Part shown: one piece after another, positions 1-64,000 of the stretch
Numbering within the stretch: position 1 is the first letter of the stretch
Layout: each line of letters opens with the position of its first letter
Assembly: GCA_963770895.1 (NCBI GenBank)
Contig: CAVYRF010000002.1
Coordinates: 5,440,001-5,504,000 of the forward strand
Source of the DNA: an uncultured Acidobacteriota bacterium
GTDB lineage: Bacteria > Acidobacteriota > Thermoanaerobaculia > Multivoradales > UBA5704
Direction of reading: 5' to 3'
Length of the DNA stretch: 64,000 nt
Made by a program: the position numbers and the translations under genes
The notes under the pieces: model-generated
Database searches by the model: none
What the model saw: only the letters and a program-made list of their open reading frames with translations
Told to the model about the DNA's origin: nothing

Positions 1-2702
<2,702 letters not shown>

Positions 2703-2902
2703 CCACGTGCTGCGTGCGGCGCGCCGCCGCGCGCATCGCAGATGACAGTAGCGCTGGCGCTTGCAGAGCCATACGGATGCGGCGGCGGAAACCATCCCGG
2801 CCTTCCGTAGTAGAATGGAAAACAAGAACTGACGAAGGGATGTGAACATGCCAAATAATGCCTCATTGGCAATGTGTCTATATTCGCGGAAATCAGGTGC
2901 CT

Positions 2903-5900
2903 ATGTCTTCAGTCATGAAGTGTTGCTTGATGGCCGTTATCGGTCTCGCCAGCTTCTCGGGAGCGCACGCCGGCACAATGACCGCGCCGCGGCCTGCGAC
3001 CGACCCTTCCAGGTCCGCCGCCCGGGCGCTGGCCGCGGTGGTGGAATCGCCTGAGCCGGGGCGCACCTTTGCCGAACCGCTGCTCGCTGCGGGGAGGCCG
3101 GACGCTGGCGAAACGCGACTGCTGCGGCAGGCGATCGAGGCGTACCGCGCCGCGGCCGACGTCGAAGCGGTGCAACCGATCCTTCAGTTCCTGGATCGGC
3201 ACCCGGCTTCGGTTTGGAAGCCGTCGCTGCTTGCCAACCTGGCGGTGCTCTACCGCCATACCGGCTACCTCGATCGCGCGCTGGACGCCGCCGGCGAGGC
3301 GTGGCGGCTGACCAAGGCGTCGGCCGACCCGGAGGTGCGCAAGATCGCCGACAGCGCGCTCGCCACCTGTTTGGAGCTGGACTCTTCGCTCGGCCGGACC
3401 GACGAGCTGGCGGCGCTCCTGGTCGAGGTCCGCGATCGGCCCCTGGGAGGCCATGCGGCGGAAACCGCGTCGGGTGCGCGATCGAGCCTGTGGCAGATGC
3501 GCACCGATCCGGCAGGCTCCTTCCGCTGCGGGCCGCTGGCCCTGGAGCGGGTGAGTCAGGTGCTGCATCCCGGTGCGCCGGTGGACCGGCGCCTGCTGGA
3601 GTATCCGTCCACCTTCCAGGGCACCAGCCTGGCCGAGCTGGTGAAGCTGGCGCAGACCTCGGGCCTGGGCCTCCACGCCGTGCGGCGCGAGGCCGGCTCG
3701 CTCATCCCGGTGCCGTCCGTCGTGCATTGGAAAGCGGACCACTTTGCCGCCCTGGTCGAGGAGCGACAGGGACGCTACCGGGTGAAGGACCTGACCTTCG
3801 GCGACGATCGGTGGCTCAGCCGGCAGGCGGTGGAAGAAGAGTCGACCGGCTATCTGCTGGTGCCGCAGAGCGCGGGTCCGCGGCCCGGCTGGCGGGCGGT
3901 GGCAGAGTCCGAGGCCGCCGGGGTGCGCGGCCGCGGTGTGAGCGCCAACCCCAACCCGGGCGCCACGACGCCGGGCGATCCGAAGAAGCCCCAGCTGCCC
4001 GGCGACTGCAACGCCGGCTCCGACAGCGGCATGCCGCGCTACAACTTCCATGCCGCGGTGATCAGCCTGAACGTGACCGATTCGCCGGTGGGGTACCGGC
4101 CGCCGCGCGGACCCGCCATGCGCTTCGGCATCACGTACAACAGCCGCGAGGACTTTCAGCCCAGCACCTTCACCTTCCCCAACCTGGGGCCGCGCTGGAA
4201 TTTCGACTGGCTCTCCTACGTCGAGGACGACGACCCCAACCTCAACGGCAGCACCATCCGTGTGGCGGAGCGCGGCGGCGGCTCGTACGTGCTGCCGCAG
4301 TCTTCAGGTGCATCGTGGATGTATGGACCCAACGCCCGCGGCTCCCACGAGACGGTGACGCGGCTGTTCGCCAGCGGCGGCACGACGACCATCGGCTTTG
4401 CGCGCCAATATCCCGACGGTTCGCAGGAGGTGTATCAACAGTCGGACGGCGCCACGACCATGCGCAAGTATTTCCTCACCTCGGTGGTGGACCCGGCGGG
4501 CAACGGCGTGACCCTGAGCTACGACGCCGCGACGATGCGCCTGCTGTCGATCACCGATCCGCTGGGCCAGCAGACGACGCTCACCTACGATCCCACGGAT
4601 ATCTACAAGGTCACCGCGGTCACCGATCCGTTTGGCCGCCAGGCGGTCTTCACCTATTCCGGCGGGCTGCTGCAGAGCGTGACCGATGCGATGGGGTTGA
4701 CGTCGTCGTTCGCCTACGGTCCGCCCTACGGCGGTTCGCTCCCCGCGACCGACTTCATGAGCTCGATGACCACACCGTACGGCACCACCGCCTTTGAAAC
4801 CTATGAGCAGCAGCCCACGGACCCCAACGGCACCGCGGATCCGACGCTGCTCGGCAATACGCGCTGGCTGCTGGCGACCGACCCGGTCGGCGACCGCGAG
4901 CGGATCGAGTTCCGGCACCTGGCGCCGGGCGTCCAGCAGACGACCGGCGAACCGGTGCCGGCGGGATTCGACAACAGCAACCTTGCCTATCGCAACACTT
5001 TCTATTGGAACGCCACGGCGATGTTGACCTACAGCGATTCCGATCCCAATCGCTATCTGAATGCATCGTACCTCCAGCACTGGCTGCACGACGGCACCGG
5101 CTCGATTCCCGCCGTCGCCTCGATCCTGGAAAGCGAGCAGGCGCAGGGACAGCATCGCATCTGGTACAGCTACCCGGGCGAGCCGGCGGCGCAATATCAA
5201 GGGACGCTTTCGACACCGACCGCGGTGGCGCAGGTGCTCGATAGCGGACAGACGCAGCTGTACACCCAGACCTATGACGGCTCCGGGCGGTTGCTCAGCC
5301 GTATCGATCCGGTGGGTCGCACCTACTCCTACCACTACGCCAGCAATGGCATCGATCTGGCCTTCATCGACAACGACCTGCTCCACGAGCAGGTGATGGC
5401 CGCGGCGTACAACTCGGCGCACCGTCCGCTCTCCTATACGAATTACGCGGGACAGGCCACCGTCGCCACCTACAACAGTTTCGGCCAGCTCACCTCGGTC
5501 ACCCGGCCCGACGGGGTGGAGACCACCATCACCTACGACGGCCGCGGATTTCCCACCAAGGTGGCCCGCGTGGGCACCTCGTACCAGGAGACCTACACCT
5601 ACGACCCGGTGGGGCGCATAGAGACCTGGACCGGAACCGACGGCTATACGATGACCTTCGGCTACGACAACCTGGACCGCCTGACCGGCATCACCTATCC
5701 GGACGGCACCAGCGAACAGGTGGTGTTCAACCTCCGCGACGTGGTCCTGTATCAGGACCGCATGGGGAGGGCCACCACCTACACCTACGACGCAGCCGAC
5801 CGCCGGCAGTCGATGACCGACGCCGCCGGTCGTACGACGTACTTCTCCTGGTGCGGTTGCGGCGCCCTGGACCAGATGACCGACCCGTTGGGTCATTCGA

Positions 5901-8900
5901 CCTCCTGGTTGAACGACAACCTCAATCGCGTCGTCGGCAAGAGCATCAACGGGCAACTGAGCGTGCTGTATGGCTTTGACGGGTCCGGGCGCCTGGTCGG
6001 CAAGACCGACGCGCTCGGTCAGGTGACCAACTATTCGTACAACGTCGACAACTCCCTGGCAGCGATCGCCTATCAGAATGCAGTTCACCCCACGTCCGGG
6101 GCAACCTTCGCCTACGACCCGTTCTATCCGCGGCTCATCCAGCAGGTCGACGGCTTCGGCACCACGACCTTCACCTACTACCCGGCCGGGGTGCCGGGCG
6201 CCGGAAAGATTGCAACCATGACGGCGCCGGCGCCCAACCACACCGTGGCGTTGCAATACGACGCGATCGGCCGCCAGATTGGGCTGACCCTGGACGGCAT
6301 CGTGCAGAGCCGGTCGTTCGATGGCGAGGGCCGCCTGGCCTCGGTCACCAATCCGCTGGGGACGTTCAACCTCAGCTACGACGGTGCGTCGCCGCGCTCC
6401 ACCGGCGCCTCGTATCCCAACGGTCAGGGATCGACGCTGACCTACCTGGACGTGCTGCACGACTTCCGTCTGTCGCAGCTCGGCTGGGGGCCGGCACCGT
6501 CACTCCCACCTCGGCAGCCATCGGCACCGGCCAGACCTTGACGTTCTATTGCACGGACAGCAACGTGCCGCCGACGATCACCCCGAGCTGCACGATGGAA
6601 ACGGACGATCCGGGGGCGGTGGGCTGGACCAGTCCCGGAACGACCTTCTCCATCCTGCACTCCGCCGGCGCGCCGGGCGGCACCTATCACTACTGGTTCG
6701 ACGGCGCCTGGGGAGGACAGGTGGTGGCGATGGTCACCGTTGTCGACATCCAGGTCAAGCCGGCGTCGATCATCGTGCTGCCCGGCACGCAACGGCAGTT
6801 CTTCTCCGAGGTGACCGGCAGCGGCCAGGCGGTGCAATGGTCCACCACCGTTCCCGGCGCGACGATCTCCAGCACAGGTCTGCTTGCGGTCCCCACCGGC
6901 ACCGCGACCGGCACCCACGCGGTGACGGTCCAGACGGTCGGCACTCCCGTCGCGCCGGCGACCGCCGTGGTGACCGTGGCCAATGCGTTGCCGGTGACCG
7001 GCGTGGCCGTCGCGCCCATCCGTTCGGTCATCGACGAGGGGCAGCAGCAGCCGTTCAGCGCCGTCGTCCTGGGGCAGAACGCCGAGCTCTACGCCAATCC
7101 GGCGGTCTCCTGGTCGGTGTCCGGTCCGGTCCCGGTGTCCATTCCGGCCGACGGCCTGTTCACCGCACCCGCGGCCGATGGCGTCTACACGGTCACCGCC
7201 ACGTCGTTGGCCGACCCGACCAGGTCGGGCTCGGCCACGGTCGTGGTCGGCGAAGACCTGACCGTGCAACCGTCCGCCGTGAGCCTTGCGCCGGGAGCTT
7301 CGCAGGCGTTCACGGCGCAGGTCAGCGGCGAGGCCAATCCGACGACCGCCTGGAGCGTCCTGGAGGGCGCGGCCGGCGGGACGATCTCGGCCGCGGGCGT
7401 CTACACCGCGCCCGCCACGGCGGGCCTCTATCATGTCGTGGCAATGGGGGCGACGGTCGACGCGCAGCTGCAGGGGATGGCCACGGTGAGCGTCGGCTCC
7501 AACCCGGAGGTTTCGGTCACCATCACCCCGGCCGAGGTCTCCCTGGTTCCCGGCGGTACGCAGCAGTTCACCGCCAGCGTCGCGGGCGTGGCCGATACCA
7601 GCGTCGCCTGGACGGCATCGGCGGGCACGATCGACGCGACCGGCTTCTTCACCGCGCCGCCGACCTACGGCACCGTCACCATCACGGCACAAAGCCACGC
7701 CAACCCCCAGGTGCTGACGTCGGCGACTGCCGAAATCGCCGGCAGCGGTCCGGTCACGTCCTTCCAGTACGACGCCGATGGCAATCTGCTGAACGACGGA
7801 ACCCGGACCTACGAATGGGACGCGGCAAACCGGCTGACGGCGGTCAACATCGGCACCCAGCGCAGTGAGTTCGGCTACGACGTCTTCGGCAGAAGGGTCC
7901 TGATCACCGAGAAAACCAACGGCACGGTGACCAGCAGCCACCATTTCATCTGGGTGGGCAACCAGATGCTCGAAGAGACCGATGCGACCTCGGCGCCCGC
8001 CGCTGGTCCGCTGGGCCTCGGCAACTTCGACGCGGTGTCCTGCAACACCATCGTGGGGTGGGCCTGGAACGCCGCCCAACCCAACACCCCGATCAGCGTC
8101 GATTTCTACAACGGGTCGACGAAGGTTGCCTCCACCTTGGCCAACACGTTCCGCAGCGACGTCCGCGCGGCCGGCGGCGGCAATGGCGACCACGGCTTCT
8201 CGTACCCCCTGCCGGCTGCCTTCAAGACCGGCACGGCACAGAGCGTCACCATCATGCTGGACGGCACGTCTACCGGCTTAGGCACCCGCTCCGTCAGCTG
8301 TCCGGCGGCAAGCCTTGCCGGTGCCTTCGGGGAGGCCGACTGCACGCAGCTCGCCGGCTGGGGCTGGGATGCCACCGAGCCGAGCTCGCCGATCGGCATC
8401 GACATCTACGACGGTTCCACCCTGCTCACCACGGTACTCGCCAACGCTTTCCGGCAGGACCTGGTCAACGCCGGCATCGGCAACGGCGATCACGGCTTCT
8501 TCCTGCCCACTCCGGTTTCCCTGAAAAACGGCGCCAGCCATGCGATCACCCTGAAGGCCGCCGGCACCTCGATCGTCCTCGGCGGCACCCGCAGCCTCAC
8601 CTGCCCGGCGCCCGCCTTCAGCGGCCATATCGACTTTGTCGATTGCACCCAGATCGCCGGCTGGGCCTGGGACGCCAATCAACCCAACGCCGCGATCGAC
8701 GTCGACATCTACGACGGCACGACCCTGCTTGCCACCATCCCCGCCAGCAACTTCCGCCAGGACCTGTTGAACGCCGGCATCGGCAACGGCGACCACGGCT
8801 TCACCTACTCGACCCCCGCGCTCTACACCGGATCGACCCACTCGATAACGGTAAACGCCGGCGGCTCGGCAACCACCATCGCCGGCACGCCCGCCACCAT

Positions 8901-9723
8901 CACCTGCCCCAACGAAACGATCCTCACCCTCTTCTTCCCCGAAGGGATGCAGTCCGGCCCCACCTCCTACTACTTCTCCTACGATCACCTGGCCAGCGTC
9001 CGGGAGGTCACCACCGCCGGCGGCGCCGTGGTCAGCCGTTACGACTACGACGCGTACGGCCGCCTCACCGTCAACCAAGGCACCCCGCCGCGCTTCGGCT
9101 ACGCCGGCATGTACTACCACCAGCCCTCCGGCCTCGACCTGACCAGGTACCGCGCCTGCGACCCCGACCTCGGCCGCTGGGAAAGCCGGGACCCCGCCGG
9201 CGAGCAGGTGGACTCCAACCTCTACCGTTACGTGGAAAATGACCCCACGGACCGCACCGATCCCCTGGGCCTGGGCTGGGTTGTGAACAACTCGTGCCAG
9301 AACATCGCAATTAGGAACGAGACTCCCGACTACCGAGTGACCGTCGTGCCACCAGGGACCGGTGCAAACGCGGACGGGGTCTACAACGGGATTCCGGGAC
9401 CAACTCAGGGAGTCACCGGGAATCAGTGCGGACCTTATTTCGGTGATGCAAACGGCGCCTCGGTCCTTAAGATCAACGACTGGGATTCCATTGTCGTCGA
9501 CGGTGGTTGCGGCGGTCAGCCTTTGCAGTGGCATTTTCTGTCGTTCGCCGATCAGTTGGTGTACTACGCGTCACACATACCCTTTATGCGACCAGACTCC
9601 GACGGCTGGAAGCAGGCGCCAGGGTGGTATGACACGTGGCGCGGTTGGAAGGTTCCTTACCAACTGTGGCCGCTCGTCTGCAGCTGTCCGCCACCGCCGG
9701 TTGCCACAGGGCCGACGAGGTAA
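2903..9723 (+). CDS. Secreted RHS/YD-repeat polymorphic toxin with C39-like peptidase, Ig-like repeats and RHS core; one frameshift at ~6486-6490 (ORFs 2858-6541 and 6538-9723)
   Basis: Signal-like N-terminus (MSSVMKCCLMAVIGLASFSGAHA); CGPLAL...HWKADHF; many YD repeats; core motif PTDRTDPLGL. Adding one G to the G5 run joins LGW to GAGTVTPTSAAIGTGQTLTF in the second ORF's frame. Confidence 0.85.
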
Positions 9724-9725
9724 CA

Positions 9726-10175
9726 GTGGCCGAAGTCGTCTACGCTCTTTGCTTGGCTTGCTTGGCCGCTTGCGCTTGTATAGTGGTTGCGTGCTGGCAC
9801 GCCCTGCACAGGCGACCGAGACCCACTCGCGCCTGGCTGGTGGCGACGTTGATCCCCTTCATAGTCTTTTGCGCGGTGGTCATGTCACCCTTCCTCAGCC
9901 GCGTGCTGCTCTATCACTCTATCAACGACACCGATTACTCACCAAGTTACACCGAGCAGGGTTTCGAGGCTCTTCCCATCGGAGCTTCGCGCGCAGAGAT
10001 CGTTCGCGTTTTGGGACCACCGCTGAGCTCTGCGGATAGCGGGGACGAAATATGGCTGTATTACTCGGAACACCGCTACACAGGGCGCAGTCGGAACTTT
10101 TGGATGAAATATTTGATCTTAGATGCCAAGACCAAGACCCTAAAGAAAAAAATCGATCGATTCGCGGTCCCCTAG
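9726..10175 (+). CDS. Putative immunity protein 1 (2 TM helices + SmpA/BamE-like soluble domain)
   Basis: GTG 2 nt after the toxin stop; lower GC; two hydrophobic segments; GASRAEIVRVLGPP motif. Confidence 0.7.
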   Translation: MAEVVYALCLACLAACACIVVACWHALHRRPRPTRAWLVATLIPFIVFCAVVMSPFLSRVLLYHSINDTDYSPSYTEQGFEALPIGASRAEIVRVLGPPLSSADSGDEIWLYYSEHRYTGRSRNFWMKYLILDAKTKTLKKKIDRFAVP

Positions 10176-10246
10176 CTTGGCCGCTGACCTGGAGCTGCGC
10201 GCCGCCGCCCGTTGGCATCTCGTCGAAACTGAAGGGAGATAAGGGC

Positions 10247-10693
10247 GTGCCTGACATCACCGTCTTTTGGTTCGCCGCGATGGCGGCATTCTCCCTTACT
10301 CTGGTTGCCTGCTGGCATCTTCGGCATGCAAGGTGGCGGCAATGCTTTGCATGCCTCGGTGCTGCAGTGCTTCCGCTGGTGCTCTTCTTTGTAGTGGAGA
10401 AGTCGCCTTTCCTGGACCGCGCGCTCTTCTACTTCTCGCTCAACGACACCGAGTACGCGAGCGGATACGCCGATAAGGCGTTCGACTCGCTCGCCGTTGG
10501 GGCTTCACGAACAGAGATCTATCGAGTGCTGGGGCCACCACTGCTGGCCGAGGACTGGGGCGACGAGATATACCTCTATTATTCACAGCATCGCAGTGGC
10601 GGTTACAGCCGCAACTATTGGAAAAAGTTCCTGGTCGTTGATCCGAAAACGTTGACCTTGCAGAGGAAGGTCGATGAATTCGAGGCGCCGTAA
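10247..10693 (+). CDS. Putative immunity protein 2, paralog of the preceding gene
   Basis: Purine-rich RBS (GGGAG) before GTG; aligns with immunity 1 (SPFL.R.L.Y.S.NDT.Y, GASR.EI.RVLGPPL, GDEI.LYYS.H, SRN.W.K.L). Confidence 0.7.
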   Translation: MPDITVFWFAAMAAFSLTLVACWHLRHARWRQCFACLGAAVLPLVLFFVVEKSPFLDRALFYFSLNDTEYASGYADKAFDSLAVGASRTEIYRVLGPPLLAEDWGDEIYLYYSQHRSGGYSRNYWKKFLVVDPKTLTLQRKVDEFEAP

Positions 10694-10837
10694 CGGCGCC
10701 CGGATGAAAGGCCCCCGTACCGGATCTGGGGCCACAGGCAGCCCCCTACCAGCTCTGTCCGCTGGTCTGCACCTGTCTGCCACCTCGCCGGTTGGGGCGT
10801 GGCGGGCGGGGCGCGGCGGAGGTAGGATACGCGGGCT

Positions 10838-13800
10838 GTGCCTTTCCTGCATGGAGGTTTGACCTTGCGCGGATCCTGTCTGGCTGGGCTGGTGGTGGCT
10901 CTGGGTGTGACGTTGGTGGTGGGAGGACGGGTGGAGGGGCAGGTGGGGGTGCCGGCGGAGCTGAAGCCGGATCTGGGGCAGGCGATGGATGCGGAGGGGA
11001 CGGCGAAGATTCGCAAGTACACGACGGCGCCGGAGTTCAACTCGCCGCTGACGGACTATCTGCCGGCGTCGGGGAGCGTGCCGGCGCCTTCGGCGGTGCT
11101 GGGGGATGTGTCGGGGGCTCCGGGGATCCTGCCGTATGCGGAGGACGTACATCGGTACTTCCGGATGCTGGCGGCGGCGAGCCCGCGGGTGCGGGTGGTG
11201 TCGATCGGGACCAGCGAGGAGGGGCGGGAGCGGATCGCGGTGGCGATCAGCTCGGAGGCGAACCTGGCGCACCAGGGGGAGAACGACGCTCGGCTGGCGC
11301 AGCTGGCGGACCCGCGGGTGCTGCAGGGGGACGATGCGCGGGCGGAGGGGCTGATCGCGGCGAGCGTGCCGGTGTACTACATCACGGGGACAATCCACTC
11401 GCCGGAGACGGGGGCGCCGACGGCTTTGATGGAGCTGGCGTACCGGCTGGCGGTGGACGAGAGCCCTTACATCCGGTCGATCCGGGAGCATGTGATCACG
11501 CTGATCACGCCGGTGGTGGAGGTGGACGGACGGGACCGGATGGTGGATGTGTACCGCTGGCACCTGGCGCATCCCAAGGCGACGCAGCCGCTGCTGTCGT
11601 ATTGGGGGCACTACGTGGCGCATGACAACAATCGGGACGCGATGGGGCTGACGTTGTCGTTGTCGCGGCAGGTGCTGGATACGTACCTGGGCTGGCATGC
11701 CCAGGTGCTGCACGACCTGCACGAGTCGGTGCCGTTCCTGTACGACAACACGGTGGGCGACGGCCCTTACAACGCCTGGGTGGATCCGATCGTGACCAAC
11801 GAGTGGCAGCTGTTTGGCTGGACCAACGTGGCGCAGATGGGCAAGTTCGGGATGCCGGGGGTGTTCACGCATGGCAACTTCGACACCTGGAGCCCGGGCT
11901 ACCTGATGTTCATGGCGGCGATGCACAACGGCGTGTCGCGGTTGTATGAGACGTTCGGCAACGGTGGCGCCGACACCGAGATGCGCGAGCTGGACCCCAG
12001 CGAGTCGGCGCGCACCTGGTACCGCCCCAATCCGCCGTATCCGACGGTGAACTGGTCGCAGCGCAACAACAACAACTACGAGGAGACGGCGCTGCTGATC
12101 TCGCTGGCCTTTGTGGCGGAGAACCGCGGGTTGCTATTGCGCAACTATTGGGAAAAGGGCAAGCGGTCGATCGCCAAGCCTTCGCAGGAGGGCCCGGCGG
12201 CATACGTCTTCCCCGCGGACGACCGGCGGCCCGGGGCGCAGGCGGAGCTGCTGCGCGTCCTGCAGGCGCAGCACGTGGAGATCTGGCGTGCCGACCGCGC
12301 CTTTACCGTGCACGTGGGTAACGCCGCCGGCACCAGCGGCAGCGATGGGGATGGCAAGGGGGATGGCACCGCCGCCGGCGGCAGGAATGCCGTGGCTGGC
12401 GCCAAGGATTCTGCCGCCGGTGCCGCGCGAACGTTCCCGGCGGGCAGCTACGTGGTGCGCATGGATCAGCCGTTCAGCCGCATCGCCGACGCGCTGCTGG
12501 ACCGCCAATACTGGAGCCCGGACGATCCGCAGAAGCATCCCTATGACGATACGGGTTGGTGCTTTCCCGAGCTGTTCGACACCCAGGCGGTGCGGGTGGT
12601 GGACCGGCAGGTGCTGACGGCGCCGATGACCCGCGTCGCGGCGGCGGAACCGCTGCGTGCGCGTGGCGCGGTTGCCGGCGCCGCTGCCGGCAGCGGCGGC
12701 GCAGGCGGACCGGTGTTTCTGATCGCGCAGCGGGGGGGCGACGACGCGCTGTTCTCGCTGCGCTATGCCCTGGGCGATGCGACCGTCGCGGCGGCGAGCC
12801 AGTCGTTTCGGGTCGGTGGGCACGACTACCCTCGCGGCACCTGGGTGGTGCGCGGCATCGGGCGCGACGATCTGGCGAAGACGGCGGCGGCGGCCGGCGT
12901 CTCGGTGGAGGTCGTGGCGGCGGTGCCGTCCGTGGCGACGCGGCCGGTGGCCAAGCCGCGCATCGCGCTGTTGCACAGCTGGATCGATACCCAGACCGAG
13001 GGTTGGTGGCGGCAGCGCCTGGATCTGCTGAAGGTGCCGTACCACTACATGAGCACACAGGACGTTGCCGCCGACGGCGATCTGGCCGCCCATTACGACG
13101 TGATCCTGTTTCCGCCCGTCGGCGTTGGAGAGCCGATGCTGATCGTCAGCGGCGTCCCGTCGGCGTGGGGCCAGCCGATGCCGTGGAAGCAGACGCCCGA
13201 AACCCCCAACCTGGGGCGCATCGATTCGACCGACGACCAGCGCCCCGGCCTGGGGTTTGCCGGGCTGGAGCACCTGCGCCAGTTCGTCGAGCAGGGCGGG
13301 CTGCTGATCACCGTCGAGGACACCGCGCGCCTGATGATCCAGGCCGGTATGGTGCACGGCGTGCGCGTCCCCGATACCCACAACCTGCGTGTCGTCGGCA
13401 GCGTGCTGGACGCGCGCTTCCCCAACCCCGCATCTCCCTTTGCCGATGGCATGGGGGACCGCCTGTCGGTCTACAGCTCGTCGGGTCTGAGCTTTGAGTT
13501 GAGCAATTCGGCCGAGGGCGGTTGGCCCGAAGAGGAAGCCGACCGGCCCACCGGCCGCGGCGGCCCCAAGGATCAGGACATCGTGCAGGGGCGCACGCCG
13601 GTCTCGCCGCGCGGCGCCGACGCCAAGTTCGAGCGCTGGCAGGCGCGCCCGCTGCGCCTCGAAGACATGCGCGACAACCCGGGGGTGATCCCCGAGTCGC
13701 TGCGGCCGCAGACGCTGCTGCGCTTCGGCGACGCCGACGACCTGCTGGTGTCCGGCCTGCTGGAACACGGTTCCGAGCTGGCGCGCCGCGCCGCCGTCGT

Positions 13801-13966
13801 GGAAGTCCCGGTAGGCAAGGGCCACGTCGTCCTCTTCGGCATCAACCCGATCTGGCGCGGCTCGACGATCGGCAGCCACCCCCTGGTCTGGAACACCATC
13901 CTGCAGCACCAGTTCTTCGCCCCGGCCCCAGCAGCGACCCCGGCCGGCGCTGCCGCCAGCCATTGA
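10838..13966 (+). CDS. Secreted M14-family zinc carboxypeptidase-like protein with C-terminal class I GATase-like domain
   Basis: Signal peptide; GTIHSPE (HxxE), HDNNRD and HDLHE zinc motifs; C-terminal GKGHVVLFGINP. Confidence 0.85.
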   Translation: MPFLHGGLTLRGSCLAGLVVALGVTLVVGGRVEGQVGVPAELKPDLGQAMDAEGTAKIRKYTTAPEFNSPLTDYLPASGSVPAPSAVLGDVSGAPGILPYAEDVHRYFRMLAAASPRVRVVSIGTSEEGRERIAVAISSEANLAHQGENDARLAQLADPRVLQGDDARAEGLIAASVPVYYITGTIHSPETGAPTALMELAYRLAVDESPYIRSIREHVITLITPVVEVDGRDRMVDVYRWHLAHPKATQPLLSYWGHYVAHDNNRDAMGLTLSLSRQVLDTYLGWHAQVLHDLHESVPFLYDNTVGDGPYNAWVDPIVTNEWQLFGWTNVAQMGKFGMPGVFTHGNFDTWSPGYLMFMAAMHNGVSRLYETFGNGGADTEMRELDPSESARTWYRPNPPYPTVNWSQRNNNNYEETALLISLAFVAENRGLLLRNYWEKGKRSIAKPSQEGPAAYVFPADDRRPGAQAELLRVLQAQHVEIWRADRAFTVHVGNAAGTSGSDGDGKGDGTAAGGRNAVAGAKDSAAGAARTFPAGSYVVRMDQPFSRIADALLDRQYWSPDDPQKHPYDDTGWCFPELFDTQAVRVVDRQVLTAPMTRVAAAEPLRARGAVAGAAAGSGGAGGPVFLIAQRGGDDALFSLRYALGDATVAAASQSFRVGGHDYPRGTWVVRGIGRDDLAKTAAAAGVSVEVVAAVPSVATRPVAKPRIALLHSWIDTQTEGWWRQRLDLLKVPYHYMSTQDVAADGDLAAHYDVILFPPVGVGEPMLIVSGVPSAWGQPMPWKQTPETPNLGRIDSTDDQRPGLGFAGLEHLRQFVEQGGLLITVEDTARLMIQAGMVHGVRVPDTHNLRVVGSVLDARFPNPASPFADGMGDRLSVYSSSGLSFELSNSAEGGWPEEEADRPTGRGGPKDQDIVQGRTPVSPRGADAKFERWQARPLRLEDMRDNPGVIPESLRPQTLLRFGDADDLLVSGLLEHGSELARRAAVVEVPVGKGHVVLFGINPIWRGSTIGSHPLVWNTILQHQFFAPAPAATPAGAAASH

Positions 13967-14161
13967 CGCGGCGACGAAGCGGCCCCGCGGAGAGCAGGCC
14001 GCTGTCGGTGACGCTCAGGCTGTCCAGGGGGAGGACCAGGGCGTCAGCGCGGGCCGGCGGGTCCCCGGCGGGCGTGGTGGGCGCACGTCTATGTATGGAG
14101 GCTGCTGGGGCGCGGCGCCCGGTGCGGCGCGTGCGGCAGCATGAACGATAAGGAGACCGCG

Positions 14162-14299
14162 ATGAAAAAGCAGATCCGCAAGATGAGCTTGAACGGTGAA
14201 ACCCTGCGCGCGCTGGAAACGCCCGACCTGCGCGTCATCGCCGGCGGCGCGGCTACCTTGCCGCCGGTTTGCGAACATACCAACGCGATCAACTGCTGA
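14162..14299 (+). CDS. 45-aa putative RiPP (lanthipeptide-like) precursor with double-glycine leader
   Basis: RBS AAGGAG then ATG; MKKQIRKMSLNGETLRALETPDLRVIAGG-AATLPPVCEHTNAINC*; too short for the ORF track. Confidence 0.75.
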   Translation: MKKQIRKMSLNGETLRALETPDLRVIAGGAATLPPVCEHTNAINC

Positions 14300-14397
14300 G
14301 ATTGCGATCGGAAGGCGCCGCTGCTGGACCAGCGGGCCCTGCGCGCCGCCGCCGGCACTGCAGCGCGGCGGCGGCGCGGTTCGAGAGGCGCTGCCTG

Positions 14398-14670
14398 CTA
14401 GTGGGCGTTGGCGGTTTCGGCCGCCATCTTCAGCTCGTTGTTCACCTGGTCGAGCAGTTCCTTGGCCTTCTGGGCGTGGCCGCCCATGTCCCACTCGTTG
14501 GCCTGCTGAGCTTCGACGATCTTGTTGAATGCCTGGCGCGAGAGCCGCTGGGCAGCGGCGATGTGGGGGTGCCGGCCGGGGTTCACGTTCTTCGCCGGCT
14601 GGGCGGCGTACACCATGCCAGCGGCAAGCAGCAGCAATCCACACACACCTGCGAGGATGGTCTTCTTCAT
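14398..14670 (-). CDS. Small secreted helical hypothetical protein (90 aa)
   Basis: RBS GGGAG; signal peptide MKKTILAGVCGLLLLAAGMVYA; DMGGHAQKAKELL. Confidence 0.8.
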   Translation of the reverse strand: MKKTILAGVCGLLLLAAGMVYAAQPAKNVNPGRHPHIAAAQRLSRQAFNKIVEAQQANEWDMGGHAQKAKELLDQVNNELKMAAETANAH

Positions 14671-15845
14671 CGCTTTTTCTCCCTCGGTTACGTGACCGTC
14701 AGTGTGCCTCAATCTTGGCACCTTCCCGCCGCCGGGTCAATTACAACTCCCGCTGTGCCGCCGCCGGCCTGACTCGGCGGCACGACTGCCCGCCGCGCCT
14801 TGACCCTGGCGGCGCGACTGGCGCCGCGCGCCGCACGACCGGCGCCGTATCCATGCCGCCTTGCAAACCGTGTGGCCGGGCGTCGGCGGCGAAAGTCGTT
14901 GGTTGGAGCGATCGCGCCCGGCCGGCCCGCTCCCGCCGCCGGCCTGGTTTTCCAACGGCTTCCGTCTGGCGGCTTGGCGGCATGCGTCCGGCAGAAACGC
15001 AATGCAGCTCTGATGCGTATACCTAGCTGTCGTGAAGCTTGTGAGCTTGCCGGTTCGTGGGCGGTGCCATCCGAGGCCTGCCCGGCGTCCTTGTTGACGC
15101 GCGGCTCACAGCGCCGTTAGAATGAGCAATATTGACCGACAATATTGATAGACAAAAATATGGATAAACTCTACGGAAGCAGCCACCTTTCCAGCGCCGT
15201 GCGGCAACATGTGACCGCTCGGGATCGGCGGCCGGGGCAGCTGCCCCTGGCGCCTGCCAGCCGAGGATTCGCCTATCGATGCGTCGGCGCGCCCGGCCAA
15301 AGCCCGGATGGGTCTCCCTCTTCCGGCGCCTACCTCTACGGCCCCCACGTCGACCTGCCGGCTGGCCTTCGGCCGCGCTCCGCCGCCGGGGCCTGACCCT
15401 CCGGCCGGACCGCCGGCCTCCTGGCCGCGACCTCGGCCCCGGTCCCGCGCGACGCCGCGCCGGCAGCCTGACTGGCCGCCGGCCCGCGCCGGATACCGGC
15501 CGCCGGGACCAGCCTGGCTGGTGCGGCCCTACCTCTGGAGGGCCACACCTCCCCGCGGAGCCTGGCGACAGGCACCTCCTCAGGGTGTTCTGTTAGTACC
15601 CAAGGATACGCTCTAGCGCAGCAGGTGGAGGCGCGATCCATTGGATGCTTGGTGTCCCCATCCGGTCAGGGATGACGCTTCTCTACATGAGGAGCGGCTG
15701 GAGGACCGCCCCGGTTGTGGACAACCGGCGCGATCGGGAGGTGGGGATGACCGGACTGTTGAGGCAGGGACGTGGGCGCGGAGCGTGGTCGATGGCGGCG
15801 GCGATCTGGGCGGCGGCGGCGCTGGCGGCATAGGGAGTTCTCGTG

Positions 15846-18395
15846 ATGCCGCTGTCGTCGCCCCGCGCCCTGCTGCGCCGCGTGCTGCTGGGGCTGGCCC
15901 GTCGCCTTGCCGCAGCAGCCGGCGGCACCGCTGCCCTTGGTGCTCCCGCTGCTCCTTGCGAGGCGCCGCCCGCCGAGTCCATCCGCCGCGACTGCGGCTT
16001 TCCCGCCGGCCGGTGGACGCCGGCGGCGCCCTCCCAGGATGGCGCCACCGGCGCCGCGGTCGCGGTCGTCGCCGCCCCTGGACCAGCGGCCGGTGTCGCC
16101 GCCCCGGTCGCCGTCGCCGCACCAGCCGCGGAGCCGTCGCCATGGGATGGCCGCGCCGGCACCTGTGTCGTGTCGGTCTGCACCCGCAACTATCTCTACC
16201 TGGCGCGCACGGCGCTGGCCGCCTTCCGCGGCCACCATCCGCAGGTCCCGGCCTTCCTGGGCATCGTGGACTGGGACGGCAGCGAGCCGCTGGCGGTCGA
16301 GGGCACCACGCTCCTGGCCTGCGGCGCGGCCGACGTCGGCGGCGAGGCGTTCGCCTACATGGCGCTCAAGTACACGCCGCTGGAGATGTGCGGCGCCATC
16401 AAGCCGTTCGTGCTCGATCACGTCGTGCGGCGGACGCGCTTCGCGAAGCTGGTCTTCATCGATGCGGACATCTACACCTGCGCTCCCTTCGCGCGGCTGA
16501 TCGCCGAGCTCGACCAGGCCGACTTCGTGGTGTCTCCCCACACCCTGGCGCCGCTGCCGCACTCCGACCGCACCTGGGAGCGGCCGACGCTGGGGGATCT
16601 CGCCTTTGCCGGGCAGCTCAATTCGGGCCTGTTCGGACTGAGCGCCACCGCCGCGGCGCAGGCGTTCCTGCACACGTGGCGAGACCTGGTGACGCGGCCG
16701 GGCGCCTTCCAGCTGGAGCTTGGCGGGCAATCGGAGCAGAACGCCTTCAATTGGGTGACCAGCTTCGTCGACCGCGTGCGCGTGCTGCGCGACCCCGCCT
16801 ACAACGTCGCCTACTGGAACCTGCACGACCGTTCGCTGCGCTTTGTCGGGCTCGACGACCCGTCGTGCGACGACGCCTGGACGGTGGACGGCGAGCCGCT
16901 GGTCGCCTTTCATTTCAGCGGCTACTCGCTGGCGGACCCCTTCACCCTGTCGCGCCACGATCGGCGCCATTCGTTGTACGTGCTGCCTTCCGTCGCCCGC
17001 CTGGCCGAGCTCTACGGCGAACGGCTGCGGCAGAACGGCGCGGCGTCGGACATGCGGCTGCCGTACCGCTTCGACGCCTTCCCTTCGGGCATCGCCATCG
17101 ACGACCGCATGCGGCGGCTCTGCAAGCAGCACGAGACGTTCCTGGCGGCGGCGGCGAGCCCGTGGACGGCGGCGGGGGAGGCGCACTATGGCGCCGCCCT
17201 GCTGTCGCCCATCCCCCATACGGGGAGCCTGCTGCCGGCGCTGTTCGACGCCATCTGGCAGGAGCGGCCCGACGTGCGGCGGCGCTATCCCGACGCGCGC
17301 CTGCAGCCTGACGGCATGGTGCGCTGGATCGCGCTGCACGGCATCTACGAGCACGGCTACCAGGACCTGTACGATCGCTATCGGCCGGTGCTGCCCTCCC
17401 GCCATGGCGTGGTGACCCTGGCGCGGGCACGCCGGCAGCACCCGCACGTCTTCGCCGGGCTTGGCGGCGCACTGGGCGAGGACCGCCACCGGCTGCTCCG
17501 GCGCCTGGACGCGGCCGGCCTGACGGCGCTCGCGGGGGGGGTGCGGGCGGGGGCGCTGGAGCACTACTGCGTGTCGGCCATCGCACTGGTGCGCCGCCTG
17601 GTGGAGGAGCGCGCCGACGTCCGCCGCGCCTTCCCGGACCTTCTGTTCGGCGATGCCGCGGCCTTCGCCGCATGGCTCGGGACCGGCGCCGGGCGCGATC
17701 ACTGCCTGCCTCCTGACGCTGCGGCGGCCTTCGCGGCGCGCGCCCAAGGCCGCTCGTTGGCGCGCATCTTTTCGTATCTCAACAACGCGCGGCCGGCCAT
17801 GGAACGCTGGCCGCTCGGCCTGGTCGGGGAGGGGCGCGGCGAGCTCGGCGTGCACCTGCTGGAGGCCCTGCGGCACGGTGGCGCCTACGACGTCGACGAC
17901 GTGGTGATGTATCTGTGGGTCATGGAGCGCCAGCCGTGGGCCGGCATCGGCCTCACCTTCGAGCTGGCGGCGAACGCCTGCCGCACGCCCTCGCCGCTGC
18001 TGCCGGAGGGCCAGCAGGCGCTGCTCGCGCCGCTGCTGGCGGGCGACCGCCGGTTCCGCTCCGCGCTGGCGCGCTACCGCCGCGACCACGAAACCTCGCG
18101 CGACCTTCGCCGCCAAGCCCAGATCCGCCAGGTGCAGCGGCCGGCCGGCCTGGCCAATACGGTGTTCGAGTCGCTGGAGCTTGCCGCGCGGCGCGGTCGT
18201 GGCGCGGGCGGCGAGCGGCGGCGAGCCGCGCCGGATCTGCAGGCGGCCCTTCCCGAAGGCCGCGGCGTCAACCTCTTTGGCTACCACAAGAGCCCGATCG
18301 GACTGGGTTCCCTCACCCGCGGCCTCAGCCAGGCGCTCGGCGCCGCGGGGGTGCGCGTGGCACCCAGCATGCTGGGCGACGCCGCGATGACTTGA
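15846..18395 (+). CDS. Multidomain glycosyltransferase-like protein; C-terminal GT-B (GT4-like) domain apparently truncated
   Basis: GT-A-like N-domain (NYLYLART, ELCxAIKP-like EMCGAIKPF, FIDADI DxD, YNVAYWNLHDR); RPDV/RADV repeats; stops ~45 aa after the GVNLFGY...GLG start of a GT4-like domain. Confidence 0.65.
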   Translation: MPLSSPRALLRRVLLGLARRLAAAAGGTAALGAPAAPCEAPPAESIRRDCGFPAGRWTPAAPSQDGATGAAVAVVAAPGPAAGVAAPVAVAAPAAEPSPWDGRAGTCVVSVCTRNYLYLARTALAAFRGHHPQVPAFLGIVDWDGSEPLAVEGTTLLACGAADVGGEAFAYMALKYTPLEMCGAIKPFVLDHVVRRTRFAKLVFIDADIYTCAPFARLIAELDQADFVVSPHTLAPLPHSDRTWERPTLGDLAFAGQLNSGLFGLSATAAAQAFLHTWRDLVTRPGAFQLELGGQSEQNAFNWVTSFVDRVRVLRDPAYNVAYWNLHDRSLRFVGLDDPSCDDAWTVDGEPLVAFHFSGYSLADPFTLSRHDRRHSLYVLPSVARLAELYGERLRQNGAASDMRLPYRFDAFPSGIAIDDRMRRLCKQHETFLAAAASPWTAAGEAHYGAALLSPIPHTGSLLPALFDAIWQERPDVRRRYPDARLQPDGMVRWIALHGIYEHGYQDLYDRYRPVLPSRHGVVTLARARRQHPHVFAGLGGALGEDRHRLLRRLDAAGLTALAGGVRAGALEHYCVSAIALVRRLVEERADVRRAFPDLLFGDAAAFAAWLGTGAGRDHCLPPDAAAAFAARAQGRSLARIFSYLNNARPAMERWPLGLVGEGRGELGVHLLEALRHGGAYDVDDVVMYLWVMERQPWAGIGLTFELAANACRTPSPLLPEGQQALLAPLLAGDRRFRSALARYRRDHETSRDLRRQAQIRQVQRPAGLANTVFESLELAARRGRGAGGERRRAAPDLQAALPEGRGVNLFGYHKSPIGLGSLTRGLSQALGAAGVRVAPSMLGDAAMT

Positions 18396-20602
18396 TCGAC
18401 CTGGGGACGCGCGAGGCGCGGGCGCACCTGCTGACCGGCTGGTCGATCGACGAGCTGTGGCGCGGCAAGACGACGTTCGTGTGGGCGATGGGGCGGTCGG
18501 CGACGGTCCGCTTCACCCGCTTCACCTCCGGCCCTTTCACCCTCTACTTCCGCTGCCTGCCCTTTGCGCCGCCGGGCGGCGGGCCGCCGCAGGAGATCAC
18601 GACGCTGGTCAACGGCACGCAGGTGGGGACGACGCGCCTGGACGAGGCGGACTTCCAGACCTATGCGGTGGCGGTGCCGGCCGCCGCCCTGCGCTCGGGC
18701 GACAACCAGGTCGAGTTCCGCTTCGCCTGGTTTCGCGCCGAGCCGCCCGACCCCAACGGCGCCCCCGCACCGCGACGCATCGCCGTCGCCTGGGATTGGA
18801 TTGGCGTCGGCGTCAAGAGCGCCGCCGCCGCCGCCCCGGCTGCCGCGGTGCCGCCGCTGGTGCCGCGTGCCGGCGCGCTGCTGCTGCCTTTCCGCACGCG
18901 GGTGACGTTCTTCGTCGATGCGCAGCCGGGGAGCGTCCTGCGCTGGCGGTCGATCGCGGCGTGGAACGCGGGCAAGGCGGCGGCGGCGCCGGGAACGGCG
19001 GCAACGGCGGCGAGCGCCGGCGCGGCGGTCGAGGTGCAGGTGGATTGGGAGGGTGCCTCCGGGCACCCTGTGCGTTTCGAGCAAGCGAGCTTCGCCACGC
19101 CGGCGAACCTGCCGCTGACCAACCTCAAGACCGCCGCGGCCCGCGTGTCGTTCGTGGCCTGGCCGGGCAAGGGCGCCGACGGCGCGGCGGGCCTGCTGCT
19201 GGACGCTCCTGAGCTGGTGCCCGCCGGATGTCCCGAGGCAGCGGCGGCCGGCAGCGGCGCGCCGGCGACACCCGCCGGCGCGGCGGCGCCGAACGCCGGG
19301 GCCGCCGGCGGCGGGCCGGTCGGTGCGGCGCCCAACGTGGTGGTCTACATGATCGACACGCTGCGCGCCGACCACCTGGGCGTCTACGGCTATCCGCGGC
19401 CGATCTCACCCGAGATCGACGCCTTCGCCGCGCGCTCGACGGTGTTCACCCACGCCTTTGCGCAGTCCGGCTGGACCAAGAGCGCTGTCGCCACCATGCT
19501 GACCGGCCTCTATCCGCTGTCGCACGGCGTCCTGGACCGCATGGACGCCCTGCGCGAACCGGTGCGGACGCTGCCCCAGATGCTGCGCGCGGCGGGCTAT
19601 CAGACGCTCGGCATCTCCACCAATCCGGCGGTGTCGAGCGAGGCAGGTCTCACGCGCGGCTTCGATCGCTTTGTCGAGCTGGTCGATCGCGGCACCGTGC
19701 CGTTCGTCGCCCAGCCGTCCGACAAGGTGGATGCCGAGCTGTTCCGCTGGCTGGCCGAGCGCGACGCGGGGCGGCCGTTCTTTGCCTACCTGCACACCAT
19801 GGACGCGCACGAGCCCTACCTGCCGCCGCCGGCCTACCGCCAACGTTTCGCCGCCAAGGCCGACGCCGCGCTCTGCCGGCCGGCGCCCAAGGACGTCAGC
19901 GCTGCCCTGGCGGCGCGGCCGGGCCTGGGCAGGGACGGCATCCGCGACAACTTCGAGGCGCTGTACGACGCGCAGATCGCCCACAACGACAGCCAGTTCG
20001 GCCTGGTCCTGCGCCGCCTGCGCGATCTCGGCCTGTACGACAAGACGCTGGTGGTGCTGATCTCCGATCACGGCGAGGAGTTCCTGGATCACGGCCTGTT
20101 CGCCCACGGCCACAGCCTCTACCAGGAGATCCTGCACGTGCCGCTGATCGTCCATTGGCCGGACGCGCAGGACGCGGGCCGCCGGGTGGCGGCCCCGGCG
20201 CAGCAGATCGACCTGCTGCCGACGGCGCTGGCCGCCGCCGGCATCGCCGTGCCCGCCGCCTATCCGGGTGTGGACCTGCGCCGCCTGGCGCGGCAGGACG
20301 CCATGGCAGAGCGCGAGGTGGTCTCGGACCTCTCTCTGGCCGGCACCCGCATCTCCAGCCTGGTCACCGGCGGCATGCACCTGCTGGTCCGCGAGAGTCC
20401 CAACCCCGACGCGGAGCTGTACGACCTGGGGCGCGATCCGCGCGAGCAGCACGACGTCGCCGACCCCGCCGGCGTGCGCTTCGGCTTCCTGCTGAGCCGC
20501 CTGCGCACGCTCACCCGCGCGCAGAGCCGCGACGCCGCGCCGCGGACCTCGCCGATCCCGGCCGAGCTGGATCGGCAGTTGCGCTCCCTGGGCTACGTGT
20601 AG
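18392..20602 (+). CDS. Sulfatase-like hydrolase/transferase (alkaline phosphatase superfamily) with N-terminal beta-sandwich domains
   Basis: PNVVVYMIDTLRADHL, SGWTKSAVATMLTGLYP, HTMDAHEPY, SDHGEEF, QLRSLGYV. Start uncertain; no signal peptide. Confidence 0.85.
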   Translation: MIDLGTREARAHLLTGWSIDELWRGKTTFVWAMGRSATVRFTRFTSGPFTLYFRCLPFAPPGGGPPQEITTLVNGTQVGTTRLDEADFQTYAVAVPAAALRSGDNQVEFRFAWFRAEPPDPNGAPAPRRIAVAWDWIGVGVKSAAAAAPAAAVPPLVPRAGALLLPFRTRVTFFVDAQPGSVLRWRSIAAWNAGKAAAAPGTAATAASAGAAVEVQVDWEGASGHPVRFEQASFATPANLPLTNLKTAAARVSFVAWPGKGADGAAGLLLDAPELVPAGCPEAAAAGSGAPATPAGAAAPNAGAAGGGPVGAAPNVVVYMIDTLRADHLGVYGYPRPISPEIDAFAARSTVFTHAFAQSGWTKSAVATMLTGLYPLSHGVLDRMDALREPVRTLPQMLRAAGYQTLGISTNPAVSSEAGLTRGFDRFVELVDRGTVPFVAQPSDKVDAELFRWLAERDAGRPFFAYLHTMDAHEPYLPPPAYRQRFAAKADAALCRPAPKDVSAALAARPGLGRDGIRDNFEALYDAQIAHNDSQFGLVLRRLRDLGLYDKTLVVLISDHGEEFLDHGLFAHGHSLYQEILHVPLIVHWPDAQDAGRRVAAPAQQIDLLPTALAAAGIAVPAAYPGVDLRRLARQDAMAEREVVSDLSLAGTRISSLVTGGMHLLVRESPNPDAELYDLGRDPREQHDVADPAGVRFGFLLSRLRTLTRAQSRDAAPRTSPIPAELDRQLRSLGYV

Positions 20603-21396
20603 GCCTGTCGGTCCTGCCACTCTGCAGGCGGCGGGGTCGCGCTGCCGGCGGCGAGCGCCGGGAGCAGGGCGCCGCGCAGGCGTACGACTTCGCCGATGAC
20701 CACGGTGGCGGGGGAGCCGATGCCGGCGGCGAGCGCGTCGGCGGCGATCGTGGCCAGGGTGCCGGTGAGCACGCGCTGGGTTGGCGAGGCGCCGTTTTGG
20801 ATCACCGCCGCCGGGGTGGCGGCGGGCTTGCCCTGGGCGCGCAGCCGGGCGGTGATGTCGGCGAGGTGCGCCGCCCCCATGAGCACGACCAGGGTGTCGA
20901 CGCGGGCGAGCGCGGCCCAGTCGGCGCCGTCGCCGTCCGCCGCGCGGTGGCCGGTGACGACGGCGAACGAGGCGGCCACGCCGCGGTGGGTGACCGGGAT
21001 GGCGGCCAGCGCCGGCACCGCGACGGCGCTGCTGATCCCCGGCACCACCTCCCAGGGGACGCCGGCGGCGGCGCAGGCCAGGGCCTCTTCGCCGCCGCGT
21101 CCGAAGACGAAGGGGTCGCCGCCCTTGAGGCGCACCACCAGATGGCCGCCGCGGGCGTGGCGCACCAGCAGGGCATTGATCTCATCCTGGCGCAGCGCCT
21201 GCCGTCCAGGGCCCTTGCCGGCATAGACGCGGCGGGCTTGCGGCGGCGCCTCATCCAGCAGGCGGCGATCGACCAGCCGGTCGTAGACCACGATGGCCGC
21301 CTGGCGCAGGCAGCGCAAGCCGCGCACCGTCAGCAGGTCGGGGTCGCCGGGCCCGGCTCCCAGCCGGACCACGCGGCCGCCCTCAGGGTGGGGCAT
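20593..21396 (-). CDS. cobA: Uroporphyrinogen-III C-methyltransferase
   Basis: GAGPGDPDLLT, VVRLKGGDPFVFGRGGEE, VPGISS, PVTHRG. Confidence 0.95.
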   Translation of the reverse strand: MPHPEGGRVVRLGAGPGDPDLLTVRGLRCLRQAAIVVYDRLVDRRLLDEAPPQARRVYAGKGPGRQALRQDEINALLVRHARGGHLVVRLKGGDPFVFGRGGEEALACAAAGVPWEVVPGISSAVAVPALAAIPVTHRGVAASFAVVTGHRAADGDGADWAALARVDTLVVLMGAAHLADITARLRAQGKPAATPAAVIQNGASPTQRVLTGTLATIAADALAAGIGSPATVVIGEVVRLRGALLPALAAGSATPPPAEWQDRQAYT

Positions 21397-22156
21397 GGTC
21401 GATCTCCAGGATTTCTGCGCAGCGACGGCGGGCGGCCGCTTCGTCGCCGCGGTGCAGCAGGTGCAGCACGTCGGAATCGACCAGCCGGTACCACAGCTCG
21501 CGCCGGCGGGCGAAGCCGGGGTGGCGCGCCGCGACCTGGGCGCGCAGCGTGCCGGCCAGCTGGAGGAAGCGTGCGTAGTGCGGCCCCAGCTGGCGCTCCA
21601 GCGCCTGACGCAGGCGCACCGCCAGTGCCGGCGCCTTGCCGGAGGTCGAGATCGCCACCACCAGGTCGCCCTGGCGCGCCACCGACCCGGCGATGAAGCT
21701 GGAGCGCCGCGGGTCGTCGACGCTGTTGAACGGAATGCCGCGCCGGGTCGCCTCCTGCCATGCCGCCTCGACCTCCGCTTCGCGCCGGCCGGCCGCACCC
21801 ATTCCAGCGTTGCCCGCGTCGCCCGCGTCGGTCGCGCCGGTCGCGGCGGCGGCTTCCTCCGCGGCGGTGGTGCCCTGGGCGATCGGCTCGCAGGCGGCGA
21901 TCGCCAGAAAGGCTCCCGCCAGGTCGCCGGTGCGGAAGGGGCGGCGGCGCAGCGCCAGCTGACCCGTGCGAGCCAGCTGCTCGATGCCGGCAGCGGGCGC
22001 CGCCGCGACGACGGTGACGCGGGCGCCGGCGGCGCACAGCTCGCGCGCCTTGCCTTCGGCCAGGGGGCCGCCGCCCACGATCACGCAGGGGCGATGGCGC
22101 AGGTCCAGGAAGACCGGGTGGTAGTGCGCGGGCGGCGCCGGGTCGGGAGCGGTCAT
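21383..22156 (-). CDS. Precorrin-2 dehydrogenase / sirohydrochlorin ferrochelatase (CysG N-terminal type)
   Basis: YHPVFLDL, IVGGG Rossmann motif, NSVDDP, AISTSGKAPALA. Confidence 0.9.
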   Translation of the reverse strand: MTAPDPAPPAHYHPVFLDLRHRPCVIVGGGPLAEGKARELCAAGARVTVVAAAPAAGIEQLARTGQLALRRRPFRTGDLAGAFLAIAACEPIAQGTTAAEEAAAATGATDAGDAGNAGMGAAGRREAEVEAAWQEATRRGIPFNSVDDPRRSSFIAGSVARQGDLVVAISTSGKAPALAVRLRQALERQLGPHYARFLQLAGTLRAQVAARHPGFARRRELWYRLVDSDVLHLLHRGDEAAARRRCAEILEIDHAPP

Positions 22157-22168
22157 CGGCTGCACAGG

Positions 22169-22666
22169 TCAAAGGTCGACGCCGAGGTGGGTCACCTGCA
22201 CGCCGTCGCGGCCCACTTCCAGCGTCACCTGGCAGCGCGCGGTGGCAATTTGAAGTCGGACCGTGCCGGGCGCCGCCACCGAGAAGGACAGCTGGTCCAG
22301 GCGTTGGCCGGCGAGCGCCGCGACGGCGCGGTTGGCGTCCTCCGCCGACTGGCGCAGCGCGGTGCCGGCGGGGGTCTGCGCGAACAGCCGCTGCAGGGCG
22401 CCGGCATCCTGCGGGCCGTGGCGGCGGCGCGCCCGGCCGGTGGCGAGCGACATCTCCAGGACGGCCCCCAGGCGGTCCGCCAGCGGCGTCGGCACCTCGC
22501 CGGCGGCGACCGCCGCCGCCAGCTCGTCGTAGCGGGCGCGCGCCTGCGGTTGCGGGATCGCCTGGCGCAGGGCGCCGATCTCTTCCAGGACCAGCTCGCG
22601 CAGCGCCGGATCGATGCGGATGGCCGGCTGCCGGGCGGCGTCTGCGGCGTCTTCAGGCGCCGCCAT
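22169..22666 (-). CDS. Hypothetical protein within the sulfate-reduction operon
   Basis: 165-aa ORF packed 3 nt after the cysH stop and ~12 nt before the next gene; typical codon usage. Confidence 0.75.
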   Translation of the reverse strand: MAAPEDAADAARQPAIRIDPALRELVLEEIGALRQAIPQPQARARYDELAAAVAAGEVPTPLADRLGAVLEMSLATGRARRRHGPQDAGALQRLFAQTPAGTALRQSAEDANRAVAALAGQRLDQLSFSVAAPGTVRLQIATARCQVTLEVGRDGVQVTHLGVDL

Positions 22667-22669
22667 CGG

Positions 22670-23581
22670 TCAGGCTCCCCCCTGGGGCAGGAGGGCCTCC
22701 AGCTCGTGCTCCAGGCCGCCGGTTTCGAGCGGGCAGTGGATTCCGCACTCCTTGGGGGCGTTGTGTTCCCACCACCAGCGGCCGGCGCGCGGGTCTTCGC
22801 CGGCGGCGGTGGGGCGGGTGCAGGGGGCGCAGCCGATGCTGGTGTAGCCCTGGGCGTAGAGCGGGTGCACGGGCACGTCGTGGTCGCGGTTGTAGTCGCG
22901 CACCTCGTCGGCCGTCCAGTCGGCCAGCGGGTTGAGCTTGGCGATGCCGCCGTGGTCGTGATCGATCTCGATCTTGCGGATGCCGGCGCGGCTCGCCCAT
23001 TGATCGCGGCGCAGGCCGGTGACCCAGGCGTCCAGGTGGTCCAGGGCGGCGCGGATGGGGTCGACCTTGCGCACGGCGCAGCAGGTCAGGCGGGCTTCGA
23101 CCGAGCGGCGGAACAAGTTGGGACCCAACCGCGTGGTCAGGCGCGCCAGACGGGCGGCGTCGGGCACGCAGATTTCGATCGCGACGCCATAGCGGTCGCG
23201 AACCTGCTCCATCGCGTCGTAGGTCTCCTGCGGCAGGCGCCCGGTATCGACGGTGAACAGCCGCACCCGCGGATCGATGCGCCAGGCCATGTCGAAGAGC
23301 GCCATGCCCTCGGCCTGGAAGCTGGTGCAGACGGCGAGGTGGGGATGCCAGCGCTCGATCGCCCATGCCAGCAGCTCCTGCGGTGCGGCGGCGTCGAAGT
23401 CGTTGGCCAGCTGGCCGGCTTCGTAGTCGTCCAGCGGCTCGCTACGCGCCGCTGCCGGCGGGGTCGCGCCGGCCGGGCGGAGGAGCGTCGTGCTGCCGGC
23501 GGGCCTGGCATCGGCGCCGGCGATGCCAGGGGCGAGGCCGGCGGCGAGTTGGGTTGGGGCGGCAATGGGTTCGTGGATCAT
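22670..23581 (-). CDS. cysH: Adenylyl-sulfate (APS)/PAPS reductase, Fe-S type
   Basis: DTGRLPQET, CCAVRK, GYTSIGCAPCT, RAGRWWWE, ECGIH. Confidence 0.95.
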   Translation of the reverse strand: MIHEPIAAPTQLAAGLAPGIAGADARPAGSTTLLRPAGATPPAAARSEPLDDYEAGQLANDFDAAAPQELLAWAIERWHPHLAVCTSFQAEGMALFDMAWRIDPRVRLFTVDTGRLPQETYDAMEQVRDRYGVAIEICVPDAARLARLTTRLGPNLFRRSVEARLTCCAVRKVDPIRAALDHLDAWVTGLRRDQWASRAGIRKIEIDHDHGGIAKLNPLADWTADEVRDYNRDHDVPVHPLYAQGYTSIGCAPCTRPTAAGEDPRAGRWWWEHNAPKECGIHCPLETGGLEHELEALLPQGGA

Positions 23582-23616
23582 CGGTTCCTCCGGCCTTGGT
23601 AGCTGCGGCGGCGCGG

Positions 23617-25293
23617 TCACTCGGTCTGGTGGTCGTCGCGGTTGTGCGCCGGCGCCGTGGGCGCCGTGGGCATGACGCCGGCCATCGCGGCCAGCTGCTG
23701 GTCGCTGTGACGGATGAAGAACTGCTGGATGCGCTCGCCCGCGGCGCGGCCGTCGAGCCAGGCGCGGCACAGGCCCTCGATCGCCAGGTGGACGATCTCG
23801 CCGGGCACGCGCCGCAGCACCGGCCGGCCGATCGCCGCGTCGCGGCCCAGGCCGCCGCGCAGGAACAGGTCGTAGCCCTGCTGCCGCTCGCCGCCCGGAC
23901 CGCGCTCGCGCAGCGTGGTGCCCTGCAGGCCGATGTCGCCGATCCAGTGATGGGCGCAGGCGTGCGGGCAGCCGTCCAGGTTGAGGCGCAGGTCGCCCAG
24001 CGCCGCCGCCCGGTCGCCGAAAGCTTCTTCCAGGTGCTCGACGATCTGGCGCAGGCGCCCCTTGGTCTCGGCGACGGTGAAGTTGCAGAACGGGTTGCCG
24101 GTGCAGGCGATGGCCTGCCGCCGCAGGCTGCCGGCGGCGAGCGGGAAGCCGATCCGCCCGACTCGCTCGATCAGTTGGGCCGCGCGCTCCGCCGGGATCC
24201 CCGAGACGACGAAGTTCTGCCGGCGGGTGAGGCGGATCTCACCTGCGGGTCCGGCGATCTCTTCGGCCGCGTCGGCCAGCCGCTGCATCTGCTCGCCGCT
24301 CATCAGGCCGAGGTAGACCGGGAAGCCGGCGTAGACCAGGCCGGGCTGGCGCTGCGGATGCAGGCCGCCGTGCTCCAGCTCGTCGACCGGCGGCGCGGGC
24401 ACGGCGCCGTCCGCGAGCGGGCGGCCCAGGCGCTCTTCGACGCGCTGGCGAAAGCGCTGCGGGCCGAGGTCGTCGACCATGAACTTGAGGCGGGCGCGCG
24501 CCCGCGACAGGCGGTAGCGGCGGTCTTCGCGCCACACGTCCAGGATCGCCCGCAACACCTCGATGCCGGCGTCGCGCGGCACGAAGACCCCGAGGTCGTC
24601 CGCCAGGCGCGGCCAGGTGGAAAGGCCGCCGCCCACCCGGACCGCGAAACCGGGCACGCCGTGGCGCAGGTGGCCGATGAGAGCGATGCAGTGCATCTCG
24701 GGGGCGTTGCACTGCCGCGGGCAGGCGGCGATGGTGATCTTGTGTTTGCGCGGCAGGTCGGAGTACTCGCGGTGGCGCAGGAAGGTGTCGGCCGCTTCCC
24801 GCACCAGCTCGCGGCAGTCGAACAGCTCGTCGTGGTCGATGCCGGCGACCGGGCAGCCGGTGATGTTGCGCACGTTGTCGCCGCAGGCGCCGGCGGTGGT
24901 CAGGCCGCCGGCGTCGAGCGTCGCCAGCACCTCCGGCAGGCAGGCCATCGCCAGCCAGTGGAGCTGGATGTTCTGGCGCGTGGTCAGCTCGCCGTGGCCG
25001 CGCCCGAACCGCTGCGAGATGCCGCCCAGGGTGCGCAGGGCGCCGGGGGTGAGGATGCCGCCGGGCACCTTGACCCGCATCATGAACGACCCCACCTTGG
25101 GCTTGTCGTGGTACAGGCCGTACCACTGGAGGCGCACCATGTCCTCCTCTGGAACCGCTTCGTAACCGGCGGCGACCATCGCCGGCAGGTCGTCGAGGAC
25201 CGCCAGACCGCCTTTTTCGTGCTTCAGGCGCTCCACCAGGTTGCGCTTGCGGACCAGCTCCCAATCGGGTTCGACTTCGGGCGCCTTGGGCAT
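23617..25293 (-). CDS. sir: Ferredoxin-dependent sulfite/nitrite reductase (siroheme, 4Fe-4S)
   Basis: LTTRQNIQ, GDNVRN, LPRKHK, ACTGNPFC and GCPHAC cluster motifs; first gene of an operon with cysH and siroheme genes. Confidence 0.9.
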   Translation of the reverse strand: MPKAPEVEPDWELVRKRNLVERLKHEKGGLAVLDDLPAMVAAGYEAVPEEDMVRLQWYGLYHDKPKVGSFMMRVKVPGGILTPGALRTLGGISQRFGRGHGELTTRQNIQLHWLAMACLPEVLATLDAGGLTTAGACGDNVRNITGCPVAGIDHDELFDCRELVREAADTFLRHREYSDLPRKHKITIAACPRQCNAPEMHCIALIGHLRHGVPGFAVRVGGGLSTWPRLADDLGVFVPRDAGIEVLRAILDVWREDRRYRLSRARARLKFMVDDLGPQRFRQRVEERLGRPLADGAVPAPPVDELEHGGLHPQRQPGLVYAGFPVYLGLMSGEQMQRLADAAEEIAGPAGEIRLTRRQNFVVSGIPAERAAQLIERVGRIGFPLAAGSLRRQAIACTGNPFCNFTVAETKGRLRQIVEHLEEAFGDRAAALGDLRLNLDGCPHACAHHWIGDIGLQGTTLRERGPGGERQQGYDLFLRGGLGRDAAIGRPVLRRVPGEIVHLAIEGLCRAWLDGRAAGERIQQFFIRHSDQQLAAMAGVMPTAPTAPAHNRDDHQTE

Positions 25294-25531
25294 CCAGCTC
25301 CTCCTGCGGTGCGGCCTGCTCGTTCAAATTCCTGGCTGCTCGCTTGCCGGCAGCGCCGGCACCAGGCGCAGCGCTGCCAGCCGCGGCTCCGGCGCCGCAT
25401 TTGCGGGGCGGCCGGCGCTCGCGCGTCGTCGCGGTGAGGGGCCGCGCCTGACGTCCGCGCGGCTCCTGTCTGGATGGGGGCGGAGGATGCGGGAGTGGGC
25501 GGGTCTAGGAACCGGCGCTCACCCCCGCTTG

Positions 25532-26284
25532 CTACAGGTGCAACAGGGGACGTTGCGGCCTGGGCGTGAGCGGGGGGAACGGGGCATCGATGCAGTCGGT
25601 TCCATTTGCGACCAATTCTATCACCAATTGGGAACCGGGATGCAACCTGCCTAGCTCGCGGTAGTTCGCGGCCGTGACGGGCCAGCGCGCAAAGTAGCCG
25701 TCTGCCCAGACCAGGTTCTGGGAACGGTCGGAGGCGGCGAAGGGGCCGATGGTGTAGGTGTCGGCGGCGAAGCGGCGGTCGGCGCCGCCGGTACGAATGA
25801 CCATCGTCTGCCGGGCGTCGGGATCCTGGGTGTTGAGGCGGTATTCGTAGGCTCCGCCCCAGGGGTCGGTCCGCGGCAGGCTCTTGAGGTATTTGGGCAC
25901 CAGCAGACTCTGCAGGCTCTGATAGGAGATGAGCGGCACGCGGGTGACGTCGACGGCGGTCGGCGCCGGCGGCTTGCCATCCGTCCGGTGCGTCCGGCGG
26001 GGTGCCATCTCCGCTGCGTACCAACCGAACATGGCCGTGCCCACGTTGCGCAGGTCGCGGATGGCCAGTTGCAGGGCGGCGTTCTGGTCCGCCGTGGACG
26101 CCGCGGCATCCACCGCCGAGGCGGCGGCAGCGGCCGGCGAGCTCGCTGCGGCATCGGGCGCGGTCGCTGCTGCTGCGCCGGCCGGGAGGCGCAGGCAGAG
26201 GGCCAGCGCGCCCAGCGCTCCCATGGCGACGTTGAACAGCCGGGTCGACGGTGGCGCGACGGCGCGATTCCAGCGTTGTTGCAT
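25532..26284 (-). CDS. Secreted protein with GspG/pseudopilin-like globular domain
   Basis: IRDLRNVGTAM helix, LVPKYLKSLPRTDPWGGAYEY, IRTGGADRRF; hydrophobic N-terminus without a prepilin G|FxxxE motif. Confidence 0.65.
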   Translation of the reverse strand: MQQRWNRAVAPPSTRLFNVAMGALGALALCLRLPAGAAAATAPDAAASSPAAAAASAVDAAASTADQNAALQLAIRDLRNVGTAMFGWYAAEMAPRRTHRTDGKPPAPTAVDVTRVPLISYQSLQSLLVPKYLKSLPRTDPWGGAYEYRLNTQDPDARQTMVIRTGGADRRFAADTYTIGPFAASDRSQNLVWADGYFARWPVTAANYRELGRLHPGSQLVIELVANGTDCIDAPFPPLTPRPQRPLLHL

Positions 26285-26392
26285 GGCGGTCTCCTGGTCG
26301 CGGTCCGCCGCGCGTGGCGGGATTGCCGGGTGGGGCAGACGGCGCCTTGGTGTCGCTATAGACACGCGCGCCGCGGCGATCGCAACCCCTGT

Positions 26393-27187
26393 TCAGCGCG
26401 CCGGCGTTTCGCGGTGCAGGGCGCTTTCGTGCCAGCGGCGGAGCAGCAGGTGGGAGACGGCGGCCAGAGCGGCGTAGAGGGCGACGCCGGCGGCGGCGAG
26501 CAGCGCCAGGGCGGCGAACATGCGCGGGATCTGCAGGTTGTAACCGGCTTCGAGGATGCGGTAGGCCAGGCCCGAGGCGGTGCCGCCGCTGCCGGCGACG
26601 AATTCGGCGACCACGGCGCCGATGAGGGCCAGGCCGCCGCTGATGCGCAGGCCGGCGAGGAAGTGGGGCAGGGCGCCGGGCAGGCGGACGGTGCGCAGCA
26701 CCTGCCAGCGGGAGGCGCCGTACAGCCGCAGCAGGTCGAGCAGGTTGTGGTCGGCGCTCTGCAGGCCCAAGGCAGTATTGGAGACCACTGGAAAGAAGGC
26801 GACCAGAAATGCGCACAGTGCGAGCGCCAGGTGCACGTTTTTGACCCAGATCAGCAGCAGCGGGGCGATGGCGACCAGCGGCGTCACCTGCAGGATGACC
26901 GCGAAGGGGAAGAGGCTGCGTTCCACCCAGCGCGCCTGGGTGATCAGGATCGCCAGCGTCGCTCCCAGGACGGCGGCGGCGGCCAGGGCCTGGGCGGTGA
27001 CGGCGAGGGTGGCCAGGAGCGACGGGTAGAGCAGCGGCCAGTCGGCGCGCAGCGCGGCGGCGATGCGCAGCGGGCCGGGGAGCAGGTATTCGGGGATGTG
27101 GCGCAGGCGCACCCAGGCCTCCCATGCGGCCAGGACCAGGGTGACGACCAGGACCGGCGGCAGGCCGGCGCGCAGCAGGCGCCTCAT
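26393..27187 (-). CDS. NitT/TauT-family ABC transporter permease
   Basis: Multiple TM segments; LRLYGASRWQ...LPGALP EAA-like loop; GAVVAEF. Confidence 0.9.
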   Translation of the reverse strand: MRRLLRAGLPPVLVVTLVLAAWEAWVRLRHIPEYLLPGPLRIAAALRADWPLLYPSLLATLAVTAQALAAAAVLGATLAILITQARWVERSLFPFAVILQVTPLVAIAPLLLIWVKNVHLALALCAFLVAFFPVVSNTALGLQSADHNLLDLLRLYGASRWQVLRTVRLPGALPHFLAGLRISGGLALIGAVVAEFVAGSGGTASGLAYRILEAGYNLQIPRMFAALALLAAAGVALYAALAAVSHLLLRRWHESALHRETPAR

Positions 27188-27957
27188 GATTCGGCCAGCG
27201 CCTGGGCGAGCAGCGCCGACACCGCCTGGCAGATCTGGCGATAGGGGTCCGAGGCTCGCCAGGCGGCGCCGCGCGGCAGGGGGGGCGGGTCGACCGCGAC
27301 CTCGCCCAGGAGCCTGCCGGGGCGGGCCGACAGGACGGCGATGCGGGTGGACAGGTAGGCCGACTCGTAGACGCCGTGGGTGACGAAGACGACCGTCAGG
27401 CCCTGGTCGCGCCACAGCGCCAGGAGGTCGTCGTTGAGGCGCCAGCGGGTGATCTCGTCGAGCGCCGCAAAGGGCTCGTCGAGCAGCAGCAGGCGCGGCT
27501 CGGGTGCCAGGGCGCGCGCGATGGCGGCGCGCATTTTCATGCCGCCCGACAGCTCGCGCGGATAGGCGCCGGCGAACTCCGCCAGGCCCAGGCGGTCCAA
27601 TGCCGCGGCGGCGCGGCGGCGGCGCTCGGCGCGCGGCACGCCGAGCAGGCGCAGCGGCATGGCGACGTTGCGCTCGACCGTCGCCCACGGCAGCAGCGTC
27701 GGCTCCTGAAAGACAAAGCCCAGGGCCTGCCGGTCGGCGAGCCGCGTCTCCACGGTGCCGGAGGTGGGTTGCAGCAGCCCGGCGATCAGGCGCAGCGCCG
27801 TGCTCTTGCCGCAGCCGGAAGGGCCGAGCAGGCTGAGCAGCTCGCCCGGTGCCACGGCGAGGTCGAGGGCGGCCAGCGCCTCGACGCCGCCGGCGAAGCG
27901 TTTGCCGGCGCCGCGCAGGCGGACGAGCGGCTCAGCGCCGCGGTGGTCCGGCAGCAC
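27184..27957 (-). CDS. NitT/TauT-family ABC transporter ATP-binding protein
   Basis: GPSGCGKST, LSGGMKMR, LLLLDEPFAALD, FVTH. Confidence 0.92.
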   Translation of the reverse strand: MLPDHRGAEPLVRLRGAGKRFAGGVEALAALDLAVAPGELLSLLGPSGCGKSTALRLIAGLLQPTSGTVETRLADRQALGFVFQEPTLLPWATVERNVAMPLRLLGVPRAERRRRAAAALDRLGLAEFAGAYPRELSGGMKMRAAIARALAPEPRLLLLDEPFAALDEITRWRLNDDLLALWRDQGLTVVFVTHGVYESAYLSTRIAVLSARPGRLLGEVAVDPPPLPRGAAWRASDPYRQICQAVSALLAQALAES

Positions 27958-29023
27958 CGTGCGCAGCAGCCGCGGCGGGGACGTGGGCCGCCCGCATCCC
28001 GACCCGCCGGTTGACGAACCGCAGGGTGTAGGCGCGCGAGATGTCGAGCGCCGGCGCATAGAGGCCGGCGCGGATCATGGTGGCGGCGAAGGAGTGCCAG
28101 CGGGCATCGGTCATGGCGCCGATGCCCAGGGTCTGCGCGTCGCCGGATTCGAGCACGCCGTAGCGCTTGAGCGCCGCGATGCCGTAGGCGATCAGGCCGT
28201 CGGTCATCTCGGGGTTGTCGCGCTTGATCAGGGCGTTGGCGGCAGCGGGGTCGCCATACAGATAGCTGTACCAGCCCTCGATGCTGGCGTCGACGAAGCG
28301 CTGCACCAGGTCGGGGCGCGTTTCGACCAGCCGCCGCGAGCATTCGAGCGTCGTCGAATAGCTGTCGAAGCCGTGGTCCGCCATCAGCAGGACGACCGGT
28401 TGGACGCCCGCCTTGGCCAGCGTGTAGGGCTCGCTCGTCAGGTAGCCCTCCTGGATGGCGTGCGGGTCGGCCAGAAACGGCGCCATGTTGAAGGTGTAGG
28501 TGCGGATCTGGTCGTCGGTGTAGCCGAAGCGCAGCTTGAGAAAGTTCCAGAACGTGGCGCGCGCCGCCGGCGCCACCAGGATGGGCTTGCCCTTGAGGGC
28601 CTCGAAGGTGTCGTTGCCCTGGCCCGGATGGGCCAGCAGCACCTGCGGGTCCTTTTGAAAGATCGCCGCCACGGTGACGACCGGCACGCCGGCGCGGGCG
28701 TAGTTGAGCGCCGCGAAGGAGTCGGCGCCGACGTTGAAATCGATCTGCCCGGCGGCCAGCAGCTGCGAGTTGTTGAGCTGCGGCCCGCCCATGCGCAGGG
28801 TCACGTCGAGCCCATGGCGGCGATAGATGCCGGTCGCCAGCGCCTGGTAGAAGCCGCCGTGCTCCGCCTCCGCCTTCCAGTTGGTGGCGAACGTGACGCG
28901 ATCGAGCGCCGTCGCCGCGGCCCGCGGGGGCACCGTCGCGGGTGCCGCGGGCGCCGCGGTGAGCGCCATCGTCGCCGCCGCAAGGGCGGCGGCCGCCAGG
29001 CCGGTCCGGAGAGGTCGATGCAC
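27932..29023 (-). CDS. NMT1/THI5-like ABC substrate-binding protein
   Basis: Signal peptide; TNWKAEAEHGGFYQA; GYLTSEP. Confidence 0.9.
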   Translation of the reverse strand: MHRPLRTGLAAAALAAATMALTAAPAAPATVPPRAAATALDRVTFATNWKAEAEHGGFYQALATGIYRRHGLDVTLRMGGPQLNNSQLLAAGQIDFNVGADSFAALNYARAGVPVVTVAAIFQKDPQVLLAHPGQGNDTFEALKGKPILVAPAARATFWNFLKLRFGYTDDQIRTYTFNMAPFLADPHAIQEGYLTSEPYTLAKAGVQPVVLLMADHGFDSYSTTLECSRRLVETRPDLVQRFVDASIEGWYSYLYGDPAAANALIKRDNPEMTDGLIAYGIAALKRYGVLESGDAQTLGIGAMTDARWHSFAATMIRAGLYAPALDISRAYTLRFVNRRVGMRAAHVPAAAAAHGAAGPPRR

Positions 29024-29195
29024 GCCGGGATCGTACCACCCGGGTTTCTCGCCGGTGCGGGCGCCGGCGGGGGGAGCACTCTTGCGGCGCCGGGAGAGAC
29101 CAATCGGTGGCGCGGGGAGAGGTGGTATTGTGGCGGGGTCGATTTGAATGACTACGGTGAGGCCACTTTTGCCCGCAACCCGCGGGCGCCCTGCG

Positions 29196-30683
29196 ATGGA
29201 CGTCCTGCCTGCCGCGCCCCCTTTGATCCGCCTCGACGCGCGGGGTGGCGTGTCGCTGCAGCAGCAGGTCTATGCCGGCATCCGGCGGGCGATCCTGGAC
29301 GGGGTGCTGGGGCCGGGGGCGCGGCTGCTGTCGTCGCGGGCGCTGGCGATGGATCTGGGCGTGTCGCGGACGACCACCCTGGTGGCGCTGGAGCAGCTGA
29401 CGGCCGAGGGCTACCTGACGGCGCGGCGCGGCTCCGGCACCTTTGTGGCCGACGAGCTGCCGGACATGCTGCCGCAGCCCCGGCCGGCGCGGAGCGCGGC
29501 GGCGGGCGGCGCAGCGCCGGGGCTGTCGCGGCGCGGTGCGGCGCTGGCGCGGATGCCGCCGCCGGGGTTGCGCACCGGCGGACCGCCGCGGGCGTTTCGC
29601 ATCGGCACGCCGGGCCTGGACCTGTTTCCGTGGCGGCTATGGTGGCGCCTGGCGCACCGGCGGCAGCGGTCGCTGTCGCCGGCGCGGCTGGATTACGGCG
29701 ATCCGGCGGGCCTGCGCGCGCTGCGCCAGGCGATCGCCGAGCACGTGAGCCTGAGCCGCGGCACGCGCTGCGACGCCGACCAGGTGTTGATCGTCGCCGG
29801 CGCCCAGCGCGGCGTCGACCTGGTGTGCCACCTGCTGCTGGATCCGGACGACCTGGTGTGGATCGAGGAGCCGGGCTACCCTGGCGCGCGCAGCGCCCTG
29901 GTGGCGGCGGGGGCGCGCCCGTGCCCAGTGCGCGTGGATGCCGACGGCCTGGACGTCGAGGCCGGCTTGCGCCGCGCCGCCGGCGCGCGCATGGCCTACG
30001 TCACGCCGTCGCACCAGTTCCCGCTGGGCGTGCCGATGAGCCTGCCGCGCCGCCTGGCGCTGCTGGAATGGGCGCGCGCCGCCGGCGCCTGGATCGTCGA
30101 AGACGACTACGACAGCGAGTTCCGCTACGGGGCGCACCCGGTGCCGTGCCTGCACGGCTTGGATCCGGACGGGCGCGTGCTCTACGTCGGCAGCTTCAGC
30201 AAGTCGGTGTTTCCCACCTTGCGATTGGGTTTCCTGATCGCGCCGCCCAACCTGTACGACAAGCTGGTGGCGGCGCGCAACGCCGCCGACGTGCATCCGC
30301 CGGGCCTGGACCAGGCGGTGCTCGCCGACTTTATCGGCGAGGGGCATTTTGAGCGCCACCTGCGGCGGATGCGCGCCGCCTACCGCGAGCGGCTGGAAGC
30401 CTTCGGCGCCGCCGCCCGGCGCCTGTGCGGCGGCGCCTTGCAGCTGCACGACGTCCGCTCCGGCCTGCACGCGGTGGGCGACCTGCACGGCGTGGACGCC
30501 AGCCGCGTCTTCGGCCAAGCGGCGGCGCGCGGCGTCGAGGTCATGCCGCTGGCCGCCTACTACGTGCACCGGGCGCGCGCCGCCAACGGCCTGGTCTTCG
30601 GCTTTGCCGCGGTGCCGCCCGCGGCCGCCTGCCGGGGCATGGAGCGGCTGGCCGCCGCCATCGAAGCCGCCGCCGCCGGCTGA
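29196..30683 (+). CDS. MocR/GabR-family PLP-dependent transcriptional regulator
   Basis: GntR HTH (LSSRALAMDLGVSRTT, EGYL...GSGTFV); aminotransferase domain (YVTPSHQFPLG, EDDYDSEF, GSFSK). Confidence 0.93.
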   Translation: MDVLPAAPPLIRLDARGGVSLQQQVYAGIRRAILDGVLGPGARLLSSRALAMDLGVSRTTTLVALEQLTAEGYLTARRGSGTFVADELPDMLPQPRPARSAAAGGAAPGLSRRGAALARMPPPGLRTGGPPRAFRIGTPGLDLFPWRLWWRLAHRRQRSLSPARLDYGDPAGLRALRQAIAEHVSLSRGTRCDADQVLIVAGAQRGVDLVCHLLLDPDDLVWIEEPGYPGARSALVAAGARPCPVRVDADGLDVEAGLRRAAGARMAYVTPSHQFPLGVPMSLPRRLALLEWARAAGAWIVEDDYDSEFRYGAHPVPCLHGLDPDGRVLYVGSFSKSVFPTLRLGFLIAPPNLYDKLVAARNAADVHPPGLDQAVLADFIGEGHFERHLRRMRAAYRERLEAFGAAARRLCGGALQLHDVRSGLHAVGDLHGVDASRVFGQAAARGVEVMPLAAYYVHRARAANGLVFGFAAVPPAAACRGMERLAAAIEAAAAG

Positions 30684-30692
30684 AGAGCGCCG

Positions 30693-30777
30693 GCCCCTCA
30701 AGAGGAGTCAGGCGCGGCCGGCCAGGCGGGACACTAGCCCCTCAAGAAAAGTCAGGCGCGCCGGCCGGGCGGCGCTA
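30693..30777. repeat. Imperfect ~44-bp tandem duplication between convergent mocR and hypB
   Basis: GCCCCTCAAGAGGAGTCAGGCGCGGCCGGCCAGGCGG followed by GCCCCTCAAGAAAAGTCAGGCGCGCCGGCCGGGCGG. Confidence 0.8.
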
Positions 30778-31467
30778 GACGTTCGCCGTAGCGGCGGCGG
30801 CCGCGGTGCTGGCGCTGGCAGCTCGCGTGGTCAGGGCGGCCAGCCAGCTGTCCAGGCCCTGGCCGGTGCGGGCGGAGGTTTCCAGGATGGGCATGCCGGG
30901 GCGGACCGCCTGGATGTTGCCGTGCGCTTCGTCGCGCGCGAAGCCCACGGCGTCGGCCAGGTCGATCTTGGTGATGACGGCGAGGTCGGCGGAGTTGTAG
31001 ATCGTCGGATATTTGAGCGGTTTGTCTTCGCCCTCGGTGACCGCCATCAGGACGACGCGCAAGGCTTCGCCCAGGTCGTAGCTCGACGGGCAGACCAGGT
31101 TGCCGACGTTTTCGACGAAGAGCAGGTCGAGCGCCGCCAGGTCCCAGTCCGCCAGCGCCTTGTCGACCATCTCAGCGTCCAGGTGGCAGATGGTGCCGGT
31201 GACGATCTGCTGCACGCGCGCCCCCGAGCGGGCCAGGCGCTGGGCGTCGCGGTCGGTGGCCAGGTCGCCCACCAGGGCGCCCACGCGGTGGTTGCGGCCC
31301 AGTTGGGTCAGGGTGGTTTCGAGCAGGCTGGTCTTGCCGGCGCCGGGGCTGGACACCAGGTTGACGACGAAGACTCCCGCGGCGGCGAAGCGGCGGCGCA
31401 GGTCGTGTGCCAGCAGGTCGTTCTTCTTGAGCACCCCCTGGCGGACCTCAAGGATGCGGGTCGTCAT
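30775..31467 (-). CDS. hypB: Hydrogenase nickel-insertion GTPase HypB
   Basis: SSPGAGKT, CHLDA, ENVGNLVCP, EGEDKPLKYP, TKID. Confidence 0.95.
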   Translation of the reverse strand: MTTRILEVRQGVLKKNDLLAHDLRRRFAAAGVFVVNLVSSPGAGKTSLLETTLTQLGRNHRVGALVGDLATDRDAQRLARSGARVQQIVTGTICHLDAEMVDKALADWDLAALDLLFVENVGNLVCPSSYDLGEALRVVLMAVTEGEDKPLKYPTIYNSADLAVITKIDLADAVGFARDEAHGNIQAVRPGMPILETSARTGQGLDSWLAALTTRAASASTAAAAATANV

Positions 31468-31900
31468 CGACGCTTACCTCCATGGATTTGAGCTCCAGCT
31501 CGCGGCCCTCGAGGACTTCGGGCGTCGGCTCGCCGCAGACGGGGCAGCAGAAGTTTTGGATCGACGCCAGCGTGCGCCGCGCCGCGCAGCGCGGGCAGTA
31601 CACCACGACCGGCACGTCTTCGATCTGCAGGCGGGCGCCGGCGATGGGCGTGCCTTCGGCGGCCAGGTCGAAGGAAAAGAGCAGGGCTTCCTTGACCACC
31701 CCGGCGAGCGGCCCCAGCCGCAGGTGCAGCGCCAGCACGCGCGGGAGCGAGCTGCCGCCGTTGCCGTTTGCGGGGGTGGTCGGGGAGCCGGAGGTGGGGG
31801 AGAGCCCCGACGCGAGCGGCAGGTCTGCCGCTCGGACCTGACTAGCCAGATGATCGCAGGCGGTTTCGATCAAGCTGACGGCGATAGACAGCTCGTGCAT
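31448..31900 (-). CDS. hypA: Hydrogenase nickel chaperone HypA
   Basis: MHELSIA; CPRC...CPVC; GREL. Confidence 0.95.
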   Translation of the reverse strand: MHELSIAVSLIETACDHLASQVRAADLPLASGLSPTSGSPTTPANGNGGSSLPRVLALHLRLGPLAGVVKEALLFSFDLAAEGTPIAGARLQIEDVPVVVYCPRCAARRTLASIQNFCCPVCGEPTPEVLEGRELELKSMEVSVDDDPHP

Positions 31901-31964
31901 CGGTCGATCATCCTACCATCGGCCCGCGCCCGCGCCGGCGCCGGCGTCGATTTGGTTCGCGGGC

Positions 31965-31980
31965 TGGCAGCGACCTTGCT
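31965..31980 (+). promoter_or_regulatory. Candidate sigma-54 promoter
   Basis: TGGCAGCGACCTTGCT with canonical -24 GG / -12 GC spacing, upstream of the gene at 32108. Confidence 0.5.
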
Positions 31981-32107
31981 TTAGATCCAGGCAGGGGCGT
32001 GTGGCAAGCAAGCACGACCCGATTCCGCGCAGCCGTGCCGCAAACCGCGCCGCTTTTGAAGGGTCGATCGGGGGGACAGGCACGCGCTGATTAGAAAGGA
32101 GACTTGC

Positions 32108-32545
32108 ATGAACCTCAAGAAACGAACTTTGACTTACAGCCTGGCGCTTGCGGCTCTGGCGCTGGGTCTCCTGACCGCCGCACCCGCGCTGGCCGCTTCG
32201 GTGTCGCTGGAAGGCATGGTCACCAGCGGTTCCGAACCGCAGTGCGTGGTGGTAAAGGATCACGACGGCAATTCCTTCCTGCTGGAGGGCACCGGCTGGT
32301 ACGGCATCGTCGGCAACGACTACGTGCGGCTGGAAGGTTCGATCGTTCCCGAGAACCGCTGCGGCGTCACCAGCGGCATCCAGGTGTCGAGCGTTTCGAC
32401 GGTCTGGCGTGACAGCACCCGCAAGGTGATCGTCTACCAGTCGACCGAGGGCAGCTTCGTCGACTGGGTGCGCGCCCATCGCGAACGCGAATGGCGGGAC
32501 TGGGAGACGCAGCATCACATCCCGCCGCCTCCTCCGCAGCGCTAG
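32108..32545 (+). CDS. Secreted hypothetical protein (small beta-rich domain, two Cys)
   Basis: RBS AAGGAG; signal peptide ending ALA; LEGMV...C...VRLEG...C. Confidence 0.8.
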   Translation: MNLKKRTLTYSLALAALALGLLTAAPALAASVSLEGMVTSGSEPQCVVVKDHDGNSFLLEGTGWYGIVGNDYVRLEGSIVPENRCGVTSGIQVSSVSTVWRDSTRKVIVYQSTEGSFVDWVRAHREREWRDWETQHHIPPPPPQR

Positions 32546-32569
32546 GTAGCATTCCAATCAGGTGTTCGC

Positions 32570-32630
32570 GGGCAGCTCCGCGGCCCGACCGAGCTGGCGC
32601 AAGCCGGCCTGGCGACCGCGGAGCTTGCCC
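32570..32630 (+). terminator. GC-rich hairpin after the 32108 gene
   Basis: GGGCAGCTCCGCGG...CCGCGGAGCTTGCCC outer arms with an inner GCAA-loop stem; no U-tract. Confidence 0.45.
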
Positions 32631-33123
32631 GCGTCTGGTGCGCGCCGGCGATCGCTCGATCGCTCATCGATCGCTCATCCGGCGCCGGAGAGCCTGCGTA
32701 TATAGTGTGGCGCTCATCCCCTTTTTGGGGGATAGGCGTATAGTGGCAGGCAGATTCACTCCGGGATCGGAGGCTCATGGATCGACCAGCTCCTGCATCA
32801 CCAGTCAGTGCGCGCCCGCCCGGCGCCGTCCCCTGGGCGCAGCGCACCTGGGGCCGCAGGTCGTGGGCGATTCCCTGGCCCCGCCCTGGCGAAACAGTCA
32901 CAGAGCTTTTCTCTACCTCAGCAGCTCCCGCCGCCTCGCAAGTCTCCACAAGCTCGGTCGTTCCCACCGCCTCAGCCGTTCGCTCCCCCGCCTCACCAGC
33001 TCCCGCATCCGCCCTGCCCTTCAGGCTGCGCTCGCCGGAGGCTTCATCCGGCACGTTTGTCTGCACGATTCTTGCAGACGCTCCATCCAAGGTCGAAACG
33101 CACACACGCGAAGGAGAAAGCAC

Positions 33124-34179
33124 ATGGCGGCAGCACCCACAGGTCCGGTAAAAAAGGAGCCGGATGATGACGTCGTGGTCCATGTTCTCTGGATGAATGC
33201 TGGGTTGAGTTGCGACGGCGACTCGGTGGCGCTCACCGCCGCAACTCAGCCCAGCGTCGAGGACCTGGCGATGAGAGCCCTGCCGGGGCTCCCGAAGGTT
33301 GCGTTCCACTGGCCCCTGGTCGACTACCAGAACGGCGGTGAATTCCTCGACTGGTTCTTCAAGGCCGCCGCCGGGGAGCTGGACCCCTTCGTGCTGGTGG
33401 TGGAAGGGTCGATCCCCAACGAGGCGATCAAGCAGGAAGGCTACTGGTGCGGCTTCGGCAACAACCCCGATACCGGGCAGCCGATGACCACCAGCGAATG
33501 GCTCGACCGGCTGGCGCCCAAGGCGCTGGGCATCCTTTGCGCCGGCACCTGCGCCACCTACGGCGGCATTCACGCCATGGCCGGCAACCCCACCGGCGCC
33601 ATGGGGGTGCCGGACTACCTGGGCTGGAACTGGAAGTCCAAGGCCGGCCTGCCGATCGTCTGCGTGCCCGGCTGCCCGATTCATCCTGACAACCTTGCCG
33701 AGACCATTTTGTATCTCTTGCACCAGGCCGCCGGCCAGGCGCCGATGATTCCGCTCGACGACAAGCTGCGGCCGACCTGGCTGTTCGGCAACACCGTGCA
33801 CGAAGGGTGCGACCGCGCCGGCTACTACGAGCAGGGCGAATTTGCCGATCACTACGGTTCCAAAAAGTGCCTGGTCAAGCTGGGCTGCTGGGGACCGGTC
33901 GTGAAGTGCAACGTCCCCAAGCGCGGCTGGATCAATGGCGTCGGCGGCTGTCCCAACGTGGGCGGCATCTGCATCGCCTGCACCATGCCGGGTTTCCCCG
34001 ACAAGTTCATGCCGTTCATGGACGAACCGCCCGGTGCCAAGATTTCCACCGCGGCCAGCGGCCTCTACGGTTCGATCATCCGCGGTCTGCGCGGAGTTAC
34101 CCAGCGCACGGTGGACCAGGAGCCCAAGTGGCGCCACCGCGGCACGGAGCTGACCACCGGCTACCAGAAGAATTGGTGA
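33124..34179 (+). CDS. hhyS: Group 1h [NiFe]-hydrogenase small subunit
   Basis: LWMNAGLSCDGDSV, GTCATYGG, PGCP, HEGCDR, CLVKLGCWGP, GGCPNVGGICIACT; no Tat leader. Confidence 0.93.
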   Translation: MAAAPTGPVKKEPDDDVVVHVLWMNAGLSCDGDSVALTAATQPSVEDLAMRALPGLPKVAFHWPLVDYQNGGEFLDWFFKAAAGELDPFVLVVEGSIPNEAIKQEGYWCGFGNNPDTGQPMTTSEWLDRLAPKALGILCAGTCATYGGIHAMAGNPTGAMGVPDYLGWNWKSKAGLPIVCVPGCPIHPDNLAETILYLLHQAAGQAPMIPLDDKLRPTWLFGNTVHEGCDRAGYYEQGEFADHYGSKKCLVKLGCWGPVVKCNVPKRGWINGVGGCPNVGGICIACTMPGFPDKFMPFMDEPPGAKISTAASGLYGSIIRGLRGVTQRTVDQEPKWRHRGTELTTGYQKNW

Positions 34180-34288
34180 GCCGATGTGCAGCCGACCCCA
34201 GCGGCCGGAGCGATCCGGCCGTGCCGACCGCGGCCCGGCGCACGGGCTGTGGAACCCGAATATGGACCGGTAAGGAGGTCGTTTACCA

Positions 34289-36061
34289 ATGCCAACGCAG
34301 ACCGGCAATTCCCAGATCGTCGAGATGAACTGGGACCCGATCACCAGGATCGTCGGCAGTCTCGGGATCTACACCAAGATCGACTTCGGCAAGCGCGAAG
34401 TCGTCGAGTGTCATAGCACGTCATCCATCTTCCGCGGCTACAGCATCTTCATGAAGGGCAAGGACCCGCGCGACGCGCACTTCATCACCAGCCGCATCTG
34501 CGGCATCTGCGGCGACAATCACTGCACCTGCTCGTGCTACGCCCAGCAGATGGCCTACGGCGTCAAGCCGCCGGCCCTGGGAGAGTGGATCGTCAACCTC
34601 GGCGAGGCGGCCGAGTACATGTTCGATCACAACATTTTCCAGGAAAACCTGGTGGGCGTCGACTTCTGCGAAAAGATGGTCAAGGAGACTAACCCCGGCG
34701 TGTGGGAAAAGGCGGCCACCACCGAATGTCCGCATGCCTCGGCGCACGGCTACCGCACGATCGGCGACATCATGCGCTCGCTCAACCCCTTCGAGGGCGA
34801 GTTCTACCGCGAAGCGCTGCAGATGAGCCGCATGACGCGCGAAATGTTCTGCCTGATGGAGGGGCGCCACGTCCACCCCTCGACGCTCTACCCCGGCGGC
34901 GTCGGCACCGTCGCCACCATCCAGCTGCTGACCGACTACATGACGCGGCTGATGAAGTACGTGGAATTCATGAAGCGGGTCGTGCCGATGCACGACGACC
35001 TGTTCGACTTCTTCTACCAGGCCCTGCCGGGCTACGAAAAGGTGGGGGACCGCCGCATCCTGCTCGGCTGCTGGGGGAGCTTCCAGGACCCCGACGTGTG
35101 CAATTTCAACTACCGCGACATGACCGACTGGGGCCGCAAGATGTTCGTCACCCCCGGCGTGGTGGTGGACGGCAAGCTGGTCACCAACGACCTGGTCAAG
35201 ATCAACCTGGGCATCCGCATTTTGCTCGGCAGCTCCTATTACGACGACTGGGAAGGCATGGAAACCTTCGTCAAGCAGGACCCGCTGGGCAACCCGGTGG
35301 ATCGCCGCCATCCGTGGAACCAGCACACCGTGCCCAAGCCGCAGAAGCGCGACTTCGGCGGCAAGTACAGCTGGGTCATGTCGCCGCGCTGGTACGACGG
35401 CAAGGACCACCTGGCGCTCGACACCGGCGGCGGCCCGATCGCGCGGCTGTGGGCGACGGCGCTTTCCGGCCTGGTGGACATCGGCTACGTCAAGGCCACG
35501 GGCAGCAGCGTCGTCATCAACCTGCCGCGGACCGCGCTCAAACCCGAAGCGACGTTTGAGTGGAAGATACCGAAATGGAGCAACACCATCGAACGTGACC
35601 GCGCGCGCACGTACTTCCAGGCCTATGCCGCGGGGTGCGCCCTGCACTTCATGGAAAAGGCGCTGGCGGAAGTGCGGGCCGGCCGCACCAAGACCTGGGA
35701 GCCGTTCGAGGTTCCCAAGGACGCCATCGGCTGCGGCTTCACCGAGGCGGTGCGCGGCGTGCTGTCCCATCACGTGGTCATCCGCGACGGCAAGATCGCC
35801 AACTACCATCCCTATCCGCCGACTCCCTGGAACGCCAACCCGCGCGACAGCTACGGCACGCCGGGCCCGTACGAAGACGCGGTCCAGGGCCAGCCGATCT
35901 TCGAGGAAAATCCGCCCGACAAGTTCAAGGGCATCGACGTGATGCGGACGGTGCGCAGCTTCGATCCCTGCCTGCCCTGCGGCGTGCACATGCACCTCGG
36001 CAAGGGCAAGGTGCTGGAGCGCCGCCACTCGCCAATCCTGCCGGTGCACGAGGAGGTGTAG
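34289..36061 (+). CDS. hhyL: Group 1h [NiFe]-hydrogenase large subunit
   Basis: WDPITRIVGSL; L1 TSRICGICGDNH; L2 SFDPCLPCGVH; cleavable C-terminal tail. Confidence 0.95.
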   Translation: MPTQTGNSQIVEMNWDPITRIVGSLGIYTKIDFGKREVVECHSTSSIFRGYSIFMKGKDPRDAHFITSRICGICGDNHCTCSCYAQQMAYGVKPPALGEWIVNLGEAAEYMFDHNIFQENLVGVDFCEKMVKETNPGVWEKAATTECPHASAHGYRTIGDIMRSLNPFEGEFYREALQMSRMTREMFCLMEGRHVHPSTLYPGGVGTVATIQLLTDYMTRLMKYVEFMKRVVPMHDDLFDFFYQALPGYEKVGDRRILLGCWGSFQDPDVCNFNYRDMTDWGRKMFVTPGVVVDGKLVTNDLVKINLGIRILLGSSYYDDWEGMETFVKQDPLGNPVDRRHPWNQHTVPKPQKRDFGGKYSWVMSPRWYDGKDHLALDTGGGPIARLWATALSGLVDIGYVKATGSSVVINLPRTALKPEATFEWKIPKWSNTIERDRARTYFQAYAAGCALHFMEKALAEVRAGRTKTWEPFEVPKDAIGCGFTEAVRGVLSHHVVIRDGKIANYHPYPPTPWNANPRDSYGTPGPYEDAVQGQPIFEENPPDKFKGIDVMRTVRSFDPCLPCGVHMHLGKGKVLERRHSPILPVHEEV

Positions 36062-36257
36062 CGTCCACGCGACCGGTGGGCAGGGCCGCCGAGTCGTCGC
36101 CGCAGGCTTCTGCACGCCGGCGTCCGCGCTTCCCCGACCGGGAGCGCGGCCGCCGGCGCGATCGCAGGGCGGCGGCGGCGGTGCCACCGGTGTATGGTGG
36201 CGGCATGGGCCGTGAGCGGCGGGCGGCGCAGACCAGAGCTGGCGGAGGGGTGAGGCG

Positions 36258-36998
36258 ATGAGCAACGGTAAGAACCTGCGGGTGGTGGCAGATCGCGTCG
36301 AGGTCCTGATGGGAGAGATCGGCCGCGAAGCCGCCCCCGCGGTGCGCGACAAGTGCGATGAGCTGGTGCGGTCGCTGATGGATCTGTACGGGGCGGGCCT
36401 GGGCCGGCTGCTTGAAATCGTTGCCGGGTCGCCGTCGCCGGTCGCGAACCCCGCGGCCGCGGCGAGCCCTGGGACTGCGGCGAATTCTGCGACTCCTGCG
36501 GACGCCAGGCTTGCCGGGATGCCCGAGGAGCTGATCGAGCGCCTGGCAGACGACGACCTGGTCGCCAGCCTGCTGGTGCTGCACGGATTGCACCCCTGGA
36601 ACCTGGAGCGCCGCATCGATCGGGCGCTCGCGCGGGTGCGGCCCTTCCTGGGCACGCACGCCGGGGACGTCCATCTGCTCGGGGTCCAGGACGGCGTGGT
36701 GCGCCTGCGGCTTGCCGGCAGCTGCAACGGCTGCCCCTCGTCGGCGGTGACCATGGAGCTTTCGATCCGCACCGCCATCCTGGAAGCCGCGCCGGAGGTG
36801 ACGGACATCCAGGTGGAGGGGCTGGCGCCGGAAGCCGCCGCCCACGACGCGGAGGCGGTGGCGTCGCGGCTGGTGCAGATTGAGGGCATCACCGGCCGCG
36901 CCGCCGCGACGCTGGACTGCCCGGTGCCGGGCGCCGCCGTGGTCGGTGGATCGCTGGCGCAGGCAGGCGACCAGGCAGAGGCGCCGGCCCATGGCTGA
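36258..36998 (+). CDS. NifU-like Fe-S assembly protein of the hydrogenase cluster
   Basis: LLVLHGLHP, VRPFLGTHAGDV, GSCNGCPSS. Confidence 0.88.
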   Translation: MSNGKNLRVVADRVEVLMGEIGREAAPAVRDKCDELVRSLMDLYGAGLGRLLEIVAGSPSPVANPAAAASPGTAANSATPADARLAGMPEELIERLADDDLVASLLVLHGLHPWNLERRIDRALARVRPFLGTHAGDVHLLGVQDGVVRLRLAGSCNGCPSSAVTMELSIRTAILEAAPEVTDIQVEGLAPEAAAHDAEAVASRLVQIEGITGRAAATLDCPVPGAAVVGGSLAQAGDQAEAPAHG

Positions 36999-37881
36999 CG
37001 GCCCCGCGGAGGATCTGCCGCCGGCGGCGCCGGCCCCGGTTCCGGCTGTCAGCGGCTTCGAGCGGCTGCGGCGCCTGATGCAGCAGCCTGCGCCGGCACG
37101 GCCGGACGGCGCATCGCCGGCGGCTGTCGCCGGCACCTCTGGCGCCGGCAGCGCCGGTGTCGCCGGGACCACCGGCAGCGTTGGGAGCACCGGTGTCGCC
37201 GGGACTGCCGGCGCCGCCTCGCAGGTTCCCGAACGGTGCGACTTCTGCGACGTGCCGATCCCCGAAGAGCACCCGCACGTGGTGGACATGGAGAAGCGCA
37301 GCCTGCTGTGCGCCTGCCGCCCGTGCTACCTGGTGTTCGCTCCCGAGGGCGCCGCCGGCGGCCGCTACCGGGCGGTGCCACAGGTGTGCAAGGCGGCGCC
37401 GGGCCTGGCGCTGACCGACGCGCTGTGGGATGAGCTGCAGATCCCGATCGACATCGCCTTTTTCTTCATCAACTCGGCGGCCGGCCAGACCGTGGCGTTC
37501 TATCCCAGTCCGGGCGGCGCCACCGAGTCGCTGCTGCCGCTGGCCAGCTGGGACCGGCTGGTGGAGGCAAGCCCCGAGCTGCTGGGCGGCCTGAGCCCCG
37601 ACGTCGAGGCGCTGCTGGTCTACCGGCATGCGCCGGGCCGGCACCAGGGGGGAGAGCCCGCCGCGCTGCTGTCGCCCCCGCCGGCCGCCGCGCCGTCCGC
37701 GCCGCCCGGCGAGCCGGCGCCGGTCACGTTCGAGTGCTACATCGTGTCGATCGACGCCTGCTATGAGCTGGTGGGGCGCATCCGGCGCTCCTGGAAGGGT
37801 TTCCACGGCGGCACCGAGGCCTGGCAGGCGATCGGCGAATTCTTTGCCGCCTTGCGCCAGCGCAGCGGGGCAGCGCGGTGA
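36991..37881 (+). CDS. Hydrogenase-associated conserved protein (DUF5947-like)
   Basis: ERCDFC...H.H...LLCACRPC; FYPSPGGATES; IDACYELVG...WKGFHGG. Confidence 0.8.
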   Translation: MADGPAEDLPPAAPAPVPAVSGFERLRRLMQQPAPARPDGASPAAVAGTSGAGSAGVAGTTGSVGSTGVAGTAGAASQVPERCDFCDVPIPEEHPHVVDMEKRSLLCACRPCYLVFAPEGAAGGRYRAVPQVCKAAPGLALTDALWDELQIPIDIAFFFINSAAGQTVAFYPSPGGATESLLPLASWDRLVEASPELLGGLSPDVEALLVYRHAPGRHQGGEPAALLSPPPAAAPSAPPGEPAPVTFECYIVSIDACYELVGRIRRSWKGFHGGTEAWQAIGEFFAALRQRSGAAR

Positions 37882-38630
37882 GCAAACTGTCGTTCTCGGT
37901 CGTCGGCGCGCGCTCCGAACCGTACGCCGCGGTGCCGACGGTGACGTTCAGGCTGCGGGTGGCGGAGTCGACCGGCGAGCGCATCCACGCCATCGCGTTG
38001 CGCTGCCAGGTGCAGATCGAGCCGCGCCGGCGCCTGTACACGCCGGCCGAAAAAGAGCAGCTGCTGGAGCTGTTCGGCGAGCCCGAGCGGTGGGGTGAAA
38101 CGCTGCGCTCGGTTTTGTGGGCGCAGGTGCCGCTGATGGTCCCCGGCTTCGAAGGCAGCGTTGAAGTCGACCTGCCGATGACCTGCACCTACGATTTCGA
38201 AGTGACGGCGGCCAAGTATTTTGCCGCGCTCGCGGGGGGCGAGATCCCGCTGCTGCTGCTGTTCAGCGGCACGGTGTTCCTCAAGGGGCAGCAGGCCTGG
38301 AGCGTCGAGCAGGTGTCGTGGGAGCTGGAGGCTCCCTTCCGGTTGCCGGTCAGCATCTGGCGCGAGACGATGGACCGCTACTTCCCCGGCAGCGCCTGGC
38401 TGCGGCTGCGGCGGGAATCCTACGACGCGCTGGTGCGCTTCAAGGCCCGCCGCGCCCTGCCCACCTGGGAGGAAACCGTCGCCGTGCTGCTCGCCGCGGC
38501 GGGCGCCGACGGTGGCCATGGCACCGATACCGCCGATGCGACCGACGCGACCGGCGCCGCCGATGCAGGCGACGCCGGCGAGCGTGCCGCCGACCGCGGC
38601 GACGACGCGGAAGGGGGCCTGCCGTCATGA
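37878..38630 (+). CDS. Hydrogenase-associated conserved protein (DUF6084-like)
   Basis: LRCQVQIEP, LFGEPERWG, CTYDFEV, LLFSGTVF. Confidence 0.8.
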   Translation: MSKLSFSVVGARSEPYAAVPTVTFRLRVAESTGERIHAIALRCQVQIEPRRRLYTPAEKEQLLELFGEPERWGETLRSVLWAQVPLMVPGFEGSVEVDLPMTCTYDFEVTAAKYFAALAGGEIPLLLLFSGTVFLKGQQAWSVEQVSWELEAPFRLPVSIWRETMDRYFPGSAWLRLRRESYDALVRFKARRALPTWEETVAVLLAAAGADGGHGTDTADATDATGAADAGDAGERAADRGDDAEGGLPS

Positions 38631-40180
38631 GCTTCGAGCTGGCCCGCCGGGTGGCCGACGCCGTGCTGTACGAGGGCTACGTCCTCTATCCCTATCGCGC
38701 CTCGGCGGCGAAGAACCGGGTGCGCTGGCAGTTCGGCGTCGTGGCGCCCAGGGATTGCGGCGACGCCAGCGGCGGCGATCCTGTTTTCCAGCAGACGGAG
38801 GTGCTGGTGGCACCGCCGGCGCCGCACCCCGCGGGCAGCGGCGGCCCCGGTCCCGCCACCGAACCCTCGCTCTCCTCCAATATCGAGATCGACCTGCGGG
38901 TGCGCTTCCTCCAGGTGCAGGTCCGCACCATTCAGGTGCTGGCTGCAGACACGGGCGAGTACCAGCCGGTCGAACGCCTGGAGGTGAACGGCCAGACGCT
39001 GATCACCTGGGAAGAGGCCTTCGAGCAGGAGGTGGACTGGCCGGGCCTGCGCCTGGACGACCTGCTGGCGGAGCCGCGCCAGCTGGCGTTCCAGGTCGCC
39101 GGCGGCATCGACGTCGAGCCGGTGGCGACCGACGACCAGGCGGCGCCGGTGCGGGTGGTGCGGCAACGCTGGCCGCTGGCGGGGGTGGTGCGCGCCGCGG
39201 CGTTCCGCGCTGACGACGGTGGGGCCGGCGACGGTACCGGCGCAGGCGGCCTGGTGCGGCTGCAGGTGCGGCTGGAGAATCACACCCCCTGGGACCTGCC
39301 CGCCGGCGCCGGCCGCGACCAGACGACGCGCCGCTCGCTGATCGGCGCTCACACCCTGCTGGCGGTGCGGGGCGGGGAGTTTGCGTCCGCCACCGATCCG
39401 CCGGCCGCGGCGGCCGCGCTGCCGTGTGCCAACCTGCACACCTGGCCGGTGCTGATCGGCGAAGGGCGCCGCGACCTGATGCTGTCGTCGCCGATCATCC
39501 TGAGCGACTACCCCGAGGTGGCGCCGGAGAGCCCCGGCGACCTCTATGACTCGACCGAGATCGACGAGATCCTGACCCTGCGCGTGATGACCCTGACCGA
39601 TGCCGAAAAGCAGGAAGCGCGGGCGACGGACGCGCGTTCCCGCGCGGTGATCGAGCGCTCCGACGCGATCCCGTCGGAGATCTTCGAGCGGCTGCACGGA
39701 GCCATCCGCTACCTGGGCGGCAACCCGCAGGCCGCGCCGCCGGCGGCGCCGGCGACGGGCAGCGCCCCCGCGACGGCACCGGCCGCGGCGCCCGCGGTCG
39801 CGGCGCCGGCGCCGCAGGGGCGGGGTGCGGCTCCCTCGCCGGCGATCGCCGACGCGCTCGCGACCTGGCTGGCCGAAGAGGGCGGCGGCGAAGATGCCGC
39901 GGTCGCCACGGTCGAGGTCGGCGGCGTGCAGATCGGCAAGGGCGCGTCCGTGGTGCTGCGGCCGCGCCGGCGCGCCGACGCCATGGACATGTTCATGGAG
40001 GGCCGCAGCGCGCGCGTCGAGGGCGTGTTCCGCGACGTGGACGGCGCGACGTACGTGGCGGTGACGTTGGAGGACGACCCTGCCGGCGAGCTGCACAGCT
40101 GGTACGGGCGCTATTTCTACTTCTACCCGGAGGAGATCGAACCCGTTCCGTCCAGCGCCGGGAGCCGGCTGGAACGGTAG
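38627..40180 (+). CDS. Hydrogenase-associated conserved hypothetical protein
   Basis: ADAVLYEGYVLYPYRAS, RWQFG, LSSPIILSDYP, DSTEIDEIL, C-terminal YFYFYPEEIEP; coupled by an ATGA overlap. Confidence 0.8.
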   Translation: MSFELARRVADAVLYEGYVLYPYRASAAKNRVRWQFGVVAPRDCGDASGGDPVFQQTEVLVAPPAPHPAGSGGPGPATEPSLSSNIEIDLRVRFLQVQVRTIQVLAADTGEYQPVERLEVNGQTLITWEEAFEQEVDWPGLRLDDLLAEPRQLAFQVAGGIDVEPVATDDQAAPVRVVRQRWPLAGVVRAAAFRADDGGAGDGTGAGGLVRLQVRLENHTPWDLPAGAGRDQTTRRSLIGAHTLLAVRGGEFASATDPPAAAAALPCANLHTWPVLIGEGRRDLMLSSPIILSDYPEVAPESPGDLYDSTEIDEILTLRVMTLTDAEKQEARATDARSRAVIERSDAIPSEIFERLHGAIRYLGGNPQAAPPAAPATGSAPATAPAAAPAVAAPAPQGRGAAPSPAIADALATWLAEEGGGEDAAVATVEVGGVQIGKGASVVLRPRRRADAMDMFMEGRSARVEGVFRDVDGATYVAVTLEDDPAGELHSWYGRYFYFYPEEIEPVPSSAGSRLER

Positions 40181-40198
40181 CAGGAAAGGAGTGTTCAC

Positions 40199-40300
40199 AT
40201 GGGGCGCATACTTGGGATTCTGGCAACGGTGTTGGTGGCGCTGCTGGTCGTCGCCGCGTTGCCGGATATTGCCCGCTACGTCAAGATCAAGGCGATGTGA
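40199..40300 (+). CDS. 33-aa single-TM microprotein (DUF6893-like)
   Basis: RBS AAGGAG; MGRILGILATVLVALLVVAALPDIARYVKIKAM*. Confidence 0.8.
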   Translation: MGRILGILATVLVALLVVAALPDIARYVKIKAM

Positions 40301-40842
40301 CAGCCTTGCCGGAATCGATGGAAGCAACGTCCGCATCGCGGCCCGCCGCCGGCGGCGTCCTGATCGCCGGAGTCGGCAACATCTTCCTGGGCGACGACGG
40401 CTTCGGGGTGGAGGTGGCGCAGCGGCTGGTGCGGCAGCAGCTGCCGGCGGGCGTGCAGGTGGCGGATTTCGGCATCCGCGCCCTGCACCTTGCCTACGAG
40501 CTGCTCGACGGCGGCTACGGCACGACGATCCTGGTGGACGCCACCTCGCGCGGCGAGGCGCCGGGGACGGTCTACCTGATCGAACCGGACCTGTCCGACC
40601 TGAACGCCGGGGCGACGGACCCCGAGGGGCTCACCAACGCGCACGGCGTGACGCCGGACTCGGTGTTCCGGCTGCTCGCCTCGCTGGGCGGCAAGCCGGG
40701 GCGCGTGCTGATCGTCGGCTGCGAGCCGGACTCGATCGAAGAGCGGATGGGGCTGAGCGAAACGGTCGACAAGGCGGTGGATGAAGCGGTGGCACTGATC
40801 CTGGACCTGCTGCAAAGGGACGGCGCCGCCTTGACCGGTTAG
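40297..40842 (+). CDS. Hydrogenase maturation endopeptidase
   Basis: GVGNIFLGDDGFG, ILVDA, AHG, IVGCEP. Confidence 0.92.
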   Translation: MTALPESMEATSASRPAAGGVLIAGVGNIFLGDDGFGVEVAQRLVRQQLPAGVQVADFGIRALHLAYELLDGGYGTTILVDATSRGEAPGTVYLIEPDLSDLNAGATDPEGLTNAHGVTPDSVFRLLASLGGKPGRVLIVGCEPDSIEERMGLSETVDKAVDEAVALILDLLQRDGAALTG

Positions 40843-40874
40843 CAACACCGTACGACACACAAGGAGGATTGCTC

Positions 40875-40982
40875 ATGGACTGGTGGCAATGGGTGCTGAT
40901 CGTGATCGGTCTCGGCGTGGTCTTGGTCGTGGTGATGAGCAGCGGCGACATCGCGCGCTACATCAAGATCAAGAACATGTAA
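40875..40982 (+). CDS. 35-aa single-TM microprotein, paralog of 40199-40300
   Basis: RBS AAGGAGG; MDWWQWVLIVIGLGVVLVVVMSSGDIARYIKIKNM*. Confidence 0.8.
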   Translation: MDWWQWVLIVIGLGVVLVVVMSSGDIARYIKIKNM

Positions 40983-41004
40983 TGCGGACCCCGACAGACG
41001 CGCG

Positions 41005-41877
41005 ATGAATTCGATCCTGATCCTGGGGTTTCTGATCGGCATGCGCCATGCCTTGGAGGCCGACCACCTGGCGGCGGTGGCCTCGATGGCCAGCGGTCAG
41101 ACCAGTCTGCGCTGGGCCGCTTTCCGCGGCGCGGTCTGGGGCATGGGCCACACCCTGACGCTGCTGCTGGTGGGCGGCGCCTGCCTGGTGCTGCGCGCCG
41201 CGGTGCCGCCGCGCCTCGCCCACCTGGCGGAAGCGGCGGTAGGGGTCATGCTGCTGGTTCTGGGCGCACAGGTGTTCTGGCGCATGCGGCGGCAGCGGGT
41301 GCACCTGCACGTCCACCGTCACCACGACGGCACGGTGCACCTGCACGCCCACAGCCACGCCCCTGACGTCGCGCACCCGGAGGAAGGCGATCACGCGCCG
41401 GCGGCGACCCTGGCGCAGCAGCCGCTGCTGGCTCCGTTGCCGACGAGTGTCGTGGCGGATGCGCCCGCCGCACCGCCGGCGCACGTGCATGTTCATGCCC
41501 ATGCCCATGCCCACGGCGAACCGCACCGGCCGCATTCGGCGGTGCCGCACGTCCATGCGCATCCGGCGGGTTTTCCGCGCCGCGCCCTGCTGGTGGGGAC
41601 GGTGCACGGCCTGGCGGGGTCGGGCGCCCTGCTGCTGCTGACCCTGCAAACGGTGGGTTCGGTGTGGTTGGGGATCGGCTATATCCTGGTGTTCGGCGCC
41701 GGATCGATCCTGGGCATGGCCGCGTTGTCGACGGTGATGAGCGTGCCGCTGCGCGCCTCGGCGCGCTTCCTGACCGGCGCCTATGGTCTGCTGGAGGTGG
41801 TCATCGGCGCCACCACGATGGCGCTCGGCGCCTGGATCCTGTATCAGAACCTGTGGGGGGCCGGCACCGCCGGATGA
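41005..41877 (+). CDS. UreH/NiCoT-like nickel permease with His-rich loop
   Basis: GMRHALEADHLAAV, WGMGHT, HxHxH tracts, GTVHGLAGSG. Confidence 0.88.
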   Translation: MNSILILGFLIGMRHALEADHLAAVASMASGQTSLRWAAFRGAVWGMGHTLTLLLVGGACLVLRAAVPPRLAHLAEAAVGVMLLVLGAQVFWRMRRQRVHLHVHRHHDGTVHLHAHSHAPDVAHPEEGDHAPAATLAQQPLLAPLPTSVVADAPAAPPAHVHVHAHAHAHGEPHRPHSAVPHVHAHPAGFPRRALLVGTVHGLAGSGALLLLTLQTVGSVWLGIGYILVFGAGSILGMAALSTVMSVPLRASARFLTGAYGLLEVVIGATTMALGAWILYQNLWGAGTAG

Positions 41878-41939
41878 TGCCACTTCGCAGGGCCTCGCAA
41901 ACCCGCGGCCTGCGACAGAACGCAAGAAGGGAATCGACC

Positions 41940-42209
41940 ATGTGCCTAGCCATCCCCGGCAAGATCCTGGAGTTCGTGGAGCCCGCGCGCCAGCTGGCGG
42001 TCGTCGAAGTGTCCGGCGTGCGGCGTAAGATCAACGTCGACCTGCTCAACGACGCCCCCCTGGACCCCGGCGACTGGGTGCTGATCCACGTCGGTTTCGC
42101 GATGAGCAAGATCAGCGTCGAGCAGGCGGAGGAGCAGATGCGGCTCCTGGCGATGCTGGGAGAGGACAGCCAGGCGATGGAAGAGCTGCAAGGGTACAAG
42201 TTCTCATGA
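41940..42209 (+). CDS. hypC: Hydrogenase maturation chaperone HypC
   Basis: MCLAIPG; GDWVLIHVGFA. Confidence 0.95.
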   Translation: MCLAIPGKILEFVEPARQLAVVEVSGVRRKINVDLLNDAPLDPGDWVLIHVGFAMSKISVEQAEEQMRLLAMLGEDSQAMEELQGYKFS

Positions 42210-42225
42210 CGGCGGGAGGTGACGC

Positions 42226-43341
42226 GTGAAATTCGTCGACGAGTTCCGGGACCCCCACCTGATCCGGCAGGCCGCGGCGGAGATCCGCCGGCTGGCCGAT
42301 CCGGACCGCCACTACCGCATCATGGAGGTCTGCGGCGGCCACACCCACTCGATCTACCGCTTCGCCCTGGGCGACCTGCTGCCCGAAAACATCGAGCTGG
42401 TGCACGGGCCGGGGTGCCCGGTGTGCGTGCTGCCGATGGGGCGCACCGACGACGGCCTGGCGGTGGCGGAGCGGCCGGAGGTGATCCTGACCGCGTTCGG
42501 CGACGTCATGCGGGTGCCCGGCACCAAGGGGAGCCCGCTGCAGCACAAGGCGCGCGGCGTCGACGTGCGCATGGTCTATTCGCCGCTCGACGCGCTGGCC
42601 CTGGCGCAGCGCGAGCCCGAGCGCCAGGTGGTGTTTTTCTCGATCGGCTTCGAGACCACGGCGCCCTCGACGGCGCTGACGCTGCGGCGCGCCCGCCAGC
42701 TGGGGCTGCGCAACTTCACCGTCTACTGCAACCACGTGACGATCATTCCCGCCATCCGCGCCATCCTGGATTCGCCCGGCATGCGGCTGGACGCCTTCAT
42801 CGGTCCCGGCCACGTCTCGACGGTGATCGGCTGCCGCCCCTACGAATTCGTCACCCAGGACTACGGCAAGCCGATCGTGGTCGCGGGCTTCGAACCGCTC
42901 GACCTGATGCAGTCGATCGTGATGATCCTGCGCCAGCTGCGCGACGGGCGGGCGGAGGTCGAAAACCAGTACTCGCGCGTGGTGCCCTGGGAGGGCAACA
43001 TGCCGGCGCTCCAGGCCATGGCCGAGACGTTCGAGCTGCGCCCCTACTTCGAATGGCGCGGGCTGGGCTTCATCTCGCAGTCGGCGCTCAAGATCCGCGA
43101 CTCCTACGCCGAATGGGACGCCGAGCAGCGCTTCAGCATGCCGGGGGTGCGCGTCACCGACCCCAAGGCGGCGCAATGCGGCGAGGTGCTCAAGGGGGTG
43201 CTCAAGCCGCCGCGCTGCAAGCTGTTCGGCAAGGAGTGCACGCCCGAAACGCCGGTCGGCGCGCTGATGGTCTCTTCCGAGGGCGCCTGCGCCGCCTACC
43301 ACCAATACGTGCTCCAGCGGGCTGCGGCGACGGGTGGCTGA
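42226..43341 (+). CDS. hypD: Hydrogenase maturation protein HypD
   Basis: MEVCGGHTH, GPGCPVC, GFETT, PGHVS, MVSSEGAC. Confidence 0.97.
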   Translation: MKFVDEFRDPHLIRQAAAEIRRLADPDRHYRIMEVCGGHTHSIYRFALGDLLPENIELVHGPGCPVCVLPMGRTDDGLAVAERPEVILTAFGDVMRVPGTKGSPLQHKARGVDVRMVYSPLDALALAQREPERQVVFFSIGFETTAPSTALTLRRARQLGLRNFTVYCNHVTIIPAIRAILDSPGMRLDAFIGPGHVSTVIGCRPYEFVTQDYGKPIVVAGFEPLDLMQSIVMILRQLRDGRAEVENQYSRVVPWEGNMPALQAMAETFELRPYFEWRGLGFISQSALKIRDSYAEWDAEQRFSMPGVRVTDPKAAQCGEVLKGVLKPPRCKLFGKECTPETPVGALMVSSEGACAAYHQYVLQRAAATGG

Positions 43342-44377
43342 CTCGACCAACCGGCAGGTCCGCTTTCGCGACCCGCAGATCGAGATGGCGCACGGCGCCG
43401 GCGGCAAGGCCAGCCGGCGCCTGGTGGAAGGACTGTTCGCGCCGCTGTTCGGCGGCCCGCTGCTCGAGCCTTTGGGGGACGCCGCCTACCTGGACGTCAA
43501 CGGCAGCCGCCTGGCGCTGACCGCCGACAGCTTCGTGGTGCGGCCGCTGCGCTTCGCCGGCGGCTCCATCGGCGAGCTGGCGGTCAACGGCACCCTGAAC
43601 GACCTGGCGGTCGCCGGCGCCAGCCCGCTCGGCCTGCTGACCACCTTCGTGCTGGAGGCCGGCGTGGCGGGCGCGGTGGTGGAAGCCGAGGCGCGCGCCA
43701 TGGCCGCCGCCGCCGAGCGCGCCGGCGTCGCCATTCTGGGCGGCGACACCAAGGTGGTGGAGCACGGCAAGGCCGACGGCATGTACATCACGACCGCCGG
43801 GATCGGCGCCGTCGACCCGCGGGCGCGCTGCTCGCCGGCCGCGGTGCGCCCCGGCGACCAGGTGCTGCTGTCGGGGCCGATCGGCGATCACGGCATCACC
43901 ATCCTGCTGGCGCGCGGCGACGTCGACCTGGAAGCCGACCTGGCGTCCGACACCCGCCCGGTGTGGCCGCTGGTAGCGGCGCTGCTCGACGCCGCGGGCG
44001 GCGGCGTGCACTGGATGCGCGACCCGACGCGCGGCGGCGTGGCGACCTCGCTCAACGAGCTGGCGCGCGACAGCGGCCTGGGCGTCGTGCTGTTCGAGGA
44101 GCGTGTGCCGGTGCGCGAAGCGGTGCGCGGCGCCTGCGAGCTGCTGGGGCTCGACCCGCTGCACATCGCCAACGAAGGGCAGTTTCTGGCGGTGGTGGCG
44201 CCCGAGCTGGCGGAAGCGGCGCTGGCGGCGCTGCGGGCCGCCCCCGGCGGCCAGGACGCTGTGCTGCTGGGCGAGGTGCGCGCCGAGCCGGTGCGCGCCG
44301 TGCTGGCGATCTCCGCCTACGGCGGCGCGCGCGTGGTGGACATGCTGGTCGGCGACCCGCTGCCCAGGATCTGCTAG
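43334..44377 (+). CDS. hypE: Hydrogenase maturation protein HypE
   Basis: AHGAGG, GGDTKVV, MRDPTRGG, C-terminal LPRIC. Confidence 0.97.
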   Translation: MADSTNRQVRFRDPQIEMAHGAGGKASRRLVEGLFAPLFGGPLLEPLGDAAYLDVNGSRLALTADSFVVRPLRFAGGSIGELAVNGTLNDLAVAGASPLGLLTTFVLEAGVAGAVVEAEARAMAAAAERAGVAILGGDTKVVEHGKADGMYITTAGIGAVDPRARCSPAAVRPGDQVLLSGPIGDHGITILLARGDVDLEADLASDTRPVWPLVAALLDAAGGGVHWMRDPTRGGVATSLNELARDSGLGVVLFEERVPVREAVRGACELLGLDPLHIANEGQFLAVVAPELAEAALAALRAAPGGQDAVLLGEVRAEPVRAVLAISAYGGARVVDMLVGDPLPRIC

Positions 44378-44422
44378 GGGAAGCAGCGGGATGCCCGGCA
44401 GACAAAGAGTGGACCGCTGCCA

Positions 44423-45766
44423 ATGACGCCGACAACTCCGATCACACCGACGCCGCCGCCAGCTCCGACGGCGCCGGAGGACGGGCTGGCCCTGGAAGCG
44501 GCTGCCGGGCGGGCCGCGGATGCGGCGGGTGCCGCGGCCGGCGCGGATGCGGAGTCGACGTTGCTGGCGGCGCTGGCGGCACAGGTGGCGGCGGGGCTGC
44601 GCGAGCGCAACCGGATCTCGCGCCAGCTGTTTCCGCGCGAGGCGGGGCGCCTGGCGGCGGCGTGCCGCGAGATGTCCGAGCGGTTCTTGCGCGGCGGGCG
44701 GCTGCTGGCGTTCGGGCGGGCACACGCGGCGACCGATGCGCAGCACGTGGCGGTGGAATTTGTGCACCCGGTGATCGTCGGCAAGCGGGCGCTGCCGGCC
44801 CTGGACCTGTCGGCGGCGTTCCGCGAGTGGTTGCCGGCGATCGTGCGGCCGGAAGACATCGTGATGGGGTTTGGACCGCCGGCGGGGGACGCGGAGGTCG
44901 CGGCGGCGCTGGCCGTGGCGCGGCAGCGCGGGGCGATGACCTTCGCGTTGCCGGCGAGCGGCGCGGAGGCCGACTACGCGGTGGCGTCGCCGTCGGCCGA
45001 TCCGTACATCCACCAGGAGCTGCTGGAAGTCCTGTACCACACGCTGTGGGAGAGCGTGCACGTATTTTTCGAGCACCGCGAGATGGGGCACGACGTCGGC
45101 AGCTCCGGCTTTCTCTACCCGTTCCTGGGGCGGCAGAAGCAGGACACTTCCGGCATCGTCGAGCAGGTCGCGGCGTCGATCCTGGCCAAGGCGGCGGACG
45201 ACGAAGCGCTGCGCGAGACGACGGCGGAGCGCGACGCCGGCGCCATCGCCGCCGCCGCCCTGGCCATCCACCGCAGCGTCGCCGCCGGCGGCACGCTGCT
45301 GCTCTTCGGCAACGGCGGTTCGGCCACCGACGCCAACGATTGGGCGCTCGACTGCGCCGTGCCGGCCAAGCCGCGGCGGCCGATCGCCGCCGTATCGCTG
45401 TCCATGGAGCCGGCCAGCCTGAGCGCCATCGCCAACGACGTGGGCGCCGAGGCGGTGTTCCTGCGCCAGCTGATCGCCCAGGCGCGGCGCGGCGACGTGG
45501 CGGTCGCGATTTCGACCAGCGGCGGCTCGGCCAACATCCTGGCGGCGCTCGAAGAGGCGCGCAAGCGGGGCATGCTGACCGTGGCCCTCCTGGGCTACGA
45601 CGGTGGGGAAGTGGTGCGGCGGGGGCTCGCGGACCACGCGCTGGTGGTGCGCTGCGACTACGTGCCGCGCATCCAGGAGATCCAGGCGTCGATCTATCAC
45701 GCTATCCTGGACGCCATGGAGAGCTGCGGCGGCGGCGCCGCCGCGGCCGACGACGACCATGGCTAG
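44423..45766 (+). CDS. Tandem SIS-domain (GmhA-like) protein of the hydrogenase cluster
   Basis: Two SIS-like halves: ATDAQHVAVEFVHP, and FGNGGSATDA...ISTSGGS...PRIQE. Confidence 0.85.
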   Translation: MTPTTPITPTPPPAPTAPEDGLALEAAAGRAADAAGAAAGADAESTLLAALAAQVAAGLRERNRISRQLFPREAGRLAAACREMSERFLRGGRLLAFGRAHAATDAQHVAVEFVHPVIVGKRALPALDLSAAFREWLPAIVRPEDIVMGFGPPAGDAEVAAALAVARQRGAMTFALPASGAEADYAVASPSADPYIHQELLEVLYHTLWESVHVFFEHREMGHDVGSSGFLYPFLGRQKQDTSGIVEQVAASILAKAADDEALRETTAERDAGAIAAAALAIHRSVAAGGTLLLFGNGGSATDANDWALDCAVPAKPRRPIAAVSLSMEPASLSAIANDVGAEAVFLRQLIAQARRGDVAVAISTSGGSANILAALEEARKRGMLTVALLGYDGGEVVRRGLADHALVVRCDYVPRIQEIQASIYHAILDAMESCGGGAAAADDDHG

Positions 45767-46058
45767 CAAAATCGAGCTGTACGGCACCGACAGCTGCCCG
45801 TTCACCGCCGAGCTGCGCGAGCAGCTGCAGTGGGACGGCGTCAGCTTCGTCGAATACGACGTGGAAGCCGACCCGGAGGCGGCGCGGCGGCTGGCGGCGC
45901 TGATCGAAGCGCCGGCGCGGGTGCCGGTGCTGGTCGAAGACGGGCGCGTGACCACGGTCGGCTGGCAGGGCCGCACCTGCATGGTCGATCTGAGCGCGGT
46001 GCCGGCGCCCTTGCCGCCGCCGCCGTCGCCCGATTCCGAGCCTTCCGGGAGCCACTGA
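45759..46058 (+). CDS. Glutaredoxin-like protein
   Basis: LYGTDSCPFT, EYDVE, RVPVL, GWQGRTC. Confidence 0.8.
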   Translation: MASKIELYGTDSCPFTAELREQLQWDGVSFVEYDVEADPEAARRLAALIEAPARVPVLVEDGRVTTVGWQGRTCMVDLSAVPAPLPPPPSPDSEPSGSH

Positions 46059-46059
46059 C

Positions 46060-48951
46060 GTGACGCCAGCCGACCCGCCACCCAGCCGCGCGGTGGGTGA
46101 CGCGGCCGCGGCGCCTCCGGCAACCTTGGCCACTGCCGCGACACCGGCGACCGAGGCAACTCAGGCGAAGTCGGCCACCCCGACTGCCGCGGAAGCACCG
46201 GTCGCCTTGGCAGATCCGACTGCTCCGGCCAACCCTGATACTTTTCGGACCCCGGCGACGCAGGCGAAATCGGCTACGGCTGCCGCCCCGGAAGGAGCGA
46301 TCTCCCCGGCGACGGCAGCAGATCTGGCCACACCGGCCGCTGCGGCCGCCCCGGCGGCTGCCGGCAGCTCGGCGTCCCCTGTGGACGCCTTGGCCGCCGT
46401 TGCGCCAGGGCCGCCGCCGCCGGCGCTGCCGACGGTCAACGCGCGGCGGCTGCGGGTCGCAGGCGTCGTGCAGGGGGTGGGTTTCAGGCCGTTCGTGTAC
46501 CGGCTGGCGCGCGACGCCGGAGTTACCGGCTGGGTGCGCAACGGCGCCGGCGGGGTCGAGATCCACGTCGAGGGGCACGCGGCGGCGCTGGACCGCTTCG
46601 TCGCGCGGCTGCAAGCGGAGCCGCCGGCGGCGGCGCGCATTTCCCAGGTCGAGATCGCCGCGGCGACCGCCACCGGCGCCGTGGGGTTCCACATCCACGA
46701 CAGTGCCGCGACCGACCGGCCGACGGCGCGCATCGCGCCCGATCTGCCAGTGTGCGACGCTTGCCTGGCCGAGCTGGCCGATGCGGCCGACCGGCGCTTC
46801 CGCTATCCGTACATCAACTGCACCGACTGCGGACCGCGCTATTCGCTCGTCCTGGGGCTGCCCTACGACCGCGCGCAGACCACCATGCGGGAATGGCCGC
46901 TGTGCGCAGACTGCGCGGGCGAGTATGCCGACCCCGGCGAACGCCGCTTTCATGCCGAACCGGTCGCCTGCCCGGCATGCGGTCCGCGCTACCGGCTGGT
47001 GCGTGCAGACGGGGTGGCTGCCGACGGCGGCGCCAGTTCCGTCTCCGACGACTCCGGGGGGTGGGAGGCGATCGTCGAGGCCGCCCGGCTTCTTGCCCAG
47101 GGCGCCCTGGTTGCGGTCAAGGGAGTGGGGGGGTACCACCTGGCGTGCGATGCCGTCAATGGCGCGGCGGTGGCCGCGTTGCGTGAGCGCAAGTTCCGCA
47201 AGGAGAAGCCGTTCGCGGTGATGGCGCGCGACCTGGCGGCGGCGCGGCGGGCGGTCGAGCTGGATGCCGCCGGCGAGGCGCTGCTTGTCGCAGCGGCGCG
47301 GCCGATCGTGCTGGCGCCGGCGCGGCGCGACCTGGACCAGGTCGCGCCCGGCAACCGTGACCTGGGGGTGATGCTGCCCTATACGCCGCTGCATCACCTG
47401 CTGTTCGCGGCGGGCGCGCCCGAGCTGCTGGTGATGACCAGCGCCAACCGGTCGAGCGAGCCGATCGCCTACCGCGACGCGGAGGCACTGGAGCGGCTGG
47501 CCGGCATCGCCGACGCGTTCCTGGTGGGCGAGCGCCCGATCGCGCGGCGGGTGGACGATTCGGTGGCGCGCGCCGGGGTGCTGGGTCCCGCGATCCTGCG
47601 CCGCTCCCGCGGCTACGCCCCCGGTATCGTGGCGCGCCTGCCGGACGCAGGGCCGCTGCTGGCGGTCGGCGCCGATCTCAAGAACACCGTGACGCTGGTC
47701 GTCGGCGGCGAGGCGCTGGTCAGCCAGCACGTCGGTGACCTGGATCAGCTGGCGGCGCTGGAGGCGTTCCGCGACACCGCCCGCGACCTGGTGGCGATGT
47801 ACGGGCTGCGCTTTGAGGAGCTGACGGTGGTGCACGACCTGCACCCCCAGTATGCATCCACCCTGTACGCCCGCGACCTGCCGGCGCGGCGGACGCTCGC
47901 GGTGCAGCACCACCGCGCCCACGTCGCGTCGGTGCTGGCCGAGCGCGGCGAGCTGGCGCGGCGGGTCCTGGGCGTCGCCCTGGACGGCACCGGCTACGGC
48001 GACGACGGCACGATCTGGGGCGGCGAGGTGTTCTGCGGCAGCGTCGCCGCGGGTTTCGAGCGGGTCGCCGCGCTGCGCCCGGCGGCGCTGCCGGGCGGCG
48101 ACGCCGCGGCGCTGCACCCGGTGCAGGCGGCGGCCGGCCTGCTGGCCGAGATCGACGGCCTCCCCGACCTGCTGGCGGCGCCGTTTCACTTCCCGGCGCG
48201 CTACACGCAGGCCCGCCAGCTGGTGGACAAGGGGGTGCGCACGTTCCGCACCAGCTCGGCGGGGCGGCTGTTCGACACCGCCGCGGCGCTGCTCGGCTTC
48301 ACCCGCGCGGTCAGCTACGAAGGACAGGCCGCGATCTGGCTCGAACAGCTGGCGCGCGCCGCGCCGCCGGTGGCGGACCTGCCGTTCGGGGTCGTCGCGC
48401 CAGGACCTGGCGGTGCCGGACGTGACGGCGCGGAAGCCGGCGGCATGGCGTACGGCACGGGCGGCGCGATGGGCGGCGCGGGCGCGGGGGCCGCCGGCAG
48501 CGCGGCCGCTGGCGCCATCCTGGAGCTGGACCCGCGGCCGGCGCTTCTCGCCCTGGCAACCGAACGCCGCCGCGGGCGTGACGTAGGCGAGCTGGCGCGC
48601 GCGTTTCACGGCGCCGTCGCCGCGGGACTTGCCGTCTGCCTGGTGGACCTGGGCGCCGCGCACGGCGTCGACACGGTGGTGCTGTCGGGCGGCGTCTTCC
48701 AGAACGAGCTGCTGCTGGGCGAGCTGGCGCGCCGCCTGGCCGCGGCCGGGATGGCGCCGTGGACCAACCAGCAGGTGCCGCCCAACGACGGCGGCATCAG
48801 CCTGGGACAGGCGGCGCTAGTGGCCTGTGCCGCCCCAGCCGTCGAGGGCAAGCCAGGCGCTATGGATTTTGCTGGACCAGGCCGCTCAGCTGCGGCTTCG
48901 CCGGCCGCGCCGGCCCCTGCCGGGGCGGCGCCGGTCGGGCCCGCCGCCTAA
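46060..48951 (+). CDS. hypF: Carbamoyltransferase HypF (start may be ~46381)
   Basis: GVVQGVGFRPFVY acylphosphatase domain; CxxC zinc fingers; KGVGGYHL; HDLHP; QHHRAH; PPNDGGISLGQ. Confidence 0.95.
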   Translation: MTPADPPPSRAVGDAAAAPPATLATAATPATEATQAKSATPTAAEAPVALADPTAPANPDTFRTPATQAKSATAAAPEGAISPATAADLATPAAAAAPAAAGSSASPVDALAAVAPGPPPPALPTVNARRLRVAGVVQGVGFRPFVYRLARDAGVTGWVRNGAGGVEIHVEGHAAALDRFVARLQAEPPAAARISQVEIAAATATGAVGFHIHDSAATDRPTARIAPDLPVCDACLAELADAADRRFRYPYINCTDCGPRYSLVLGLPYDRAQTTMREWPLCADCAGEYADPGERRFHAEPVACPACGPRYRLVRADGVAADGGASSVSDDSGGWEAIVEAARLLAQGALVAVKGVGGYHLACDAVNGAAVAALRERKFRKEKPFAVMARDLAAARRAVELDAAGEALLVAAARPIVLAPARRDLDQVAPGNRDLGVMLPYTPLHHLLFAAGAPELLVMTSANRSSEPIAYRDAEALERLAGIADAFLVGERPIARRVDDSVARAGVLGPAILRRSRGYAPGIVARLPDAGPLLAVGADLKNTVTLVVGGEALVSQHVGDLDQLAALEAFRDTARDLVAMYGLRFEELTVVHDLHPQYASTLYARDLPARRTLAVQHHRAHVASVLAERGELARRVLGVALDGTGYGDDGTIWGGEVFCGSVAAGFERVAALRPAALPGGDAAALHPVQAAAGLLAEIDGLPDLLAAPFHFPARYTQARQLVDKGVRTFRTSSAGRLFDTAAALLGFTRAVSYEGQAAIWLEQLARAAPPVADLPFGVVAPGPGGAGRDGAEAGGMAYGTGGAMGGAGAGAAGSAAAGAILELDPRPALLALATERRRGRDVGELARAFHGAVAAGLAVCLVDLGAAHGVDTVVLSGGVFQNELLLGELARRLAAAGMAPWTNQQVPPNDGGISLGQAALVACAAPAVEGKPGAMDFAGPGRSAAASPAAPAPAGAAPVGPAA

Positions 48952-49022
48952 ACCTTCCGGCGCCGCCTGCGTAGCTTTCGTGACAGCGGTTTTCATCGCC
49001 AACGATCCTCGCAGGAGGTGCC

Positions 49023-50168
49023 ATGCAGCGACGTGTTTCCTTGTTGTCCGTACTCTTGACGGCGGGCGCGCTTGCCGCCGTGCCGGCCACAGCGCAGTTC
49101 GTCAACCTGCCGCCTTCGGGCGGCAACCAGCGGGCGGAGGTGGAGCAGCACCTCGGCCTGGTCAGCGTCAGCATCGAGTACAGCAGCCCGCACGTGCATA
49201 GCGCGGCGGGGGTGGATCGCAAGGGCCAGATCTGGGGGAAGCTGGTGCCGTATGGCATGGCCAACCTGGGCTTCGGCACCTGCGGCGATCAGTGCCCGTG
49301 GCGCGGCGGCGCCAACGAGAACACGGTGTTCACCACCTCGCACGACATCCTGGTGCAGGGTCAGCCGCTGCCGGCTGGCAGGTACGGCCTGCACTTCATT
49401 CCCGGCCCCGACGAATGGACCATCATCTTTTCGAAGAACTCGACGTCGTGGGGAAGCTTTTTCTATGACGCCAAGGAAGACATGTTGCGGGTCAAGGCAA
49501 AGCCCGAGGCGGCCGAGTACCGCGAGGTGCTGACCTACGAGTTCCCGGAGCGGCGCCTGGACACGGCGACGGCGGCCCTGGAATGGGAAAACCTCAAGCT
49601 GCCCTTCGTCATCACGGTCAGCGACGTGCCGGGCCTGTACGTGGAATCGCTGCGCAAGCAGCTGCAATCGACCGCCGGTTTCAGCTGGGAAGGGCGTCAT
49701 GCGGCCGCCCAGTACTGCCTGACCAACAAGACGCACCTGGATCAGGGGCTGCGCTGGGCGGAGGAATCGATCGACGCCAACCTCGGCGGCCAGACGAACT
49801 TTGCCAATTACCTGCTGATCTCGCAGTTGCAGGAGGCGACCGGCAAATCCGCCGAAGCGCACGCCACGCTCGAAAAAGCTCTGGCCGATCCGAACGCCGG
49901 CGCGGTCGAGGTGCACGTGTACGGGCGCCAGCTGCTGGCGGAGCACAAGACCCAGGAAGCCATGAAGGTCTTCGAGATGAACGCCAAGCGCCACCCCAAC
50001 CAATGGCCGGTTCACCTGGGCCTGGGGCGCGGGTACGCGGCGCTGGGCCGCACCCAGGAGGCGATCGCCGAGCTGAAGCTGGCCCAGCCCCAGGCGCCGG
50101 ACGACGTCAACCGCAAGAACATCGGCGACCTGATCGACAAGCTGAAGGCGGGCAAATCGATCGATTGA
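49023..50168 (+). CDS. Secreted DUF2911-like domain + TPR protein
   Basis: RBS AGGAGG; signal peptide; YSSP, IWGKLVPYG, WRGGANENT, LEWEN; helical TPR-like tail. Confidence 0.85.
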   Translation: MQRRVSLLSVLLTAGALAAVPATAQFVNLPPSGGNQRAEVEQHLGLVSVSIEYSSPHVHSAAGVDRKGQIWGKLVPYGMANLGFGTCGDQCPWRGGANENTVFTTSHDILVQGQPLPAGRYGLHFIPGPDEWTIIFSKNSTSWGSFFYDAKEDMLRVKAKPEAAEYREVLTYEFPERRLDTATAALEWENLKLPFVITVSDVPGLYVESLRKQLQSTAGFSWEGRHAAAQYCLTNKTHLDQGLRWAEESIDANLGGQTNFANYLLISQLQEATGKSAEAHATLEKALADPNAGAVEVHVYGRQLLAEHKTQEAMKVFEMNAKRHPNQWPVHLGLGRGYAALGRTQEAIAELKLAQPQAPDDVNRKNIGDLIDKLKAGKSID

Positions 50169-50266
50169 CCGCACACGGGCATCCAGCTTGCAAACTGTTC
50201 ATGCCGCGGGGGCCGCAAGGCCCCCGATCTCAAACGCGGGCCGCATGGGCTCGCAGGAGGAGGCGT

Positions 50267-50626
50267 ATGAGCATCCAAGCAAGCAGGCAGCTGAGGGCGT
50301 TGGTCGTGGCGGTGGGCGTGGTGGTCGCGTGCCTGAGCGTGGCCGGCTGCTACGCGGGACCGGCGGGTGTGGAAGTCGGCGCCGACTACGAAGTCGGTGG
50401 ACCGCCGCCGCCGTTGCAGGACGAGGTCGTCGTTGCGACACCCGGCCCCGATTTCGTCTGGGTAGGCGGTCACTACGAATATGGTGTCGACGCCAAGTCC
50501 TACACCTGGAGAGCGGGATCCTGGCAGCATCCGCCGCATGCGGGCGCGACCTGGGTGGCGCCCCGCTACGAAGAGCGCGGCGGCAAGCGGATCTATCACG
50601 CCGGCCATTGGGATCACCACCGGTAG
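50267..50626 (+). CDS. YXWGXW-repeat lipoprotein
   Basis: RBS AGGAGG; lipobox VAGC; PPPP..EV, FVWVGGHY, YTWRAGSW, YHAGHW. Confidence 0.85.
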   Translation: MSIQASRQLRALVVAVGVVVACLSVAGCYAGPAGVEVGADYEVGGPPPPLQDEVVVATPGPDFVWVGGHYEYGVDAKSYTWRAGSWQHPPHAGATWVAPRYEERGGKRIYHAGHWDHHR

Positions 50627-50704
50627 CCCGGAGCAGGTTTGAGCTGGAGGATTTTCCGTCCCAGGGGCGGCGCTGCCTGAGGCAGCGGCCGCCTCGCTCT
50701 GCTG

Positions 50705-50866
50705 GTGGCCTGTCCTGTTCGAATCGAAAGCGCCTGGCTTGCCCTCGACGGCGGGTGCGGCGTTGCGCCTCCTCGACATAGTTCCGACTATGCCTGCGTC
50801 GGCGCGCCTGGCCCCCGCCGCCGAATGGCGGCGCCATCCGCTTTCGATTTCTCCAGGACAGGCCAC
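50705..50866. mobile_element. 162-bp MITE/REP-like palindromic element
   Basis: 28-bp terminal inverted repeats with 24/28 matches; internal hairpin CATAGT-TCCG-ACTATG; related partial copy at 48820-48886. Confidence 0.6.
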
Positions 50867-51113
50867 TCGTCTTCCCGCCTTTGCCCGATCGCCCGCAAGT
50901 CGGGCCTGCAACATCTCGGTGACAGCACTTTAGACGGCACCGCAAGGGGGGGCTGTCGCGCTTTGGACGTTGCTCCACACTTTATAGGCATGGTACGGCC
51001 CTGCCGGGTCTGAACAGTACCCGCAGCGTGGCGCCGCCGGTGCGCAGCAATCCTTCGTCAGCATTTGCCGGCCGGACAGATAAGCGTTGCGACTCATCGT
51101 GGAGGCAACAGAG

Positions 51114-51932
51114 ATGAACCTTACGCAAGAGCAGGTTGAGCTCTATCGCAAAGACGGATATCTGTTCCTGCCGTCGCTGTTCTCGGCGGCGGAGCTGGAG
51201 CTGTTGAAGGCCGAGGTGCGCGCCGAATTCGCGGAGGAGTCGGATCGCACGGTCAAGGAAAAGGGCAGCGCGACGGTGCGTTCCGTCTATGGCTCGCACT
51301 TAAAAAATGATGTGTTCAAGCGTCTGTCGCGGTTGCCTCGCCTGGTGGGGCCGGCGCAGCAGCTGCTCGACGACGACGACGTGTACGTCTACCAGTTCAA
51401 GATCAACGCCAAGGTGGCGTTCGAAGGCGACCTGTGGCAGTGGCACCAGGACTACATCTTCTGGTTGAAGGAGGACGGGCTGCCGCAGCCGCGCGCGGTC
51501 AACGTGGTGGTGTATTTCGACGAAGTCAACGAGTTCAACGGTCCGCTGCTCTTCATCCCGGGCTCGCAGGAAGAAGGCGTGCTGGATCCTTCGGCCAGCA
51601 GCGGCCGGCCCGCCGGTTACGAAGACAAGCCGGATTGGGTTTCCGATCTGACCGCCGACCTCAAGTTCACCATCCACCGCGACACCCTGGCGCGCCTGGT
51701 CAATCAGCATCAGATCGTCGCGCCCAAGGGCGCCGCCGGCTCCGTGCTGTTTTTCCATCCCAACGTGGTGCACGGGTCGACGCAGAACATGTCGCCGTTC
51801 GATCGCACCCTGACGATCGTCACCTACAGCAGCGTCGGCAACGTACCGAAGCATGTGGTCAGGCCGGACTTTCTGGTCAGCCGCGACTACTCGGCGGTCG
51901 TGCCGCTCAGCCACGACGCGCTGGTGCCGTAA
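51114..51932 (+). CDS. Phytanoyl-CoA dioxygenase (PhyH/EctD-like) Fe(II)/2OG hydroxylase
   Basis: KDGYL, QFKINAK, WHQD (HxD), NGPLLFIPGS, VHGS...R. Confidence 0.9.
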   Translation: MNLTQEQVELYRKDGYLFLPSLFSAAELELLKAEVRAEFAEESDRTVKEKGSATVRSVYGSHLKNDVFKRLSRLPRLVGPAQQLLDDDDVYVYQFKINAKVAFEGDLWQWHQDYIFWLKEDGLPQPRAVNVVVYFDEVNEFNGPLLFIPGSQEEGVLDPSASSGRPAGYEDKPDWVSDLTADLKFTIHRDTLARLVNQHQIVAPKGAAGSVLFFHPNVVHGSTQNMSPFDRTLTIVTYSSVGNVPKHVVRPDFLVSRDYSAVVPLSHDALVP

Positions 51933-51942
51933 TCCCGCGCTG

Positions 51943-51982
51943 CCGGTATCCCGATCCCGATCCTGCCGGGTCGGGATACCGG
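51943..51982. terminator. Strong hairpin between convergent phyH and virJ genes
   Basis: CCGGTATCCCGATCC...GGGTCGGGATACCGG inverted repeat. Confidence 0.7.
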
Positions 51983-51992
51983 GCGGTGGCTC

Positions 51993-52841
51993 CTACCGCG
52001 GATGGTCGGAGGAGGCCGCGGGCGATGTCACCGCGGCGGCAGCCGCGGCCGGAGCGGTGGAGGAGGCGGCGGCCAGGCGGGCAAAGCTCTCCTTGAACTG
52101 CGGCATCCAGTTTTTGGGCACCGAGAAACCGTGCCCCACCTTGTGCAGCCAGACCAGCTCGCCGTGCGGCACCTGGTGGACGTACGTCCGGGTGTCGGCG
52201 GGCGTGCAGATCTGGTCGACGTCGCCCTGCATCGCGATCCAGGGCACCTCCAGCAGGTCGCTGGGCAGGAAATCGATGCCCTTGTGGTCGGGGTCCCGCT
52301 TCCACGCCAGACCGTTGCCCTTGCAGATCGGCATATTGACGATGAGGTCGGGGCAGAACCCCAGGCTGAGCGCGCCGCCGAAGGCGTGCGGCGGCGCCTG
52401 CACCAGGGCGGCGTAAACCAGGGTCGCGCCCGACGAGTAGCCCACCAGCAACGGCGGCCGGTGGCTCTTCCTGCCCAGCCGCTCTTCGACCGCCCTGCCC
52501 AGCGCCGCGAAGTCCTTGGCGGGATCGAAGCAGCTGTCGGGGGTCGCCCCTCCCACCACCGTCTTTACGTAGCGGGTGATGTCGACCCCGACCACCACCG
52601 CCCCCATCCCTGCCAGCTCGCGCGCCATGTCGACGACGCCCAGCTTCCAGCCGCCGTCGCCGGACACGAACAGCACCAGCGGCGCCGTGCGCCCGCCCGC
52701 CGTCCCCGACGTCCCCGGCGCGGGGTGGTACAGCGTCAACGGGCCGAACGGCGCCAGCGAGAACCGCTCCTCCAGGCCCGCGCCAAAACCGGCCGGCGCC
52801 AGCGCCAGCATCGCGAACAGCACCACCGCTGAACTCTTCAT
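51993..52841 (-). CDS. AcvB/VirJ-like alpha/beta hydrolase
   Basis: Signal peptide; LFVSGDGGW, VGYSSGA, QGDVD, GHGF. Confidence 0.82.
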   Translation of the reverse strand: MKSSAVVLFAMLALAPAGFGAGLEERFSLAPFGPLTLYHPAPGTSGTAGGRTAPLVLFVSGDGGWKLGVVDMARELAGMGAVVVGVDITRYVKTVVGGATPDSCFDPAKDFAALGRAVEERLGRKSHRPPLLVGYSSGATLVYAALVQAPPHAFGGALSLGFCPDLIVNMPICKGNGLAWKRDPDHKGIDFLPSDLLEVPWIAMQGDVDQICTPADTRTYVHQVPHGELVWLHKVGHGFSVPKNWMPQFKESFARLAAASSTAPAAAAAAVTSPAASSDHPR

Positions 52842-52994
52842 ACCTGCCACACCTCCATGCGCGGGGGTGTGCGACCTCCCGCCGGCCGCGCCCGGCTGCG
52901 AGCGCAGCAAGAAAGGGACCAGCGCTTCGCCGCAAGCGCCCAGCCCGCGCCAGCAGTCTATCGCCTGGAATGCCATCGGATTGTGGCATGGGTC

Positions 52995-53009
52995 TGGCAT
53001 ACTGATTGC
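52995..53009 (+). promoter_or_regulatory. Candidate sigma-54 promoter for mdtABC
   Basis: TGGCATACTGATTGC with exact -24/-12 spacing, ~135 nt upstream of mdtA. Confidence 0.55.
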
Positions 53010-53143
53010 CGTTCGACTACGAGCGCCATGGCCACGCCAGCACACGGAAGCGGAGCCACTACGATCCCCGCGCTGCCTTTGCGCAGCCGCCCCTGCCGGG
53101 ATGCAGCGGGCGGCTGGCGCTCCTCGTGAGGAAAGGATGAAAC

Positions 53144-54440
53144 ATGGCTGAAGACACGCCGCACCCGCCGGCTCACGGCGAAGCCACACCCGCCGCGCCA
53201 GCGGATGCGCATCGATCCTCGCCGTCGCGGCACCGCGTCTGGGTGTGGATCCTGGCTGTCGCCGCCGTCCTGGTGGTCATCATCCTGTTCGTCTACTGGC
53301 GCCACGCGGCGGCCAAGGCAAAGGCGGCGGCGGCGGCAAAGCGCAATGCCAACACGGCGGTGGCGATCACCACGGCGACGGCCACCAGGGGTGACATCGG
53401 CGTCTACATCGACTCGATCGGCACCGTCACGCCGTTGCAGACCGATTCCATCACCAGCCTGGTGAGCGGCCTGATCTTTTCCGTGCACTACCACGAAGGG
53501 CAGCTGGTCCACATCGGCGATCCGCTGGTCGACGATCGATCCGCGTCCCTACCGGGCGACGCTGCTGCAGGCGCAGGGGACGCTCGAAAAGGATGAGAAC
53601 GTGCTGGGGCAGGCGCGCATGGACCTGGTGCGCTACCGCGCCGCGCTGGCGCGCAACGCCATCGCCGAGCAGCAGGCGGCGGACCAGGAAAAGATCGTGC
53701 TGCAGGACGAAGGCGTGGTCAAAAACGACCAGGGCACCGTGCAGTACGACGAGCTGCAGGTCGCCAACTGCCATATCGTGGCGCCGATCAGCGGTCAGGT
53801 GGGCTTGCGGCTGGTCGACCCCGGCAACGTGGTGCAGGCCAACAGCACCGTCACCCTGGTGGTGATCACCCAGCTGCAGCCCATCACCGTGGTCTTCACG
53901 GTTTCGGAGGACGGCCTGGGGCCCGTGGCGACGCGCCTGCGCAGCCAGGCCAAGCTGGCGGTGGACGTGTTCGATCGCACGGCGCAGACCAAGATCGCGA
54001 GCGGCGTGCTGGTGGCGCTGGACAACCAGGTGGACACGACGACCGGCACGGTCAAGGGGCGCGCGCAATTTGACAACGCCAACCTGGCGCTCTTTCCCAA
54101 TCAATTCGTCAACACGCGGCTGCTGGTCGATACCATCCGCGGAGCGACGCTGGTGCCGACCTCGACCATCCAGCACAATGGCCAGGCGTCCTTCGTCTAC
54201 GTGATCCAGAACGGCACGGCGCTGATGAAGCCGGTCAAGCCGGGAGTCAACAACGGCGCCATCACCCAGGTCGAAGGTATCAACCCCGGCGACGTGCTGG
54301 CCAACAGCAACTTCGACAAGCTGCAGAACAACACCAAGGTCGCGGTGAGCAACCCGGCGGCACCCGGCGCCGCCGCTGCCGCTCCCGCCGCCGCTCCCGC
54401 CGTCAAGGCGAAGACCCCGCGCAGGAACCCGCTGCCGTGA
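53144..54440 (+). CDS. mdtA: RND periplasmic adaptor MdtA (frameshift at ~53530)
   Basis: N-terminal TM; GTVTP; EGQLV..GDPL; [18 protein letters not shown]; [10 protein letters not shown]; LFPNQFVN. Confidence 0.88.
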
Positions 54441-57400
54441 ACCCGTCGCGCCCGTTCATCGTCCGGCCGGTGGCAACGGCGTTGCTGATGGCCGCGATCT
54501 TTCTGGTCGGGGTGGTCGGCTACACCCAGCTGCCGGTGTCGGCGCTGCCCGAAGTCGACTATCCCACCATCCAGGTGGTGACGTTCTACCCCGGTGCCAG
54601 CCCGGACGTCATGGCCACCACGGTCACGGCGCCGCTGGAACGCCAGTTCGGCGAAATGCAGGGCCTCAGCCAGATGACGTCGACCAGCGCCGGCGGCACG
54701 TCGGTGGTGGTGCTGCAGTTCAACCTCACGCTCGACATCGACGTCGCCGAAGAAGAGGTGCAGTCGGCGATCAACGCTTCGCAAAGCGTGCTGCCGGCCA
54801 ACCTGCCGGCGCCGCCGGTCTACAGCAAGACCAACCCCGCCGACGCGCCGGTGCTGACCCTGGCCGTCACCTCGGCCACGGTGCCGCTGTCGCAGGTCGA
54901 GGACCTGGTGGACACCCGCCTGGCACCCAAGATCTCGCAGCTCAACGGCGTCGGCCTGGTCACCATCAGCGGCGGCCAGAAGCCGGCGGTGCGCATCCAG
55001 GCCAACCCCAGGGCGCTGTCGTCGTACGGCATCAACCTGGAGGACCTGCGCACGGCGTTGACCCAGGCGAGCGTCAACGCCGCCAAGGGCAACTTCGACG
55101 GCCCGCGCCAGGACTATCAGATCGATTCCAACGACCAGCTGGTCACCAGCGCCGACTATCGCAAGGTGGTGGTCGCCTACCGCAACGGCGCGCCGGTGAT
55201 GCTGAGCGACGTGGCGCGCATCGTCGACGGCGTGGAAAACAACGTCCAGGCGGCGTGGATGAACATGACGCCGGCGATCATCGTCAACGTGCAACGGCAG
55301 CCCGGTGCCAACACCATCAGCGTGGTCAGGACCATCAAGAACCTGCTGCCGCAGCTGCAGGTGAACCTGCCCAAGGGTATCGAGGTCACGACGCTGACCG
55401 ACCTGACCACGTCGATCCAGGCGTCGGTGACCGACGTCGAGCTCGACCTGTTCCTGACCGTGGCGCTGGTGGTCCTGATCATCTTCCTGTTTCTACGCAG
55501 CCTGCGCGCCACGATCATCCCCAGCATCGCCGTGCCGCTGTCGCTGGTCGGCACCCTGGCGGTGATGTACCTGCTGGGGTACAGCCTGGACAACCTGTCG
55601 CTGATGGCCCTGACCATCGCCACCGGCTTCGTCGTCGACGATGCGATCGTCATGATGGAGAACATCTCGCGCTACATGGAGAGGGCGAAAAGCCGATGGC
55701 CGCGGCGCTCAAGGGCGCGGAGCAGATCGGCTTCACCATCGTTTCGCTGACGGTGTCGCTGATCGCGGTGCTGATCCCGCTGCTCTTCATGGGCGACGTG
55801 GTGGGGCGGCTGTTCCGCGAGTTCGCGGTGACCCTGGCGGTGACGATCATCTTTTCGGCGATCGTGTCGCTGACCCTCACACCGATGATGAGCGCGCGCA
55901 TCCTGCGGCAGGAGTCGGAGGAGAAGCGCGGTCGCTTCTATCAGGCATCGGAACGCGTCTTCAATCGTCTGATCGACTTCTACGGCCGCACGCTCAAGTT
56001 CGTCCTGGGCTACCAGACGGTGACGCTGCTGATCGCGCTGGCGACGCTCATCCTTACCGTCATTCTCTACATCGTGATCCCCAAGGGGTTCTTCCCGGTG
56101 CAGGACACCGGCGTCATCCAGGGTATTTCCCAGGCGCCGCAGGACATCGGCGCCAAGGCCATGGCCGCCAGGCAGCAGGAGGTGGCGAAGATCGTGCTGG
56201 CCGACCCGGCCGTCGCCAGCCTGTCGTCGTTCATCGGCGCCGACGGCACCAATACCACCACCAACAGCGGCAGGATGTCGATCAACCTCAAGCCGCTCGA
56301 CCAGCGCGACCTGAGCGCCGCGGACGTGGTGCGCAGGCTCAAGGGCTCGCTCAGCCAGGTGCAGGGCATCGAGCTGTTCATGGAGCCGGTGCAGAACATC
56401 ACGGTCGACGACCGCGTGAGCCGCACCCAGTACCAGTACACGCTGGAAGACCCCGACGTCAACGAGCTCAACGATTGGACCAACCGGTTCGTCGCCAAGC
56501 TCAAGGAGCTGCCCGACCTGGAAGACGTCGCGACCGACCAGCAGACCGGCGGCCTGGCCGTGTCGCTGGTGATCGACCGGGTGAGCGCCTCGCGTCTGGG
56601 CATCGCGCCGGCGACGATGGACAACACGCTGTACGACGCCTTCGGCCAGCGCCAGATCAACACCATGTACACCCAGGTCAACCAGTACCACGTGATCCTG
56701 GAAAGCGATCCCAAGTTCCAGCAGGACCCGAGCAGCCTCAACAACCTTTACATCCAGGCCAACGCTTCGGCCGGGACGAGCGGCGCCGCCGCCTCGTCGT
56801 CGTTTTCCGCCTCCGCGTCGGCCTCGGCCGGTTCGAACGCGTTGACCGGGTCGGCGCTGTACACGCCGTCGGCCACCACGCTGTCGCCGCCCAACGGCGC
56901 GCTGGCCGCGGCCGGCGGGGGCGCTGCCACCACCAGCCGCGGCGTGACGTCGGCCGGCAGCACCAGCTCGGTGATGAGCAACGCCGTGCCGCTCAGCGCC
57001 TTCTCGCACTTTGTGCGGACCACCGAGCCGCTGGCCATCACCCACCAGGGGCAGTTCCCGGCGATCACGGTGTCCTTCAACCTGGCCGCGGACGCGTCGC
57101 TGGGCTCCGCCATTTCGGAGGTCAACCGGGTGCAGCGGGAGCTGCAAATGCCGCCCAGCGTCCAGGCCAGCTTTCAGGGCACCGCGGCATCGTTCACCAA
57201 TTCGCTGACCAACGAACCGCTGCTGATCCTGGCGGCGCTGGTTGCGGTGTACATCGTGCTGGGCATCCTGTACGAAAGCTTCATCCACCCCATCACCATC
57301 CTGTCGACGCTGCCCTCGGCGGGCGTCGGGGCGCTGCTGGCGCTGATGCTGTTCCGCCAGGACCTCAACGTGGTGGCGCTGATCGGCATCATCCTGCTGA

Positions 57401-57867
57401 TCGGCATCGTCAAGAAAAACGGCATCATGATGGTCGACTTCGCCCTGGACGCCGAGCGCAACCAGGGCAAGAGCCCGACCGACGCGATGTACGAGTCGTG
57501 CCTGCTGCGCTTCCGCCCCATCATGATGACTACCATGGCGGCGCTGCTGGCCGGCATCCCGCTGGCCTTCGGCAGCGGCGTGGGGTCCGAGCTGCGCAAG
57601 CCCCTGGGCATCGCGATGGTGGGCGGCCTGCTGCTGAGCCAGGTGCTGACGCTGTATACGACGCCGGTGATCTACATCTTCTTCGACACCCTGGCGCAGC
57701 GCTTCGGCCACGGCAAGGAGCGCGACCGCGACAGGGACAGGGAAGGGGAGGGCGGCTCCAGCCAGGATGGTGAGGCGCGGAAGGGGGCCGACGGGCGGGC
57801 GCGCAGCGACCGCGCAAACGATCGGCGCGGCGGAGCGGGGGAGCCGCAGCCGGCAGGGCAATCGTGA
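54437..57867 (+). CDS. mdtB: RND transporter MdtB (frameshift at ~55680)
   Basis: [54 protein letters not shown]. Confidence 0.9.
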
Positions 57868-60800
57868 ACATCAGCGCACCCTTCATTCATCGGCCGGTCG
57901 CCACGACGCTGCTGACGGTGGCGATCGCGCTGACCGGCGTCGTCGCATTTCTGGTGCTGCCGGTATCGCCCCTGCCGCAGGTGGATTTTCCGACCATCTC
58001 GGTCAGCTCCTCGCTGCCGGGCGGCAGCGCCGAGATCATGGCCTCGTCGGTCGCCACCCCCCTGGAGCGGCAGTTCGGCGCACATCGCCGGGGTGACCGA
58101 GATGACGTCGGCCAGCTCGCTGGGCAGCACCTCGATCACCATCCAGTTCGACCTCAGCCGCGACATCAACGGCGCGGCGCGCGACGTGGAGGCGGCGATC
58201 AACGGCGCGCGAGCCTACCTGCCGGCCAACCTGCCGTCCAATCCGACCTATCGCAAGGTCAATCCGGCGGACGCGCCGATCATGATCCTGGGCCTGACGT
58301 CCGACAAATACGGCCCGGACAAGCTGTACGACGTCGCCTCTACGGTCATGCAGCAGAAGCTGTCGCAGCTGCAGGGCGTCGGCCAGGTGAACGTCGGCGG
58401 CGGCGCCCTGCCCTCGGTGCGCGTCGACGCCAATCCGACGCAGCTGGCCCACTACGGCCTCACCATCGCCAACCTGCAATCGGCGCTGTCGCTGCAAAAC
58501 GCCGACCTGCCGAAGGGGCAGATCTCCGACGGTATCGTCACCGCCGACATCCTGGCCAACGACCAGATCTCGCACGCCGCGGATTACAAGCCGCTGGTCG
58601 TCGGCTACACCAACGGCGCCGCGGTGCGCCTGGCGGACGTCGCCCAGGTGACCGACTCGGTGCAGAACATCCGCGCCGCCGGGTATCTGAACGGCAAGCG
58701 GGCGGTGACGCTGATCATCTTCCGCCAGCCGGGCGCCAACATCATCCAGACGGTCGACACCATCCGCGCGGCGCTGCCTTCGATCAAGGCGTCGATCCCG
58801 TTTGGCATCGACGTCACCATGGTGCTGGATCGCACCACCACCATCCGCGCTTCGATCGTCGACGTCGAACGCACGCTGATCATCTCGATCGTGCTGGTGA
58901 TCGTGGTGGTGTTCCTGTTCCTGCGCAACGGCCGCGCCACGCTCATCCCCGGCGTCGCGATGCCGGTGTCGCTGATCGGCACCTTTGCCGTGATGTATCT
59001 CTTCGGCTACAGCATCGACAACCTGTCGCTGATGGCGCTCACCATCGCCACCGGCTTCGTGGTCGACGACGCCATCGTGGTGATGGAGAACGTCTCGCGC
59101 CACCTGGAAGCCGGCATGAAGCCGTTCGCGGCGGCGCTCAAGGGCGCCCAGGAGATCGGCTTCACGGTGCTGTCGATCAGCATCTCGCTGGTGGCCGTGT
59201 TCATCCCGCTGCTGCTGATGGGCGGCATCGTCGGGCGGCTGTTCCGCGAGTTCGCGGTGACGCTGTCGACCGCCATCGTGGTGTCGATGTTCATCACCCT
59301 GACCACGACGCCGATGATGTGCGCCTACCTGCTGCGCAGCGAGCGCGAGCGTCAAGCACGGGCGTCTCTACCGGGCGAGCGAAAAGGCTTTCGATTGGAT
59401 GCTGTCGGTGTATCGCCGCAGCCTGCACTGGGTGCTGGACAATCCGGGCCTGACCCTGGTGGTGCTGGTGCTCACCATCGCGGTCAACGTCTGGCTGGTG
59501 ATCAAGATCCCCAAGGGATTCTTCCCCGAGCAGGATACCGGCGCGATCACCGGCGCGGTGCGCGGGCCGCAGGACTCTTCGTTCCCGGTGATGAACGACT
59601 CGCCGCCCAGCAGATCGTCGGCGTGATCAAGGCGGACAAGGCGGTGCAAAACGTGATCGCCTTCACCGGCGGCCAGCGGCGCCACCAACACCGGCTTCAT
59701 CTACATCGCGCTCAAGCCGCTGTCGGTGCGCAAGGTCAGCGCCGCGCAGATCATCGCCCGCCTGCGGCCGCAAATTGAACGCCTCGCCGGCGGCCTCCGC
59801 CTTCCTGCAGGCGGCGCAGGACCTGCGCATCGGCGGCGCGGTCCAGCAACGCCATGTACCAATACACCCTGCAGTCCGACAACGTGCAGGATCTGACCAA
59901 GTGGGGACCGATCGCTGCTGGCGCAGATGAAGAAGCTGCCGGGGATGCAGGACGTCAGCTCCGACCAGCAGAACGGCGGCCTCGACGAGATGCTGACGTT
60001 CGACCGGGTCACCGCCGCCAAGCTGGGGCAGACCACGCAGTCGCTGGATGCGGCGCTGTACAGCGCCTTCGGCCAATCCGAAGTGTCGGTCATCTACACC
60101 CAGCTCAACCAGTATTACGTCGTGCTGGAGGTGGCGCCGCAGTACTGGCAGAGCCCGGAAGGGCTCAAGTCGCATCTACCTGCACAGTCCCGGCGGCGGC
60201 ATGATCCCGCTGCTCGCGGTCGCCAAGAGCCAGGTCAGCAACGTCGCTCTGGCGATCAACCATACGGGGCTGTTCCCCATCGGTCACCACGTCCTTCAAT
60301 CTGGCGCCGAACGTATCGCTGAGCGATGCCACCAAGAGCATCAACCAGATGCAGACCCGCCTGGGCACCCCCGCGACGATGCACGGGTTCTTCGCCGGCA
60401 CGCTGCTGGCCTACCAGCAGTCGCTGAGCAGCGAACCGATGCTGGTCCTGGCGGCCCTGCTGTCCGTCTACATCGTGCTGGGCATCCTGTACGAAAGCCT
60501 GGTCCACCCGCTGACGATCATCTCCAGCCTGCCGCCGGCCAGCGTCGGCGCGATGCTGGCGCTGATGCTTTTGGGCGAGGACCTCAACGTCATCTCGATC
60601 ATCGGCATCGTGCTGCTGATCGGCATCGTCAAGAAAAACGCCATCATGATGATCGACTTCGCCCTGGCAGGCCGAGCGCGACGAGGGCAAGAGCACCGAG
60701 GACTCCATCTTCGAAGCCTGCATGCTGCGCTTCCGCCCCATCCTGATGACCACCATGGCCGCCTTGTTCGGCGCCGTGCCGCTCGCCTTCGGCACCGGCA

Positions 60801-61009
60801 CCGGCTCGGAGCTGCGCCGCCCGCTGGGCATCACCATCATCGGCGGCCTGATCATGAGCCAGCTGCTGACGCTCTACACGACGCCCGTCGTCTACCTGAC
60901 CTTCGACCGCCTCCGCCTGCGCATGCAAAAGCGGCGGCGCCTGGCCAAGGGCGGCCGCCGCGCGCCGGCGGCGTCTGGAGCCAGCGGCGCAAGCGGCGCC
61001 AGCGCGTAA
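57864..61009 (+). CDS. mdtC: RND transporter MdtC (many frameshifts; sequencing error or pseudogene)
   Basis: [64 protein letters not shown], spread over several frames. Confidence 0.85.
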
Positions 61010-61109
61010 CCGGCCCGCCGGGTGCCGCGAGGCTTGCGGCGGCCCTGGCCGGCGGGGGACAATGCGGCATCGTCCCTGAGCGTGGTCGAGGCGGTACGGC
61101 CGTGGCGGT

Positions 61110-62465
61110 ATGATCGAGACCCTTCCCCAACAGAAGAGCCTTCCCCACAGCGAGGAATCCGAACGGGCGGTGCTCGGCGGCATTCTGCTCGACTCCGGGG
61201 TGCTGCCGACCATCTCGGGGCGGCTGCGCCCCGACGATTTCTACCTGGACCGGCACCGGGTGCTGTACCAGGCGATGCTCGACCTGCAGGACGCGCGGGT
61301 GACGATCGACCTGCGCACCGTGCAGGCGAAGCTGGAGCAGCAGGGCAGCTTCGACGAGATCGGCGGCCTGGCCTACATGGCGGGCCTGGACCTGGACCTG
61401 CCGGATCTGGGGCGGATCGACGCCTACGTCGAGATCGTCAAGGAGCGGTCGGTGCGCCGGCGGCTCATCCAGGCGTCGGGGCAGATCATCCGCGACTGCC
61501 TGGACGGCGGGCTCGACGCGCGCGACGCGCTGGGGCGCGCCGAGCAGGCCGTGCTCGGTCTGGGGGAAGAGGCGGTGCAGCGCGGCTTCGTGTCGCTCGG
61601 CCACGTCTTCCACGAAACGCTGGAAAACCTGGAGGAGCGGCCGGGCAGCCTGCTGACCGGCGTGCCCACCGGGTTCATCGACCTGGACCGCATCAGCCAC
61701 GGGCTGCACCGCGGCAACCTGGTCATCATCGCCGGCCGGCCCGGCATGGGCAAGACCAGCTTCGCCCTCAACATCGCCCAGCACGTGGCGATCCGCGAGC
61801 GCCACACGGTGGGGATCTTCTCGCTGGAGATGGGGCAGCAGGAGCTCGCCCTGCGCATCCTCTGCTCCGAAGCCGACATCTCCTTCGGCCGCCTGCGCGG
61901 CGGCCGGGTGGCGCAGAAGGAGTGGACGCGCATCGTGCAGACGGTGCGCGCCAACAACGAATCGCCGCTGTTCATCGACGACTCGGCCAACCCGTCGCTG
62001 CTGGAGGTGGCCTCCAAGGCGCGCCGCCTGAAGGCCGAAAAGGGGTTGGCGCTGCTCATCCTGGACTACCTGCAGCTGATGCAGGCCGGCGGCAAGTACG
62101 AAAACCGCAACCTGGAGATCGCCGCCATCAGCCGCGGCTTGAAGCAGCTCGCCAAGGAGCTGGACATCCCGGTCATCGCGCTGTCGCAGCTCTCCCGCCA
62201 GCCCGAGCGGCGAGGCAGCGACCACCGGCCGCAGCTTGCCGACCTGCGCGAAAGCGGCTCTATCGAACAGGACGCCGACCTGGTGGCCTTCATCTACCGC
62301 GACGAGGTGTACAACCCCACCGACGACAACAAGGGCCTGGCCGAGCTGATCATCGCCAAGCACCGCAACGGCGAGACCGGCACCATCGAGCTGGTCTTCC
62401 TGGGCGACACCACCAGCTTCCGCAACCTCGATCGCCACGGCGCCGCGCCGTCGGCGCCCTTCTGA
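61110..62465 (+). CDS. dnaB: Replicative DNA helicase DnaB
   Basis: PHSEESERAVLG, GRPGMGKT, FSLEM, DYLQL, LSQLSR, DLRESGSIEQDAD, KHRNG. Confidence 0.97.
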   Translation: MIETLPQQKSLPHSEESERAVLGGILLDSGVLPTISGRLRPDDFYLDRHRVLYQAMLDLQDARVTIDLRTVQAKLEQQGSFDEIGGLAYMAGLDLDLPDLGRIDAYVEIVKERSVRRRLIQASGQIIRDCLDGGLDARDALGRAEQAVLGLGEEAVQRGFVSLGHVFHETLENLEERPGSLLTGVPTGFIDLDRISHGLHRGNLVIIAGRPGMGKTSFALNIAQHVAIRERHTVGIFSLEMGQQELALRILCSEADISFGRLRGGRVAQKEWTRIVQTVRANNESPLFIDDSANPSLLEVASKARRLKAEKGLALLILDYLQLMQAGGKYENRNLEIAAISRGLKQLAKELDIPVIALSQLSRQPERRGSDHRPQLADLRESGSIEQDADLVAFIYRDEVYNPTDDNKGLAELIIAKHRNGETGTIELVFLGDTTSFRNLDRHGAAPSAPF

Positions 62466-62520
62466 GCCCGGCGCGGCGGCGCCGGTCGATCGACCGGGCC
62501 GGCTGCGATCCGGCCCCCAT

Positions 62521-62710
62521 CCCCTTCGATTTGGCCTCCCTCCCCTTCGATTCGGCACCCCTCCCCCTTCGGTTCGGCCTTCCCCTCCCCTTCGATTTGG
62601 CCCCCCCCTTCGGTTGGCCTTCCCCTCCCCTTCGATTTGGCCCCCCCTTCGGTTCGGCCTTCCCCTCCCCTTCGATTTGGCCCCCCCTTCGGTTCGGCCT
62701 TCCCCTCCCC
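62521..62710. repeat. C-rich tandem repeat: nine copies of a CCCCTTCGRTTYGGC-like core, with three 40-bp higher-order units
   Basis: Units 62581-62620, 62621-62660 and 62661-62700; the last two are identical. Confidence 0.9.
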
Positions 62711-62729
62711 CCGCCGGCACTTGGTGGAC

Positions 62730-62758
62730 TTGGAAACTGTTTACGAGTGAAGTACTCT
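62730..62758 (+). promoter_or_regulatory. Candidate sigma-70 promoter for mlaE-mlaF
   Basis: TTGGAA-N17-TACTCT. Confidence 0.4.
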
Positions 62759-62854
62759 CGCGGGGTAGGCAGCATCACAGCCGGCGGGGCTCCTGCGTGG
62801 GCACGCCAAGTGCATCCAACTTGCGCGTCGATTCGCGGCAGGAGAGCGCAGACG

Positions 62855-63655
62855 GTGGAGGCCCGGGTAGCCAGAGGTGGCGGTGCAGGCTTGGCGGGGT
62901 GGTTCCTGCCCGGGCCGGTGCAGCGCTTCGCCGTGCAGATGGGGCGGTTCGTGCAGATGCTGGGGCGGGTTTTCGCCTGGACGCCGCGGCCGCCCTACGA
63001 CGTGCGCGAGCTGCTGCGCCAGATGGTGCGGATCGGCGTGTCGTCGACGCCGGTGGTGCTGCTGACGGCACTTTTTACCGGCATGGTCCTGGCCCTGCAG
63101 ACGTTCACGGTGCTCAAGCGCTTCAATGCGGAGAGCTATGTCGGGTCGCTGGTGGCGCTGTCGATGGTGCGCGAGCTGGCGGCCGTGCTGTCCAGCCTGA
63201 TCGTCGCCGGGCGCGCCGGCTCGGCGATGGGGGCCGAGCTGGGCACCATGCGGGTGACCGAGCAGATCGACGCGCTGGAGGTGATGGCGACCGACCCGGT
63301 GCAGTACCTGGTGGTGCCGCGGGTGTGGGCCACCACCCTGACGCTGCCGCTGCTGGTGGTGCTGGCGGACGGCGTGGGCATCGCCGGCGGCTATCTGGTG
63401 TCGGTGGTGCTGATGGGGGCCAACCCGGTCAGCTACGTCAATACGTCGTTCCAGTTCATGGAGATCAAGGACCTGATGTCGGGGCTGATCAAGGCCGCGG
63501 CGTTCGGCATGCTGCTGGCGACGATCGGCTGCCAGCAGGGATTCCACACGACCGGCGGCGCCGAGGGCGTCGGCCGCTCGACCACATCGGCGGTGGTTTT
63601 GGCCAGCATCGCCATCCTGATCGCCGACTTCTTCCTGACCAAGCTGCTGTTCTAG
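62855..63655 (+). CDS. mlaE: MlaE-family ABC permease
   Basis: RELAAVL, AGRAGSAMGAELGTMRVTEQIDALEVM, GGAEGVGRSTT. Confidence 0.92.
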   Translation: MEARVARGGGAGLAGWFLPGPVQRFAVQMGRFVQMLGRVFAWTPRPPYDVRELLRQMVRIGVSSTPVVLLTALFTGMVLALQTFTVLKRFNAESYVGSLVALSMVRELAAVLSSLIVAGRAGSAMGAELGTMRVTEQIDALEVMATDPVQYLVVPRVWATTLTLPLLVVLADGVGIAGGYLVSVVLMGANPVSYVNTSFQFMEIKDLMSGLIKAAAFGMLLATIGCQQGFHTTGGAEGVGRSTTSAVVLASIAILIADFFLTKLLF

Positions 63656-63708
63656 GGCGCACCCCGCGACCTCGCCGCCACCGTCCGTCCGCCAGCCAGC
63701 CAGCCGCC

Positions 63709-64000
63709 ATGTCGTCGCGACCCATCTCCCGTAGCTCCGGCGCCCAGGCCGGGCCGGCGGCGTCCGCCGGCGACGGCGGGGGCAATGGCAGCGCTGGCGC
63801 CGCTGGAGCCAATGGCGCCGACCGCGACGGCCAGGTCAAGATCCTGTTGCGCGACGTCACCAAGTCGTTCGGCCCCAAGAAGGTGCTCGACGGGGTGAAC
63901 CTGGAGGTGGCGAGCGGCGAATCGCTGGTGGTGATCGGCGCTTCCGGCACCGGCAAGAGCGTGACCCTCAAGCACATCGTCGGCCTGATGCGACCCGACT
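63709..64000 (+). CDS. mlaF: MlaF-family ABC ATP-binding protein (5' part; runs off window)
   Basis: KSFGPKKVLDGVNL, GASGTGKS, HIVGLMRPD; directly after mlaE. Confidence 0.85.
   Translation, partial: MSSRPISRSSGAQAGPAASAGDGGGNGSAGAAGANGADRDGQVKILLRDVTKSFGPKKVLDGVNLEVASGESLVVIGASGTGKSVTLKHIVGLMRPD

Follow-up and report, generated by a model that had tools for sequence, protein, structure and literature searches.

Positions 2903 to 9723 of the window, a stretch of 64,000 nucleotides from an uncultured Acidobacteriota bacterium, encode what reads as an RHS toxin whose YD-repeat shell breaks off twice for arrays of adhesin-like domains. This raises the question whether one shell has been interrupted twice within one gene, as an earlier note had proposed, or whether the region is organized in another way. 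RHS cocoons are usually seen as single-chain containers. The features that the note had described, namely the YD repeats, the Ig-like array, the resumption of the YD sequence, the three repeats of ~98 residues and the DPLGL motif, are all present where it had placed them (Table 1). Comparison with other copies shows that the region almost certainly comprises two genes, here called A and B. The window probably contains one copy, damaged by a deletion, of a self-contained module of these two genes and immunity genes, which would encode a bipartite, Sec-exported RHS polymorphic toxin with a decorated two-chain cocoon.

The damaged copy in the window

ORF1 (2858-6541, frame 2) likely starts at the ATG at 2903 and has a signal-peptide-like N-terminus. 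ORF2 lies in frame 1 and runs from ~6495 to 9723 through the Ig-like array, a YD stretch of 74 residues, the three repeats, and the resumed YD sequence with the core. RHS repeats (PF05593) were matched in both frames, with E-values of 2.9e-45 in ORF1 and 4.6e-11 in ORF2, and TIGR01643 was also matched; the Rhs_assc_core model TIGR03696 matched ORF2 with an E-value of 8.1e-18. Within the Ig-like array, the translation displays four clear units and one N-terminal unit.

Table 1. Features of the module copy in the window and of the genes directly downstream
Feature	Positions	Strand	Basis
Gene A remnant	2903-6494	+	Translation; Pfam C39 and RHS_repeat; 98.8% identity to intact A on contig C1
A remnant: signal peptide	~2903-2971	+	
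A remnant: TPR-like region	~3107-3328	+	
A remnant: C39-like peptidase	3527-3871	+	
A remnant: YD shell body	~4030-6494	+	
Deletion junction	6494-6495	+	1109 bp of sister copy (C1:535904-537012) absent; blastn blocks and breakpoint sequences
Out-of-frame tail of ORF1 and stop codon, product of the deletion	6495-6541	+	
Gene B remnant, ~five Ig-like (Big_2-type) domains	6495-7740	+	Pfam Big_2 in 4 stretches; comparison with intact B (L014:5322-9236)
YD1, last three YD hairpins before the core	7762-7983	+	Corresponds to P0129 1295-1371 and solved chain 8qjd_A 871-928
Loop insert, three 98-residue beta-sandwich domains	8017-8913 (8017-8310, 8317-8610, 8620-8913)	+	Repeat comparison; structure model
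Resumed shell and Rhs core, DPLGL motif at 9259-9273	8929-9273	+	TIGR03696; aligns with P0129 1376-1494 and 8qjd_A 962-1065
Variable C-terminal domain (putative toxin, no known family) and TAA stop	9274-9723	+	Comparison of C-termini
Immunity candidate 1, two membrane helices and BamE-like domain	9726-10175	+	GTG start 3 nt past B stop
ORF with remnant of a toxin C-terminus, then immunity candidate 2 (paralogue of candidate 1)	10052-10693	+	

The change of frame at ~6490 had been taken for a simple frameshift to be repaired. In blastn comparisons, however, window positions 2867-6495 correspond to C1:532287-535903 at 98.8% identity and positions 6495-9479 to C1:537013-539997 at 97.7%, so that the window copy is short of 1109 bp (1109 mod 3 = 2) relative to a 98%-identical sister copy on contig C1. 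The ends of the blastn blocks attribute the frame change to this loss, which rules out a one-nucleotide slip within the run of five G at 6486-6490. The missing segment comprises the tail of A and the start of B: the A remnant is truncated ~150 residues short of the intact gene's end, and the B remnant is devoid of the start codon, the signal peptide and the first Ig-like domains of the intact B that served for comparison (Table 1).

Contigs from four soil runs of one study all end their match at 6495 and go on as undeleted sequence, and among them none bridges the junction 6494/6495. They have the sister-copy alleles at all four left-flank diagnostic sites in three runs, and at three of the four in run X2; by these alleles, they most likely derive from the sister copy and not from the window copy. 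Support for the deletion junction comes from the assembly alone, and none of the read runs listed is recorded as RNA; we are nevertheless fairly confident that the deletion is real rather than an assembly error.

Two genes in the intact copies, colinear with one shell

The genome contains seven copies of the module, and in all six others a gene boundary takes the place of the first interruption. Gene A (~1340 aa) comprises a signal peptide, a TPR-like region, the C39-like peptidase, ~900 residues of YD shell and its own stop codon. Gene B (~1200-1300 aa) has its own start and signal peptide, followed by the Ig-like array, the last three shell hairpins, the three-domain insert in the loop of the next hairpin, the Rhs core with a DPxGL autoprotease motif, and a toxin that varies between copies; Rhs_assc_core is absent from intact A but present in B and in the single-chain relative. 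The stop codon of A and the signal-peptide-like N-terminus of B are found in 6/6 of the other copies. In five of these six, the start of B overlaps the end of A (ATGA or an 11-nt overlap), the sixth starting at a later ATG, and a purine-rich, Shine-Dalgarno-like stretch precedes B in the four own-genome copies for which it is shown. B lies directly downstream of A at all seven loci. Five copies have both genes open (1176-1376 aa) at identities among copies of only 55-65%; the two damaged ones are the window copy and L015, whose A gene has a frame break. Flanking genes differ from copy to copy and, at the six loci inspected, are unrelated housekeeping genes, with no TcA-like gene noted among them. 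The window copy lies at an NRPS-flanked locus.

The split arrangement also occurs in two related genomes, at one locus in G005 and two in G011, and pairing of A and B is retained in other genera at 55-65% identity. A contig from Holophagaceae (L078) is split at the same site, with A ending 61 aa past it and the head of B consisting of Kelch, BiPBP_C and PKD domains; the stop codon, new start and second signal peptide are found there as well as at the three related-genome loci. An apparent fused form on contig C3 of G011, an open frame of 2798 aa, was rejected, as the first 1400 residues are an off-frame translation rich in Arg, Pro and Ala, and B at this locus has a separate signal peptide. 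Chance origin of the layout is excluded, since it recurs at six other loci of this genome and in two related genomes. The proposal of a single gene is contradicted, the two reading frames being independent genes in six paralogues, the three related-genome loci and the Holophagaceae contig.

To relate A and B to an uninterrupted shell, we used P0129, a single-chain C39-RHS protein, as the reference for colinearity. Pairwise blastp aligned residues 59-1323 of intact A and residues 652-728 and 1040-1157 of B with P0129 residues 61-1291, 1295-1371 and 1376-1494, respectively. These pieces follow each other end to end, 3 residues being left between the first two and 4 between the last two, which places both interruptions in shell loops, as the earlier note had proposed. 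Pairwise alignments were used because a global MAFFT alignment of the A tail, B and single-chain proteins misplaced the first YD piece of B. A stops three residues before the last shell hairpins of its single-chain relatives begin, and the shell pieces of B align with residues 871-928 and 962-1065 of the solved 1065-residue Rhs core 8qjd_A, B having only ~195 shell residues where this core has ~1065. As aligned, A and B together are colinear with one canonical shell. The idea of one shell interrupted twice thus stands in that both breaks are in register with P0129, but the first break is a gene boundary in 6/6 other copies. YD1 was modelled at a pLDDT of ~80 and could be structurally aligned to TccC3 residues 1719-1813 (Z 7.3), while the core and toxin of B modelled alone reached a pLDDT below 50, so that this model is uninformative on shell closure.

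Inserted domains, peptidase, toxin and immunity

The second interruption is, judging by the alignment, a genuine in-chain loop insert. Its three repeats share 45-46% mutual identity, were modelled as three beta-sandwiches at pLDDT 80-90, and each have a conserved Cys near both ends. Pfam gave no family at threshold for the 98-residue repeats or the toxin domain (best match Big_7, E 0.075), and fold searches with the C-terminal model of B returned generic FN3/Ig-like matches only (Z up to 7.8), which point to no specific function for the 98-residue domain. Inserts vary between relatives: at site 2, the second interruption, most have 98-residue domains and one locus has N_BRCA1_IG/CARDB-like domains, while some single chains have Ig-like domains at site 1, the first interruption. 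The single-chain RHS protein P0038 has two 98-residue domains at site 1.

We surveyed both loops in 80 species-representative loci, of which 59 could be measured at site 2 and 39 at site 1. The gap at site 2 is 3-10 aa in 54/59. At site 1 it is -22 to +15 aa in 28/39 and 70-86 aa, in frame, in another eight; the four of these eight that were tested all gave Glucodextran_B-type Ig-like matches, two of them above cut-off. A gap of ~700 aa with a change of frame was found only in the three split loci among the 39.

The Peptidase_C39 match spans residues 224-338 of ORF1 with 28.3 bits (cut-off 22). Cys237, His308 and Asp324, which we take to be the catalytic residues from the C39 motifs, are invariant in 35/35 aligned A-type and single-chain sequences. 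The domain lies behind the signal peptide and before the RHS shell and is not fused to an ABC exporter; no conserved GG leader was seen in the N-termini of B. C-terminal sequences vary across 10 paralogues and orthologues. Downstream of B lie small BamE-like ORFs with two membrane helices, and an intact copy also has an equivalent of immunity candidate 1 downstream; one or two such membrane-anchored proteins come after B in intact copies and are the likely immunity candidates. The predicted signal peptides of A and B are consistent with Sec export, in line with the earlier note, and neither Hcp (PF05638) nor PAAR (PF05488) was matched in the genome, which is 95% complete.

Comparison with known systems and alternative readings

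To our knowledge, TcB-TcC is the only known two-chain RHS shell. Like A and B, it forms an RHS/YD shell from two adjacent genes (e.g. TcdB2-TccC3, YenB-YenC2), a likeness that for A and B is given by gene structure and colinearity alone, and its shell surface is decorated, as that of A and B would be. TcC resembles B as a second chain with an Rhs core, an aspartyl autoprotease motif and a variable toxin, and the core of B aligns by sequence to TccC3 and YenC2. In contrast to TcB-TcC, the break between A and B falls late, with only ~195 shell residues still to come, and each chain has a Sec signal peptide; a C39-like peptidase is part of A, and an Ig-like stalk is part of B. In Pfam, A matches C39 and RHS repeats only, B matches RHS repeats and Ig-like families, and neither matches beta-propeller, SpvB or TcdB domains. 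The relationship of A to single-chain C39-RHS proteins argues that its split from B is independent of the TcB-TcC split. Single-chain proteins such as P0129 (1601 aa, from a Pyrinomonadaceae MAG) and P0192 (Methylocaldum) resemble A in the N-terminal region, the C39 domain and the shell, with 37-41% identity across 91-97% of A; unlike A and B, such proteins are encoded by one gene and lack the Ig-like stalk, and their loops measure 3-10 residues except in the subset with one Ig-like domain of 70-86 residues at site 1.

Among other RHS toxins, Sec-dependent WapA and bacterial teneurin-like proteins share with A and B the signal peptide, variable adhesion domains, a YD shell and a variable C-terminal toxin; in the portion of the source available to us, they are described as single chains with adhesion domains N-terminal to the shell, without mention of C39, and the teneurin-like proteins have FN-plug and NHL domains, neither of which is seen in A or B (PMC13018210). 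T6SS Rhs effectors (RhsA, Rhs1, Tse15, S. bongori Rhs) have the same YD cocoon and Rhs core, and A and B match them by sequence; these effectors use PAAR or VgrG, and their shells are, in the accessible part of the report, smooth and undecorated (bioRxiv 10.1101/2024.02.26.582050). In canonical RHS toxins, shell and toxin form one polypeptide, whereas the intact copies here are two genes. In the accessible text of Zhang et al. 2012 (PMC3482391), a C39-like domain figures solely among the toxin domains. A full-text search of the main texts of openly available papers returned nothing that deals with an RHS shell split outside the Tc toxins, with C39-RHS proteins, or with domains inserted into the loops of RHS shells.

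In the proposed mechanism, B would be translationally coupled to A; after export, the shell strands of B would complete the open shell of A, and the toxin would lie inside, as it does in TcB-TcC. Outside the shell would be the Ig-like stalk and the loop domains, which could bind to a target or tether the complex to the cell that produces it. We put the chances of co-assembly at even. Against it counts that, with separate Sec export, the shell would need to close round an unfolded toxin after export, and that the Rhs part of B might be left over from recombination and not serve for docking; orphan toxin cassettes in the single-chain relatives L081 and L085 start at the same boundary as this part. 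More broadly, and with a confidence that falls just short of even, we suggest that this is an independently evolved two-chain RHS cocoon assembling after Sec export. In its last turns, the C39-RHS shell would have two or three loop "sockets" for lineage-specific binding modules (98-residue beta-sandwiches, NBR1-type Ig, Glucodextran_B-type Ig, DUF642-like); one graft would have grown into the adhesin stalk, the gene would have split there, and the shell would be a display scaffold aiming its own toxin.

Instead, B might work alone as an adhesin-tethered toxin, its short YD-plus-core part serving only to release the toxin by self-cleavage and to provide homology for toxin swapping, with A a separate, toxin-less secreted shell or peptidase. 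The signal peptide and start codon of B, the boundary shared with the orphan cassettes, and an orphan B fragment in the same genome that has no Ig-like array (P0021) would all fit this. Yet A and B are adjacent at 7/7 loci, overlap in five of six other copies and stay paired in other genera; moreover, ~195 of ~1065 shell residues are too few to enclose a toxin, and A ends exactly where the shell part of B starts, which makes this reading unlikely, if by no means negligible. Far less credible is decay of the whole family, with A an RHS gene minus its toxin end, B a chimeric leftover, and neither functional. Two of the seven copies are indeed damaged and orphan fragments are scattered in the genome, but five copies with intact frames for both genes at 55-65% identity, the invariance of the residues assigned to C39 catalysis and the diversified toxin ends point to selection rather than decay. 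We give even less credence to one long RHS polypeptide with two inserted arrays, frameshifted here by mutation or sequencing error, or else made whole by programmed frameshifting. The window ORFs do abut at a G run, and P0018, a metagenomic protein of 1905 aa, is an in-frame fusion of A and B. P0018 is, however, itself devoid of the A tail and B head and lies on a 6.8-kb contig; the window junction is the 1109-bp loss; the six other copies have a stop codon and then a signal-peptide-bearing B, five of them with an overlapping start; and the frame relation of A to B varies, being -1 in the C1-type copy and +1 in the other five.

If the proposal of a two-chain cocoon is correct, a second, independently split shell would imply that the missing part of an RHS cocoon can be supplied in trans, outside the cytoplasm, and the recurrent grafts would mark shell sites tolerant of large insertions. 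In the two acidobacterial lineages with the split, the heads differ, and the same loops bear domain grafts again and again across phyla. The proposal would, moreover, bring into view the large C39-RHS family, on which we found no study in the literature searched and which is widespread, a relative being encoded in 549 of 583 candidate stretches from species-representative genomes.

The window locus and its copies in the genome

The earlier note had described a single RHS polypeptide (2903..9723) whose YD shell is twice interrupted by adhesin-like arrays. Translation and domain searches showed its coordinates and its description of the window features to be accurate; the object of interest is now a two-gene RHS family, represented in the window by a damaged copy. 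In this family, gene A encodes a C39-like peptidase and the shell body, and gene B an Ig-like array, the last hairpins, an insert, the Rhs core and the toxin, with immunity candidates alongside. The remnants of A and B in the window are called ORF1 and ORF2.

Features of the module and its flanks in the window
Feature	Position	Remarks
End of NRPS gene	3-2702	module flank; C, A, PCP domains
ORF1	2858-6541	likely start ATG 2903; signal-peptide-like N-terminus, TPR-like stretch, Peptidase_C39, RHS repeats
ORF2 reading	~6495 to 9723	second frame, open
Big_2-type Ig-like domains		first part of ORF2 reading
YD stretch	7762-7983	74 residues
Three 98-aa repeats	8017-8310, 8317-8610, 8620-8913	pairwise identity 45-46%
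YD sequence again and Rhs-associated core	from 8929	TIGR03696, E 8.1e-18
DPLGL	9259-9273	
M14 carboxypeptidase-like gene	10838-13966	module flank; 1042 aa

The Peptidase_C39 match in ORF1 (residues 224-338) scores 28.3 bits (cut-off 22), and the Cys, His and Asp of the domain are kept in 35 of 35 sequences. The C-terminal domain of ORF2, 149 residues long, is without any family match. Downstream of B lie BamE-like proteins with two TM segments, the second of which is preceded by a toxin-end remnant: the start of an ORF at 10052-10693 resembles the toxin's last residues (Trp-Pro-Leu, Cys-x-Cys, poly-Pro pattern) and stands before this second immunity candidate. Displaced toxin ends are typical of polymorphic toxin loci, and the remnant fits this picture.

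The window's genome (8.16 Mb in 3 contigs, 95% complete) gave no match to Hcp or PAAR. A six-frame search of it returned six further full-length matches to ORF2, one at 95% identity on contig C1 and five at 61-62%, plus an orphan fragment. In all six copies, A ends in its own stop codon. The N-terminus of B combines basic residues, a hydrophobic core and an end of the A-x-Q/A-Q type, which together predict a second signal peptide; more Ig-like domains come after it. The start codon of B overlaps the end of A in five copies, the sixth (L019) beginning at a later ATG, and a purine-rich stretch (GGGAGGG or GGGGGCGG) lies a few bases 5' of the ATG in four. At 7 of 7 A loci, A adjoins a B locus. 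The coupled pair encodes two predicted exported proteins. Programmed frameshifting between A and B was also considered; the A-to-B frame relation is not constant across copies, which argues against it. The flanking genes are unrelated from one copy to the next (AcrB, polysaccharide deacetylase, Cpn60, amino-acid permease, EAL protein), and the module is therefore self-contained; neither the NRPS end nor the M14 carboxypeptidase-like gene was found again beside its other copies. Toxin ends vary between copies. Close to three paralogous modules on contig C2 of the same genome, G000, there are orphan or incomplete pieces of B (G000:C2:1555313-1556866 (-), C2:2989081-2989593 (+), C2:649120-649843 (-)); one of them, P0021 (755 aa), lacks the Ig-like stalk but has the short YD piece, three repeats and the core, with a toxin of another type.

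In blastn alignments, window 2867-6495 matches C1:532287-535903 at 98.8% and window 6495-9479 matches C1:537013-539997 at 97.7%, so that 1109 bp are absent from the window copy. The missing stretch covers the codons for A's final ~150 residues, the overlap of A and B, and the start, signal peptide and first Ig-like domains of B. As its length is not divisible by three, ORF1 reads into a 16-codon out-of-frame tail; ORF2 has neither a start codon nor an export signal of its own. Among contigs from four soil-metagenome runs of one study, none bridges 6495. Those reaching it run on as undeleted sequence and carry C1-copy alleles at diagnostic sites on both flanks (left flank 4/4 in three runs and 3/4 in X2), and they most likely originate from the C1 copy. 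It is the assembly alone that supports the deletion. AcrB-family sequence at window 54437-59775 is divided among three ORFs; ORFs one and two join at profile positions 420 / 415, and this suggests that an efflux pump gene has suffered a frameshift or an assembly indel. At L015 (G000:C2:660084-660091), another copy, the match to the A gene changes frame (query 46-209, then 207-1352), through a frameshift or an assembly indel. These breaks call for some caution over the assembly. P0018 (1905 aa, on a 6.8-kb MAG contig) is an in-frame A-B fusion in which the tail of A, the head of B and some of A's N-terminal region are missing; it is either a second independent deletion of like kind or a collapsed metagenome assembly.

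A shell sequence split at a turn

Homologues of A fall into two groups. The first comprises about 16 clusters of 1300-1370 aa at 57-65% identity, named only 'YD repeat-containing protein'; the second is very numerous (1530-1930 aa, 37-41% identity over 91-97% of A), is named 'RHS repeat-associated', and consists of single-chain proteins with core and toxin. Such single-chain C39-RHS proteins are the nearest relatives of A-B. When aligned to one of them, P0129 (1601 aa, Pyrinomonadaceae MAG), intact A 59-1323 corresponds to 61-1291, B 652-728 to 1295-1371 and B 1040-1157 to 1376-1494. Only three and then four residues of P0129 separate these blocks; the interruptions therefore stand in place of short turns. 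At the first (site 1), a 3-residue turn gives way to the 42-residue tail of A, the gene boundary and the 651-residue head of B; at the second (site 2), a 4-residue turn is replaced by 311 residues. The B shell pieces align to 871-928 and 962-1065 of a solved 1065-residue Rhs core (8qjd), and the contribution of B is thus limited to about 195 residues at the end of the shell. The Rhs-associated core occurs in B and in P0129 but not in intact A. These alignments indicate that the shell sequence is split between A and B at a turn, and that the two would together make up one canonical shell.

The nearest working analogue is the TcB-TcC cocoon. As in TcB-TcC, the B strands would dock on the open end of the A shell, and the Rhs core would seal it around the toxin. 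The Ig-like stalk and loop domains would lie outside, because a folded insert of ~30 kDa and the toxin together would exceed an RHS cavity of roughly 25,000 cubic angstroms, the size given in a preprint that also describes T6SS Rhs shells as smooth (bioRxiv 10.1101/2024.02.26.582050). In bacterial teneurin-like toxins, according to another report (PMC13018210), adhesion domains precede the shell. Full-text literature searches found no account of an RHS shell split outside the Tc toxins, none of C39-RHS proteins and none of domains grafted into the loops of an RHS shell.

Inserts at the two sites among relatives

A scan of species-representative genomes identified relatives of A in 549 of 583 candidate stretches, from Acidobacteriota, Verrucomicrobiota, rhizobia, Gammaproteobacteria and others. 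For the best 80 loci, we located each of the three shell blocks; 20 of the 80, mostly from short contigs, had no core in reach. The loop insert differs among relatives. Site 2, measured at 59 loci, spans 3-10 aa in 54, 311-385 aa in three loci of the split family and 157-161 aa in two Chthoniobacterales loci. Site 1, measured at 39, spans -22 to +15 aa in 28 and 70-86 aa, in frame and stop-free, in eight; only the three split loci show ~700 aa with a frame change. The eight (L025, L028, L048, L067, L068, L071, L083, L098) are single-chain C39-RHS loci from several phyla. Glucodextran_B-type Ig-like matches were found in all four of these inserts tested, two of them over the family cut-off (41.4 and 28.0 bits vs 27). 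The Chthoniobacterales inserts (L084:12923-13465 and L091:12911-13462) lie in single-chain C39-RHS genes one hairpin before site 2; the one tested, L084, gave only weak, sub-threshold DUF642/HpiC1-like matches. At a second locus of the related genome G011, three N_BRCA1_IG/CARDB-like domains take the place of the 98-aa domains at site 2, and in P0038, a non-C39 single-chain RHS protein, two of the 98-aa domains sit precisely at site 1. Downstream orphan cassettes at two single-chain loci share their start boundary with the Rhs part of B.

The 98-aa repeat (window 8017-8913) is not covered by any Pfam family. An alignment of 19 sequences went into a structure model of the C-terminal part of B, which shows each of the three repeats as a beta-sandwich (pLDDT 80-90), with the first YD piece at ~80 and core and toxin at <50. 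Fold searches gave only generic Ig/FN3-like matches for the repeats (best Z 7.8) and aligned the first YD piece to TccC3 (Z 7.3). A profile of 14 repeats matched 10,777 cluster representatives at E<=0.001 and 4033 at E<=1e-10, the longest arrays having 15 copies. Partner domains in the 24 top matches scanned include T9SS sorting tails, M23 peptidases, He_PIG arrays, SBBP propellers and rhamnosidase. This makes the repeat a common extracellular module. It has a conserved Cys close to either end, in agreement with an exported domain, and the two ends would lie close together, as a loop graft needs.

A further arrangement occurs on a Holophagaceae MAG contig (L078:3802-12884), one of the 20 loci without a core in reach. 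L078 represents a second split lineage. Its A-type C39-RHS gene ends 61 residues past site 1. The next gene, reached through a GTGA overlap, is B-like and at least 1680 aa long; it encodes a signal peptide together with Kelch, BiPBP_C and PKD domains, and its C-terminus lies past the contig end.
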